A stretch of DNA of 62,972 nucleotides, the filler included, from Reticulomyxa filosa (taxonomy: Eukaryota > Protista > Foraminifera): NCBI GenBank assembly GCA_000512085.1. It is 20 parts of 20 records of this genome, joined end to end, with 100 filler letters (N's around TTAATTAATTAA, not from the genome) between each part and the next. Parts side by side here need not be neighbours in the genome. Positions count along the whole stretch, not along the records: positions 7,567 to 17,265 come from ASPP01026208.1; 19 more parts are not named here. One strand, written 5' to 3'. Both the position numbers and the translations under genes were made by a program. This document shows positions 1 to 62,972 of this stretch, piece after piece. Positions within the stretch are counted from its first letter, which is position 1. Each line of letters begins with the position of its first letter. The notes beneath the pieces were generated by a model that saw nothing but the letters and a program-made list of their open reading frames with translations, was not told where the DNA came from and made no database searches.

Positions 1-303
1 AAGTTTTTTATTAGAAAATTTGAAATTAAATTGAAAAAATATATAGCAAGTCATTTGAGTGTTCATATTGCATTTTGATTTAGTAATAATACTCTATATT
101 CTTTTTTGAAATATTTGACGTATTTGTGTGCATAGAGCCTTTTCGGTTGAACTTTGATATTTGAAGATTTAAGCAAAATTAGAAGTGTGGATAATATATA
201 TGCAAATGACAGAATTGAAAAAAAAAAAAGGAAGGAAAAAGAAGCATTTCCAATTCCATTTCATAAAACAAGTCAAGACCAAAAAGAGAAAGGCTGGAAA
301 CGT

Positions 304-1881
304 CTATTTGGGCGAAACAGTGATACTAACCAAAGTACCGTCAAAAGAGGTATCACGTGTGTTAAACAGCTGAGTGTACTGTCCGTCGGTGCTAGTAGTG
401 ACGGAGGCAATGGCTTGAGTAGGAGAATAGGTAAGGTCGTAGCCTTGCGGATACCAATATTTCAAGTTGGCGTAAACGACAGTAGGTTGAGTGATTGTGG
501 TATTCAAAAAGAAGTTGAGTTTGAACACCGCAGTGCCTTTATCAAACTGTATCAACTGTACATTGCCACTCACAAACTGTGCAAAGGTTCGACTCACAAC
601 TTTGGCAACCATTTCATTGACCGTCCCATTCGGTAAGAATATGCCATACCCGCAGCCAGTGCAAGTGCCATTGGGCAATGAACCAGCTAATGGCTATATA
701 ACAAAAACAAGCAAAGTAACGAAAAGTAAATAAATATATGTATATATAATATATATATATATATATTATATATACATATATTTATTTAGTTTTGTTGATT
801 GACAAAAGTAAACTTTGTATTCCCAGCCGATCCAACTGATTTTATAGTTGTCACATTCATCCATGACTCGGGACTGTTTGTCGAAGGTTTCGGGCGACAT
901 TTGTTCATTGGAGATATCGAACTCAGTCAAAAAGGCGGCGCATTTCCAAGAGTAAGCGTCGTGAACGCGCTCATAGAAATAGTTGTCGAGCTCCCCCACG
1001 TTTGGCAGCGAATAGTAATGGAACGAAAACACGCTCTGTTTCGCATACTCCTCGCCACCAGGGACATGAGTGAACCCAGTCTCCGTAAACGACACGTTGA
1101 ATTCATCCGTCCAAGTCACCGATTCAAAGAATATCATCCGAGTGCTGTCATTGTCTATCTTATGTGCCATTATAAGCAAGCAGAATATACATATATTGCA
1201 CATAATACATATATATGTATATATGTATATGTGCAATATATGTATATATAACTGTAAATTTGAGGAGCAATTCGATCATAAAACGGTTGCAAGTTTCTTT
1301 TGTCAGCATTACCTAACATTTGGAAAAAAAAAAAAAAAAGCGAGACAAAAACGATTGAGTTTTGAGGACTTTGAAAAAACAAAGGTTCAATTTTTTTTTT
1401 TTAAAAAAAATTATTATTATTATTATTTATTAAAAAAAAAAAAAAACGGTAACCTGGTAATAATAGCAAAGGGTCTTTGAAGATGTCTCCTGCCCTAAAA
1501 AAAAAAAGTAACATATATACACGTATACATATATATGTATATATATATTTATTTATTTACGTAAATGCATAAAACGTATACGTTACAAACAAGACATAAG
1601 TAAAGCGCAGACCAACCATGGCTCATTCATAAGCTCAAAGCCAATGATACCATCGACTCCTTTCATGGAGCTGGCCACGACCCCCCAAAAGTCGGCGTAA
1701 GCGTCACCCAAGCCGTTACGGTTGCTGTAGATGCTTTGGAAGGCGCTGGACGCCGCCTCGGTCGCGTAGTACGCAGACCAGTCCTGACTTAGGCAGTCTT
1801 CGCGTGACGGGATATGCTGGCTGTTGTTCACCGCATACGGCGAGTCTATCGGCTCTGGAAAGTTCCATTGTGTCGGTTGCA
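304..1881 (-). CDS. Glycoside hydrolase family 5 endoglycoceramidase-like protein, multi-exon, 5' part cut by contig end
   Basis: GT-AG spliced exons join to give GFELMNEPW/AGDIFKDPLLLLPG/NADKRNLQPFYDRI, containing the GH5 acid/base NEP. Later motifs are FSFHYY, the nucleophile FLTEF and SWIGWEYK. The last exon VVSRTFAQFVSG...YWYPQGY resembles the endoglycoceramidase C-terminal beta domain. Mini-exons at about 1454-1494 and 1254-1312 are not resolved in the ORF track. Confidence 0.88.
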
Positions 1882-1981
1882 NNNNNNNNNNNNNNNNNNN
1901 NNNNNNNNNNNNNNNNNNNNNNNNNTTAATTAATTAANNNNNNNNNNNNNNNNNNNNNNNNNNNNNNNNNNNNNNNNNNNN
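1882..1981. other. Artificial contig-joining spacer N44-TTAATTAATTAA-N44 (stops in all six frames); first of 19
   Basis: Identical 100-nt block also at 7467, 17266, 23833, 25201, 26801, 27901, 29129, 36226, 38494, 39633, 40838, 43652, 44752, 52112, 54160, 55298, 58699 and 61558 (start positions). Confidence 0.99.
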
Positions 1982-2649
1982 TTAGGGTGATTACACCCAC
2001 TTTCACTGGTATGTCTTTTTTCTTTTGTTTTTTCAATAATTTTTTAACTAAAAAACAAAAAAAGTGGTTTGCTTTTCAACAGTCGTCCACTTTGCAAAAA
2101 AAAAAAATGACTTTTTTATTCGGATGCTGTGCATCTTTCAACAAAAGAAAAAAGAAATGGGGTAAGGCCCCCCGTCTCCGCAAGGAGAAAATATGGTTTG
2201 TTATATCTATTTTTTTTTTTATTATTTTTTTTTGACATAATGATTTTGTATGTTTTATCAACTACAGCTGCAGCCCCATGTCCAAAAAAAATAATAAAAA
2301 GTATACGTCCTCATCCATCCAAAGAAAAATATCGGGATTGAAGCCACACCCGCACTCCAAAAAAAATAAACGAGTTTGTATTTTTATTTTTTTTATTTTT
2401 TTAATAAAACATATGTTTGTGTTTGTGAATAGGCATGCTCCCATCAAAAAAAAATATGTTTGTCCCCTACCCGTGCAAAAGAAAAAAATATATATGAATA
2501 TTGGAAATATAGCTTTTAGCCCCGATGCAAAAAGTATGTTATTTTGTTTCTTTTTTTTAAAAAATAAAACACTTTACTTTGTAAATGTGTTTATAGGAAT
2601 CAAGACAAAATCGGAAAGTTATTTTATTTTAGATTGGGGGATATTGAAA

Positions 2650-2990
2650 TAGAGGGAAAAAAATAAATTGGAAAAGGGAGTTAGATTGGAAAGGGAGGGA
2701 AAAGAATTTTAAAAAAAGTGTGAAAAAATGAAGGGGGGAAAAATTTTAGTTAAGAAAATGAAAAATAGAAAGAATGGAAAATAAAAATAAGAATGAGAAA
2801 ATAAAAATGAAAAAAATGTTGAAAAATAAAAAAATAACAATAAGAAAAAAAAGATTAAAAAGAGAAAAAAATGAAAAAGAAAAAAAAAGAGAAAAAGATA
2901 AAAAAAAAGATTGAAAAAAAGTAAAGGGGAAAAAGGGGATAAAATGAAAGAGAAAAAGAAGGAAGAATGAGAAGAAAAGAAGAGCAACAA
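2650..2990. repeat. Purine-rich (A/G) low-complexity tract
   Basis: Almost only A and G on the + strand; the Phe/Leu-rich minus-strand ORFs are a by-product. Confidence 0.8.
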
Positions 2991-5450
2991 CCAAGCGCGA
3001 AGACTGATTGCTCTGATCGTGAGAGCTGCTCAATTTGGTGGAAAAGTGCGAAAATCAAGTCAAGAAACTGGCAAGCAACGAAACAAAGATTTGTAAGAGT
3101 GGAGACTGGTCGCTTAAATCAAACTGGTCGTGTACGTGTGCATATGCGCAATTTTGGATTTTTACATGTGAGTGCTTAAATACTTGTGCAATGCGATCGA
3201 TCGACTCACACATCGTTAGAATTTTTCAATGCGATATTGTCTTAATTTGGTGGTGGAGTTGTGCAAAACTCCAACAAGACATTGGCCAGCAAGAAGAGAA
3301 AGATGATTAGAAGGACGAAGAGAAGCACGAAGTTACACCACGTTAATTTGTTTTTTTAAAAAAAATAGCTGGCCAGTTTGCTGAGTTTGGTTATGGAATT
3401 ATTCTTTATATCTGAAAATGCACAAAGTCGCCACTCGCGGGCGTGGACAACTTCACATAACTCTCCAATGGAAGGTTCAATCAGTGCAACCAGAAACATT
3501 GCAAAATTTATTTGCCATCAACTATGCACACAAATTTCTTCAAATAATTGTTGGAGTGGCACATACCAAAGATAATGTCGAACTGCGACTACAGACACCA
3601 AAAAACAATCGAAACGGTCGCGTGAGCACATTTGCAACAACGTGCATAAGTTGGGGGAAGTAATCACGAATCGCCCAAGAAGAAGAAAAAAAAAGAATGA
3701 TATCCCAACATCATTAAATCGCAATCGAAGCGTGGATGTACTAAAAATACCCGCGCAAAGTATGTCTATCATTACAAGATAGAGACGTTTTTCAACTACG
3801 AAATCCATCGCTCTCGGGAACAGTTGACAAGCTGTCTCAGATCATCCCGGAAAATCGGATCTTGATGCGACAGACGACGAAAGAAAGTTCACCAAGAAGA
3901 AAAAAAGAAAGAGGTGTTGATATAGAAAAGATGGTTTGCAACGGCAGCAGAGAAAAGTTGAAGGCAGTAAAGAAAAGAACATGGAATTTGTAAAGAAACG
4001 CTTACTAATCGCAATCGAAAAAACTACTACATTGGGAGAACATTCGATATGAGAGTGGTTCAACTTGGTGGAAGAGTTTTGCGAAACTCCGTCAAATATT
4101 GACAAGCAAGAAGATGAGTATGAGTAAGAGGAGAAGGAGGACGATAAGATAAGAATCACCATATCGCGTTGGATCTATTAAAAAAACAAACAAACAAATT
4201 CGTCTGCCAGATTTACGTAGTGTGGTTATGTATGGCTCTTCACGCCCACGAGTGAAGACTTTGTGTTTCCAGACTTACACTAACTTCATATAGAATGCGC
4301 CAATCAAAGATAATGCATAAGTTGTGGTAATGTCTTACAGTGATAAACCGAACAGTTGGAAAGAACGTAGCCATCTACATATGTGAACACAAGTCTCTGG
4401 TGCTGTGTCACGCCAACAATTATCCTCAAAAAGGACATCGAACTGCGATTTACAGATTCCAACGAACAAGAGAAGCTATGCTGTTATAAAAATGACGCTA
4501 ACTACGCATGTTGAAACTGAGACACTTGACTCTTGTAGTGACGGTCTCCGGGATCGACTATGAACTAAAGACGGCGTGTTGAATGCGATGCAATACTTTG
4601 TATTGGTTGCATTATCCAGTACTTGGAGGACAATGAAGTGCAAGGTCTCAATTTGAGTGGATTCGAGTCGACGTGGTTTTAAATTGTGAATCGCATAGTG
4701 ACTTTGGCGTACTCAAAAATCGCTGAACCATGGCATCAAGAACGAATAGTCCAATCATGAAAGAGGAAATACGAATGATATCCTCCCTCATTGGATCGCC
4801 AATCTAAATATTATCGAATGGATGCATTGTGATGGATGCAGAAATTTCTAAGAAATACCTTATCCAAAGCAAATTTGTGTTCCTCATCATAAGGGCGACG
4901 AACGTCGCATTTAGAAATTATCCATTATATGATGCATGGAATAGTTTAAAAAAATTGTCCAGTTCAATTGCGGACAATATTTCTTTTTGGTAAGCTTGCT
5001 TTCGTAGTCGGGCAGCATCAAGATTCAGAAAGAAAGACGCGGCGCAAAAAAAAAAAAAAAACGATATCGACATCACGACTGGATGGATCGAAGAAATGGA
5101 AGACAAAAAAAAAAAGATGCGCGTTATAGAAAGCAATCACATATGGTGTCGAGTAAGCCATCTCACGTGGAACCATCTTTTGATGTTATGACTCCAATTT
5201 GGTGGAGTAGTTTTGCGATACTCAAGTCAAGATCATTAGCAAATACGAAGGGAAGAAGATCAGAAAAAGATGATTCAAGGCCATACAGTTGTTAGATTTG
5301 TTTTGTTTATTTTTTTTTTTTAAAAGACAGTCTGTCAACTTTACTTTGGTTAGGAATGGTTCTTCGCATCCACAGTAGCGACTTTGCGCATCTTAACAGG
5401 ACTAATTTCACATAGTACGTCCCCTCAATAGAAGCTACTGGACGGTGTGT
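2990..5450 (+). repeat. Degenerate tandem repeat or decayed gene copies, unit about 0.8-1.1 kb
   Basis: The motif aa(t/c)ttggtgg...gc(g/a)a..actc...caag recurs near 3031, 3243, 4061 and 5195. tcgaactgcga..tacaga recurs near 3578 and 4438. All frames are interrupted by stops. Confidence 0.6.
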
Positions 5451-7739
5451 GATAACGTCAAGCGCAGTCCAATGATAATAGCGACGACAACGATAACGCA
5501 GTCCATGTCACTTCCATCATTTGTCAATTACTTCAAGATATTGGATTGGTGTTATATGTGCCAATATTCGGTTCACTGCTGTTGGTGTCGCGGAAGAGAG
5601 GTAATGCTGTTGCATCATTTATCACAAAAAGCAACAAGTTGTGCCAATCGATAATGGATTGACGATTCAAAAGTCGCTCCGTTATTTACCAAGCAAAACA
5701 AAGCTTGGATATTAGTGGCGCTGGGCTCCTGCTGAGCGCAATATTTTATGTCAGCAGTCGAGTCCTACACTCTATCATTTCAACTCTCTCATCTCAAAGA
5801 TGCAGTCGCTGTGGATATGAGCGAATTGTTCGGTTATCAAAAACCGAACCACTCGAATTCAAAAAGTGGAATGATCGGCCATTGACAAGACCGCACTTAA
5901 AGAAATGGTAGCTCTAGGGGAAGAGTATTTTAGTGATAATATCTTCCTTCAAGTCAGTTCAATTGTTCATACTTGATGGAAGCATTACCATTGAAATCAA
6001 CGTACATATTCCAATACAAGATCTCAAGGTATTTTATTGGTAATTTGTGTGCCTGTCTCTTTCCTGATATTATAATTCGTGATGGGTCCATTACTTGAAA
6101 AGGTTTTTTTTTATTTGTACATATTTAATATAAAACATCTTCATAACGTATATTTAATATTTATGTATACGTGTGTGGTATAATGTTGCTTGAACTTTTT
6201 GAATAGATCTTTAAAGGTGTGTAAATGGAGATAGACAAGCTGTTGCTGTTAACATTGCTATTGGTGCTGAAGTGAATTCCCAGTAGAAATAGTAATAGTA
6301 TAGCAACAACATGCATTGATTATGGGTCATCGTATTGTACTTTGAATAAAGTATAATTTGGAAAAAAATAAAAATTTGGAGGTCCATATCCGTGTAAATG
6401 TGCTCATGATTGATTGAAAATAATGAGCTGCGCAACATATGTTTCCAAGTTATAACCTTTTTTTATAATGTGATTGAAAAACACTTGACACACGTATGAT
6501 GAATACACATGTATATAACATAGGGTTCCAAAGAACCAATACCTGTCTGTCGAGCAATTGAAAAGTGGCTTGTGGTTGCGGTGTCAGCAAGCAAGAGTAA
6601 AGTCAAACAATGCCAAATTTGTGGCATATTTGATTGCAAGTGTGTCTCAAATGTTGTTTTTTTTTGTCCCAAATGTAATTTTTTGGATTTTTTTTAAAAA
6701 TATCAACGCTTTTCTCCAGCACCTGACATCTCTAATCAAATTATATTAATTGTAAAAAATTTCTGAATTTTAATATTTTAAATCTAAAAGAAAGTCAAAA
6801 ATATGCAGATAGATTCGATTTGGTTTTCACTTTGAAAAAACTGATAGTTGGAATTAATTGCAGGTGATATATGCAATAGACTCTTCTATTATTTAGAGTT
6901 GGTGCAAAAAAAAAAATAAGTACTCTAAAAGAGCCACACGTAAGCGTCGACTGTACAAAATAGGAATTGATTCTTGTTTTGTGTAGGAGTAGAGGACAGA
7001 AGAATACCTATAGAGAAAACAAAAAGACGAGAAGCAAATGGAGGAAGTAGAGTCTGAATCCAATGAAGCCAATGAAAACAAAAATTGCAGTAATATTGGC
7101 GATTGGAAGTTGGGAAGATGTTCTTTGGCCATGAAAAGGAACAAAAGACTCTGAAATTTCAAAAAAGAGCAGAAGAAGATGATAAAACATGAATAGTAAA
7201 ACAAGAGTTTAAAAAAAAAGATACAAAATATTAATTTTTCATCATTCAATTTGACAAAAATCTTTCTTATTTACATAGCAAAAGAAATACGTTTCAAAAG
7301 AAGATTTTATCAGACCAAATCGTTGTGACAACTCAATTGCCTAAAAAGTTTCTCCACGTTGTTCCACGAGCAATATCTGTGGTAAAATTAAACCTTTCGC
7401 ACCTTTACAAATACTTATCTTTATCGATAAACCACAATATGGAACTCCACCCTGCCAAACGCATTTNNNNNNNNNNNNNNNNNNNNNNNNNNNNNNNNNN
7501 NNNNNNNNNNTTAATTAATTAANNNNNNNNNNNNNNNNNNNNNNNNNNNNNNNNNNNNNNNNNNNNAAAAAAAAAAAGAACAAAATATAAAACATAGCAT
7601 TTAAACTAAGTTGATGCATCGACGCAAGTACATTATATGAACATATATATAATGTATACATATATACGTATACACATATATGTACATATATATGTATACA
7701 TATATATACATATATATATATATATATTATATATGTAAC

Positions 7740-8979
7740 TCGATTCAAAGCACGCCACACTTTGGTGGCATCGGAGGACAGAGAAGGGATGAACAATTCG
7801 ATGCATTCGATAGAGGACTGTTTCCACAAGGCTTTCATCAAGGCATAGGTATCGCGGATGTCAGTTTCCATCAGTTGATGTTGCACGACGGACAGAGGGA
7901 TGAATTGTCCGCTTTGCAAAAGGAGTTTGGCGCATTGGAACTCCAAGCTGCGATTGTAGGCCATTTTGACAACAAAGTTTTCGCCTTGGGCGTTCTTTTC
8001 GTAGAGGATGAAGCGGGACGTCTGAAAGTGCAAAGGATAGGAGAGCATCAGCGGCGCGAGCGTGTGAGGCCGGAAGCCGGCCATTTGCAGCTGCACGTCA
8101 AATGAGTTGTTGGTGATTTGCTTTGAGCATTGCAGCATAAAGTCTTGCAATCGAGCGATTTGGTTCCACGGGTGCTGTCGTTCTTTCAGTAAGGACATGG
8201 ACTTGAGCAGCAGTCGAATCTCGCCAATGATGCTTTCGTGATTGACGGTGTAAATCAGGTTGACTTTTATATCTCGATATTGTCTCGGGATGTCATCTAA
8301 ATCCAAATCGGAAGAAGAAAGAGGAGAAGAAGAAGATGATGATGATTGTAAGGTAGGGTCTATAGCATTGAGATTGGTTGCGTGATTGGTTGCGTTTTTG
8401 ATTGGTTTGAAAACGATCGAAAACGACGACTTGGAGGAATTGGAAAGGAAACCATTTTTGACACGTAGGATTTGAAACAGGTTGTACTTTTCCTCTTGAA
8501 TGGTTGCGACAAAGTGGTCCAAGCCATGCTTCAGTGTCTCGATGGTATCGTAAATGACTTGACAGCGAATAATGTCGATAATGTGTGCCGACTTTGGGTA
8601 CTGCCCGTCCTTGACATACTCCACTTGCGCCTTCATCTTGCAGCGATCAATGTTCTTGATCGCTCCACTCTTGAACACGCACGTGACGCCGCTCGACTGC
8701 ACAATCTTGTTGATCTCTTGCTGGAACGATGAATTCAACTTGTGCGCACGAGTGAGCAGCTCGTTCAAATATATGTCGTAGTCATATATATGTCGGGGAT
8801 GGAATGACATGTCGCTGCTTTGCATTTGCATATGCAACAAGTCTTGCAACGTATGTTGGCAATTCACCCCAAATGGAATTCGGTCTTGTCTCCAATTTTT
8901 TTTATGAAAGATTACATTATTGCTGTTATTATCATTATTAATATAAGTATTATTATTATCATTGATGTTATTATTATTG

Positions 8980-9015
<36 letters not shown>

Positions 9016-10971
9016 GTGTTATTATTATTATTATTGCTGTTGTTGACTGTAGTATTATTAATGTCAGTGTTGTTGTTGTGATCATATCTATCCAATAAAA
9101 CATGGTCATATTTCCATCGCTTGATTTCGTTCATCAACTGTTCGTTCTTCTTAATTTCCTCTCTTATCTCGCTTTCAAACGCCTTTTTGTCCATTTCACT
9201 TTCAATGTCGCAGTAGTTTTTGATCTCTTCGAAACACGTCGGCTTGGCTACTTTCGGCTGTCGGTTTCGTTTCAGCGTCCGATGTGGGTTCTCAAAGATG
9301 TTCATATTGTTATCATTGTTATTGTTATTGTTATTGTTATTGTGATTATCATTGTCGTTGTCATTGTCATTGTCATTGTCATTGTTATTATCATTGTTAT
9401 GATCATTGTGATTGTCATTGTTATTATGGTTATCTTCTTCTTTACCCGTCTCATTGTCATTGCTATTGCTATTGCTATTGCTATTGCCATTGCTATTGCC
9501 ATTAGTATTGTTATGGTTGCTGTTGTTGTTATTGTTGGCATTGACATGATGAGATGGGGCTTCTTCCAACCAACACAGCAAGTCTCTGTTTTCAAGCAAA
9601 TGCTCGACAATCCATTGCCATTGATAGTTGTTCTTATGAATGGTATTTTTGACGTGCAACATCTGTTTGCACTGTTCGAACAAGCAATCCCACATTAACT
9701 TGGAATCGAAGATCCAACACAAGTTAAATATCTGCGTGCAAACCATTTTGCCATCTTTGATCATGGCGATGATGCTGGTGATCAACACATTTATTATATG
9801 CTTCAGCTCCTCCTCATCACGCGTGTTATTCTTCAAGTACGACAGCATCATTTCGCTCCTCTCCTTCTCCTTCAAATAGGTCGACGCATAGTCTCTTTCT
9901 TTTTGCTGTCTTTCGTCCAATCGCTTCACACTCATTAGCAGCTTTATTGCTTCCTCATTTTGAAACATTATCGCGTCTTGCAACGCCTCCGTCACTTGTT
10001 GGTCACTACTTTTTATTATCTCCGATTCCAACAAATAGCGCGCACATTTCACATTGCTCGCGCTGTAAGGACTTACCAAATGTCGTAATAAGTTCATCTT
10101 TTTTTTTATATGCATACAATATACATCATATACATATATGTACATATATGTATATGTATATGATGTATATTGTATGCATCCCTTCTCCCCACTTCCTTCC
10201 TTCTGTTTTTATAGATGTGTGTAACATTACCTCATAGCCACGATACTCAAATGTCATGTCAATTTTTATTTGTTTTGTTTTTGCATATCTTTCCATTATG
10301 TCCACAAATATGTCATTTTTTTCGTCATCTGCGTATAAACATGCATACAACAATATCTTTCGCTATAATATCAATCCACACAGTTCCACATGCAAACACG
10401 TACACGCATATATATATATATACATATATATATGTATATGCATATATGTAAATGTATATGATATACAAATGCTCAATTAAGCATCGGAAACAATAACAAA
10501 CTTTTTTTTTTTTTTCACTTAACACATTTTAATTCAACGTCTGTGATTTGATCGATTTCTAACAGCCTTTGACAATACCATGGATCGTTAACTACTGATT
10601 GATGATGCTCCCTACTCCGGAGGTTTGACGATATTACACTTATTGTTTTTAATGTGTTCCCGTTGTTCTCTTCTAGTTCTTTTCGCAACTCTTCTTCGCT
10701 CATTACTTCGCCATACAATAATTCCAATGCTTGTAGTTCTTTTGAATACTTTCCTCTTTTATTTTTTTTTTTTGAACACCACCAAAAAGAGGTTGTGTTG
10801 AATCCGTCAACAAACAAATAATTACATAATGTTGAAAGCCTACGTCATCATCGAACCAAACCCATTTTTTGTGCTTTTTGTTTTTTCCCTCATTTTCGGG
10901 TTATTTTGAAACGTAAAGCTACTTTGTCACCTGGCTGATTTCAAGGTTATGTCTTGTTTCTTTTCTTCCAT
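7740..10971 (-). CDS. Multi-exon protein with ankyrin-like helices, poly-Asn linkers and a RelA/SpoT synthetase-like (nucleotidyltransferase) domain; 3' end cut by contig end
   Basis: The large exon (about 7740-10098) contains GAIKNIDRCKMKAQVEY, HIIDIIRCQVI, RVKNGF, QYRDIKVNL and IIGEIRLLLKSMSLLKERQH. Upstream exons are at about 10232-10362 (RKILLYACLYADD...) and 10525-10755 (ELQALELLYGEVMSEEELRKELEENNGN, UBA/CUE-like by eye). The start near 10971 is uncertain. Confidence 0.72.
8911..9545 (-). repeat. Poly-Asn / Asn-Asp trinucleotide and hexanucleotide tracts inside the CDS
   Basis: (AAT)n, (AATGAC)n and (AATAGC)n runs in frame, in two blocks at about 8911-9080 and 9305-9545. Confidence 0.95.
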
Positions 10972-12974
10972 CTTTTGTTTTGATTTTATACGATCAACGA
11001 ATCAAAAGGAATTTTATATATGCTTAATTTTTTGTAATGTGCTATATATATCGTCGTTCACAATATTTTTTATTCGTTATTTTCACCTTTAACAGAACTT
11101 TTAGCACAACTTCTGTTGATTGATAATAGCACAAGCTTAAGAACTCAAGTATAACAAAATTTAAAAGAAATCAAGTTGTATCCGTGAAGAATGGCAGCTT
11201 ACAACAAAGTCGCTGCAGTTTGACAAAAATCAAACAGATATTTTGTTTAGATTTTGCTAATATTATTTTTTAAAAATGTCAAGATGAAAAATTGCATTGA
11301 AAATACAATAATATGACAAGCAGCAAAAACAAACATTCCAGCAGCTATTTTTAACATTTAACTCCAAACATTTTTTAGAAATTTTTGAGTACGACACAAA
11401 ATTTGTTATTATTGAACTGTTCAAAAAAGCAAGATGGATGCATTTCAAGAAAGGGCATAGGCCTCCGTTTGCATGGTTAAAAAAAAGTCATATTTGCAAT
11501 TACAACCCGGCTAATATCTTCTCGTAATACAATACCACAAAATTAACAACAAGAAACATCACAAAACCTTTTGTTCCGCTCTTTCTTGCTAGCCTCCAAA
11601 AAAAGCAAGTCAAGTGAAATCAAACAAATATCAAAAAGAAAAAAAGATGAAGCGCTATCGGATGCACTTCTTGATCATTTCCTCAAACTATTCAATCACC
11701 AATAATTTTTTCTACAACATCGAGTGACAAGTACCACATGACGCGCAACCAACTAATCCCAGACATCAAATAAACAAGTGAAAAAAAAAGTGTATTTGCA
11801 CGTTTGCATGATTTATTTATTAATTAGTCAATAAAAAAAATATTACAAAACCTGCTTATGCTCCAAAATAGGCCAGTGAGCTCTCATAATATTTATTGAT
11901 TATATAGTTCACATTGAAGAATTTGAAGAGAGCCAAGTGAAAGAGCTTTACAATATTTCTGCAGAACAGTAAATCAAAGGAGTCATATTTTTTGTAATTG
12001 TTCGTGCTCTTCTTGTTTCTTTTTATACTCTTGGCTTCTTTCACAAATAAATAATATTTCATTCTGATAACAACTGAATAAATTTCTGTTCAAGGTTAAA
12101 ATATTCAAAAACAAACAAATCAATTTTTTTTGAACTAATGCGAACACACTCTGTTTTTAAAATTTTTTGGATCCATTCTTTTTGGAATTGAAATAATATT
12201 GTTGCCTTTTTTTTATCCTTTTATTGATAGATTTTGGTTTAAAACATAAGAGATCATTTTTTATAAAAATACTTGTGCAGCTTTTATTATTTGCAAGACA
12301 TTTATTTCAATTTTTTACTTTTTTCTGAAGTATTTTATAGTCTTGTATCTAAAATTATATCACAAAATAAATTCATCTTGTCTGCAACGTGCCAAACAAA
12401 ATAAAATATCTTTAGTTTTCAAATCTATATATCTGACTGTTTGTAATTTTTTCATTTTGCCAGTTAGTATAGCTTTTTATTTAATTGTTTCATTTTCACA
12501 TTAAATATGTCAAGAAAAAATTAGTAAACACTTTAGACTCCATCCAATTGTATTTATTGGTCGAGTATTTACAAGCACTTTGTGTTGATGAAAACTTGTA
12601 ACTTTGTTTTGCTTGCCACAAAGCTCAACAAAATTTTTTGTATGATCATTGATAACAGTTTTGATCTAAAAAAGTTGCCTGAAATATCGTCACGTCGAAC
12701 AATTAACACAATCATCCAGTACATTTGCCGTCAGTGAGTTCAACTGGTTTTAGCGTCAACACGTAAAAAAAACAATTTTCAATTTTAAATAAACGGAAAA
12801 AATTGCAATGAGCAGCCGTTACAAACATTCATAATATCAGTTACCACTTCTTGTAGCGCCTTGTCCCAAATGGACTTGGGCTTGGCCAACCACTCAAGTG
12901 ACCTTCTGGCTCTTTCTTGTCGATCTAATCGCTGAATCGCGCTTTTTCATCTCTTTCTTGTAGTACAATTGCGA

Positions 12975-13062
12975 TAAAAGTGTAACGTATATCCAGTAAA
13001 CCAGAAAAAATCATCACAATTTGCTACTAAAATTTTGGTTAGAAACACAAAAAGTTCACGTT
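12975..13062 (+). repeat. Interspersed repeat, copy 1 (inverted copy at about 19097-19182)
   Basis: ataaaagtgtaacgtatatccagtaaaccagaaaaaatcatcacaatttgctactaaaattttggttagaaacacaaaaagttca is nearly the reverse complement of tgaactttttgtgtttctaacaaaattagtagcaaactgtgattattttttctggtttactggatatacgtttatacttttat. Confidence 0.85.
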
Positions 13063-14898
13063 TTAGGAGTTGCTAATTTTTTTGTCGCAACTGTAGTAGT
13101 ATAAGTTTGTTTTGTATTTGATCTTTGACAATAAAATACGATATCCACTTCCGATGTTATGTTGACTTCCCAATACTCGCAAAATTAGACATTTGTATAG
13201 TGTATTTCCCTATCAAATTTTTTTTCAGTTTTTTTTCCATACATTATCTTTTCAGTTGCAAATTTCATTGACTTCTTTGAAGTAACCTAGTGTTCTTTAT
13301 ATGTTTCTGTTTGTGGTTGCTTTGTGGATGTTTTAAACTAAGATAAAATGTTTTCCCACAAATTCGACATCGATTTTTTATTTGCTTAGAGACTTTATTA
13401 AAAATTATTTAATTCATAATTAGTTGTTTCATCCTATCATATGAAACAAACTACATAAAATCACGTTTATTACAAACAGTATACACACCAGAAAAAATTG
13501 TTTCATTTTTAAATTAATTATCGTATTTTTTTTCTTCAAAAGTTCACGATACATTATTGAAAGTGTTATTTAGAATAAAAAAAAGTTCTTCGTTCAAATG
13601 AGAAAATTTTTTTTAAAAGTTTAGTTTTCAAGTTTTTTGTTCGTAACGTGTAATTTATCAACGACATATTCTTTGAGCTAGTCGATTTTTTTTTAGTAAG
13701 TTCTTATAGTATTTTGTTAAAAAAAAAGAAAAACTTGTTTTTGTACATGACAATTTACAGTTTCTGTTCTGAAAAATAATTTTAGAATCAAAAAATTTGC
13801 TAATTAAATGTAACTAAAAAAAAATAAGATTTATGCAAAATAAATTTAAGTTTGTGTAGTGTAATGAATTATGACGATGTAAGAGTGCGTCTTAAGTCTT
13901 ATGCTTCTTCCAAGTTCATTTTATATTTAAAAGCATATGAAAAGACAGTTAATAATCAGGCAGAGCTTTCTTGTTAAAAACTACTTTTTCTTTTGAAAAA
14001 ACGAAGTGTGGGAAAAATTTAAATGCGGTGTTCATTAACTCACCCAACAAACATCGTTCTCCTGCATCATGCAACAATCGGAAGGTTAAAAAAACTATGA
14101 GTTTAATCAATTGAAAAATAAATTGTTTTCTGTTTTGACGTACTAGTTTTCACGAGGGGATTTTTTAAATCAAAATAACACCTTTTTTTTTGTCATATCA
14201 TGTTGCAGTTTTCCCATTTTGCAATAACTATCACAGATCATCCAGATCTATTACTGCTATGAAGAAAATTAACCACAAAACGTGTTCTTCGCATTTGCAT
14301 CTGCTTTTTAAATCAATTTAATATTGCAAAAATCTTTGATTTTGATTCATTCCTATTACAGATCACCTTTCTTTTCGGATATTACTACAACTGATGTCAC
14401 TTTGCTTTTTGTATAAATACCGACTGAGTTAGTATAGTTTGTGAATACTAACTCATGAAAATAAAATCATTATTCACTTTTCTATCTGATCTCTGCACTA
14501 ACTACAAAACAGCGCACGAGTATTGTGTTGCATTTGGGACAATGTCACAGGAAACATTGAAAGATATAATCTTGTCAAAGTAAATTGTACTTCCTTGTTC
14601 GTCAAAATTTTTCAAACTGACCACTCTGAACACATTACTTCAAGGATCCATCAACAACAAACTGTTCATCTAAAAATACTTGAACGAAAAGACTCAATAA
14701 CTAAAGTATGAATGCTTAAGTAGAATTCATATTTAAATTGATATCCTTATGTCACCTTTTCTACATCACATTCTACTAACATGGAAATCTAAAAGTAAAC
14801 ACGCGTGTCCAAGTTTAATGACCATAACATTTTATCCTGCACATATGAACAAAAAATTTCTCACAATTAAAACAAATTCAACTAAGTGCATCCAAATT

Positions 14899-17265
14899 CT
14901 AGATATTAAAGTCAAATTTTATGTGTACTTCATGTTCGACATATTCTTTTCCTTTGATTGTCACTGTCACTCGAATCATTGTTTCACCAAAATAAAAACG
15001 AACATCATAGCTATCCTTCAGATTGTCAAAATCTTCCGGAAATGGAACTTTAATATTTCCTAAACGTTTGCATTTTGTTATCACTCCTGGATCTATTTTC
15101 TCACTACGATAGATTGAGACACATGTGTCTTTGTTATTTTTACTTGCTGGGGTGTAACTCATTTCAATCATCTGTAAATAATCAAATAATGAAAAAATCA
15201 ACACAAAAAAAATAATATCAACATTTGATTATTGAAACATAACAATTGATTGCAACAAATATTAAAATATTAACTTGTCCCACTTTCACTTCTTCATTTT
15301 TATTCACAAATACATCAAAACAATTACTAACGTACTCTTCGTTGTCAGTATCACTAATAAATTTGTATTTGTTGATATGATCTTCACTAATTTCCGGATG
15401 AGATTGAGCTCTTTCAGTTGGCCAACAAATATTATTACCATAAGTGTACTTAACAATTCTGGAAGTAATAAAAGAAGGGATTCTTGCTAATTGCGCAGCT
15501 CCTTCAATTACTGATAAAACAGGTCTTTGAGGAATTACAAATGTGTATTTTGGTTCGTAATGTTGTTTAAGTTTGGATTGTAGATAATGAGATTGACTAA
15601 ATCCACCCACCAAACATATATATTTCAGTTTTCCACTCAATATTTTTTCATTTTTATTCAACATCTCATTCATTTTTTTGATAATTGGATCAATTCTTAT
15701 ATCAAATAATTTCGTCCACAGCTTACAAGAAAGTGATAAGTATTCATGATCATATTCATGTCTTTCATTTTTATTTTTTTGTTTTAATTTTAATGAATTG
15801 GTTATGTAGTCTTTTTAAACATAGGAAAGGAGAATAAGAAGCAAACCCAGATTCTCCAAGATATTCAAATTTGGCAACTAATTCTTCCAGCTCACCAATG
15901 ATATTTTTTTGCATAAATTGATCAAATTCATATGGGATTGGAATTCGATGGACTCCATTTTTCTTTTGAATTTTGAAAAATCGTTGTTTGCTGTCTTCAA
16001 TATCCGCCAACAATTTTAGATAATCTTTAGGAAAAGTTTTTTGAAATTTTTTCATGGCTTCTTCTCCAAATATTTGTTTAAAGATTGTCTCAACATCATG
16101 ATCAATATAAGAGCCACCCCAAGGCCCTCCGAATGAAGCGATCATTTCTCTGACTTGAAATGGTCCTGTGATCTCATGACACACCATATCAGCAGTCCCT
16201 GCTCCCAAATCCATCATCATATAACAATCTCCTGTTTTAAATTGTATTCCACTTTGATTATCTCGCATTGCAAGCATCATACAAACACTTGCACATTCAG
16301 GTTCAAGTGCAATAATCAATTGATTAGGAATGGATGAATTCCACAAAGTTGCCTGTTTTGCCCATTGTTTCATTATTCCTTTTGCTTCTTCACTCCAAAT
16401 TGCTGGCACTGTGATTGCCCATTGTATTTTATTTTCATTTACAATCAAATTATTTTGCTCCAAATATTGCATTGCCTTTTGTTTGCAATATTTCAAAGCA
16501 CCAACAAACACAGTTTCAGATTTGACATTGACACCATTCATGGATTGCAATTCTTGTTTAATAGTTGATTGTTTGTTTGTCTGATATTGACCTGCTACAT
16601 CTATTTTTTATTTATGCGTATAATGACTTTTTTTTTTTTTTTTTTGTTAAATCACAACATTAACAAGAAAAGTAAGAAAAAAATAAAAATGAAAACTAAC
16701 CATACAAATACATTTTGAATCGATGAAATAACAATCGTTGATTGGTATCTTTGTTGTTTGGAGATTGATATCTTTCAAGAACAAATAAAAACAAATTCAA
16801 TTGTTTTTGTTTGTTTGTGTATGATGTTAATTTAAAATTTAGATTTGAAACTGATGCCAGGCCTCATTTCCAAAAGCAATGACATTATGATTTTCATCCA
16901 ATAACAATGCTGTCTTTGTTTTTCCATTTAATTCTGCTCGATCAGATATTCCATTGCTGTTCCAATCTGTTATGAGATGAACCCCTTTCGATTTTTTCAT
17001 ATTAATACCCATTGCTGTTCCTTCTGTTCCAAAATCAATTGCAATTATGCAATCGAAATTTTCCGTATTTTTCCATGGAATGCTGGAGCTTTTTTTAATG
17101 AAAAACGGAGTCAGTACTAATTCAAGAGTGAGTGAATTAAATAGAAAAAACCTTAAAACTGGTCTGCGTTGAATTGGTTTTGGGGTTTGACAGTGAATGC
17201 ATTTCAAATATTCTTGCGCGTTTTTCTTCTCACATCTTGTACAAAGCCATTCTCCTTTTGTGTGT
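14899..17265 (-). CDS. HSPA12-like atypical Hsp70 with N-terminal RanBP2-type zinc finger, multi-exon, 5' truncated
   Basis: Motifs IIAIDFGT, KTKTALL, FHRFKMYL, WAITVPAIWSEEAK, IALEPECAS, DLGAGTAD, GGPWGGSYID, LVGGFSQSHYL, SVIEGAA and SRIVKYTYG are HSPA12-subfamily signatures. Confidence 0.88.
17175..17249 (-). other. RanBP2-type zinc finger coding segment
   Basis: Translates as WLCTRCEKKNAQEYLKCIHCQTPKP, an exact W-x-C-x2-C-x3-N-x6-C-x2-C match. Confidence 0.85.
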
Positions 17266-17365
17266 NNNNNNNNNNNNNNNNNNNNNNNNNNNNNNNNNNN
17301 NNNNNNNNNTTAATTAATTAANNNNNNNNNNNNNNNNNNNNNNNNNNNNNNNNNNNNNNNNNNNN

Positions 17366-17498
17366 AGATAAAGACGATGGTGGAATAACTTGTCTTAAAT
17401 ATATTTTATTGAAAAAGAAAGAGAATACAAAGAATATTACATATGATTTGAATTTGTGTTATGGTTCAGTTAAAGGTCCCATTCGTATTTGTGGATAA
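17366..17498 (+). CDS. 3' end of a WD40-repeat protein (amplified family)
   Basis: DKDDGGITCLKYILLKKKENTKNITYDLNLCYGSVKGPIRICG* is homologous to the end of ORF 23499..23819. Confidence 0.8.
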
Positions 17499-18094
17499 TT
17501 TATTTTTTGTCGAATAAGAAATGAAAGTGTTTTTGTTTGAAAAGTTTGATTAAAAGAAAAGTAAGTTGATATCAAACTTGTCTGATTTGGTTGAATGAAA
17601 GCATTGAATTGATTTGTTTTATTTTACTTTGTTGTTTAAAAATTGAAAAAGTTGCATTCAATGTCTTTAAAGAATTCAAAAGCATAATTGATGAAAATGT
17701 ATTCAACTGGCAACATAAATTGCAAGTTATTTCAAGTGTTGTGTTTCCTCAATGCTAATTTTTTAAATTGTTTTTTTTTAATATCTATTTGCTATTGTTT
17801 TTGGTATAGTATCGAAAATTCAAAACAGGAAAGTGTTTAAGTGATAAAAGGATGCATTATCAAAAACAACATTATCTCTTGAAGCAAGATTTGAGCGATC
17901 AGTAATTTAAAGAATGAAATCAGATGAAGAGATCTCAGAAATACAATAGTTTGCAAAAAAAACAGGATACCTGAAATGCTACTTTATTAAGATCCTTTTT
18001 TTTTTCTTTGTATTTGAATTTTGTGATTTGTAATAAGATTTAACATTATATCGCTGTGACAGCAAAAGACTTGAAATTGAATGGAATATATATT

Positions 18095-18260
18095 ATTACA
18101 AAAAAGATAAAACCAAAACTAACTGAAGAACATAAAGCAAAGCGACTTCATTTTATTGATGAACACAAATACAAAACATCAAATAAGTGAATTGAACAAA
18201 ACAAAAAGAACATGATTAAGTTTCCTCCAAATTCGCATGGTCTATGCATGCTAAAAATGG
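18095..18260 (+). mobile_element. Decayed Tc1/mariner (IS630-like) transposase remnant
   Basis: KKIKPKLTEEHKAKRLHFIDEHK matches the Tc1 KPxLTxxHKxxRLxF motif. It is followed after an apparent deletion by KFPPNSHGL, compare WPPxSPDL. Confidence 0.55.
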
Positions 18261-19096
18261 GAAAAAGTAGAAAAAGGCATATGCAAAAACTTAATTAAAT
18301 GCCAAAACAAATGCAATACCAAAGAAAAGCTAACAAAGTGATAAAAAATATTTTTAAAAAAATTTTCAAATTGTAAAAGGAAAAAATTATTTTACTAAAA
18401 ATGACTTTATTTAAAAATCAGTATCATATTTAAAAACTTTAACATTTGCAAATATTTTTTTAAAAAATCAGCATTTTAAGTTTACTGTTTTTTTGCTAAC
18501 TACTATAGTTCATCTTAAAAAAACTTAAGCTGTGATTGTATGCAAAGCAAATATATCCTTCATGATATCATATTCTATATGCTTTTGCATTACTTGGGCA
18601 TGTAAAATAACAAAAATATTATTTTGACAATAATTTAAGAAACAACAAGTTCAATCTAATATGCAATTGATTGTTTTTGATATAATTACATTAAGGCAGT
18701 GTTCGAGGAATGTATAAAAAGAGGAGATTTCGGATATGTATTACATTATCTTTATTTAATTATTGTGTTTGGAGAACAAATAAGATAATGGAAATATTAA
18801 ATTATTCATAGAAATAAGAAAATTTGATTCCAATAGATGAAATAACATGCACAACGATTATATCAGGATTTTAAAAGCAAACAAGAAGTGCATGAAATCA
18901 AGTTCCAAAATTAGGTTTAAACAATAATATTAACTTGAAAGATCAAGAAACGACATATTGAAAACAAAGACGTTGAAAAAGTATTATTCTAAGAATCCGT
19001 TTACATTCAATCCTTATGTTTTTGGCAACATGATATTTTTAATAAAGGAAAAAAAATGATTACAGTTTCAACAAAAAAAAATTAGCCACCCTTAAA

Positions 19097-19182
19097 ATAT
19101 GAACTTTTTGTGTTTCTAACAAAATTAGTAGCAAACTGTGATTATTTTTTCTGGTTTACTGGATATACGTTTATACTTTTAT
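19097..19182 (-). repeat. Interspersed repeat, copy 2 (see 12975-13062)
   Basis: Reverse-complement match to 12975-13062 on a different contig. Confidence 0.85.
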
Positions 19183-19848
19183 AAGTAGTTTGTAAGAACA
19201 TAAACAAAAATTTAGAAAAGTTGTTGTAAGAAAAAAATTTTCAAAAATGATTGGAATTGAGGCACAATCTCCACATCACCTTGAGGTAGGTAGCAGGATG
19301 TATCCGCTTTTTACAAAATTGTTTACAAAAAGATGTTTTCACAGTAGATATATAATAACTACCGTTACAAACAAATAAAAACAAACAAAACATCAACAAA
19401 AATTCTTAACATTTCGTATGCCCACCCCTTGCATTGATCACAGCTTTTATCATATCAGGCATGGATCCCACTAACGTTCTACAAATATCTTTGTCAAACA
19501 ATGTGTTTAGTTTTTGCTGTTTATTAATTAACAAAATTCAAGCCTTACTGTAATAGAAGGAGCATTTTGGAAATGCAAAATACACAATAGTCTGTGATTA
19601 CTTAAAATATTTATTATTCACTTTAGAATAATCTCATTAAAAGTAACAATGTATTCTTAGATTTAAATATTTATTCACAATAAATTGTAAAAACAGCACT
19701 CTACTCACGCATAATGACTTTGTTCCAGAAGTTAGAATTTGAAATGCCTCATGCAAACAGGATTTAAAAACATCAAATAGTCGAATCTCATGTACTTTCC
19801 CCTTTTAAAAAAATCTATACTACTTCATAGTTCCTCAACATTAACAAC

Positions 19849-21057
19849 ATGAGCAATCAAATCTTTCAAACTTTGAAGGAGTTACCCACTACACTTTCTC
19901 AAGTTCAATGTGTGTTACACAAACACGAACTCCTCATTTGTGGAGGTAATTATGAAAGAGCTTGTTATTCTTATCATACACTCAAAAACAAATACAAAAT
20001 TATCCAAGTCATGTTAAATTAGTTGGACACTGTGTAGTGAAACTGATAGATAACAACAAAGATAAAAATCAAATCACTTTGTTGTCTTTTGGTGGATATT
20101 ATAAACATACATTGGTGATGAAATATGTAAGTGTTTGGACTAATGATAACAATAATTATGAAAATAAAATGAATAAATCAAAAAAATTAAACAAATCAAA
20201 CAATTGCAATGAATGGACTCCTTTCAAAGACAATCACAATCATCCAATTATCATTGGAAGAGACAATGATAATTATCGAGGAATGCGTGCATTGGTTGGT
20301 GGAATCAATAATCATTTATTATTTATCACTTATTTTAAAAATAATATTAGTGTGTTTGATTTAAATATATTTCAATTTATTAAACACGATACTTTACCAA
20401 CTATATATAGTATATGGTATCATTGCTTTGTTTCAAAACCAGAAAATAAACAAGAACAAGAAATGATGAAAACAAATAAACAAAATTATCAAATGCTGTT
20501 GTTTAAACAAAAGACAGTATTATCAATTGAATATGATGAAGATAACAACACTTTTCAATTTCATAAACTACCTGTTTGTAAGGATATTACACCATTCTGT
20601 GCATATGCATGTGTGTGTATCAATGATGTCGTCTTGTCCTTTGGTGGATATAGTGGTATTAATGATATTTCAAAATCGGTATTCAAATATTCAATTCGAG
20701 AAAACAAATGGATGACGTTTGAAAACACTTTACCCAGTCCATTGTCTTATTGTGTTGCAATATTGCGTGAAGAAGATAATCATATTCACATCATTGGAGG
20801 AAAAGATGATAAAAATGCATCAGTATCAACTCACATGAAGACAAAAGTGCGTGAATGGGATCCTTCACAGTTGGTAACGATTTGTTTATTTATTATTTTT
20901 TTATTTTAAATGAAACATAAAAATTTGATCGTAAAATAATAATAAACAGTCAAAAAATGAAATAAAATGTATTGTCGAACATTGGATTCAAACTTTAAAG
21001 ATAAAATTGGGATGGATCAATGATTTTAGTAAAATTATTTTTAAATACAGCACATAG
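19849..21057 (+). pseudogene. Kelch-like beta-propeller gene, 2 exons, frameshifted near 20000
   Basis: MSNQIFQTLKELP...HELLICGG...HTLKNKYK is followed by an apparent 10-nt deletion relative to the paralog, then ORF 19962..20909. Kelch GG-Y/W motifs are present. Terminal exon about 20950-21057 reads SKNEIKCIVEHWIQTLKIKLGWINDFSKIIFKYST*. Confidence 0.75.
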
Positions 21058-21807
21058 AGATTATGGATTTTCGATGAAGAAACACAATTGAATATCTATA
21101 AATCATGTCTTCTTTAAATATAGTTTTGATTATGGTCTTTATTTCAATGACGATCAGTTGATTAAACAAATGAACCTCTCCAAATAGAACACTCAAAAAC
21201 AAATGATTCCATCAATTTTTTCTTTTCAGTTTTTTTCAACAAAATTGTGAAAATGAAAGACTTTAAAATTGCACACTCTTTATTGCTTGGACGTAGTCAT
21301 TAAAAACTTTGTTTTTGACTTTTTTTCAGTTTTTTCTACTATTAATGAGAACTCTTTTCTTAGAAGGGGAAGGGAGTACATGAAGCAAAAGTAGATGGTA
21401 ATTGAATCTTCAGACAAAGGAGTTGACGAGTTTTATGTCCAGAAATAGTTTATTGTGAAAAATTTTTAACTCCATCTAATAATGAGACTTTTGTAAGAAC
21501 AGAAAAATTTTCTAGTTTGCATTAAAAAAAAGAGGAGTATTCTCCATTTAATTATCCGTTCAGTAAAAACAAAGGTAATAGTTTCATTTATATTACGTAT
21601 TTAAAGACTTCTTTTAACTTATATCTCCATTTTTGAAAAAATAACCAAATACAAACACAAGCAAGTAAATGAAAAAACTCAAAAGATAAAGTAAAACTGA
21701 CAATTTATTATTTGTTAACCTTTTTAATATTTTGAAAATAATTAAGAAAAAATTGTCAAATTTCATAATTTGAAATAAAGCCAAAACCAAAATCATATTT
21801 AATAAAT

Positions 21808-23091
21808 TTATTTCATGTATCTTATAATAATTTGATCAAAATCATCGATCCATCCTAATTTTATCTTTAAAATTTGATTCCAATACTTAATAATAAATTT
21901 TATTTCTTTTTTTGACTGTTCATTATTTATTATTTATCAATCAAATTTATTTATGTTTCATCAAAATAAATAAGTAATAAAAAAACAAATCATTACCAAC
22001 TGTAAAGAATACCATTCACACACTTTTGTCTTCATGTGAGTTGATACTGATGCATTTTTATCATCTTTTCCTCCAATGATGTGAATATGATTATCTTCTT
22101 TATTCAATATTCCAAGACAATCTTTTAATGGATTGGGTAAAGTGTTTTCAAATGTCATCCATTTGTTTTCTCGAATTGAATACTTGTGCACTGATTTTGA
22201 GATAGCATTTTCACCATCAAATTCACAATTCCATCCACCAAAAAACAAGATGATATCATTGATACACACATATGCATATGCACAGAATGGTGCAATATCA
22301 TCACAAACAGGTAGTTTATGAAATTGAAAATTGTTGTTATCTTCATCATATTCAATTGATAATCCCGCATTAAAACAAAATAACAGCATTTGATAATTTT
22401 GTTTATTTGTTTTCATCATTTTTCGTCCTTGTCCATTTTCTGATTTTGATACAAAGCAATGATACCATATCCATTTAGCAGTTGGTAAAGTATCGTGTTT
22501 AATGAATTGAAATATATTTAAATCAAACACACTAATATTATTGTATTTATAAGTGATAAATAACAAATTATTGTCGATTCCACCAATCAATGCACGCACT
22601 CCAAGATAATCATCACTATCTCTTCCAATGATAATTGGATGATTGTGATTACCTTTGAAAGGAATCCATTCATTGCAATTTTTGAATTTATTTGATCTCT
22701 TTGATATATTACTCCAAACACTTACATATTTCATCATCAATGTATGTTTATTTTTTCCTTTATAATCAGATCCAAAAGACAACAAAGTGATTTGATTGCT
22801 GTCTTTGTTGTTGTTATCTATCAGTTTCACTACACAGTGTCCAATTAATGTGACGTCACTTGGATACTTACAGACAAATTTGTATTCGTTTTTGAGTGTA
22901 TGATAAGAATAACAATCTCTTTGACAAATACCTCCACAAATGAGGAGTTCATGTTCGTGTTGCACACATTGAGATTGCCAAAATGTAGCGGGTAACTTCT
23001 TCAAAGTTTGAAAGGGGGTAATAATCTGTTGACTTTGTTTGGTTTGTGGTTCTCTTTCAGGAGAGTTTTGTGTTGTAGTTCGATTGCCCAT
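21808..23091 (-). CDS. Kelch-like beta-propeller protein, intact, 2 exons
   Basis: Starts MGNRTTTQ (possible N-myristoylation) and contains LLICGG, LLSFG, LIGG, FFGGW and HIIGG. Terminal exon about 21808-21915 reads SKKEIKFIIKYWNQILKIKLGWIDDFDQIIIRYMK*. Close paralog of 19849-21057. Confidence 0.85.
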
Positions 23092-23498
23092 GTTGTTAAT
23101 GTTTAAGAAGTTTTTAAGTTTAATTTTTTTAGAAAAAAGGGACGTGACATGACCCTTTTTGAGAAAACAAAAATATTTTACACAGATATTTTTTATTTGG
23201 TTAATGAAACAAAAAAATTGCACATATTTGAGCAATGAAAATTGAAATGCATGAAAGGTTGAATTATTGTGTCGAGAACTTTCAGTGAAAAAGTAAGAGA
23301 TCAGAATACTTTTTAATCAAATGTAGAAACTGATGTAATGTTATCCATTATGAATTAAAGTGAAAAGAATATTTTCATCTTTTCTAAACTGCTTTCCACA
23401 AGTCTACAAAATTTATTGATTTTTTTTTACTTCATTTAAACTGTTCTTCAATGATTCTACTTTCATTATTTCTTACTCTTATTCGACAAAAAAGTAAA

Positions 23499-23832
23499 TT
23501 ATCCCCAAATACGAATGGGACCTTTGCGTGAACCATAACACAAATTCAAATCATATGTAACATTCTTCATTTTATTTTTCCTTTTCAATCCAATAAATTT
23601 AAAACACAATACTCCTTCATCTTCTTTGATCATATATAATTCATTATTGTTTGATCGAACATCCCAAAAACGAATTGTATTATCAGTTGATCCAGAACAT
23701 ATCACATTTGAATTACCAACGCTATAGTTTGTTACAAATGGTGAATATTCAACAGACCATACAGAATCTGTATGTCCATTGAATACTTGAATTTGTTGAC
23801 CAGATCGAATATCCCACAAACGAACACTTTTA
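23499..23832 (-). CDS. WD40-repeat protein, C-terminal part
   Basis: Canonical WD40 repeat: LWDIRSGQQIQVFNGHTDSVWSVEYSP...CSGSTDNTIRFWD. Confidence 0.92.
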
Positions 23833-24519
23833 NNNNNNNNNNNNNNNNNNNNNNNNNNNNNNNNNNNNNNNNNNNNTTAATTAATTAANNNNNNNNNNNN
23901 NNNNNNNNNNNNNNNNNNNNNNNNNNNNNNNNTTGCGGTTGTGGTTGTGGCTGCATCTCCACTGCATTATCTAATGTGCTCATTCTTTCGCCCACTTGCA
24001 CAAATCTTTTCAGAAGATGTATAGCTTCTTTGAAAAATTCACTTTTTTACTGTCTATGCAAAGTAATTTGCTTTGGTAGAATGTAATACGGAATTGCTGT
24101 TAAAAAAAAAGCTTGAATCTAAACAATATCACACATAAAAACACGCAAATTATAATATGTGTGACCACCATAATATGTAACTTTTTTTTTGTATTTTTGT
24201 CTTCATTGAAATAAAAATGATTGCACATTTGATTTTTGTTGTTGTTGTTGAATAATGATTGTATTGAAAAGATAGGCTTTGCCAAACATAAAACAAATAA
24301 ATAAAAATTAATTAAAATGGTGATCACCAAGTTGAATCGCTAAGTAGTTTCCCTTTACAATAAGCTTCTTACAATGTGAATAACGAATTTTTTTGGGTTA
24401 AAAGTGGGGATAAAAAAAACAATAACAATCAACAATTCCTAAGGAAAACTTGAACTGCAGAGTAAGTTACACTAACAAAAGATCAAACTAGAGGCAATAT
24501 AAAATTGTGTGAAACACTG

Positions 24520-25200
24520 TTACTTTTTCAAAATTTTCCACAGCACTCGGATATTGCATAGCACCCAGTTGGAAGCTAAATTGGATATGTGCCATTCGCT
24601 ATTGCGTAATTGCATTTTAAATTCTGTAACGAATTCATCAGTGAGTTGGAGCCAGTCTGTTATATGTGGATTCACATGCAATATCACAAAATTGTGATTT
24701 GGCTTTGCATCAGAGAGAGAGAGACAGGGGATAGAGATAGAGAAAAGCAAACACAAACCAGTGGAGAATTTGGGATCAGGACATTTTCCTCTTTTTATGG
24801 ACATTTCCTGACATTTCAGTGCATGCATTAATCCAACAAGAAAATCGGAGTCATCAGCCAGTTGATGATAAGCAACGAAAATACTGGTATTTTCGTTTTG
24901 TTGATAGCAACCAAGCAAATGCGATCTGTGAGAGTTATACGAGTCATTCCAAACGATCCACTCTTCCGGTATCTGAGTAAGATTGGAGGCCAACACGATA
25001 TTGAATCGTTTCTCTCGCAAAACGGAGGGAGTAGAAAAAAGCCAAACGCTTTCCTGCGAAGCAATCTCCCTTGGTGTCGGAACGCTTTTGTGCTTCAAAA
25101 AGTGCTGACAAATTAGCACTGCCCGTGTGTAATTGACACTCCTCAGAGCCAAGTACTTTACGCCAATGTAGTTTGCGACAATATGCACTATTGTCAGTCC
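24520..25200 (-). CDS. RUS1 / DUF647 (root UVB sensitive, C16orf58-like) protein, C-terminal part
   Basis: HIVANYIGVKYLALRSVNYTRA...VPTPREIASQES resembles the family motif HxxANYxAVxxxxxxTLNxxR...VxxPxxxxxxE. Confidence 0.7.
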   Translation of the reverse strand, partial: GLTIVHIVANYIGVKYLALRSVNYTRAVLICQHFLKHKSVPTPREIASQESVWLFSTPSVLREKRFNIVLASNLTQIPEEWIVWNDSYNSHRSHLLGCYQQNENTSIFVAYHQLADDSDFLVGLMHALKCQEMSIKRGKCPDPKFSTGLCLLFSISIPCLSLSDAKPNHNFVILHVNPHITDWLQLTDEFVTEFKMQLRNSEWHISNLASNWVLCNIRVLWKILKK

Positions 25201-28000
25201 NNNNNNNNNNNNNNNNNNNNNNNNNNNNNNNNNNNNNNNNNNNNTTAATTAATTAANNNNNNNNNNNNNNNNNNNNNNNNNNNNNNNNNNNNNNNNNNNN
25301 ACCATTTCTTTCTTTCCAGAATTGTATAATCTATATTCTCCCCCTCAATAGTCCAACCCATCCATTCAAATACAAGCAAGAAATTTTTTTAAAAGAAAAG
25401 TTTGAAGGTCCTTCTTTTTTTTTAAAAAAAAATTTGTTTATTTAGAATGAGTAAAGTCAGAACCTCGTTGAAGTTGGACACGTTCTATTTTTTCAATTTG
25501 TTTCAAAACCATTTCGATAACAGATTTTGGAACAACGGAAATCGATTCACAATCACATATATTTAAACATAGACTCCAAACTTTCAAAACCAATTCATTT
25601 GGAGTGACACAGTATTTCAACACATTAATCAAGTTTCATGTGAACAATGCGATGAAAAGGAGGAAGAGTGATGACAAGAGTTTCAATTTCTTTTCAATCT
25701 GTCCTCTCGACAACTGTGTCACTTTATTTTTTATCAAGTGTATCAACACCGTGCAAAGTGCGTGTTTCAGTCATCAACAATTCAATCCATATTTTTCTCT
25801 TGATTTTCCATTGCCGTCCATCTGGATCATTCATTTTTTATGTGTTGGTCTCTTTTTTTAGTTTCCCTCCACAATGGCCATAGACCATGTCAAATGCGAT
25901 CGACGATATGGTAGTATATCACATGGATTGGTATACGTGACTCAGCGTGGTCTGACGCTCGAACTTTGAAATGAAACTCATAAATGTGACGTGTGTTCAA
26001 ATAGCGATATATTTACTTATCCAATTCAACAACGTTTTTCTGTCCAACGCAAATAATACTGAAAATTCTTTGTATTGTACATTGTGCTGGTCTCTTTCAC
26101 ATCTTAGCCATTCCCAAGCAAAACAAAAGATGTTTACATTGTGATGACAAAAAAAAATGAAAATAAAACAATTATATATTTTTGAGAAAGTGTTTAACTC
26201 GTTTTTGTAAATCTCTTCATTAGTATGTTGTGAGAGATATTGCAAATACTTTGCGGTCCATATTCGACCCTGTCCCTTTAGCAAACTCCGTGGTCCCAAC
26301 GAACTGAATCGCCTACTGTCTGTCCGTCGAATATACTTCACACGATCTTTGACAATTGATTTTGTCTTTAAGCAAGACACAGCCGTCCATTTCAAAGAAG
26401 ACTTCTTCATTGTGTGACAAATAAGCAATGGCCCTCTTTTTATTTGATTACAATACATTGGCAAAAAAAACAAACCTAAAAATATGATCTAATAAAAAAA
26501 AGTGCTCACAAAAACCTAATATGTACATTAACATTACGAAACTTCGTTATAACAATCCACTGTTGTAATGATTTTTTGTAATTCCCTGTACTGATTGTTA
26601 TGGGCAATACTTTTCGATCGATGAACAGAAGATAATATTGTAAACTTTATTTTTTGATTGTGAAAATAGCGTATCTGATTTATTTATGAATAATTTCATG
26701 GGATGTATACTGACTCTATTCTTTCTTTTTCGGCAGCTGTTATATTTTTGCAGAGGACTACATTGGCGAAGGAACTCTCCATTTTGTATAGGTTTGGCTT
26801 NNNNNNNNNNNNNNNNNNNNNNNNNNNNNNNNNNNNNNNNNNNNTTAATTAATTAANNNNNNNNNNNNNNNNNNNNNNNNNNNNNNNNNNNNNNNNNNNN
26901 TAGTAGAAAAAAAAGTGTTAATCATAAGCATTGCTACAATAACATTAAAAAGAAGACAGTTTGTATAATGTTTTAAAACTCAAAGCTTATGTGGTCTGTG
27001 ATTGTGTTATATAAGTTTCTAATAAAAATATTTTGGTACAAAGAGACAATATAATGCTACATAGGATTAAATAATGTCTTTCTAATTGTTTACAAAATTG
27101 TCTAATATTAAAACTGGAAAAAAAAAATTGAACATATATAATGTTTCTTTCATTTCTGTTATAATGATGTATGCTAAAAAAAATTATTGTTATTTTAATG
27201 GAAGAGTATTGCGAAAAGGACAAAAATTAATGAACGCCAGATTAGAAAATTAAGTAGTACTGTCAAAAATGTATTCTATGCTTTGAATGTGAGGATTTCA
27301 GCATAATCTCTTCAGCAACATACCGTCAAGAAGCTAGAATGATAGACAATTTGAAAATGGAAAATATTTTTCATAAATTGCAATGCTTATCCCCGGTATA
27401 GTAAAATGGATGGACAATATCACTATGATGAGATATAAAGACATAAGCTCTATTCATGGAAAACTTTAAATGCATCACAAGCAAAAAGTATTGACGTACG
27501 AATACCAAAACTATAATTCTGGAAACAACGAAATTTTGTCAAGCACTCCGACATCAAATAAACTAGCACAAAAAGAAAATCAAAAAAATTAATCAATTGG
27601 AATTTGAGACTGCAATCTACTGAAGCATCTATTGCACAAGAAAATATAAAAACTAACTTTTTTGATTAAGTGATCAACTTTATAATTACTATTTCGTCGC
27701 CATTCAAGAGTGCGAAGTTGTTAGATAATATTAACTTCATATGCAGCCTGATTCATTTTAACCTTCCAATTTTCTTTTATGCTACATCATTCCAAATGTA
27801 GATGCGTACTTGAAGAATGATAATCTTATATGAATAAACATAGTCTAACGTCTTTGTATGAACATAAATATGTCAAATATCCAAATCTCTTCGCTTTACC
27901 NNNNNNNNNNNNNNNNNNNNNNNNNNNNNNNNNNNNNNNNNNNNTTAATTAATTAANNNNNNNNNNNNNNNNNNNNNNNNNNNNNNNNNNNNNNNNNNNN

Positions 28001-28400
28001 ATCATCATCATTATCATCATCATCATTATCATCATCATCATTATTGTAATTGCTATTATTATCGTCGTCATTGTCGTTATTATCATTGCCATTTTCCACG
28101 TAGACATTACCAATATTCTTGTATTCGCTATCATTTACCATGTTCAATGGAATTACGTGTCCTTTTTCAGCGTCGTCGTTATCATTGCCATTGTTGTTGT
28201 TGTTGCTGTTGCTGTTGATGTTGTTGTTACTGCCATTCGTGTTTGCCACCAACCGTAATACCGTCACTTCCGGTTCCGACGAAAAAGTTAGCCGTGACAA
28301 CGGTGATAGCAACATTACTGTCAGCAACATAATTGGAATAATCAACAGCAACCATTTTGTATATCCTCTGTCTTTCTTTGCAAGTTCAAAACAACAAACG
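28001..28400 (-). CDS. N-terminal part of a type II membrane or secreted protein with Asn/Asp-rich stem
   Basis: Hydrophobic KWLLLIIPIMLLTVMLLSPL followed by an open N/D-rich frame running into the contig end. Confidence 0.5.
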
Positions 28401-31365
28401 ACCTACAATTTTTTTTTTTTTTTGCAAACGTTTTTTTTTAGGGGGATGGGTAACCGAGGGCATGCGAAAACATGCTTTTTTTTTTTTGACGTCGTTGGGT
28501 TTTGCAGCCGGTGCTCATTTTTATTTCAGACCTAGCAGTAGCTTAAATTGTTGGAATAATGGCGACTGTTTGACGTTGTTCATCTCTACTTTTATTTTTT
28601 CTGGAGAAAACGAAGATGACGTACGCAAGGGCTATTTTTTTTGCGTGCCCAAAAAACACTGCGTCAACAAGAGTACACCCACTTAAGAGCGGGAATAGGA
28701 TCAAAAAAAACTAACTGAAAAAAGTTATATCACAGTGCTGGAAATGCAATTTTAGTACTGCAATATATTTTGCTTCGTATGCACGCTTTTTAAATGGTGC
28801 TTATTTGTATCCGAATTGAAAACGAAGCAAATTACAGAAAAACGGACAAAACAGTTTACAATTGTGAACAATAGGTACCCTGACTATCACCTTGAAAAAA
28901 GAATGTGTGAAACGCATTCAACTAGATTTGTTGGTCAAAAATGGAAACACTAGCCCCAATTTGTTATTTTTGTCATGCATTCTTTGTGATAGTACAATAT
29001 ATTATTTCTAGCCAAGCCAAAAACGTTTTTTAAAAAGTAATCAGCGTATTTAATAGGAAAATGATATAACCCTAATCAATAACTGTGATAAGTTTTTTCT
29101 CCTTTTCACAAATGTTCAAAATAATAATNNNNNNNNNNNNNNNNNNNNNNNNNNNNNNNNNNNNNNNNNNNNTTAATTAATTAANNNNNNNNNNNNNNNN
29201 NNNNNNNNNNNNNNNNNNNNNNNNNNNNAATTGAAAGACACGAATTATCTGTTCCGATTTTTTCTTCATTGGCTTTTTTAAAAAATTTTGGTGATATTCA
29301 AAGTTTAGAATTACGTGTTTTTTTTTAACTGATTGTATTATTTTAACAAGCAATAGTATTTTACCCTTTCATTTTCATCATTTCTTGCCTTTTTTTGACT
29401 TAAAAAAGTACGATGAAATTGTATTAAATTATCATAAGTGATATTGTGTAAATCATACCAGTTAGTTTTATTTTTGTAAATGAATAACTATTTTCAATAT
29501 GAAAGACTTTGTTTTACTGAATTATATTGATAATTTGTTGTGTTTGCAAAAATTAATTTTGTTGAAGCCTTGAGTCTATAATACAAAATAATATCAAATA
29601 ACGCAACTGCAATAATATAAACAAAAAACAATCTTTTTTATTGGCAAGTCCTTGTCTGAACAATACATTATAATAAAACTACGATCATTATAAACATGTT
29701 ACTCTTGTATGATGGAGTAAATGCAATAGAATGAGTCAAGGCTTGAACAGTTTTGTAAAAAAGATTTGGAAATACTTGAGCAAACACGTGAATGTCAGAT
29801 CTTCCAAGTGAGCGATAGAATTAAAATTTCTTTTAAAAACAAAGGCTGTCGACATTGAATAAGTTTTTGTTTTGTTTGTGAATCATTTGTTTGAATCGTA
29901 AAAAAATTAACAAAAAATTTTTTTTACAGATAAAGCTAATTAGAAAGACGATGTGATCAACGTAATTGGAAAAAATAACACACACAACAATGGTATTTTT
30001 GTAGTTTTTTTTCTGTAAACAGATATTAAGGCCAACATATGAAAAAGAAGAAAGTGACAACAACACCAATGTTAGTTTTTTTTAAAAATAATATTTTGCT
30101 TAAAAAAATTTTTAATATATAATAATTTTTTGATTGAAATGATCTTATCACTAATTCAAGAAATTGTTTTGCATAATTATCATTTGGTGGCAAATAAAAA
30201 GAACAAAGATAATAATAATTTGCAGTCAATATACAATATTACAATACACAAAAAAGAAATTTGTTTAACTTCAATTACACTGCAGATAATAAAGTAAATT
30301 AAATCTTTAAAATATTTGTAATTTTTTTTTATTGTAATTATTTAAAAATTTTTGCAATTTGTAAAATCATCGATTTCGTTTTGTTTTTATTATTCTTAAT
30401 ATAACAGATTTGGAGTTATAGAAAAAATTATAAATGATCAATATAATAATAGCAATTATAAAATTATTTTTACATAAATGTATTTGTAATAATGTTTAAC
30501 TATTATAAATAAATTGAAATTTCCAACATCGAAATATTGCAATCAAATATTCAATAAAATAAAATCAAATTTACTATATATGACTAAACTCTTAATGATT
30601 TGAAGAGCCCCAATTAGTTAAACTTATCCATCAACTTTCTTCAATCTTTGTTTGTTTTCTTTCTTTTATTGTAGTATTGTTCTTTATTTATTTAATTTAC
30701 TTTTGTTTTGTTGAAAACTTATCTATTTTGGAATAAATCTTTTAGTATTACATTTAGTGCAATCTCTTTACAAAAAATGATTATGTTTCAATACAAAATA
30801 TTTTTATTTCTTCTTAAAAACTTGAATATATTTATAAAGTTGATTTTTTTTTTCAAACTATTTCCTTTTTTGTCCAAAAATATAGAATATTCAAATAATT
30901 GATTACTTTTTTTGTATTATGCTAAAAGAATTTGAAGATATCTTTTATATCTTAAATATCTTTTTGACACAAAGAACTTTCTTACTTTTGTATTACATTT
31001 TGTACTAAATAAAAAATACACATATTTGAAATAAATAAAATACTTAAATAATAAAAATCTAATGTCTAAAAAATATATTTTTATTTCAGCAAATAAATTT
31101 CTACTTTGTTTTACTTGAAGAATGAAAGTCTGATCAGCAAAAACAGTATCGACTTTCAAATATTATTTATTAAATACAAAATAGAATATATAAAGTAATA
31201 TTTTATTTGTCAAATTTTTTTTTCGAATATACAAAATCTTATTTTAATAGATTTATTGTAAGAAAATAAAACTCAGGATCCAGGTAAAACTAATTTATTG
31301 AATCCTTAAAATCAATTTTTTATATAATTCGTGAAATAATTATAGAAAAGCAAATTGAAGATACA

Positions 31366-31830
31366 ATTGTATATGATCAAATGAGATGAAAAAGAAGATA
31401 ATGGAATATTATGTCTTAAATTTATTGCACTGAAAAAAAAAAATGAGACAAATATGATTTGAATTTGTGTTATAGTTCATGTAATGGTCCAATTCGTATT
31501 TGGGGATAATTACTTTTTTGTCTAGCAAGAAATGAAGCGTTTTTGTTTGAAAAGTTTGCTTAAAAGAAAAGCAAGATGATATTAAACTTGTTTGATTTGA
31601 TTGAATGCAAGCATTGAAAGATCTGTTTATTTTACTTTGTGTTTAAAAAAATTGAAGGAGTTGTGTTCAATATTTTTTAAAAATTCAAAAGCATAACAAA
31701 GAAAATTGTATCAAATAGCAAATAAATTGCAAGATATTTCAAGTGTTGTGTTTTTTCATTGCAGGATCAATACTATTTTTTTAAATTGTTATTGTTTTTT
31801 TGTAATATCGAACACTTAAAACAGTATGAA
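31366..31830 (+). pseudogene. Orphan WD40-gene 3' fragment plus 3' flank
   Basis: Stop- and frameshift-containing copy of LYMIK...DLNLCY...GPIRIWG* (stop 31507-31509). The downstream non-coding about 300 nt matches 17498-17830. Confidence 0.8.
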
Positions 31831-32006
31831 GTAAAAAAATTTAATTTTTTAAAGATAATAAAAAGCCATAACAACTAACTAAAATACTAGTGTGTTTCAG
31901 TGAATGTTTTGAGTTATTTAAATGGCGAGCAAAGTGATAAATATGAAATATGAATTGCCTATGTCAACAATGATTATGAAGTATGGGCACCTCTATGAAG
32001 AAAGTC

Positions 32007-32125
32007 GATTTTTTCCATGAAAAATAAACATTTCAACATAATTTTTTTCATCTAAAAAAAAAACATATACAAATCTTGTAGTTTTTAAATATGAACTTAG
32101 TTTTATAATAATTTTTTTTTAGGTT
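32007..32125 (+). repeat. Direct repeat, about 115 nt, also at about 36117-36225
   Basis: ccatgaaaaat(a/c)aacattt...aaatctt...ttttaaatatga...aataa.tttttttt..gttg is shared by both sites. Confidence 0.7.
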
Positions 32126-32514
32126 GGTTCAAATCAATGTTTTTCATATGATTTTTGAAAATTTAAGATATCTTTAACTGGAAAGCTTTAAATCATTATT
32201 GGATTTTACGTGGTGATGATTTCTTAGAAGATACGATTGAATTTCTCGAAACGCTTTCGTTATATCTCCATGACGGGGATCTTTGTCACAAAGATCTTTC
32301 AAATATAATACAAGTTTTGCAAATGGTTCAGACATTGAAAAAATAGTGATGACAGTAAATTATGAATTAACAAATTAAATCTTATTAATGATACGTTCAG
32401 CATAAAAAAGGTTTGTGTCACAAAGATTTTTCGTTCTCCCTTATTGATATGTGAAATATTTTTTTTAATAAAAAAATGAATAATATAAGTCAAAACCTTA
32501 GAAATGTTAATAAA

Positions 32515-32925
32515 ATACTAAGTAAAAGACATTCCCAAAAAAAGGTAAATGCTGGTTTGCAAGCTCAAATAATTGCAAAAGGCACACAAATCTGGGAATA
32601 CTGATCACTTGGTACTTAAAAACAAGGAAGAACTAATGACAGCAGTTAGTCCAAATATGAATAAAGAAAAAGAAATGGAATTTTTATCTCACCTTTATAC
32701 AGACAACGATGAAACAATTTGTCACGCTTAAAATCGATAACTACCATTATTTTAACCAGTTTTGTTTCACACGCTACTTCACAGTTTTTTATTTGGACGT
32801 ATGCTTATAAATTTGTTTGATATAATTTTTTTTTGTTTTTACATCTACCAAACATTGCCAAATTGTGGCATTCATTTAACTATCGAAGAAAAAAAAAATG
32901 GGGAATAAATACGTTATAAGAGTTT
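32515..32925 (+). pseudogene. SET-domain methyltransferase pseudogene
   Basis: Allowing frameshifts it reads VKDIPKKGKCWFA/AQIIAKGTQIWEY...EFLSHLYTDNDETIC...IDNYHYFNH|gt, then after a putative intron LPNI...NGE*I..Y. These resemble the SET motifs GxGxFA..I.KGT.I.EY, NHS..PN and GEE...Y. Confidence 0.5.
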
Positions 32926-35900
32926 CGTGCACATGTTTCATTTTTTCGTTTTTACGTATAACATTTTTTTCAAGTTGTTAATAATTTTTTTTAATTTTAT
33001 TTGGAAGGCAATGGCCACTCTGATGTGAATGTATAATTTATAATATATATTACTGTTATTGGAATAAGTCCATATGGTTTAAAGAAGGCAATAACAAAAT
33101 AGTTTATTATATTGGGCTGTCAGTCAATTTAAAAAAATTTGACAAAAATAAATCAGGAATGGGTTCGATTTATTTTAATACCTATGTGTTTACTATCAAA
33201 TGATTCCTTTATTATATCCTGTTCCTTGAAAATCTTTTTTTATGGTGTTAATTTATTCAAGTTATTGTATAGTTGGAAGTTTTAATTAAGTATCTTATTG
33301 ATGGATGAAATATTTAATTCGCATTTGAATTTGATGAAAATCTTTGCTAGTAATAGCATTATTTGCTCAATTTGCATGCATCAATGTCATACATTGTTGT
33401 TATGCCATTAAATTTTGTAGAAGTAATCTTCTATAATTCCATTATTTTTTAGATGAAGCAACACTACAACATACCTTTGTATTTTAGCATTTACACTGTT
33501 ATAAAATAAAAACAAACATGTGTACATCCAACTCCATAATTATGGTTGCTAGAAATGGTGTTATCAGTTGTAATGCAATATTTTTTGTAATGACTAATGT
33601 AAAGGTAATAATTATTTGTTTTCTGTTTTTACATAGCTTAATGGACTTTAATTTTATTTTACGTTAAGTAATTATGAACAATTACAACCTTAGCTTGAAG
33701 CGATGATCAAATATATTATAATTTTAGCATACAAAAAAAAATTTTCTCTAATGAAAAATTAATATCAAACAAACGTATCTATCAAAATAACAAAGTAAAA
33801 AAACTAATATTAAAAAAAATTCTCACTAGTGCAGCAAAAGAAATTAAAAAATAAAAACAGTCAGTATGTCTTTTAGTTTTTTAATAACAAAAAATCACTT
33901 AATCAAAAAAGTTAGTTTTCATCATTTTCTTCAAAATTTTTTTTGTTTTCAGAATCAGTCAAATTAGTTTCATACTATTTGTTGTTCAATATATTAGTTT
34001 TTATTGGTAATTATACGTCAATACTTTTTGTGATAAGTTTCTTTTTACACACATATTGATTTTTCCAATAATAGGTCTTACGTCTTTGTATTTCATAGTG
34101 ATAGCATCCAATGATTACAACTTGTTTTTTTGTTTGGATTCAATTCCCATATATTCATGTCTTTTAACATTTTCAAGACCATTTTCCAAATAGTAATTTA
34201 ACATAATTATTTCATTGCCAAATTTAGCTTGTTCTTAAATTTTTCATTTTTGATTTCTTCTTTATCCAAATTACTTTTTTTATGTTCAATACTGATTTTT
34301 TTTTCATACTTATACTCATTTATTTTACTTTGAATTTGCTTCATTTTCTACAGTATTATTTTTCATATTCCAGTACAAACAAATTGCAAAAGTATTCGTC
34401 CAGTTGCATGTACATTTGGTCCAATTCTGAGGCTAAGCATTGCAATATATTGAGAATATTCTCCATTTTCAAATTATCTAAAAATGGGTTGATGTTTTTG
34501 ATCGACGATTTAAAGTATATATTATATAAAAAGATTGTTTTCTGTTCAATCTCACTTTCAATATAATAGTTTCTGCACATTGTCCTTTTTTCTGAGACTA
34601 AATTGTCTGTTGAATTGAGCCAATTCTTAAATCCAGCAAATTTGTATTAGCTTCTTTTGCAACCACTTGTTCAGTAATTTGATTTTATCTATTTATTGCC
34701 TCTTACTATCGTTTATTACTAGAAGCTACCACTCTAGCTTCTTCTTGAACAGTGGCTTGACTGTTTGATTGTATCACCATTTGGTGGCCATTGACTAATT
34801 CAAAGCCAATTATTTTAGATTGAAACTCCAAAGATAAAGTTGATTTGACAATTTGTTGCGAAATCTTTTTGATGTTCATTGTCAATGCATTTGTTATGTA
34901 TTTTGGACAACGATTATAGTCACACCAACTCAATAATTTAGTTGGGATTTGACACAAATATAGTTTTTACTAACACTTGCACCAGTTTTATTAAATTTAT
35001 GACCATAACAGATGAAAGTATTTGGTAAATTATCTTTAGTGATTCTGACTGTTTTTAGTTTCTAAGAATTATTAATGTTTTCATTAATGATTTCTAAACT
35101 CATAAAACTTTTATCTAGGTGAACACAAAATTTTTCCTAATTATTTTGAAAAAAATATTTTTTAAAAAGACCATAAATTAAAATGCTTTCAAAGTCATTT
35201 TTAAAAATGAAAACGCAAACAATATGAAAATATCTGGAATACAAACAGATAAAAATATTATTTACATATTGTAATTTTGAAGGAAAAATAAAGACTTAAA
35301 ACAACATTTAATTGATAATATGGCAGTATATTTTAACTTATTAATTAATAAATTCAAATTAATGTAAAATTAAATCAAAAAGCTTGAATTACAAAATTAA
35401 ATGAAGAACAAATAAATATATTTATTTCAAAAATAAACAAACAAATAGAAAAAGCAAAGTATTGAATTTGAAAAATTTAAAAAGAAATATAATTAAAAAA
35501 TGAATACAGAACAGTTCAATTTTAATTTATTTAATTCAAAGAATTTAATGGATATCAATGTATGTTATATTGATAGCACAAATAAATTCAATATTAAATA
35601 TAAAGAAGTTTCAGAAAATGTTGACAATTGTTCATTCACTATCCCAGTGTTTTCCAATAACAAATGTAAATTTATAAACAATTTGATGAAATGCATAAAA
35701 GAAGAATTAAAGGCTTGTAACTTTTTTTTTACTTCTTTTGGCCTGCCAAAAGATTTGTTTAAGCTTATTTTGCAATATTAACAAGAATTTACTTAAATTT
35801 GCATTAAAAAATACAGTGAAAATCATGATAACATAAAACATATCACAATTTCAAAAAGAAAAATAAAAAATTCCGCACATCTATATCTTTTTTTTAAAAT

Positions 35901-38900
35901 TCTTCTTCTTAGTCTACGATGCGGATTTTCGGTGTTAGCGCCACTTGACTCAAAGAACGTATCACAGTGTTAGTATCAATTCTTGCTGGAGATACTAATA
36001 AATGGTTTCTCCTAGCTCTTCATATAAAAAAATATAATGCAAATATAATTACAATTTTTTAAAATGAAGAAAACTGAATGCATAAAACGATATCTTATGA
36101 TTATAATTGATTTTCTCCATGAAAAATCAACATTTAGACCTAATTTTTTTTTTATTTTAAAAAAAATATCTAAAAATCTTATTTTAAATATGATATTGGT
36201 TTTTTAATAACTTTTTTTTTTGTTGNNNNNNNNNNNNNNNNNNNNNNNNNNNNNNNNNNNNNNNNNNNNTTAATTAATTAANNNNNNNNNNNNNNNNNNN
36301 NNNNNNNNNNNNNNNNNNNNNNNNNGAAGAAGCATTTTCCAAAAGCTTATTGGAAGAGTGTATCTCCTCAATGATCCTTTTTCTAAAAGTAAAGATGACG
36401 ACACAGAGAACTTTGGTGAGAATGAGCCAGAGCAAACACATCCTGAAAAATGTCCAAGAATACTTGCGAATGGTCGGTGAGGTAACAATAGATAAGGAGA
36501 ATTTGGATTACTTGAATCACCATGAGACGTTTTACATGTGTGAAATGACAGACAATCTCCAGTATTGGATGATTGTTGTTGAAAAGGAATCATTTGTTGT
36601 ATGTTGCGAAAACGGTGGATTGCCGTCACATAACACTTTGTCGTCACTTCAGTTTTTCAAAATTACACATCACAACATCGCATCAATTTGTTTGAGCACT
36701 GCTACGTTAATGATGGTTCATACAACAGAGCCAATATCGTGAGTTCTGATGGATCGTCGAACAAGGGTCCACAAATTTTGAAACCTCAAAAAAAAAACCA
36801 TACCCTTTTTTTTGAACTAAAAAAAAAGAAGCTCAACAGTATGAAAGGCACATTTGTGAGGTCCCTTCATGGACGTAACTTTTTAATGGAGATGTACTAA
36901 TGTACAGTGGTAAGTTATTGACGATGAGAAGCTGTCCCAAAAACAAATTGTGAAAATATTCAGGTGATTGAAAATGCATGGGAAAAGGATATCAACAAAA
37001 GGCACAGTAAATTTTCATTTGATTTTCGATAGAAGCATTACGGCAAAAGCGTTGGCACCGTGGATGAAAGTGATGACAGATATTTAGAAAAATTTTGTGA
37101 TAGTATCATTTTTTCCAAAGAAAAAGGGAATATTGTTTTAGAGAAGGTTCGACTATAAATTTTTTTTTAAAAAAAAAAAAATTAAAAATAATGAACACTA
37201 TTGTTGTGGTGCCATGATTCGCATCTAATTGCAAAAATTTTTTTGCTGAATTGGAACTTTCCAGAAACCTTTTTCGTGCAAGTGAAGACCCAAGTGCATT
37301 CACATTCCACACGTACAATCGACTTCGGCGCTGTGCTTGTGTTGCCAATGGGATTTTTAAGGCATATCTCACACCGAAGTCATAGAATGAGTTGCAGAAA
37401 AATAATAACAGTCGGTGCGGAACAGCGGACAAGCCACTTTCTCGAGGGAATACTATGCGCAGTAAGGTAAACCATTTCAAGCTTGGAGCAATGCTAGAAA
37501 GTTGAAACTAATGTGTACATCCACCATTGTTGATGTTGTTCGGGTTGTGGCAACGTCTTAAAAGTGTTGGTGTTCTTTTACATTAATTGTGAAACAAAAA
37601 CACTTGCAATCCAAGTTCTTTTCTTTTTCTTACTCGATATTGTCTTTATTATCTTATTGCCCCTTTCTGTTATACGTATTCTTCTTTTCATCTGACTCAT
37701 ACTGGAAGTCTTTTTTTTGCCAGAAACAGTAACTAAAGCTCAGAAATTTTTTACTATGATTATAATTTGAAGATATCAAGTTAGCATGAGGATGAATTGA
37801 AATTATTATTATAAAAAAAAATTACAATTCACACAACAAACAATTTTTCAATCAAAAAATTTGAGACAAGTATCAAATACTTGCAATCGAATGTGTCACA
37901 AATTTTGCATTGTTTCGACCGCTTTACTTTGCTTGATGGCCCGCAACCCTCTTTTCAATTGCATGATAGACAAGATTGTGTTCTTTGAAGACCTATGTTA
38001 CGTATGTATGTTGATTAAATATGTTTCAACTATTTTCCAATCACATTATAAGAAAACATTATGACTTGGAATATAGGTTGCTCATACAATCACCATATCA
38101 TCAGCACACCACTTTCAATCTATTATGGGCCACATTACACATATGGATCTTCAATTTCTTTTTCCAACTGTACTAACTCAAAACGCAATACCATGATTCA
38201 TATTTGATGAACGCCGCCATTGAAAATGATAGACGTTTGCATTGTAGTGCGGCATTCCATGATTTGACGATATATTGGATTTCACTCACAACAATTCTGC
38301 AATGAGGTTTCCACTTGTATTTTCATTACCGTTGCTGTCACTGTTGCCATTATGCTGGGGACTCGCTGCAGCACAAACGGCAATTTAAACAGCAAAAACT
38401 TGTCCATCCGCAATCCAAAATTTCATTGTTATACTTTGAAATACATATAAAAAATTTCAAGCAACACATACCACATACACACAAATAAATAATNNNNNNN
38501 NNNNNNNNNNNNNNNNNNNNNNNNNNNNNNNNNNNNNTTAATTAATTAANNNNNNNNNNNNNNNNNNNNNNNNNNNNNNNNNNNNNNNNNNNNTTTCAAA
38601 AGAATTGCAACAAAACTGTCACAATCTCAGTCTTGGTTGATCGATTACAATTCTCGGTAGAATAATTCAACCTTTCATGCAATATTTTATCGTTATGTTG
38701 CAAAGAGATATGGTCGATTAATTTATTCAATTTTGTGTACTTTTTTTGTTTCATTAACCAAACAAAAAATGTCGAAGTAAAATATTTTTTTATTGTCTTT
38801 TTTTTTTTGAAAGGATCCTTTTAAAAAAAATGAAAAACTCTTCAAAAACTTCAGTAACAGGCCTTGCATTTTTGCGAGGCTACGAAAAAAGTCTTCAGAT

Positions 38901-39469
38901 AAAAATTTTGGGGGTGGTAACACACTAGTGTTTCATTTTAAAATGGCGTCCTTTCATGTTGTGCACACAAAGAGTTTTTAAGAAAGAAAAAGATTTTTTT
39001 GAAACGAACAACAGTATTTAATCAATGTTTGTTTTATTTTGTATTAACAGATTTAACAAAATAGATAATTCGCATCGTACATTAGATATACTTTGTGCCA
39101 TATTCAAACAAGGCACTTTAAGTAAAAAAAGTTAACAAACAATTATTCCTTTAATATGAAATTGATAATTTGAAATTTTAAACATTATGTTAAAAAATAT
39201 TTGAAGGTTCAAAAAAAAAACTTGATTTTTGATTTTCATCATCTCAAAAAAAAAACTTGAAAAAACTTTTGGGTCGACAAGAGTTTTTTGTGAGCTATTT
39301 ATTGTTTATGGGAAAATTCTCATTAAATTCCTGTTTGCATGAAAACTCTAGCAAGTGGAGAACAGAATATTTTACTTAAATGTCAAACTTTACTTAAGTA
39401 ATCCCTTTGAAATATTTGCATTTTACGTTTTTTTTTTTGCGTTTAGCGATCGAAATTTCTTATTATCAA

Positions 39470-39590
39470 GCAAAACACACAATGTGATTTACATTTGTGC
39501 TCAGTTTTCATAAGATGGTAAAATGATAATTCCATACTCTGAGGATGAAACAATACGATTATGTGATGTAATATCGGGAAAAATTAAGGG
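39470..39590 (+). pseudogene. WD40 pseudogene fragment
   Basis: CAQFS*DGKMIIPYSEDETIRLCDVISGK with an in-frame stop. Confidence 0.7.
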
Positions 39591-40019
39591 GATTTCAAGA
39601 AAATTCAAGCAGACGGAAATAAGCTGTTTTCGNNNNNNNNNNNNNNNNNNNNNNNNNNNNNNNNNNNNNNNNNNNNTTAATTAATTAANNNNNNNNNNNN
39701 NNNNNNNNNNNNNNNNNNNNNNNNNNNNNNNNGCATTTTTGCTTCTTTTTCTTTCTCTTTCTTTCATTCCAAATCTAAAATAAATCATTCTACAATGAAA
39801 AGTTTCATGTCACATTGTTTTGATTAAGACATATTACAACTGAAATATGATACAAATGATATATACCTTCAAATCGAACTCCTTGCCATTTTATACCCTT
39901 TGAACTTGAATAATAACAGGATTGCATGTCACAAGGGAAGTTATCCATGAAATATGCATTTGCTCGAACATTTACTTTATTCTTTACCACTTCGCATTCA
40001 TATTCACCATAACACTGGC

Positions 40020-40560
40020 AAATTTGTCTTTCCTGGATTGATGTATTGTTCGATTGACTTGATTCACATTGTTTTGTTATCCCCGGTGGTGACTCGTGAT
40101 AAGGATTACTTTTTTAAGATCGGTGATGTAATTGTAATTTATTTCCCAAATATCAGTTGATGAATTTGCGGACCGATCCCAAGTTTGCTCCCAATTTATT
40201 TGTTTCTGGATGTTACTAAACGCAATTGTGAAACCTTTTTCGAGGATAATACATTTACTTAACGACAACATTGACAAATTGGAAGCCATGCTAATAAGTC
40301 GATTATTCATGTTTGATATTTGGCTGTTCATGGCAATACGATTTAAGAAGGAGTTCATGTAGCTTATAAACAGTGCCAATACCATCCACCACCGAGGATA
40401 AGACATTGAATGCCTCCTATTCAGCCAAACTTTGGCAGCAATGGAATACATATTACATGCTGACTCTACTCCGGACAGATTTTTAATAATCTCTAACACT
40501 TTCACCGGGACAATTTGTTTGTTGTTTCAAATCTATGTATACAGGAATAACACACCAATT
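40020..40560 (-). mobile_element. Possible decayed RNase H domain of a retroelement
   Basis: Across frames: VYIDLKQQTNCPG, VDGIGTVYKLHEL and KKVILITSHHRG*QNN occur in RNase H order (YTDGS / T...AEL / W..SH.G..GN), but are very degenerate. Confidence 0.25.
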
Positions 40561-40937
40561 GGAGTTTATTGAAGAAAGAGAAAGGTAACTGCTTGTTCTT
40601 TCCATTATACCGACATCTCCTTTTAATTATTGTATTCGAACACGTAGGATTTGGCCTTGCTCGTTTCAATACGACATTCTGGAGGTAACATTCAGTTCGT
40701 TAGCGTGCAAATTTCAAAGTGTGGAGCATAGCCTGGAAGCGCAAGTTGTTCGGCAAACGGATATCCATTTGAGCTTTTGGCCAATTACACTGGATGGTGC
40801 AATTGTTGTCATTGTTGACCATTGGCCTTTTTTGAGTNNNNNNNNNNNNNNNNNNNNNNNNNNNNNNNNNNNNNNNNNNNNTTAATTAATTAANNNNNNN
40901 NNNNNNNNNNNNNNNNNNNNNNNNNNNNNNNNNNNNN

Positions 40938-40957
40938 GTGTGTGTGTGTGTGTGTGT
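40938..40957. repeat. (GT)n microsatellite at contig start
   Basis: Direct observation. Confidence 0.95.
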
Positions 40958-40996
40958 TCTGTTTGACAATCAATTTTTTGTTATATTTAATTTGTA

Positions 40997-41416
40997 ATGC
41001 TTTGTCTTAAGCTCATCGAACACAAAGAATGGCTTTCAATGATGACATGCGCTGCAATTGTCAGTGGCATTGTGATCGAATGTCGAGTGGTGGCTGCTCG
41101 TGTGTCTTGGAGCCAATCATATGTCGATGTCTACTTGGCTCTGTCTGTGAGTCTGCTGACTGCTCACATGTTGGTATTGTTTGGCAATACTCGCTATCGT
41201 ACTTCCTTGCTCATGTGGCTGTGGCTGTGCCGTCTTGCTTTGTTTTCATGCTTTCACTACCTTCTTGATACAGGCACCGCTTTCTTTTTTGAGTGCTGGA
41301 TTTCCCTTGTTCAAACTCTTTGCGTTTTGTTGAACGTATGGTCTGAATGGCTCAATACTTCTATCCATTCAAAACAAGTAACAATGCAAGCTTGCTGCAA
41401 TAAAAAAACTTGTTGA
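40997..41416 (+). CDS. Probable last exon of a multi-pass membrane protein
   Basis: 139-aa open frame with about four hydrophobic segments and higher GC than the flanks; family not recognised. Confidence 0.45.
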   Translation: MLCLKLIEHKEWLSMMTCAAIVSGIVIECRVVAARVSWSQSYVDVYLALSVSLLTAHMLVLFGNTRYRTSLLMWLWLCRLALFSCFHYLLDTGTAFFFECWISLVQTLCVLLNVWSEWLNTSIHSKQVTMQACCNKKTC

Positions 41417-41804
41417 TCTTCTAGTCTTTTGTGTTTTGTTGCTTTCCTCTTCGAAAAAGGGTGTTTTTAAATTTACTTAGCATTGCGATTTTTCCTTTTT
41501 TATTTGTTTTAGTCTTGAACATTGTGAAGACACACAAGAATAGTTTCTACTAAAAGAAACGTGTGCCATTGAAGAGTTTTTATTAAATTGAGTGATTCAA
41601 TGTATCTCTTCTTTTCCAGAGCCACATGCGCAGAAAATCGACATGGAAAACTTTCATTTTCATTCTTGAAATAAAAATTGATGATAAACATGAACACCAG
41701 AATATTTGCTTGAGCAAACTGAAATTGAGTAAGCTTGATTGCCAAAATGTCAAATGGTTGCATAACTTACCAGGCTTTTACTGGACGTACCTTTTCTTTT
41801 GAAA

Positions 41805-43651
41805 ATGTCGAAATATAATGCTAAAACTGTCCGGATAAATCCAGTATATTTGTCATTCGTCTTAGGGTTTTTGTTGTCATTGTTGATTTTTTTGGTTTTC
41901 TGACATTTAACCTCAAGATTGTCTCACTCCCCTATGCGTCTTCGCCAAACAAAGAAGAAAATGTAGTCCCTCTTTCTCCACGGTTCGGGAATGTACCAAT
42001 TCTCCGCCCGGGATTCAGGAACAATAACCAACGACTGGACAACAATGGCTCAGCTCCAAACGACGTGCATAACAATGCAATGTTGAAGTACTACATCGCG
42101 ATTGCAGACTATGTGGAAAAATCGTTTTCCAATTCGTTTGGGAATACGCAGCCCCAAGACAGCAAATGCTACGGAGCAAATGCATGCAGATACCAAGATT
42201 ACGGGTATTTGCGCTATAAAGTGGGCGCGTTGTTTAGTCCGTATTTGAAGTTGCATGATGTAATGAGTCAAAACAATGGAACAGCAGTGACATTTTTTTT
42301 GACCAACAGCGACGTATATTTCCAAAAGGTTATAGGAGAGGAATACATTGCAGAAATGTTGGACAAGTACTGTGGGAAACGATTCATTTGTCGATTCATG
42401 GATGGCACTATTCTTTTTAGTGTACCACTAGAAACAGGTACACAACTTTTCGTATACGTTTCCCTTTTTTTTTTTTTTATCTAATAAAAATTCCCCCTTT
42501 TTTTTTTTTTCATTAAAAAAAAAAAAAAGGATGTTATGACCAGATTCACACTTACTTGGTAAGCGTGACATGTGATATGATGGCACCAGAGGTGTTGATT
42601 TGGAAGAAAAGCGAAGGCGTGAAGCGCTTCAACCGATATATGAATAAGGTGAACCAATTGCAACGACAGATCCTTTCGTCCGACGTGACGACGCAGGTGC
42701 AAGTGCAATTGTTGGACCCTGGGATGAACTTATTGGAAGCGGGACCAGAGGAGTACCCGCAATGGTGGAACGATCAATGGAGAGGGCATATTGACTACCG
42801 GTTCATTGCGCCCGATAAAGTCGACAGCCGAGAGGTCATTATATTTCCAAATATTATTGTCCCTGTTTGTTCCACCATCGTCGTCAACAACGACGACGAC
42901 CTTGTGACTGGTCAGATATTCCGTCACGATCCACCCCCTTTTCCACACGTTAAACACTTCGTGCACTCGTGGCAAGAATCACAACAGTCCATCTTTGGCT
43001 TGGACCGTGCGAAAAGAAGGTATCATTTATCTGCCTGTACCATGGTTTACGCAACAGGTTTTGTTTTGTTTTTTTTTTATTATGTGTATAATATGTATAC
43101 GTAATGCTAGGTATATACGTATACGTATATATATATATATATTTATAATACATACGTATAAATAAGGCTTTTGAATGAACTGGGACAAATTCTATTATAG
43201 GCAAACAATTACGTCAAGTTGGCTTTCAGGTGCAACAATGGATCGAATATCATCGCATGCAAGGCTTTGATCACTTTTTCATTTATGGACATCATCCGGA
43301 ATGCAAGACGGATAACATATCCCAGACGACCTTGTTTCGATTGCTGCGCTCGTACATTGAACAAGGATTGGTTACGTAGTTTTGTTCCCCGTTAGCAGGA
43401 CTGTTAGGATGTACCATCTTGCGAAGAGCTACTATCAGCACGCTCAAATCCACTCGTGTCTGACTAGATTTCGGTACGAGTCCGACTTTATCGCAGATTT
43501 TGATATAGACGAATGGATTTTCCCGAATCCCAATGTCCAGTTTGGAGATGACTTGATTCGTCACATGGTCTACTTTCATGAGTACCAATATTCATATGGA
43601 ACCCCCATCCCTCCTTCTCTTGTTTGTTTGTTTTTTTTTTTTGTAGTGTAC
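41805..43651 (+). CDS. Glycosyltransferase family 92 (DUF23)-like type II membrane protein, multi-exon, 3' truncated, with apparent frameshifts
   Basis: N-terminal TM (YLSFVLGFLLSLLIF), then YHLSACTMV, QQWIEYHRMQGFDHFFIY, QHAQIHSCLTRFR and the DxD-type motif DFDIDEWIFP. Frame breaks at about 41890 (T run) and about 43378. Confidence 0.8.
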
Positions 43652-43751
43652 NNNNNNNNNNNNNNNNNNNNNNNNNNNNNNNNNNNNNNNNNNNNTTAAT
43701 TAATTAANNNNNNNNNNNNNNNNNNNNNNNNNNNNNNNNNNNNNNNNNNNN

Positions 43752-44751
43752 CAACAACAACAACAACAACAACAGCAGCAATGCCATTTCATGGATTCAG
43801 TCAATCTCCGACAGACACAACAATGACGCCGATAATGCCGCAAAGCGGAGCGCGCTCAATGTCCCGCAACTTTGGGTCGCCCAAGCCTGAGGACATCGAT
43901 CCCGAGTTTACGAATCGCCCCGAGTTTGTGCGCTTCCAACGCTGGGAGTTGCTGGAGTCGGCCAAGCGCTGGCTCCCAGGAGAAAGCACCATCATCATGT
44001 GGAAAGGCTTTTGCTATGTCATCGGCGCGCCCATTCATATGGGCATGAATGGACATATTCACTTTTGCTATCGCTACAAGCTGCCCGAGTCTGCCACTGA
44101 CGACGAAGATACAGCTGCAACTGCAAATCAAAGTCAGGCTGAATTCGAAACAACAACAGCGACAACAACACGTGAAGAAAGTCACTCTTCGATCAATTTC
44201 GGTCGTCTCGCCGCTTCCAAATTCACTAAAAAAGACGTCGTCACGCTTGCAGCCAAGATTGTGCCCAACACGTCAGCCTTTGCCCGAGAAATCGTGATAT
44301 TACGAGACTTACAAGTTATTTTGTGCAATTTTTGGAAACTATTTGTATTTATTTGAACATAAATATATAATACATATACGTATGCGTATATGTATTATAT
44401 ATTTATGTATTTTGTGTATTTATGTGTGTGTACATATACATACATATACGTATATACATATATATATGTATATATACATATGTATAACGTATACGTATAT
44501 ATATATAATACGTATACATAGGATTGTGAGAATATAACCACATTATATGACGTGCTCGAGTCGAAACGTACGTTGATATCAATCCTGGAACTTGCCAAGT
44601 CGGACGTGCACCACTTCTTTGTCGGACGCGAAGCGAGTAGACATGGATGGTCATTGGAGAAGCCAGCAGTGCGCGAGGCGTTTGCACGCATGGTAGTGAC
44701 GAACGCCGTGCAGGGCCTGAAGCAGATGCACGACAAAGAGTACTTGCATTG
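43752..44751 (+). CDS. Ser/Thr protein kinase, N-lobe to start of the catalytic loop (partial)
   Basis: Gly-loop variant IHMGMNGHIHFC, LAAKIV, AREIVILRDLQ, then an intron, DCENITTLYDV, ILELAKSD and VQGLKQMHDKEYLH at the contig end. Confidence 0.8.
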
Positions 44752-44851
44752 NNNNNNNNNNNNNNNNNNNNNNNNNNNNNNNNNNNNNNNNNNNNTTAAT
44801 TAATTAANNNNNNNNNNNNNNNNNNNNNNNNNNNNNNNNNNNNNNNNNNNN

Positions 44852-44883
<32 letters not shown>

Positions 44884-47181
44884 GCAATAGCAATACAAGT
44901 GGGAGAGACAGTGAAACAAAAGATGACGAAGATGAATTAGCTCAGACAGGCATATCGGCGCACGATCCTGGACATGTGAAACATTTGCTTCGCAAAGTGC
45001 TAGAACATCGCACGGTGATTGACGTGCAATACGTGGTGTTGGCCAATCAGCTGCAACTGTATTATGCCATGAAAGACGAAGACGACCAGCAGGTCATTTG
45101 GAACAGTACCAACTTAAGCGACCCGGAACAAACCTATCATTTGCTGTTCAAAAAGGCCTTGCGCGAAAAGCATCTGCCCGATTTGACGCACATTTTGGCG
45201 GGCTTGTTGCTGATCCCAAAGTCCAAAACGTATCTATGGACCATCTTTGAAAAAATCATTTTGCTGGGCACGACCAAAGAAATGGCCGCCAAGTTGCGTG
45301 CCCTCTGCGACGAAGAGCCAGTGGACACGCAAAAGTCAACAGACGATTTCATTCAGCAATTCCAACAGAAAAGTCAGTTGTTGCAAGAATTGGAAATGCT
45401 CGATGGTTACTCCTCACACACACACACACACACACACACATACATTATATTTAGTTTGTATTTAATTTATATATACATATACATATACGTGTATATGTAT
45501 GTATGTGTGTAATCCAGAGGGAAGATTTCCGAGCTTTGAATTGATGAAGAAATGGCTGAATATGGCCGAAGAAGAAGTGGAACAAGAGGAAGTGCGCTTG
45601 TCAAAGCAAGAAATGCAAAATTTGCGCTCTCAGTTGGATGAAAGCAAGCGAGGGCAGATCAAACTGCGTACGCAAATGAACTGGCTCAAACTAAGACATA
45701 GCACCAAAACACAACTCATGTCTTTGCAATTGGACATACTCAAGAAAAGACAAGCTGTCCGTAAATACATATATACATATATACATATATATATGCATAT
45801 ATATGTATATATATGTATATGTATATATGTATATATGTATATGTATATTTATTTATTTTTATGTACATATATACATTTTATTCACAGACGTCTGCAACCA
45901 CACCGAATAAATCTTTGCCATCCACCTCTGGAGACAGCAAGACTACGACAACAGTGCCTACCACGTCCACAACTCCCGCACCAGTTCCTGCTCCCATTCC
46001 CGCTCCATTGCCAGGAACAGGAACGACAACAGTATCTCGTCCTGGAACAGCCCCAGCCCCTGTCCCTACTCCTGCCCCTGCGCCTATTCCTGCCCCAGTT
46101 CCAGGAAAAGTCACAACAGCGCCGACTCCAGCCTCAGTGCCAGTGCCAGCTCCAGCTCCAGCGCCAGTCCCTGGAGTCTCGACAGTGCCACTGCCGGGAT
46201 CCCGAGTGCCATTACCAGGTGGGGTACCATTACCAGGTGGAGTACCATTGCCAGGTGGAGTACCATTGCCAGGTGGAGTACCATTACCAGGTGGAGTACC
46301 ATTACCAGGTGGAGTACCACTGCCAGGTGGAGTGCCATTGCCAGGTGGGGTACCAGCGCTGTCGAACTTGCCAGTGCTCGGCGCAAAGACTGTGAGCAAA
46401 GCGCCGACGATCGACACGCCAAAGCCGCGCATTAAAGTGAAGAACTTGCATTGGTCGGCAATCAAACGTGTGAACGACACGACGGAGACAATTTGGTCGG
46501 ACATGAATCTGGACTCGCTGGACGTTGTGGTGCAGACGGCCAAGCCGACGACGGACACGAAAGAAGTGAATAAAAAAGAGGTGGATAAGACGAAACAAGT
46601 AGTCGTTAAGCTGGACGTGGATGCATTGGAGACATTGTTTCGACAGCCCGAAAAATCGAAAAAGGGGAAAAAAAAAGCGGGGGCCAATGATGGTGATGCT
46701 GATGATGACAAGGAAGATGGCAATAAAAAAACTAAAAAAAAATAATATCTTTGTTGGCCGAACACGATCAAAAGAAGCATTACAATGTGTCCATTGGATT
46801 GTCGCGACTGAAAAAGTCCAATTTGGTCCTTCACGATGCCATCCTCGGAATGGATGAAAACGAACTCAAACTGGACACGCTGCAGAAATTGCTCAAGTAT
46901 GTGCCCGAGGAGTCGGAACAAGAATTGTATCGCAATTGGGATGGCGATCCCAATGAATTGGACATTCCAGATCAATTTTTTTATGCACTGCGCAATATCA
47001 CATTCCTGCAGGAACGTATCTCCTTGTGGGTATTCAAAGTTCAATTCGCCGAATTGCATGACGACAACTTGCACAAAGTCACCACACTGCAAAAAGCACA
47101 CGACACTGTCAAGTTTGGTTTTTTTTTTTTTTTGGAGAAAATAATAAAAATAAAGGGGAAAAAAAAATTATTATAACAAAC

Positions 47182-47216
<35 letters not shown>

Positions 47217-48769
47217 TGATAATAAATATCAATTGTTTAGGAACAGCGCCTCGTTTAAAAAACTCTTGTCGTTTGTGTTAGTTGTCGGGAATTTCATGAA
47301 CTCGGGAACCAAAAAAGGGGATGCCATTGGCTTTAAGTTGGACACATTGGCGCAATTAGAATCCAGCAAATCACTGGACGGAAAAGAGTCTTTGCTCACT
47401 TTTGTTGTGAACCAATGCCGAATCAATCATCCCGATGCGTTGACATGGGTCGATGATTTCGAGGAGGTGTTGCCACAAGCAATTCGACGTTTCGTTTTAA
47501 GTTTTTTTTTTTTTAAAAAAAAAAAAAGAAACACACATATATACGTATATGGATATATAATAAATGAATAATATCAAAAACCGCAGTGGATACCGCTCAA
47601 TTGGATATTGACATTAAGGAATTAGGTAAGCGATTGGAAGACGTAAGTAAGAGATTACAAGCAGAAGGGCCCAAAGAGAAAGACGAAGAGGACAAAGAAG
47701 ATACCAACCAAGACTTGTTCAAAGATGTAATGGGAGATTTTTATAAAAACGCAAATCCTAAATATAACGCGCTCGAAAAAGGATTCAAAAAAGCAACGGA
47801 CAATATCAAAGCTTTGGGGTGTGTATTTTTCATCTTTTTTTCTTCTTAATAAAAAAAATTGGCTATGTTGTGTACGAAAGAAAATATTTGGGAGAAAAGG
47901 ATGTCGATAACATGAGCTTTTTGAGCCAATTGAATGCATTTGCAGAAAATGTAAAACAAGCGGCAGAAGACATTCAATGGAAAGAAGAGCAACAACGTAA
48001 ACAGAAAGAAAAGCAGGAAAAAGAACAAAATGCTTCCAAAAGGATAGACGCGACCAGCCCAACTCAAAAAAATCTTCCAAAATCAAGTGAAAAACCTAGT
48101 GCGGGCTCAAACAAAGTGCAAAGTGAACCTTCAAAGACACCTACGACGCCAACCGGCTCTAAGACGCCTACGACGCCGACCGGCTCTAAAGAGCCTGCGA
48201 AAAAAGAAGAAATTAAGGAAGAAAAAAGACTACATCGGCAACAGGAAAAAACAGAACGGAAAAAAGAGAAAAAGAAAAAGAAAAAAACGGCATTGGAAAA
48301 ATACAAAGTGTTGGAAAGGCAACCGGAAATCAAAAATTTGCCTGCTGCCACTCAACAAGCTATTGAAACCAGGCTCAACACCTTGGGAAAGAGTTATACA
48401 ACACAATTGAATCAATTGGTCTCTTTATCTTCGATTCATAATCGTCGAGCATCGCGAGTTTCTGGCGTGTTTGATGAATCGCTCTCCGGCCATAAAAGAG
48501 TGCCTAGCAGTGGAGGGCAGATACGAAAAGAATCTTCCGGTGACACTGCTCGTGCAACTGAGCCAGAAGCACGTGCTCGAAAACCAACGTTCTTTTTGGA
48601 TAATACTGCAACTCGAGCAAGAGGCTCAAGCAGGGCTGAAGACGAAACAAAATTCACCAAAATGGTTTTGGATGCCATTGACGATATTGAAATTGAACCT
48701 GAAGCTGATGGTGATAATGATGAACTTGATATGGATATCGAAGCTATGCTTGAAGATATTGAAGATTGA
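44852..48769 (+). CDS. Formin (coiled coil, FH1-like, FH2, charged C-terminal tail), multi-exon, 5' truncated
   Basis: FH2 motifs VKNLHWSAI, TIWS, LETLF, ISLL..DQKKHYNVSIGLSRLK, PDQFF, VLVVGNFMNSG, AIGFKLDTLAQL, SLLTFVV and DLFKDVMGDF. There is a single-base frameshift in the A run at about 46735-46742. Confidence 0.93.
46206..46355 (+). repeat. 18-bp tandem repeat encoding (VPLPGG) x8 in the formin FH1
   Basis: gt(a/g)cca(t/c)t(a/g)ccaggtgg(a/g) repeated with synonymous variation only. Confidence 0.95.
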
Positions 48770-49193
48770 TCAAGCAAGAAAGCTTGTGTTGTTTGTTGTA
48801 ATCAAAGATAAATTGTTTATCTTGACTGTGAAAATTCTTTTCAAATATATTTTTCATTCTTCAATGTACTTACTCCTCAGATGTAAATATTTACTTTATC
48901 ATTTGAATTCTTACAAGATTTGGAAAAAGTATATTTTATTAACGGTTTGTAAGTGATGTTCATCGTTTAGTTTTGGTCAAATTCAGTCGGTTTAATCACT
49001 CAGCATCATGAAAGAAAGCAATCAATGCCACTTTGCACGGGTTGAAATAAATGAAACATTAACACTTCTAACAAAAAAATAATTTTTTTTGAAAGTCGAA
49101 TAAATTAAAAAGAAATTTTGTCATTGTTTCTGAAAAATTGTGGTTCTCTCGTTTATGTTCATTCCACACGCGACTTGGTCGGATAAAGTGCAT

Positions 49194-50325
49194 TCATTGT
49201 GATACATTAAAAGCTTTATGATTTGTTGGCTGATCCCCATCCTTTTTCTGGCCAACATGCATTTGAACAACAATTTTTCTCAACACAAGCAACTCCCCAA
49301 TAGTAAGTTCACCAACAAACATTTCATTTCTTGCTTGATCAGATCCTATCTTTCTTAACGATGTATTATAATCACAATAAGTAAGCTTATCTAAATCATT
49401 GCTATCAAAAACATAATCTGCAAGTAGAGGATTGTTAATCTTTTCCTCCACTTCTGCGATAGGTTGATCTTCGTACGTTCCTCGATCCAGAGGAGGAAGA
49501 GTAGCATTTGGGGGCTCATCAATAAAAATGATACTTGCTCCTTCCTGTGGCTCTGCAAGTGGTTGTGGTTGTTGCCCTTGTTTGTCTTTGTCTAGTTCGT
49601 TTTGACCTTGGTTCTGTTCAATAGTTTGCATTAAGTACTCGATTTGTCTGATTTCGTCTTCATTGGGAGGAGAAAATTCGTCTATCAATATGACAGCAGT
49701 ATTTTTTCTGTGCTGTTGCTCTTCATGCGGTGACGCCTCATCACATGAGTCAGGCACAACCATGGGCTCATCTTGTGGTTGTTCCGGAATGGAGGACGGT
49801 AATACTGAATCATCGCTATCTGGAATCACAGACTGTCCTTTTTCATTAGTCTCAATGTTGTCATACACAATAGGAATGCTGTCTGGCAACAGCTCATCCC
49901 GAGCGTCTTGCTCGGCATTTTGCTCTTCGTTTCCAAAGGACTCTTTATTCCAATTATTGTTATTATTATTATTATTATTCTCATTACTATCACAATTAAT
50001 AACAGAAATAACATTGTCATTGCTTTCGAATGGGACATCCAAATTATCACTGTGCGCATGTTCCTTGGATTCCGATGGATTTTGTGTGTCTGTATCTATA
50101 GTGGGCAATAGCAATTGCTCCAAGTGCAATGCTTCGTAAACTTCTTCCAAATAGTGTTTGAAATTGGCATAAGCAGAGCCACCTTCATCATCACCGTGTT
50201 GCTTGTAAGCATTAGAAGACTCCATGTCTTGAACGGAATACGAATCTTGCGCACTGTGCAGTGAAGCAATGTTTTCCAACTCTTGCACATGGACATTGCC
50301 ACTATTATTACTATTACTATTATTA

Positions 50326-50364
<39 letters not shown>

Positions 50365-50940
50365 CCATAAAGTGGTAGAAAAGGCGGAAGAACTATATTG
50401 AAAGCTCTTCTGTATTTCTGTAACACATGTCTTATCTTTGTGGACGCAGAAATGGCAACCGTGGTTGATGTATTGCACTCATCAGATGACAGACTCACCA
50501 CGTTCAAATCATGCACTACCAATCTTACACTATCAAAGCACGGAGATATCTTCGGTTTTACCATCACTAGATTTAACACACTCCCGCGAAGTTCCGTTCC
50601 ACTTTTTTTTTTTTTTTTGGATGTGAGAATCCCAAAATTTACTCAAATAAAAAGGTATAGATTTTTTTATACCTTCCCCTCTTTTTGCTTAACTTTTTGG
50701 CATGTTGCAGTTTTTGAGTTGTGCAATCTTTCGTTACTTCAATGCTAATCGTAAATTGCCCATCCGTCACGTTCATGCATAGCGTTGATGCCCCTGGCCC
50801 TATTGGCGGAGAGTCGAGTACAACCACGTGTCGATTATTTTGCATTTCCTTAAATATTCTGTTGATTGGTTGTTTGTATGGTGTTGTTTTTTTTGTTCCG
50901 GACAGCTTCCTTGTTTTGTACGGCTTTGAGAGCAATTATG
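49194..50940 (-). CDS. Acidic, largely disordered hypothetical protein, at least 2 exons, with SIM-like motifs
   Basis: ORFs 50639..50935 and 49194..50579 are separated by a short intron-like AT tract. The protein contains poly-Asn and the motifs VVVLDS, VILIDE, IIFIDE, VIPDSDD and VVPDSCDE. Confidence 0.65.
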
Positions 50941-51411
50941 ATTGGCTTTTAAGCACTCAACTGCGCATCTTCCGCGCTTTCTGCACCCATAGATGCAACA
51001 AAAAAGGTTTCAATCCAAGGAAAAAGTATTACACCCATTTGTTTTATGCGTTCAGGGGGCATATCATAACGATAGTCTTTTTTCTGAAGTTCTTACAAAA
51101 AGATCAGTATAAAATTACTTAATTGTATGTACGCACTTTTCACTCATGGACCGTGTGTTTAAATTTAGCAGCAATTGAGACCGCATTTACACGGCACATA
51201 TGAATATAGGTCAATTGACCAGAAAGGAAAAAGAAAAATTTTGCAAAAGGAAATAATTAGCTGTAGGTACAATTAGAAAAGAAGCACTTAAGAAAGCTTG
51301 TGTAAAATCTGATCCAATTGATTGGGAAATACACATTTTATGCAAAAGATCGAGAGAAAAAAAAAAGCAAATTCCATACAATAATTGTAAAGTTTGGCGA
51401 CTAGTGTTTGA

Positions 51412-52046
51412 CTAATGGTGTTCCGGAACAAAAACAGTAGCATTTTCAGTCAACCTTCCGCACAAGGCCAAAACAGCATCGCGGGTTCCTCCTTTGGTAA
51501 TGGTGACATCGCAGCCCATAGCACAGCAGCGTGAGGCCACTTGCACTTTGGACCACATGCTGCCGGTGTTATCAAACTTTGGCAACGAGCGACCCTTTTG
51601 TTCGTCGGACTGTGGCTGTGGTTCTTTCTTTTCGGACTTTGAATGGTCTTGAATCAGCGAAATGGAGGTGGTTACATGTCCATGTTTCAGCTGCTGAAGA
51701 GCAAGCGTCGGCAATTGAGGGATCCCTTTTGCATTGACATAAACCTGTTTCATCAATTGGTATTCACTCTCATTGACATTGCTATTGGCATCGACATCAG
51801 TGGCGGTGGCATTATTTGTGTGATCATCATGGTCGTGGTCATTATTTTTCTTCTCATCGTTAGAAGAGACTGCCAATTTCCGTTCATACACCCCGTCGAC
51901 ATTAGTCCAAAAAATCGCTCGCTGTGGAGCCAAAATGGCAGTTAAATGTTCCAGTATCGTATCGCTCGAAAGGATACTACAGCCACGAGTATCGTCAAAT
52001 ACCATATCCTCATGAGTTACTGGTATCATACCATTTTGGAGTATCC
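51412..52046 (-). CDS. Isopentenyl phosphate kinase-like protein (amino acid kinase family), last exon
   Basis: IPVTHEDMVFDDTRGCSILSSDTI, AIFWTNVDGVY and DNTGSMWSKV correspond to the IPK consensus IPVLHGDVV.D...G..ILSGD, FLTDVDGVY and DVTGGM..K. Confidence 0.75.
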
Positions 52047-52074
52047 TCTATATATGTATATATTATAATATATG

Positions 52075-52111
<37 letters not shown>

Positions 52112-52211
52112 NNNNNNNNNNNNNNNNNNNNNNNNNNNNNNNNNNNNNNNNNNNNTTAATTAATTAANNNNNNNNNNNNNNNNNNNNNNNNNNNNNNNNN
52201 NNNNNNNNNNN

Positions 52212-52245
<34 letters not shown>

Positions 52246-54135
52246 ATTGTTATTGATACCATTAGTTTGATCACTTTGACCATCATTTGTAGTTGTTGTT
52301 GTCTGTTCTTTGGGGGCTACGGATGGTGTATCTGATGCTATGGTTGTTGTTGTTGCTGTGGTTGCTGTGGTTGCTGTGGTTGCTGTGGTTGTTGCTGTTG
52401 TTGCTGTGGTTTCTGCTGCAGTGGTCTCTGTGGCGGTAGTGGATGGAGTTGGTGAAGATGCAGGTTGCGGAATAGGAATATCTCCATTTGGCTCTTTCTT
52501 TGTTTGCTCTTTCTCATTAATCTGCGCGCAGAGCTTGTCCATCACATGTTTTCGTAGAATTGGGAAAACCAACTGACTAGCATTGTACTGAGAAGGATGC
52601 ACTCTCCACAAACGTGGTGGCGGTTTTATCAGAGGCGTCGTGGTTTTGTCTGATTTGTCGCCCGTTTCATTACCACTTTTGTTTCTCGCTTTTTTTTTGT
52701 CTTGGAGTTGGGCTTCAATATACTTTTCGTACGATTGTAGCGTCTCGTCGACATTGTCTACTTTTATTCCCTGTTTTCGTTGTCATTTGTATACATAACA
52801 TACACATATATCCATATATACAAATATACATATACATACATATACATATATATATATATATATTTATGTATACACATATGTGTATATCAAATAAAAATCT
52901 GTAATCACTGCAACATACCAAAAATGCTGAAACGAGAACATACAACTCTGGTAAAGTGATGTGTCTTGACACACAGAGATCGTTGTGCAACAGGTTGGCG
53001 TCGCCCTGTCCTTTGGCGTTGAGTTTGCAACAATAGAGATAGACAGGGTATACATCAATTCGCAACGTGTCGGGGTTGCTGATCATATTGAGCTCTTGTA
53101 TCAACGTGTTGTACTCTTGGTCAATGGCTTCCAATTGTTTGTTTATTTCGGTTTTGTCTAGTTTTGGTATTTTTTGTTTTTGTTGTCTTCGTTTGCAGCT
53201 GGGGACGCCTCCTCTTCGCTCTCATCATCCGCAGATACCTTTCTATTTTTATTCGAGTTCATCGAGTGATACCCATTTTGTGCCTTTGATTGCTTCGAGT
53301 CTTTTTCCGCTTTTTTGTTGGATTCTTCTTGTTCTTGAGCTTGTTCATATTCCCTTACTTTCATGTGACAAATTGGGCATACGTTACACGTATATACAAA
53401 TACACGTGTAACGTATGTATGTGTATACGTATACATAAGTATAACATATACATATATATAGTATATACATGCATTACTTATAAAAAAAAAAAAAGGTGAA
53501 AAGAAGACAAACGTATATAACACACACACACACACACACAAAAGAAAAATACTTTGGTTTTCTAAAATGAGTCTTTTGCATTGAATTTGAAGTAGTTGTA
53601 CTCGTACAGCTTTGCTGACAGAAACGACATGTCGTTCGATTTCGGGCCCTCCTCCATACCACTCTCGCAGTTGGATCCAAGCGGATAAGGAAACCAATTG
53701 ATAGTGCGTACCCTCTTGTAAGTCTTTTTTCAGGACGCACACATGTAACTGCGGATCGAGCAAGTCGTTATTGTCAATTTTTAAAGGTCTTAATCTTTGA
53801 TGCATTCCATTAGTAATCTTTGTCGTCGCTTCTGATGCTGATGCTGTGTCTGTAGTGGCAGTGGTTGTTGCAGACGTGGATGCAGAGAAAGCTGTCGCTG
53901 TTGTCGATTGGACTTCGTCATCTTCCCAGCCCACATAAGCACACCACGAATCCCACCACTTTTGAGACAAGATATACCACTTCGATCCTAATTGCTTCGA
54001 AGATGACCTCATTAATTCTGTTATCTTCTTTTTTTCATCTTTGCGTGTTGGGATTATATTGAATGATTCAAACAAGTCGTTCAGTTTCAAGCAAGAGCTT
54101 CCAAATGCAACAAACGAATCCATTTTTACTAACAT
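52212..54135 (-). CDS. Ubiquitin-specific protease of USP4/11/15 type, N-terminal DUSP and Ubl region (partial)
   Basis: The DUSP domain reads WYILSQKWWDSWCAYV, PLKIDNNDLL, LQEGTHYQLV and AWIQLREWYGGGPEIERHVV. It is followed by IDVYPVYL...VSRHITLPEL. The catalytic domain is not in the contig. Confidence 0.82.
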
Positions 54136-55397
54136 TTGTGCAAAAAAAAAAAAAAAAAANNNNNNNNNNNNNNNNNNNNNNNNNNNNNNNNNNNNNNNNN
54201 NNNTTAATTAATTAANNNNNNNNNNNNNNNNNNNNNNNNNNNNNNNNNNNNNNNNNNNNGCACTTTTGATAATACTAACTTATACATACAAACAAAATAT
54301 TTAAAGTAAGTTATGTGTGAAATGTGTTGCAAATCCCGTCTGACCTTCAACAAAACGGTTTGATCGTGCGTAGTAAACAAAGAATTATAGTTGTTTGTCA
54401 CAAAGTGTTCCTTCAGCTTTTTTTTTTTCTACGAAGCTCGTCAGCTGCTTTTTGCAGCTCTAAATTGTGCACAGTCACGAAACATATTAAAGAAGAATTA
54501 ATTTAAAATAGATGCTACCGATAAAATTTTTGTACACATTAAAAGAAACTTGAACTGGTCCATATGGACTAAAACAAGAGAGATAACTACAGAACAGAAG
54601 TGATATCGTTACTTATTTTTTTCAGAAGAACACATTTCTGTCATACATTATTTTATCATTGCTACGGTTTGAAGAAGAATCCTCGGTTAAAGGGCTTTTC
54701 TGGTTTTAATAGTACTTTTTTTTAAACCGAACATGTTGAGTTAAGTTCCCAATCGAAATTATATAAAATCTCTCGCTCAAATCAGACGTGTCCATTACTA
54801 AATCTGGAACTGAATATTGTTTTTTCCTCTTCAAATCAAGTTTTTGAACTGAACAACCGCCGAAACGGGGGTGTTGCCTGATACTCCAAGAGGACAGAAT
54901 ACTTCTGGGCATGCGAAAAGTGGGTTTACACAAACAAAATTTGAGCAGGAGATAGTTGTTGAACACTTGGCAAGATCGGTGGGCTATACTTTTTTTTCTT
55001 ACCAACTTTGTGCAACTATGTGTCCACTTTGGAGACACAATATATCCGTCCCGATTCGAATTTGTTGTGTTGAACGATCCCTACCAATGTATGTCCATCC
55101 TAAAGCGAGGGACATCTTTTTGTGCACGATAAAAGTGAGCTCACACGCTGTGGCTTGGTGCATTTATATGACCCAGCACAAGAGAACTTAATGTTGTCTC
55201 TGCTCAAAATTTGGAGACATTTCAGATACACAATCATTTTGTCTGTTGATTTATACAACGGTTTGTTTTTGTTTGTCGGGTTTTCACCGCATTGGGTNNN
55301 NNNNNNNNNNNNNNNNNNNNNNNNNNNNNNNNNNNNNNNNNTTAATTAATTAANNNNNNNNNNNNNNNNNNNNNNNNNNNNNNNNNNNNNNNNNNNN

Positions 55398-55928
55398 AAA
55401 AAAAAAAAAAAAAAAAACTACCAAACAGCTATTATAGGCCAATGGAATAATAACCGCGTTGAGAATAAGATTTGGTAAGAACAACAGGAAAAAAACATGC
55501 CTAAGGCTGGTTAAGATGTGCTGATATTTCACAAACACGTCCATTTTGCGGTATCTGCGATTCAAAAGACTTCGCCATTCTTGCGATCCTTGGGCGACTT
55601 TGATGTGGATATAAGTGAACCAATACTTGGCCAACAACAAGTCAAATAGTAATAAACATATGTTGATTTCCAGTAAAACCAGCACGTGCAACGGAATTTC
55701 ATACAACTTTAATTCAAGACTAAGTATTTCGATTGGAATAAAAATCATCGTATAAATCGCACTACAAATTGCCACAAATTTCCCCAACGCTGGGTGCCGT
55801 ATTCTCAAATACTTTCTTTCTTTATTTTGGGTCCATAAACGGAACATATACCAAAATAAAGGAGGCTCAATCATCAACGTCAACAAGCCATGTAACGATA
55901 GTGCTGTCCAATTCCATGCTGTGGGCAT
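55398..55928 (-). CDS. Multi-pass membrane protein N-terminus, 7TM-RGS-like by eye (partial)
   Basis: Four TM segments, with a basic KYLRIRHP loop after TM1 and KYW...K...EWRSLLN after TM3. The C-terminus is missing, so an RGS domain cannot be confirmed. Confidence 0.5.
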
Positions 55929-56391
55929 GTTCTAAGCCAACTTTTATTTTTGATAATGCACCTTGCAAAAGTACGTTCGCAATAATGAGTTGCAAGACAA
56001 CATTGCATCAGACTGGAAACGTTGCATAGTTCGGAATAAAAAAAAGTGACTTTGTAAAAATAGAATAAAATAAAAGACAATAAATTGACACAATGAATGT
56101 GAATACATTACAAATAAAAACACGGTAAAATACAATATTGTTCCAGCACAAAAAAACAATAAAAAAATAAAACAAGAGGCTTGATTGATTGCACAGGACC
56201 ATGTGATTTCCAAAAATCTTACATTCATTTTTTATTTTTCATTTTTGTCATATATCAATGGCTTGAGCGCAAAAAAAAAAAAAAAGAAAACATTGTAAAT
56301 TATTGTTTTGGGATCGGAAGAGGTCTTGTTGGGTTATCCGGCAATGCTATGATAATATGTTATGTCCTAGCTTTTGTAATGGACACATACT

Positions 56392-57573
56392 TCATAAATT
56401 TATAAAAAAAAGTTTTGTAATAAGTTCCTTACCTTTATTGAACAGAGGAAGACCAGGAGTATGCGGGTTGGCGGATGGACCATTTGGCGAAGTGGAGGAC
56501 ACAGGAAGCTGACGAACATGGTGTAAGTCTACGCGACGAAGGGTGGACGTTTGCTTAAGGATGGGAACAGGTGGAAGAGGAGCACGTTTTGGAAGGGGAA
56601 GTTCAATTCTTTTTTTGATGGAACTTGGCAAGAAGAAAGTTGGGATTTGGATCGACGACGATTGTGCAGAGACAGTAACTGATCTCACCGAGGGTGACAC
56701 GGAACTTGTTGTGTTGAGAGTCTTAATTTCCATTCCTAGGACATTGAGCAAAGGAAGACGATTATTATTATTATTGTTATTATTATTATTAGTATTATTA
56801 TTATTGTTATTATCATAACCATTTGAAGTCGTAATAATAGTGTTGGTACTGACAGTAGTTGTGTTAACATTGATATGGCCGTTTGGATTACCCACTTCTT
56901 GTTCACACATACACACAAATAGAGTCTTGTTTGGTCTTGACTCAGACAAGAGAAAATACCTTTGCTAGGATTAGACGAGTGTGTGACAGGAGGGATGGAA
57001 CTGACGACGGGTGGACCAAGTGGGGGGTGGTATTGGACGCAGCAATTGCAACAAAGACATAAACACAAAGTGCGACAGGGTGAAAACAAGAGCAGCACGA
57101 AGCAGCGCAAAAAGCGGAACATTTGTGTCTTGCGATGATAAAGACATTGAGGAGGGGCAAGATAGGAAATTTTCCAGGACTGCATCATTGGGTTGGCGGA
57201 CAAATTGAACTGCACACGCAACGAAGATAACAGCAATTGTGCCATTTGCTCATTTTTGACTCGACTGTCGCTGTCGTTGGTTAACAGCGAATTGACGACG
57301 GAATAACGGAGATTGATATCCGTGCGTTCGTCATTGCTCTGGCTTTTTTTCTTCGTCATTTCCGTCAGTATACGCCCTTCCACACGCATTACCACGATAT
57401 CATTCTCTCCTCGCGAGGTCGTGCATTGGTCAATCACCACCGTCGTCGGCGTATTCAAATGCAATACCTGTTGGATCGCCGACTGAATCCTCCATTGCGA
57501 GTGCACCATATAGTCTGCCAACTCGTGACTTTCCATGCGAAATGAAAAGCAATAGGCTACACACACAAATATA

Positions 57574-57623
<50 letters not shown>

Positions 57624-58630
57624 ATATATTTATATATATAAAGATATCCGCGCGTGCAAAACCTGCAGTATTTGGATAACTACTTCGATGGGCAAAATAA
57701 TAAGACGCGGAAAACAAGAACGACAGACTGCTCGACAAAACGGTGGCATAAAAAATGACTTGGCTTTGGGAGCTGGGCGCAATGCTTAGGAAGTAAATCA
57801 GCTGAAGCAACAAGCTGAGCACATTTTGTCCAATGACATTGACCATGAAACGTTGGGTACGCACACGGACCATTTCGATAATGGCAAGTGCATCCCAAAC
57901 ATTTCCGTTGGGAAGAGCAGGGAGTTGCACAACTCCAGACCGGGATGAATGCCTCCAAACACCATCGAGAGACTAATGAGAAGCCAACTCCACTTCTCCA
58001 GCCAATGTCGTGTCTGTCGCGGGGACTGCAGGTTATTCCACACCTGCAACAGATGCACCATGTAGAACAGCTTTCCAATGTACGAGGACAAGATCTTTAG
58101 CAATGACACTACAAACAATCCTTGCGTCTTCTCGCGAAGTGACAGCAGCCAACAAAATGCAATGTCGCTAAAGAAATCCCATGCATCCAACACCACCCAC
58201 AGCAAAGCCATATAATTTACCGGATCGGATACTAACATTGACATATATATGTGTATATGCACATATATGTTGATATATATTAACATATAAATATATATAC
58301 ATATATTAACATATATATATAAATATATATATATGTTAATATATGTATATATATGTCAATATATATGTCAATATGGACAAATTCAAAACAGTGATAGTAT
58401 CGAAGAGAAGCATAAAGTGCGGCACACGCCATGATCAAAGCAATGGCAAAAAGGCTGGCCAGATAACTGTACGATATCGTTGTTATAAATTGTATTGATG
58501 CAATAAGCATTTCATCGCTCTTGCACTTTTCCCCATCCACGACTGACACGTTTAGTTTCCCGTAGTTTTGCACAAGTACTTGTTGCGACCCAGTCTTTTT
58601 TTGTTTGTCGACCAAACACCAACGCCACAC
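56392..58630 (-). CDS. Multi-exon multi-pass membrane protein with long cytosolic tail
   Basis: Hydrophobic exons (LDAWDFFSDIAF...; VNVIGQNVLSLLLQLIYF) are separated by (TA)n introns. There is a frame break near 57880. Exon boundaries are approximate. Confidence 0.55.
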
Positions 58631-58798
58631 AAAAACACGTATGGAATGTACTGCACTTGAGTATGTGTTATATTACAAAATATTATGAACAAAAAAAANN
58701 NNNNNNNNNNNNNNNNNNNNNNNNNNNNNNNNNNNNNNNNNNTTAATTAATTAANNNNNNNNNNNNNNNNNNNNNNNNNNNNNNNNNNNNNNNNNNNN

Positions 58799-59619
58799 TG
58801 CTCTCCTAGTATAACATGTATCTAAATGTTAGCAATCCCAAGAGATTTAATCTTCCTCTGGATGAAAAAATTCAGGCTGTTAATAAGCTAATTAAGGAAG
58901 TTGAAAAATTAAATTATAAAATTATGGATAAAGAAAGTATCAAAGAGAAAATTAATCAAGACATCAAAAGTGTTAGTGAAAAGAGATTATTTAGATCTGA
59001 TAAACTCCATATTGACTCCATTGGAAGTGGTATGACATATGAAGAACAAAAACAAACAGTAGATTCTATCGTCAAGGATGTGAAAAAAAAGTGGTGTTAA
59101 ATTGAGCGGGTCAGAAGCAAGAATGGTTAAAGAAGGTTTATCAGAAATGACAAGTAACTTCACTAGAAGCGATAGGAAAGCTTTTACTGATAATGTATTA
59201 GGTGATGTTAAGCTTAAATCTTCTCTTAAAATTTACTTTCTACAACTGATGGGAGAGAGCTCTTAAATTGTGTTACTAAAAATAAAAATCTAGCTGTCGC
59301 ACTAGGAGTAGAAGCAGCAATCAATGATATAAATCCTTTAGATAAACGTCATTTTGTTGGGACATTTCAACAATTTGAAGATGCTATACCCAATAAGGTA
59401 TTATTAAAAAATAAGGATTTGGTTACCAGTGTGGTAGAGCAGTTAAAAGATGAAGGATTGTTATTAGATGGTAGAATTCGTGTTGATATGCCAATACAGT
59501 ATTTCAACCAAAAAGTTGAAGAGTATGCAACTAAATTTGCTACTGAGAAAGTAGGACAACATGCTAATAGAATTGAAAGTCAACGAATGACTGGGCAAGG
59601 ACAAAATATAAGTCATTAG
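58799..59619 (+). pseudogene. Bacterial hypothetical protein broken by frameshifts (or sequencing errors)
   Basis: ORFs 58816..59100 and 59419..59619 can be joined via frame changes near 59090 (A run) and 59270. It ends GQHANRIESQRMTGQGQNISH*. Confidence 0.55.
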
Positions 59620-59762
59620 AAGCGAACTAAAACTGGATTAAATATTTTGTTTGATATTTATCAAACGTCAATATAGGCTTGATTTTATGAGGATTTCGTG
59701 GTTATCTTAAACTATATTTTCTAATAAATTTCAATATACACAATTCAAATAAACAATATTTT

Positions 59763-59767
59763 AGGAG
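59763..59767 (+). promoter_or_regulatory. Shine-Dalgarno site (AGGAG) of the BON gene
   Basis: ttAGGAGacgaactATG, with 7 nt spacing to ATG 59775. Confidence 0.75.
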
Positions 59768-59774
59768 ACGAACT

Positions 59775-60035
59775 ATGAAAGATATTGATTCTAAGATATC
59801 TGAAGTATTAAACGATGCAAGTATTACTTCCATAATTAAAGCAAAATATTTAGCTGATTTTATGATAAGCGTTTTTGATATAAGTGTTAAGTCAGAACAT
59901 AGAATAGTGACCTTGAATGGCGAAGTGCCTAATAAAGAAATAGCTGAAAGAGCTATTTCAATAGCTAGAAATACAGATGGAGTTTTGGATATAGTTGATA
60001 ATTTAACTACACCAATAGTTGAAAAAAGAGAATGA
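59775..60035 (+). CDS. Single BON-domain (OsmY-like) protein
   Basis: DASITSIIKAKYL...ISVKSEHRIVTLNGEV....AERAISIARNTDGVLDIVDNL fits the BON consensus; RBS present. Confidence 0.9.
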   Translation: MKDIDSKISEVLNDASITSIIKAKYLADFMISVFDISVKSEHRIVTLNGEVPNKEIAERAISIARNTDGVLDIVDNLTTPIVEKRE

Positions 60036-60040
60036 GCACA

Positions 60041-61419
60041 TCAAGCTGCTAAACAACTTAACTCATATAATTCTAACGCTGGATTTTTCAAATAAAAACA
60101 ATGGGCATTGCAGAATGAATTGAAAGTTTTAACATCTTGATAGTGTTCATATCTTTTATCAGATATTACTATTTTTACTAATTCTAGATCATCAACATCG
60201 TTAATTACTATATAGCTAGCGTCCGAGGTGTTTTTTAATGGAGTAGGTAATAAGTAAGTATCTTTCAAATAAACATCTTCAGCTTGTTTCATCGATAAAA
60301 GTTTTACATTAATTTTATCAGATATTGGCTGCGCAACTTGATTAAATACTTTATTAACGGCCTGAATACCTTGTTGGTTTTCTCTTATGAAATATAATTT
60401 CAAATACTTCCACTCATGTTGCATAAAGTTGCTCAAAAAGCTTAATCCCTCAGGTGAAAAATTACCTTTAGTATAAGCAATAAAAGCAGTTGAACTATAG
60501 GGTTTTTGATAGAAGCAAAATTTTTCAACAGCTTGTGGATAAGATTTTAAGTTTTAGCTAATAAGGAAATTTGCTCTAATTGTGAATCTATGTATTTATT
60601 GAGATCATTACAAAGAGTCTGTGGACCTAATTCATTAAATAATCGCGCATTTATAAGCTTTAGGTTATTAATATAATAATTAAATAAATCAAGATTATAA
60701 TAATCTATCATTAAACCAGCTATTCCTATTCCTACTGTAACGACGGAGGTTGGAATTTTATATTTATTGAATACTGTAATTTCCTTTTGATGACGTGGAA
60801 ATAATAAATGTGTTGTTAAAGTTAAGCTACATGCTAAAGCAGTTGGATATTGCTGATAGATTCCCATACCTATTGGTATAACTATTGCCTTTGTAAGAGA
60901 TGGGACTAGCTGTAATGAAAAGTAGAATTCTTTAATTTTAGTAAAATAAGTATTAAAATTTAAAGGTTTGGTATCATAGCTTAGGTAAACCATACTTGTT
61001 ACTAGATAAGAGAGGGTATTTATCACAAATGAAGTACCCCAAGATATGAGCGGATTATGATATTGCAGGTAATCATAGATTAAACCAGTAGACGCTGCTG
61101 ATATTTTTCCTATGGGATGATATAGGTCTATTTTATTTGCCATTTCAGAAGTTAAATAGCTTATTTTATTATTTTCCCCTAAGTATTTATCAAGATTAGT
61201 TTGTATAAAATTCCCTCCTAAAAATTCATAAAAACTATTGATACCCATGTCATAATCCATGCTTGCCAATTCCGTACCTCGAAAGCTACGTGGAACTATA
61301 CCATCAAAAGTAATTCCAATTACAGTACCTGCTATAGCTTGATGTTTTAAAGCGCATAGAGTAACTGCTGCTGGGATGTAAGTATGAAATTTAATCGCTG
61401 TACTTTTGCCTTGAATATT
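60041..61419 (-). pseudogene. Bacterial membrane-associated hypothetical gene, 5' end interrupted by an IS, with a frameshift at about 60550
   Basis: The frame of 60547..61269 stays open upstream to the IS boundary (IQGKSTAIKFHTYIPAAV...GTELASM). The frame of 60041..60436 stays open upstream to about 60548 (LKSYPQAVEKFCFYQKP...), so the two ORFs look like one gene. Confidence 0.6.
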
Positions 61420-61557
61420 AGACTTCTTTCGAAACTCATAACTTCAGCTCCCAATTATAAAAAGCAGTAATAAGATTAAAACGTAGGCCAAACCTCTTTC
61501 TTCTATTGCGATACCGATCAGCAATAATCTTAAAACGCTTTAACATACCGATAACAT
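61420..61557 (-). mobile_element. Right end of an IS5-family (ISL2/IS1381-like) insertion sequence: transposase C-terminus plus terminal inverted repeat
   Basis: Minus strand 61557-61436 reads VIGMLKRFKIIADRYRNRRKRFGLRFNLITAFYNWELKL*. It is followed by GTTTCGAAAGAAGTCT (TIR-like) and an AT-rich target. The fragment is too short for the ORF track. Confidence 0.85.
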
Positions 61558-61657
61558 NNNNNNNNNNNNNNNNNNNNNNNNNNNNNNNNNNNNNNNNNNN
61601 NTTAATTAATTAANNNNNNNNNNNNNNNNNNNNNNNNNNNNNNNNNNNNNNNNNNNN

Positions 61658-62922
61658 TGTTGTCGCTGTTGTCGCTGTTGTCGCTGTTGTCGCTGTTGTC
61701 GTGGTCGTATCGGAGCGCTTGGAGCCATTCGACAGGTTATGCTTCGCGAGAGTGTGATAATAGTTGGTTGAGGATTTCGGAGCACCTTTTTAAAAATAAA
61801 AAACAGATATTTGTGTATTCAATTTCTCAAAAAAAAAAAAAAAAAAAAGGATAAAACTTGAATCGTCGTCTGAATCTTGCATAAATGGACTGTCGTGACG
61901 GTTTCCATTTTGGCGCGCAGTGGCGTAAGAAGAGTGCGAAACGGGAGTCGTAGAAATGACATTGGATTTATAGAGTGGACGGGCACATACTACTTCCGCT
62001 TCATCATTATTATTATTATTATTATTGTTATTATTACTATTATTATTATTATTATTATTATTGTCATGAATGCTGTCATTGTTGTTATTGTGAATGTTGG
62101 GCGTTGTTGCGACAAGACAGCTTTGCGAGGCCATGGAAGTGGTAAACACGTCGGAAGAGAAAATATAACGCAGTGACAGCAGTTGCAGCTGAGTCGTGTT
62201 TTGCACGACGACTTCTCCTACAACCACTGTGAGCACAGAGGCGTCTTCATGCTCCGCAAGAACCAACGTATACTTTGCCAACGTAGTGCGTTCTGGCGAT
62301 GGCGACGATGAAGAAGAAGTTGGATCATAGGTTGTGATGGGAGGAATTTCAAAGTTGGCATCGTGAGTTTTTATTTGATGGTGCGTCATCGCATTGGATT
62401 CTTTGTTGCTGTTGTTCTTGATTGCATTATTACCAAAAGCGTTCTGACCTACCACTATCACTTTCGTCGCTGTACTTATGTCGCACACAATTCGACCTCG
62501 GCGAATGGGAATGTAACACTCTTTCTGCAACTCCGCAATGTTTACCATTGCGTATTCTTTCTTTGGACTGTGTTGTACATTGCCCATCATTACACAATTT
62601 CAAACAAGCAAAAATGTTCAAGGTTATTACAGTTATATGCAAAGACAAATTTATTTATTTATTTTTTATTTTTTTATTTTTTTTTGTGTAATACAAACAC
62701 TGTCCCTAACTTCTTTCGATACAATTTTGCAGGTACACGAGCCAAACTCAAAGTAGTCTCGTCCGGCTTATCTGATAGCAAATGGCTCACTCGAAAGCGA
62801 ATGGAAACGTATCGAGTTGTGATATCGTTTGCGGAGCATTCAAACTCATCTTCCGTGAGAGAAGGTATGACCCTTGTGCAATACACACCAAAGGGAAGAG
62901 GGGGCACATTGGAAAGAGGACA
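61658..62922 (-). CDS. Internal exons of an unidentified eukaryotic protein (Asn-rich)
   Basis: Open frames 62674..62907 and 61790..62590 are separated by poly-A/T introns. The 9-bp repeat tgttgtcgc lies at 61658-61700. No family recognised. Confidence 0.5.
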
Positions 62923-62972
62923 CCCAAAAAAAAAAAAAAAAAAATTCCCTTTTTTTTTTTTTTTTTTTTTTT

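Follow-up and report, generated by a model that had tools for sequence, protein, structure and literature searches.

Gene structure at the locus

The window, the whole stretch of 62,972 nucleotides that was analysed, is composed of 20 parts of the Reticulomyxa filosa assembly GCA_000512085.1. The piece at positions 7567-17265 (ASPP01026208.1) consists of AT-rich eukaryotic DNA and carries a minus-strand gene whose main exon encodes, in order, an ankyrin-like start, a helical domain, two poly-Asn linkers, an RSH synthetase-fold domain and C-terminal ankyrin repeats. The gene includes the following features:

10524-10757, minus: candidate further upstream exon (helix bundle), putative member of the gene; open frame, plausible splice sites
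10231-10362, minus: upstream exon with ankyrin-like helices, about 44 codons long (paralog P0008 matches it in tblastn at 48% identity along 27 aa, E 0.002); position of its acceptor uncertain by a few codons
10098-10230, minus: phase-0 intron of 133 nt, GT...A-rich AG
7740-10097, minus: main exon, 786 codons open (ORF; whole-exon homology to R. filosa paralogs; AlphaFold2 pTM 0.79)
9918-10097, minus: N-terminal ankyrin-like repeat(s) (Ank_2 in paralog P0002 at the aligned position, E 4e-8; 27-52% identity to paralogs)
9525-9917, minus: all-helical domain, conserved and confidently modelled, with the family motif S-D...W-x-W-x-K...S-x-I-W
9273-9524, minus: poly-Asn/Asp low-complexity linker 1 (ORF and model)
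8913-9065, minus: poly-Asn low-complexity linker 2 (ORF and model)
8133-8894, minus: RelA/SpoT-type synthetase (SYNTH) domain; its helical R-Q-D extension at the N-terminus is conserved across the family (fold and family profile)
7743-8105, minus: C-terminal ankyrin-repeat fold (residues 665-785 match RNase L, IkB, Bcl-3 and DARPin, Z 6-7)
7739, minus: donor site

The nearest relatives of the exon protein are all hypothetical proteins encoded by R. filosa nuclear genes (identity up to 48%), and the exact protein was not among the database matches returned. Comparison with these paralogs supports the predicted introns, and with them the spliced nuclear gene proposed in the sequence-only reading: the junction equivalent to the 133-nt intron is seen spliced in paralog P0005, and the intron style is shared by the paralog loci. 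Since the donor at 7739 sits about where paralogs splice or end, the 3' exons are expected beyond the edge of the piece. The exons were searched individually and not as one spliced model; sequencing runs searched for the stretch gave a share of ≤0.07 at best.

The short helical exon at 10524-10757 had been read as UBA/CUE-like, a suggestion that found no support: it has no significant match in Pfam, NCBIfam, PDB sequences or paralogs and is absent from the fetched paralogs, and what it may recall is a UBA-like motif at the N-terminus of many hypothetical proteins of Reticulomyxa. The proposed ankyrin flanks are supported by the structural matches of the C-terminal repeats and by the Pfam Ank_2 match of a paralog at the equivalent N-terminal position. 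Both poly-Asn linkers are disordered in the exon model. For the helical domain at 9525-9917, Pfam gave no match and the structural search with the whole exon nothing clear; the domain precedes the synthetase in most long family members and is a candidate regulatory domain. No HD hydrolase domain was found, in agreement with the earlier reading; this is shown mainly on relatives, since the 3' end of the gene lies outside the piece. Neither a signal peptide nor a membrane helix was detected for this gene, nor any evidence of a transit peptide, on a gene model whose N-terminus is provisional.

Elsewhere in the piece, a multi-exon gene at 14899-17207 (minus strand) encodes an Hsp70/actin-like ATPase with D-F-G-T and D-L-G-A-G-T phosphate motifs and weak matches to HscA (E 7e-4) and ParM; no link to the synthetase gene was seen. 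We take it to resemble the HSPA12-like genes expanded in Reticulomyxa. Between both genes lies a long AT-rich region (11000-14500) without a convincing ORF.

The synthetase-fold domain and its predicted active-site residues

Modelling of the domain with the family alignment (AlphaFold2; pLDDT 86.6, pTM 0.80) left only a Ser-rich insert disordered, and the model retrieved RSH synthetases ahead of everything else, as expected for the Pol-beta-like RSH synthetase fold anticipated from the motifs. The 31 PDB chains that Foldseek gave at E≤0.001 are without exception alarmone synthetases, and the top 11 rows of an exhaustive VIA search were all RSH synthetases (Z 12.8 to 8.6), led by SaEAS (Z 12.8, rmsd 3.2, 159 aligned) and followed by RelQ (12.4), RelP (12.1 and 12.0), CapRel (11.9), Rel (11.0), Tas1 (10.8), and then SpoT and RelA. 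Other Pol-beta enzymes scored Z 8.4 or less. These structure scores do not separate EAS from RelQ, RelP and CapRel (Z 12.8, 12.4, 12.1 and 11.9).

Pfam misses the domain. Scans of Pfam, PHROGs, NCBIfam and PADLOC gave no family-level match, a single-sequence PDB search returned nothing, and the PF04607 match proposed as a check failed to appear in any of the 124 members at E≤0.1. Since neither the window domain nor the 124 aligned members match Pfam, the family is annotated as hypothetical. Its link to PF04607 is transitive, through RelV-like proteins that match this profile at E 2e-7 to 2e-5.

The motif series described earlier was recovered in full, in the order given and in a single open minus-strand frame; the domain itself, placed before at 8150-8790, is slightly larger and extends over about 8894-8133. 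Its elements are as follows:

8631-8657, minus: Syn1-type basic motif K-x3-R-x3-K within G-x-x-K-x3-R-x3-K (K 8657-8655, R 8645-8643, K 8633-8631), 96-99% conserved per residue, equivalent to K-x3-R-x3-K of Tas1
8565-8576, minus: D-x-x-R metal/ATP motif, spaced as in SaEAS (D121/R124)
8448-8465, minus: R-V-K-N-G-F (R-x-K-N-G-F) motif, RelV counterpart V-K-N-R-F
8304-8432, minus: disordered Ser-rich loop insertion within the domain, not conserved (AlphaFold model)
8259-8279, minus: Y-R-D-x-K-x-N (Y-x-D-x-K-x-N) motif
8151-8222, minus: Syn4-type segment E-x-[Q>R here]...M...K...H-x-x-[Y>N here]...R; the catalytic Glu is retained (E-x-R 8222-8214, followed by M, K and lastly H at 8174-8172)

None of 100,000 exon shuffles matched this ordered pattern, a result that is only a floor, the pattern having been written from the same motifs. 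The active-site set that SaEAS has in common with Apk1 comprises D121, R124, K154, N169, E182 and Q184 (PMC12691689); judged from the alignment, it would correspond to D107, R110, K146, K210 or N212, E225 and position 227 of our domain, the Lys of R-x-K-N-G-F probably aligning with SaEAS K154 and Apk1 K353. The Lys of Y-x-D-x-K-x-N occupies Y+4, in a register that is ambiguous by two residues. This position, invariant in the family, is His in RelP-type enzymes and Asn in RelV and Apk1, so the acceptor is not predictable from it.

The window copy departs from near-invariant columns at three positions (domain numbering): P78A, Q227R (Gln in 94% of the family) and Y244N (Tyr in 92%). The E-x-R motif noted before is thus present, as a departure from the E-x-Q of the family that the sequence-only reading had missed. 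With Arg in place of the conserved Gln this copy may be impaired and, together with Asn for Tyr, its activity is likely weakened or its specificity altered; it may be a weakened, a re-specified or simply a mis-assembled copy. That it alone is a pseudoenzyme or a decaying paralog, which is compatible with the reading of the family given below, is a substantial possibility, though we do not favour it. The changed Gln belongs to the ATP site described for SaEAS and Apk1 (PMC12691689), and several sister paralogs lack many catalytic residues; against this stand the intact metal ligands D and E and basic residues, an open frame of 786 codons, a branch that is not unusually long (0.44 versus a median of 0.34), and the fact that the Q and Y changes each lie one base from the usual codon, so that assembly error is possible.

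Family range, architecture and bacterial relatives

A phmmer search returned 437 representatives at E≤0.001 (50% clustering). At least 15 paralogs were counted in R. filosa; the other named members come from Nonionella stella, Elphidium margaritaceum and Bolivina argentea (EukProt transcript sets). GC-rich members, on a transcript-like contig and on a marine contig adjoining an MGAT2 gene, suggest non-foraminiferan eukaryotes as well, and the Atlas lists diatom and ciliate clusters, taken here as a lead only. Identity is about 30%, yet the 12 core active-site residues are all retained in 108 of the 124 domains of the family; degeneration is seen in a few R. filosa paralogs. The paralogs P0008 (RFI_22376) and P0007 (RFI_01368) are among those whose motif set is intact. 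Among 104 long members, 67 carry Ank_2, and others carry WD40, RCC1, SPRY, CH or zinc fingers; a separate subclade is WD40-linked. No NACHT or NB-ARC is among the families listed for these 104 proteins.

No HD domain occurs among the family members examined, and no export or delivery domain (Sec, PAAR, MuF, LXG, SKWP) was found. A hydrophobic N-terminal stretch is present in 4 of 75 long members versus 84 of 107 bacterial RelV-like proteins. The suggestion of a toxSAS-type system does not extend to a toxin-antitoxin arrangement: neither in the piece nor in the fetched loci does an antitoxin or hydrolase gene adjoin the synthetase gene, no antitoxin or SAH gene was recognised beside the relatives, and for the family no hydrolase or immunity partner was found.

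On a marine contig (L139:1-6607), member P0018 combines a tandem pair of synthetase domains with numerous ankyrin repeats; it lies directly after a same-strand PH and ankyrin ORF, possibly part of one gene, and XopAD-type effectors likewise have two RSH domains. On L003:1-8567, a gene-dense contig of 50% GC, member P0145 is intronless and its neighbours have no Pfam match.

On the bacterial side, the family profile matched weakly the Syn1 segment of Tas1 (E 1) and PRK09169, a model that presumably covers XopAD/SKWP proteins; the Atlas listed a MuF cluster. The published Apk1-homolog data set holds Vibrio proteins with K-x3-R-x3-K, D-x-x-R, V-K-N-R-F, G-Y-R-D-L-N and E-V-Q (PMC12691689). We fetched 107 such RelV-like proteins. 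Pfam identifies them as RSHs, as do their matches to PDB sequences of RelP, Tas1 and SaEAS, and by genus, size and motifs they appear to correspond to the RelV/VpEAS cluster of that study. On them the eukaryotic family profile scored 31-56 bits (hhalign probability 98.65, E 5e-16), values inflated by a fetch pattern in DNA that resembled a motif of the query family; D-x-x-R, K-x3-R-x3-K and E-x-Q were not part of that pattern. The same profile gave 24.6 bits on a Bordetella phage RSH beside portal and hydrolase genes, 2-15 bits on RelP/RelQ-type proteins and 0.4 or less on long RSHs. In the reverse direction, the window domain alone scored 20.8 bits on the RelV-like profile, versus ≤5.0 for 500 shuffles.

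In the phylogeny against bacterial SASs called for earlier, the eukaryotic clade (100/97) is nested within an EAS-like group (100/99); a grouping of this clade with RelP/Q was rejected (p-AU 0.008). The tree has few outgroups and long branches that meet, lacks the tRNA-modifying toxSAS sequences and allows no donor to be named. Sequence comparison thus refines the placement: the nearest relatives appear to be the exported or toxin group of RelV/VpEAS, Apk1/Apk2 and XopAD, rather than RelP/RelQ or long RSHs.

The tRNA-modifying toxSAS were compared by structure only (CapRel Z 11.9, FaRel2 Z 7.0), and they bear on a rival explanation in which the same chemistry acts on a macromolecule, either the 3' ends of tRNA or other RNA, as in the toxSAS CapRel/FaRel2, or a protein, and stops translation. 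The CapRel match, which spans 161 residues and includes the N-terminal extension, speaks for such a target, as do the extra invariant basic residues of the family and its unusual Lys at the acceptor position. We nevertheless consider it unlikely: the FaRel2 match is weak, and sequence and tree put the family with the RelV/Apk-type enzymes, which use a nucleotide acceptor, in a tree that holds no tRNA-modifying toxSAS.

Several further observations concern phages, plasmids and viruses. In Bordetella phage PHB04 (L128:2083-4348), an RSH protein annotated as hypothetical lies directly after the portal gene; a small ORF and then an HD hydrolase come next, as in the layout described for apk2-tis1-aph1. 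Two Deinococcus plasmid genes (L129:1896-2767 and L137:469-1521) encode RelV/EAS-like domains and are each followed by a small ORF, possibly as unannotated toxin-antitoxin pairs. A tblastn search of phages and plasmids with the eukaryotic domains gave nothing useful. A giant-virus source of the family was considered and found no evidence: viral searches yielded no close homolog, the BFVD matches being phage RSHs of only 11-18% identity.

Proposed function and comparison with known systems

Together, the fold, the conserved residues, the architecture, the expansion and the nuclear gene structure of the family are best read as those of a pyrophosphokinase that descends from toxin-type alarmone synthetases of bacteria, has expanded in eukaryotes and is gated by repeats. 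In the complete explanation, to which we assign a probability of roughly one half, the window gene is one of many paralogs of mainly foraminiferan RSH-fold pyrophosphokinases that are related to the exported or toxin alarmone synthetases of bacteria (RelV/VpEAS, Apk1/Apk2, SaEAS, XopAD) and that would be active, gated by their repeats and cytosolic, with a nucleotide output serving defence. Its parts are not equally firm. It is highly probable that the family is an active pyrophosphokinase; the acceptor is probably a free nucleotide; gating by the repeat and helical modules is somewhat favoured; and a defence role rather than nutrient signalling, argued by analogy, is an even call.

Mechanistically, the residues of K-x3-R-x3-K, D-x-x-R, K-N and E-x-Q would form the ATP-Mg site of active members, from which pyrophosphate would pass to the 3'-OH of a guanine (GTP/GDP) or adenine (ATP/ADP) nucleotide; this cytosolic reaction would yield (p)ppGpp, (p)ppApp or both. 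Until a ligand binds, the enzyme would be kept inactive by its flanking repeats (ankyrin, or else WD40, RCC1 or SPRY) together with the helical domain packed against it, and the output could be a growth-arresting or toxic nucleotide burst against microbes or viruses. A cytosolic enzyme from a toxic clade, with neither hydrolase nor immunity partner, would need such built-in control. The many paralogs, swapped repeat modules and frequent decay resemble sensor-effector or birth-and-death immune families. Several points count against this explanation: the invariant Lys of Y-x-D-x-K-x-N is unlike every characterised enzyme examined, no hydrolase or immunity partner was found, the RelV-like set was selected by a similar motif, the outgroups of the tree are few, and the structure scores do not single out EAS. 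More tentatively, and with less confidence than in the explanation as a whole, we envisage that a toxin-type alarmone synthetase of bacteria gave rise, in foraminifera and some other protists, to a large family of cytosolic sensor-enzymes. Their variable repeats (ankyrin, WD40 or RCC1) would sense microbes or viruses and trigger synthesis of (p)ppGpp, (p)ppApp or a novel product pyrophosphorylated at the 3' end. If true, eukaryotes would have an innate-immune nucleotide pathway parallel to cGAS/OAS, with the RSH fold as its basis.

Alternatively, the (p)ppGpp made by the family might be a routine second messenger of nutrition or development, with the repeats as localisation or scaffold modules. 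The nearest characterised relatives, RelV and VpEAS, are ppGpp-specific (PMC12691689), ppGpp is present in non-plastid eukaryotic cells for which no synthase is known (PMC7666150), and family transcripts occur in foraminiferan transcriptome sets. Yet conflict systems would account better for lineages with dozens of divergent paralogs, shuffled domains and frequent decay, and we regard the messenger role as improbable. Elphidium and Nonionella keep stolen diatom plastids. Both have family matches and the exact protein was not found in the databases, so bacterial or kleptoplast contamination, or a chance arrangement of motifs, was weighed; it is largely refuted and very improbable, given Reticulomyxa-style spliceosomal introns at positions common with paralogs, poly-Asn tracts, eukaryotic neighbours, nearest relatives that are without exception R. 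filosa nuclear genes, and the outcome of the shuffles.

The family bears on the long-open question whether alarmones of the (p)ppGpp type are made by eukaryotes outside the plastid, and by which enzyme. ppGpp has been detected in animal cells, its synthase not being known (PMC7666150), and non-plastid SASs were thought sporadic (PMC3153485). The family supplies several hundred eukaryotic members missed by Pfam with an intact predicted active site, including those of a plastid-free amoeba. The ppGpp of animals would not be accounted for, as the matches whose source was checked include no animal member. If the family is active and repeat-gated, the RSH fold would join the bacterial conflict enzymes reused in eukaryotic immunity.

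Among characterised systems, RelV and VpEAS (EAS cluster B of Vibrio-Shewanella; PMC12691689) are the closest: they share the SYNTH fold, the absence of a hydrolase and of an adjacent immunity gene, and K-x3-R-x3-K, D-x-x-R, K-N-x-F, Y-x-D, E-x-Q and H-x-x-Y in the same order. They are, however, proteins of about 257 aa with a Sec signal peptide, whereas the foraminiferan family is nuclear, spliced, 600-1900 aa long, without signal peptide, flanked by ankyrin or WD40 repeats, and marked by Y-x-D-x-K-x-N. VpEAS and RelV make ppGpp, Apk1/2 make ppApp and SaEAS makes both, and all are toxic in the cytoplasm (PMC12691689). Of Apk1/Tas1 and Apk2, the T6SS- and MuF-linked (p)ppApp toxins, Tas1 resembles the family in fold (Z 10.8) and in the aligned Syn1 segment but lacks the K-N-x-F and Y-x-D motifs, and the phage portal-adjacent RSH has the profile score given above; the SKWP effector XopAD likewise joins helical repeats to RSH domains (PMC13667924). 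Unlike Apk1, Apk2, XopAD and RipS, the family is encoded by eukaryotes and lacks both an immunity gene and the delivery domains PAAR, MuF and SKWP. SaEAS, RelP/RelQ, CapRel and the long Rel/RelA/SpoT enzymes share the fold (Z 8.6-12.8), yet compared with RelP/RelQ and the long RSHs the family lacks HD, TGS and ACT domains and has D-x-x-R instead of D-x-x-G-x-R.

The plastid RSH1-4/CRSH enzymes of plants and algae are also eukaryote-encoded SYNTH folds; the family differs from them in having no HD domain and no evidence of a transit peptide, and to our knowledge Reticulomyxa has no plastid. Restricting eukaryotic synthetases to these plastid enzymes, as the earlier reading did, was an overstatement, given the divergent non-plastid SASs (divRel) that occur sporadically in fungi (Aspergillus, Gibberella), Dictyostelium and diatoms (PMC3153485). 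RelA_SpoT N-termini have also been reported in fungal NLRs (10.1101/2022.03.16.484565), where the RSH domain stands within an immune-type architecture. Like the family, both are non-plastid, synthetase-only eukaryotic RSHs of probably bacterial origin; they are sporadic and found with standard RSH profiles, whereas the family is Pfam-negative in 124 of 124 members, free of NACHT/NB-ARC and massively expanded. Our literature search, which left most subscription journals outside, found nothing on RSH domains or ppGpp in Reticulomyxa or other foraminifera, nor on an ankyrin/WD40-flanked family. Bacterial RSH toxin domains are well documented (PMC3482391, PMC10083569, PMC12691689), as are the sporadic non-plastid eukaryotic SASs; what is added here is an expanded foraminiferan family flanked by ankyrin and WD40 repeats.
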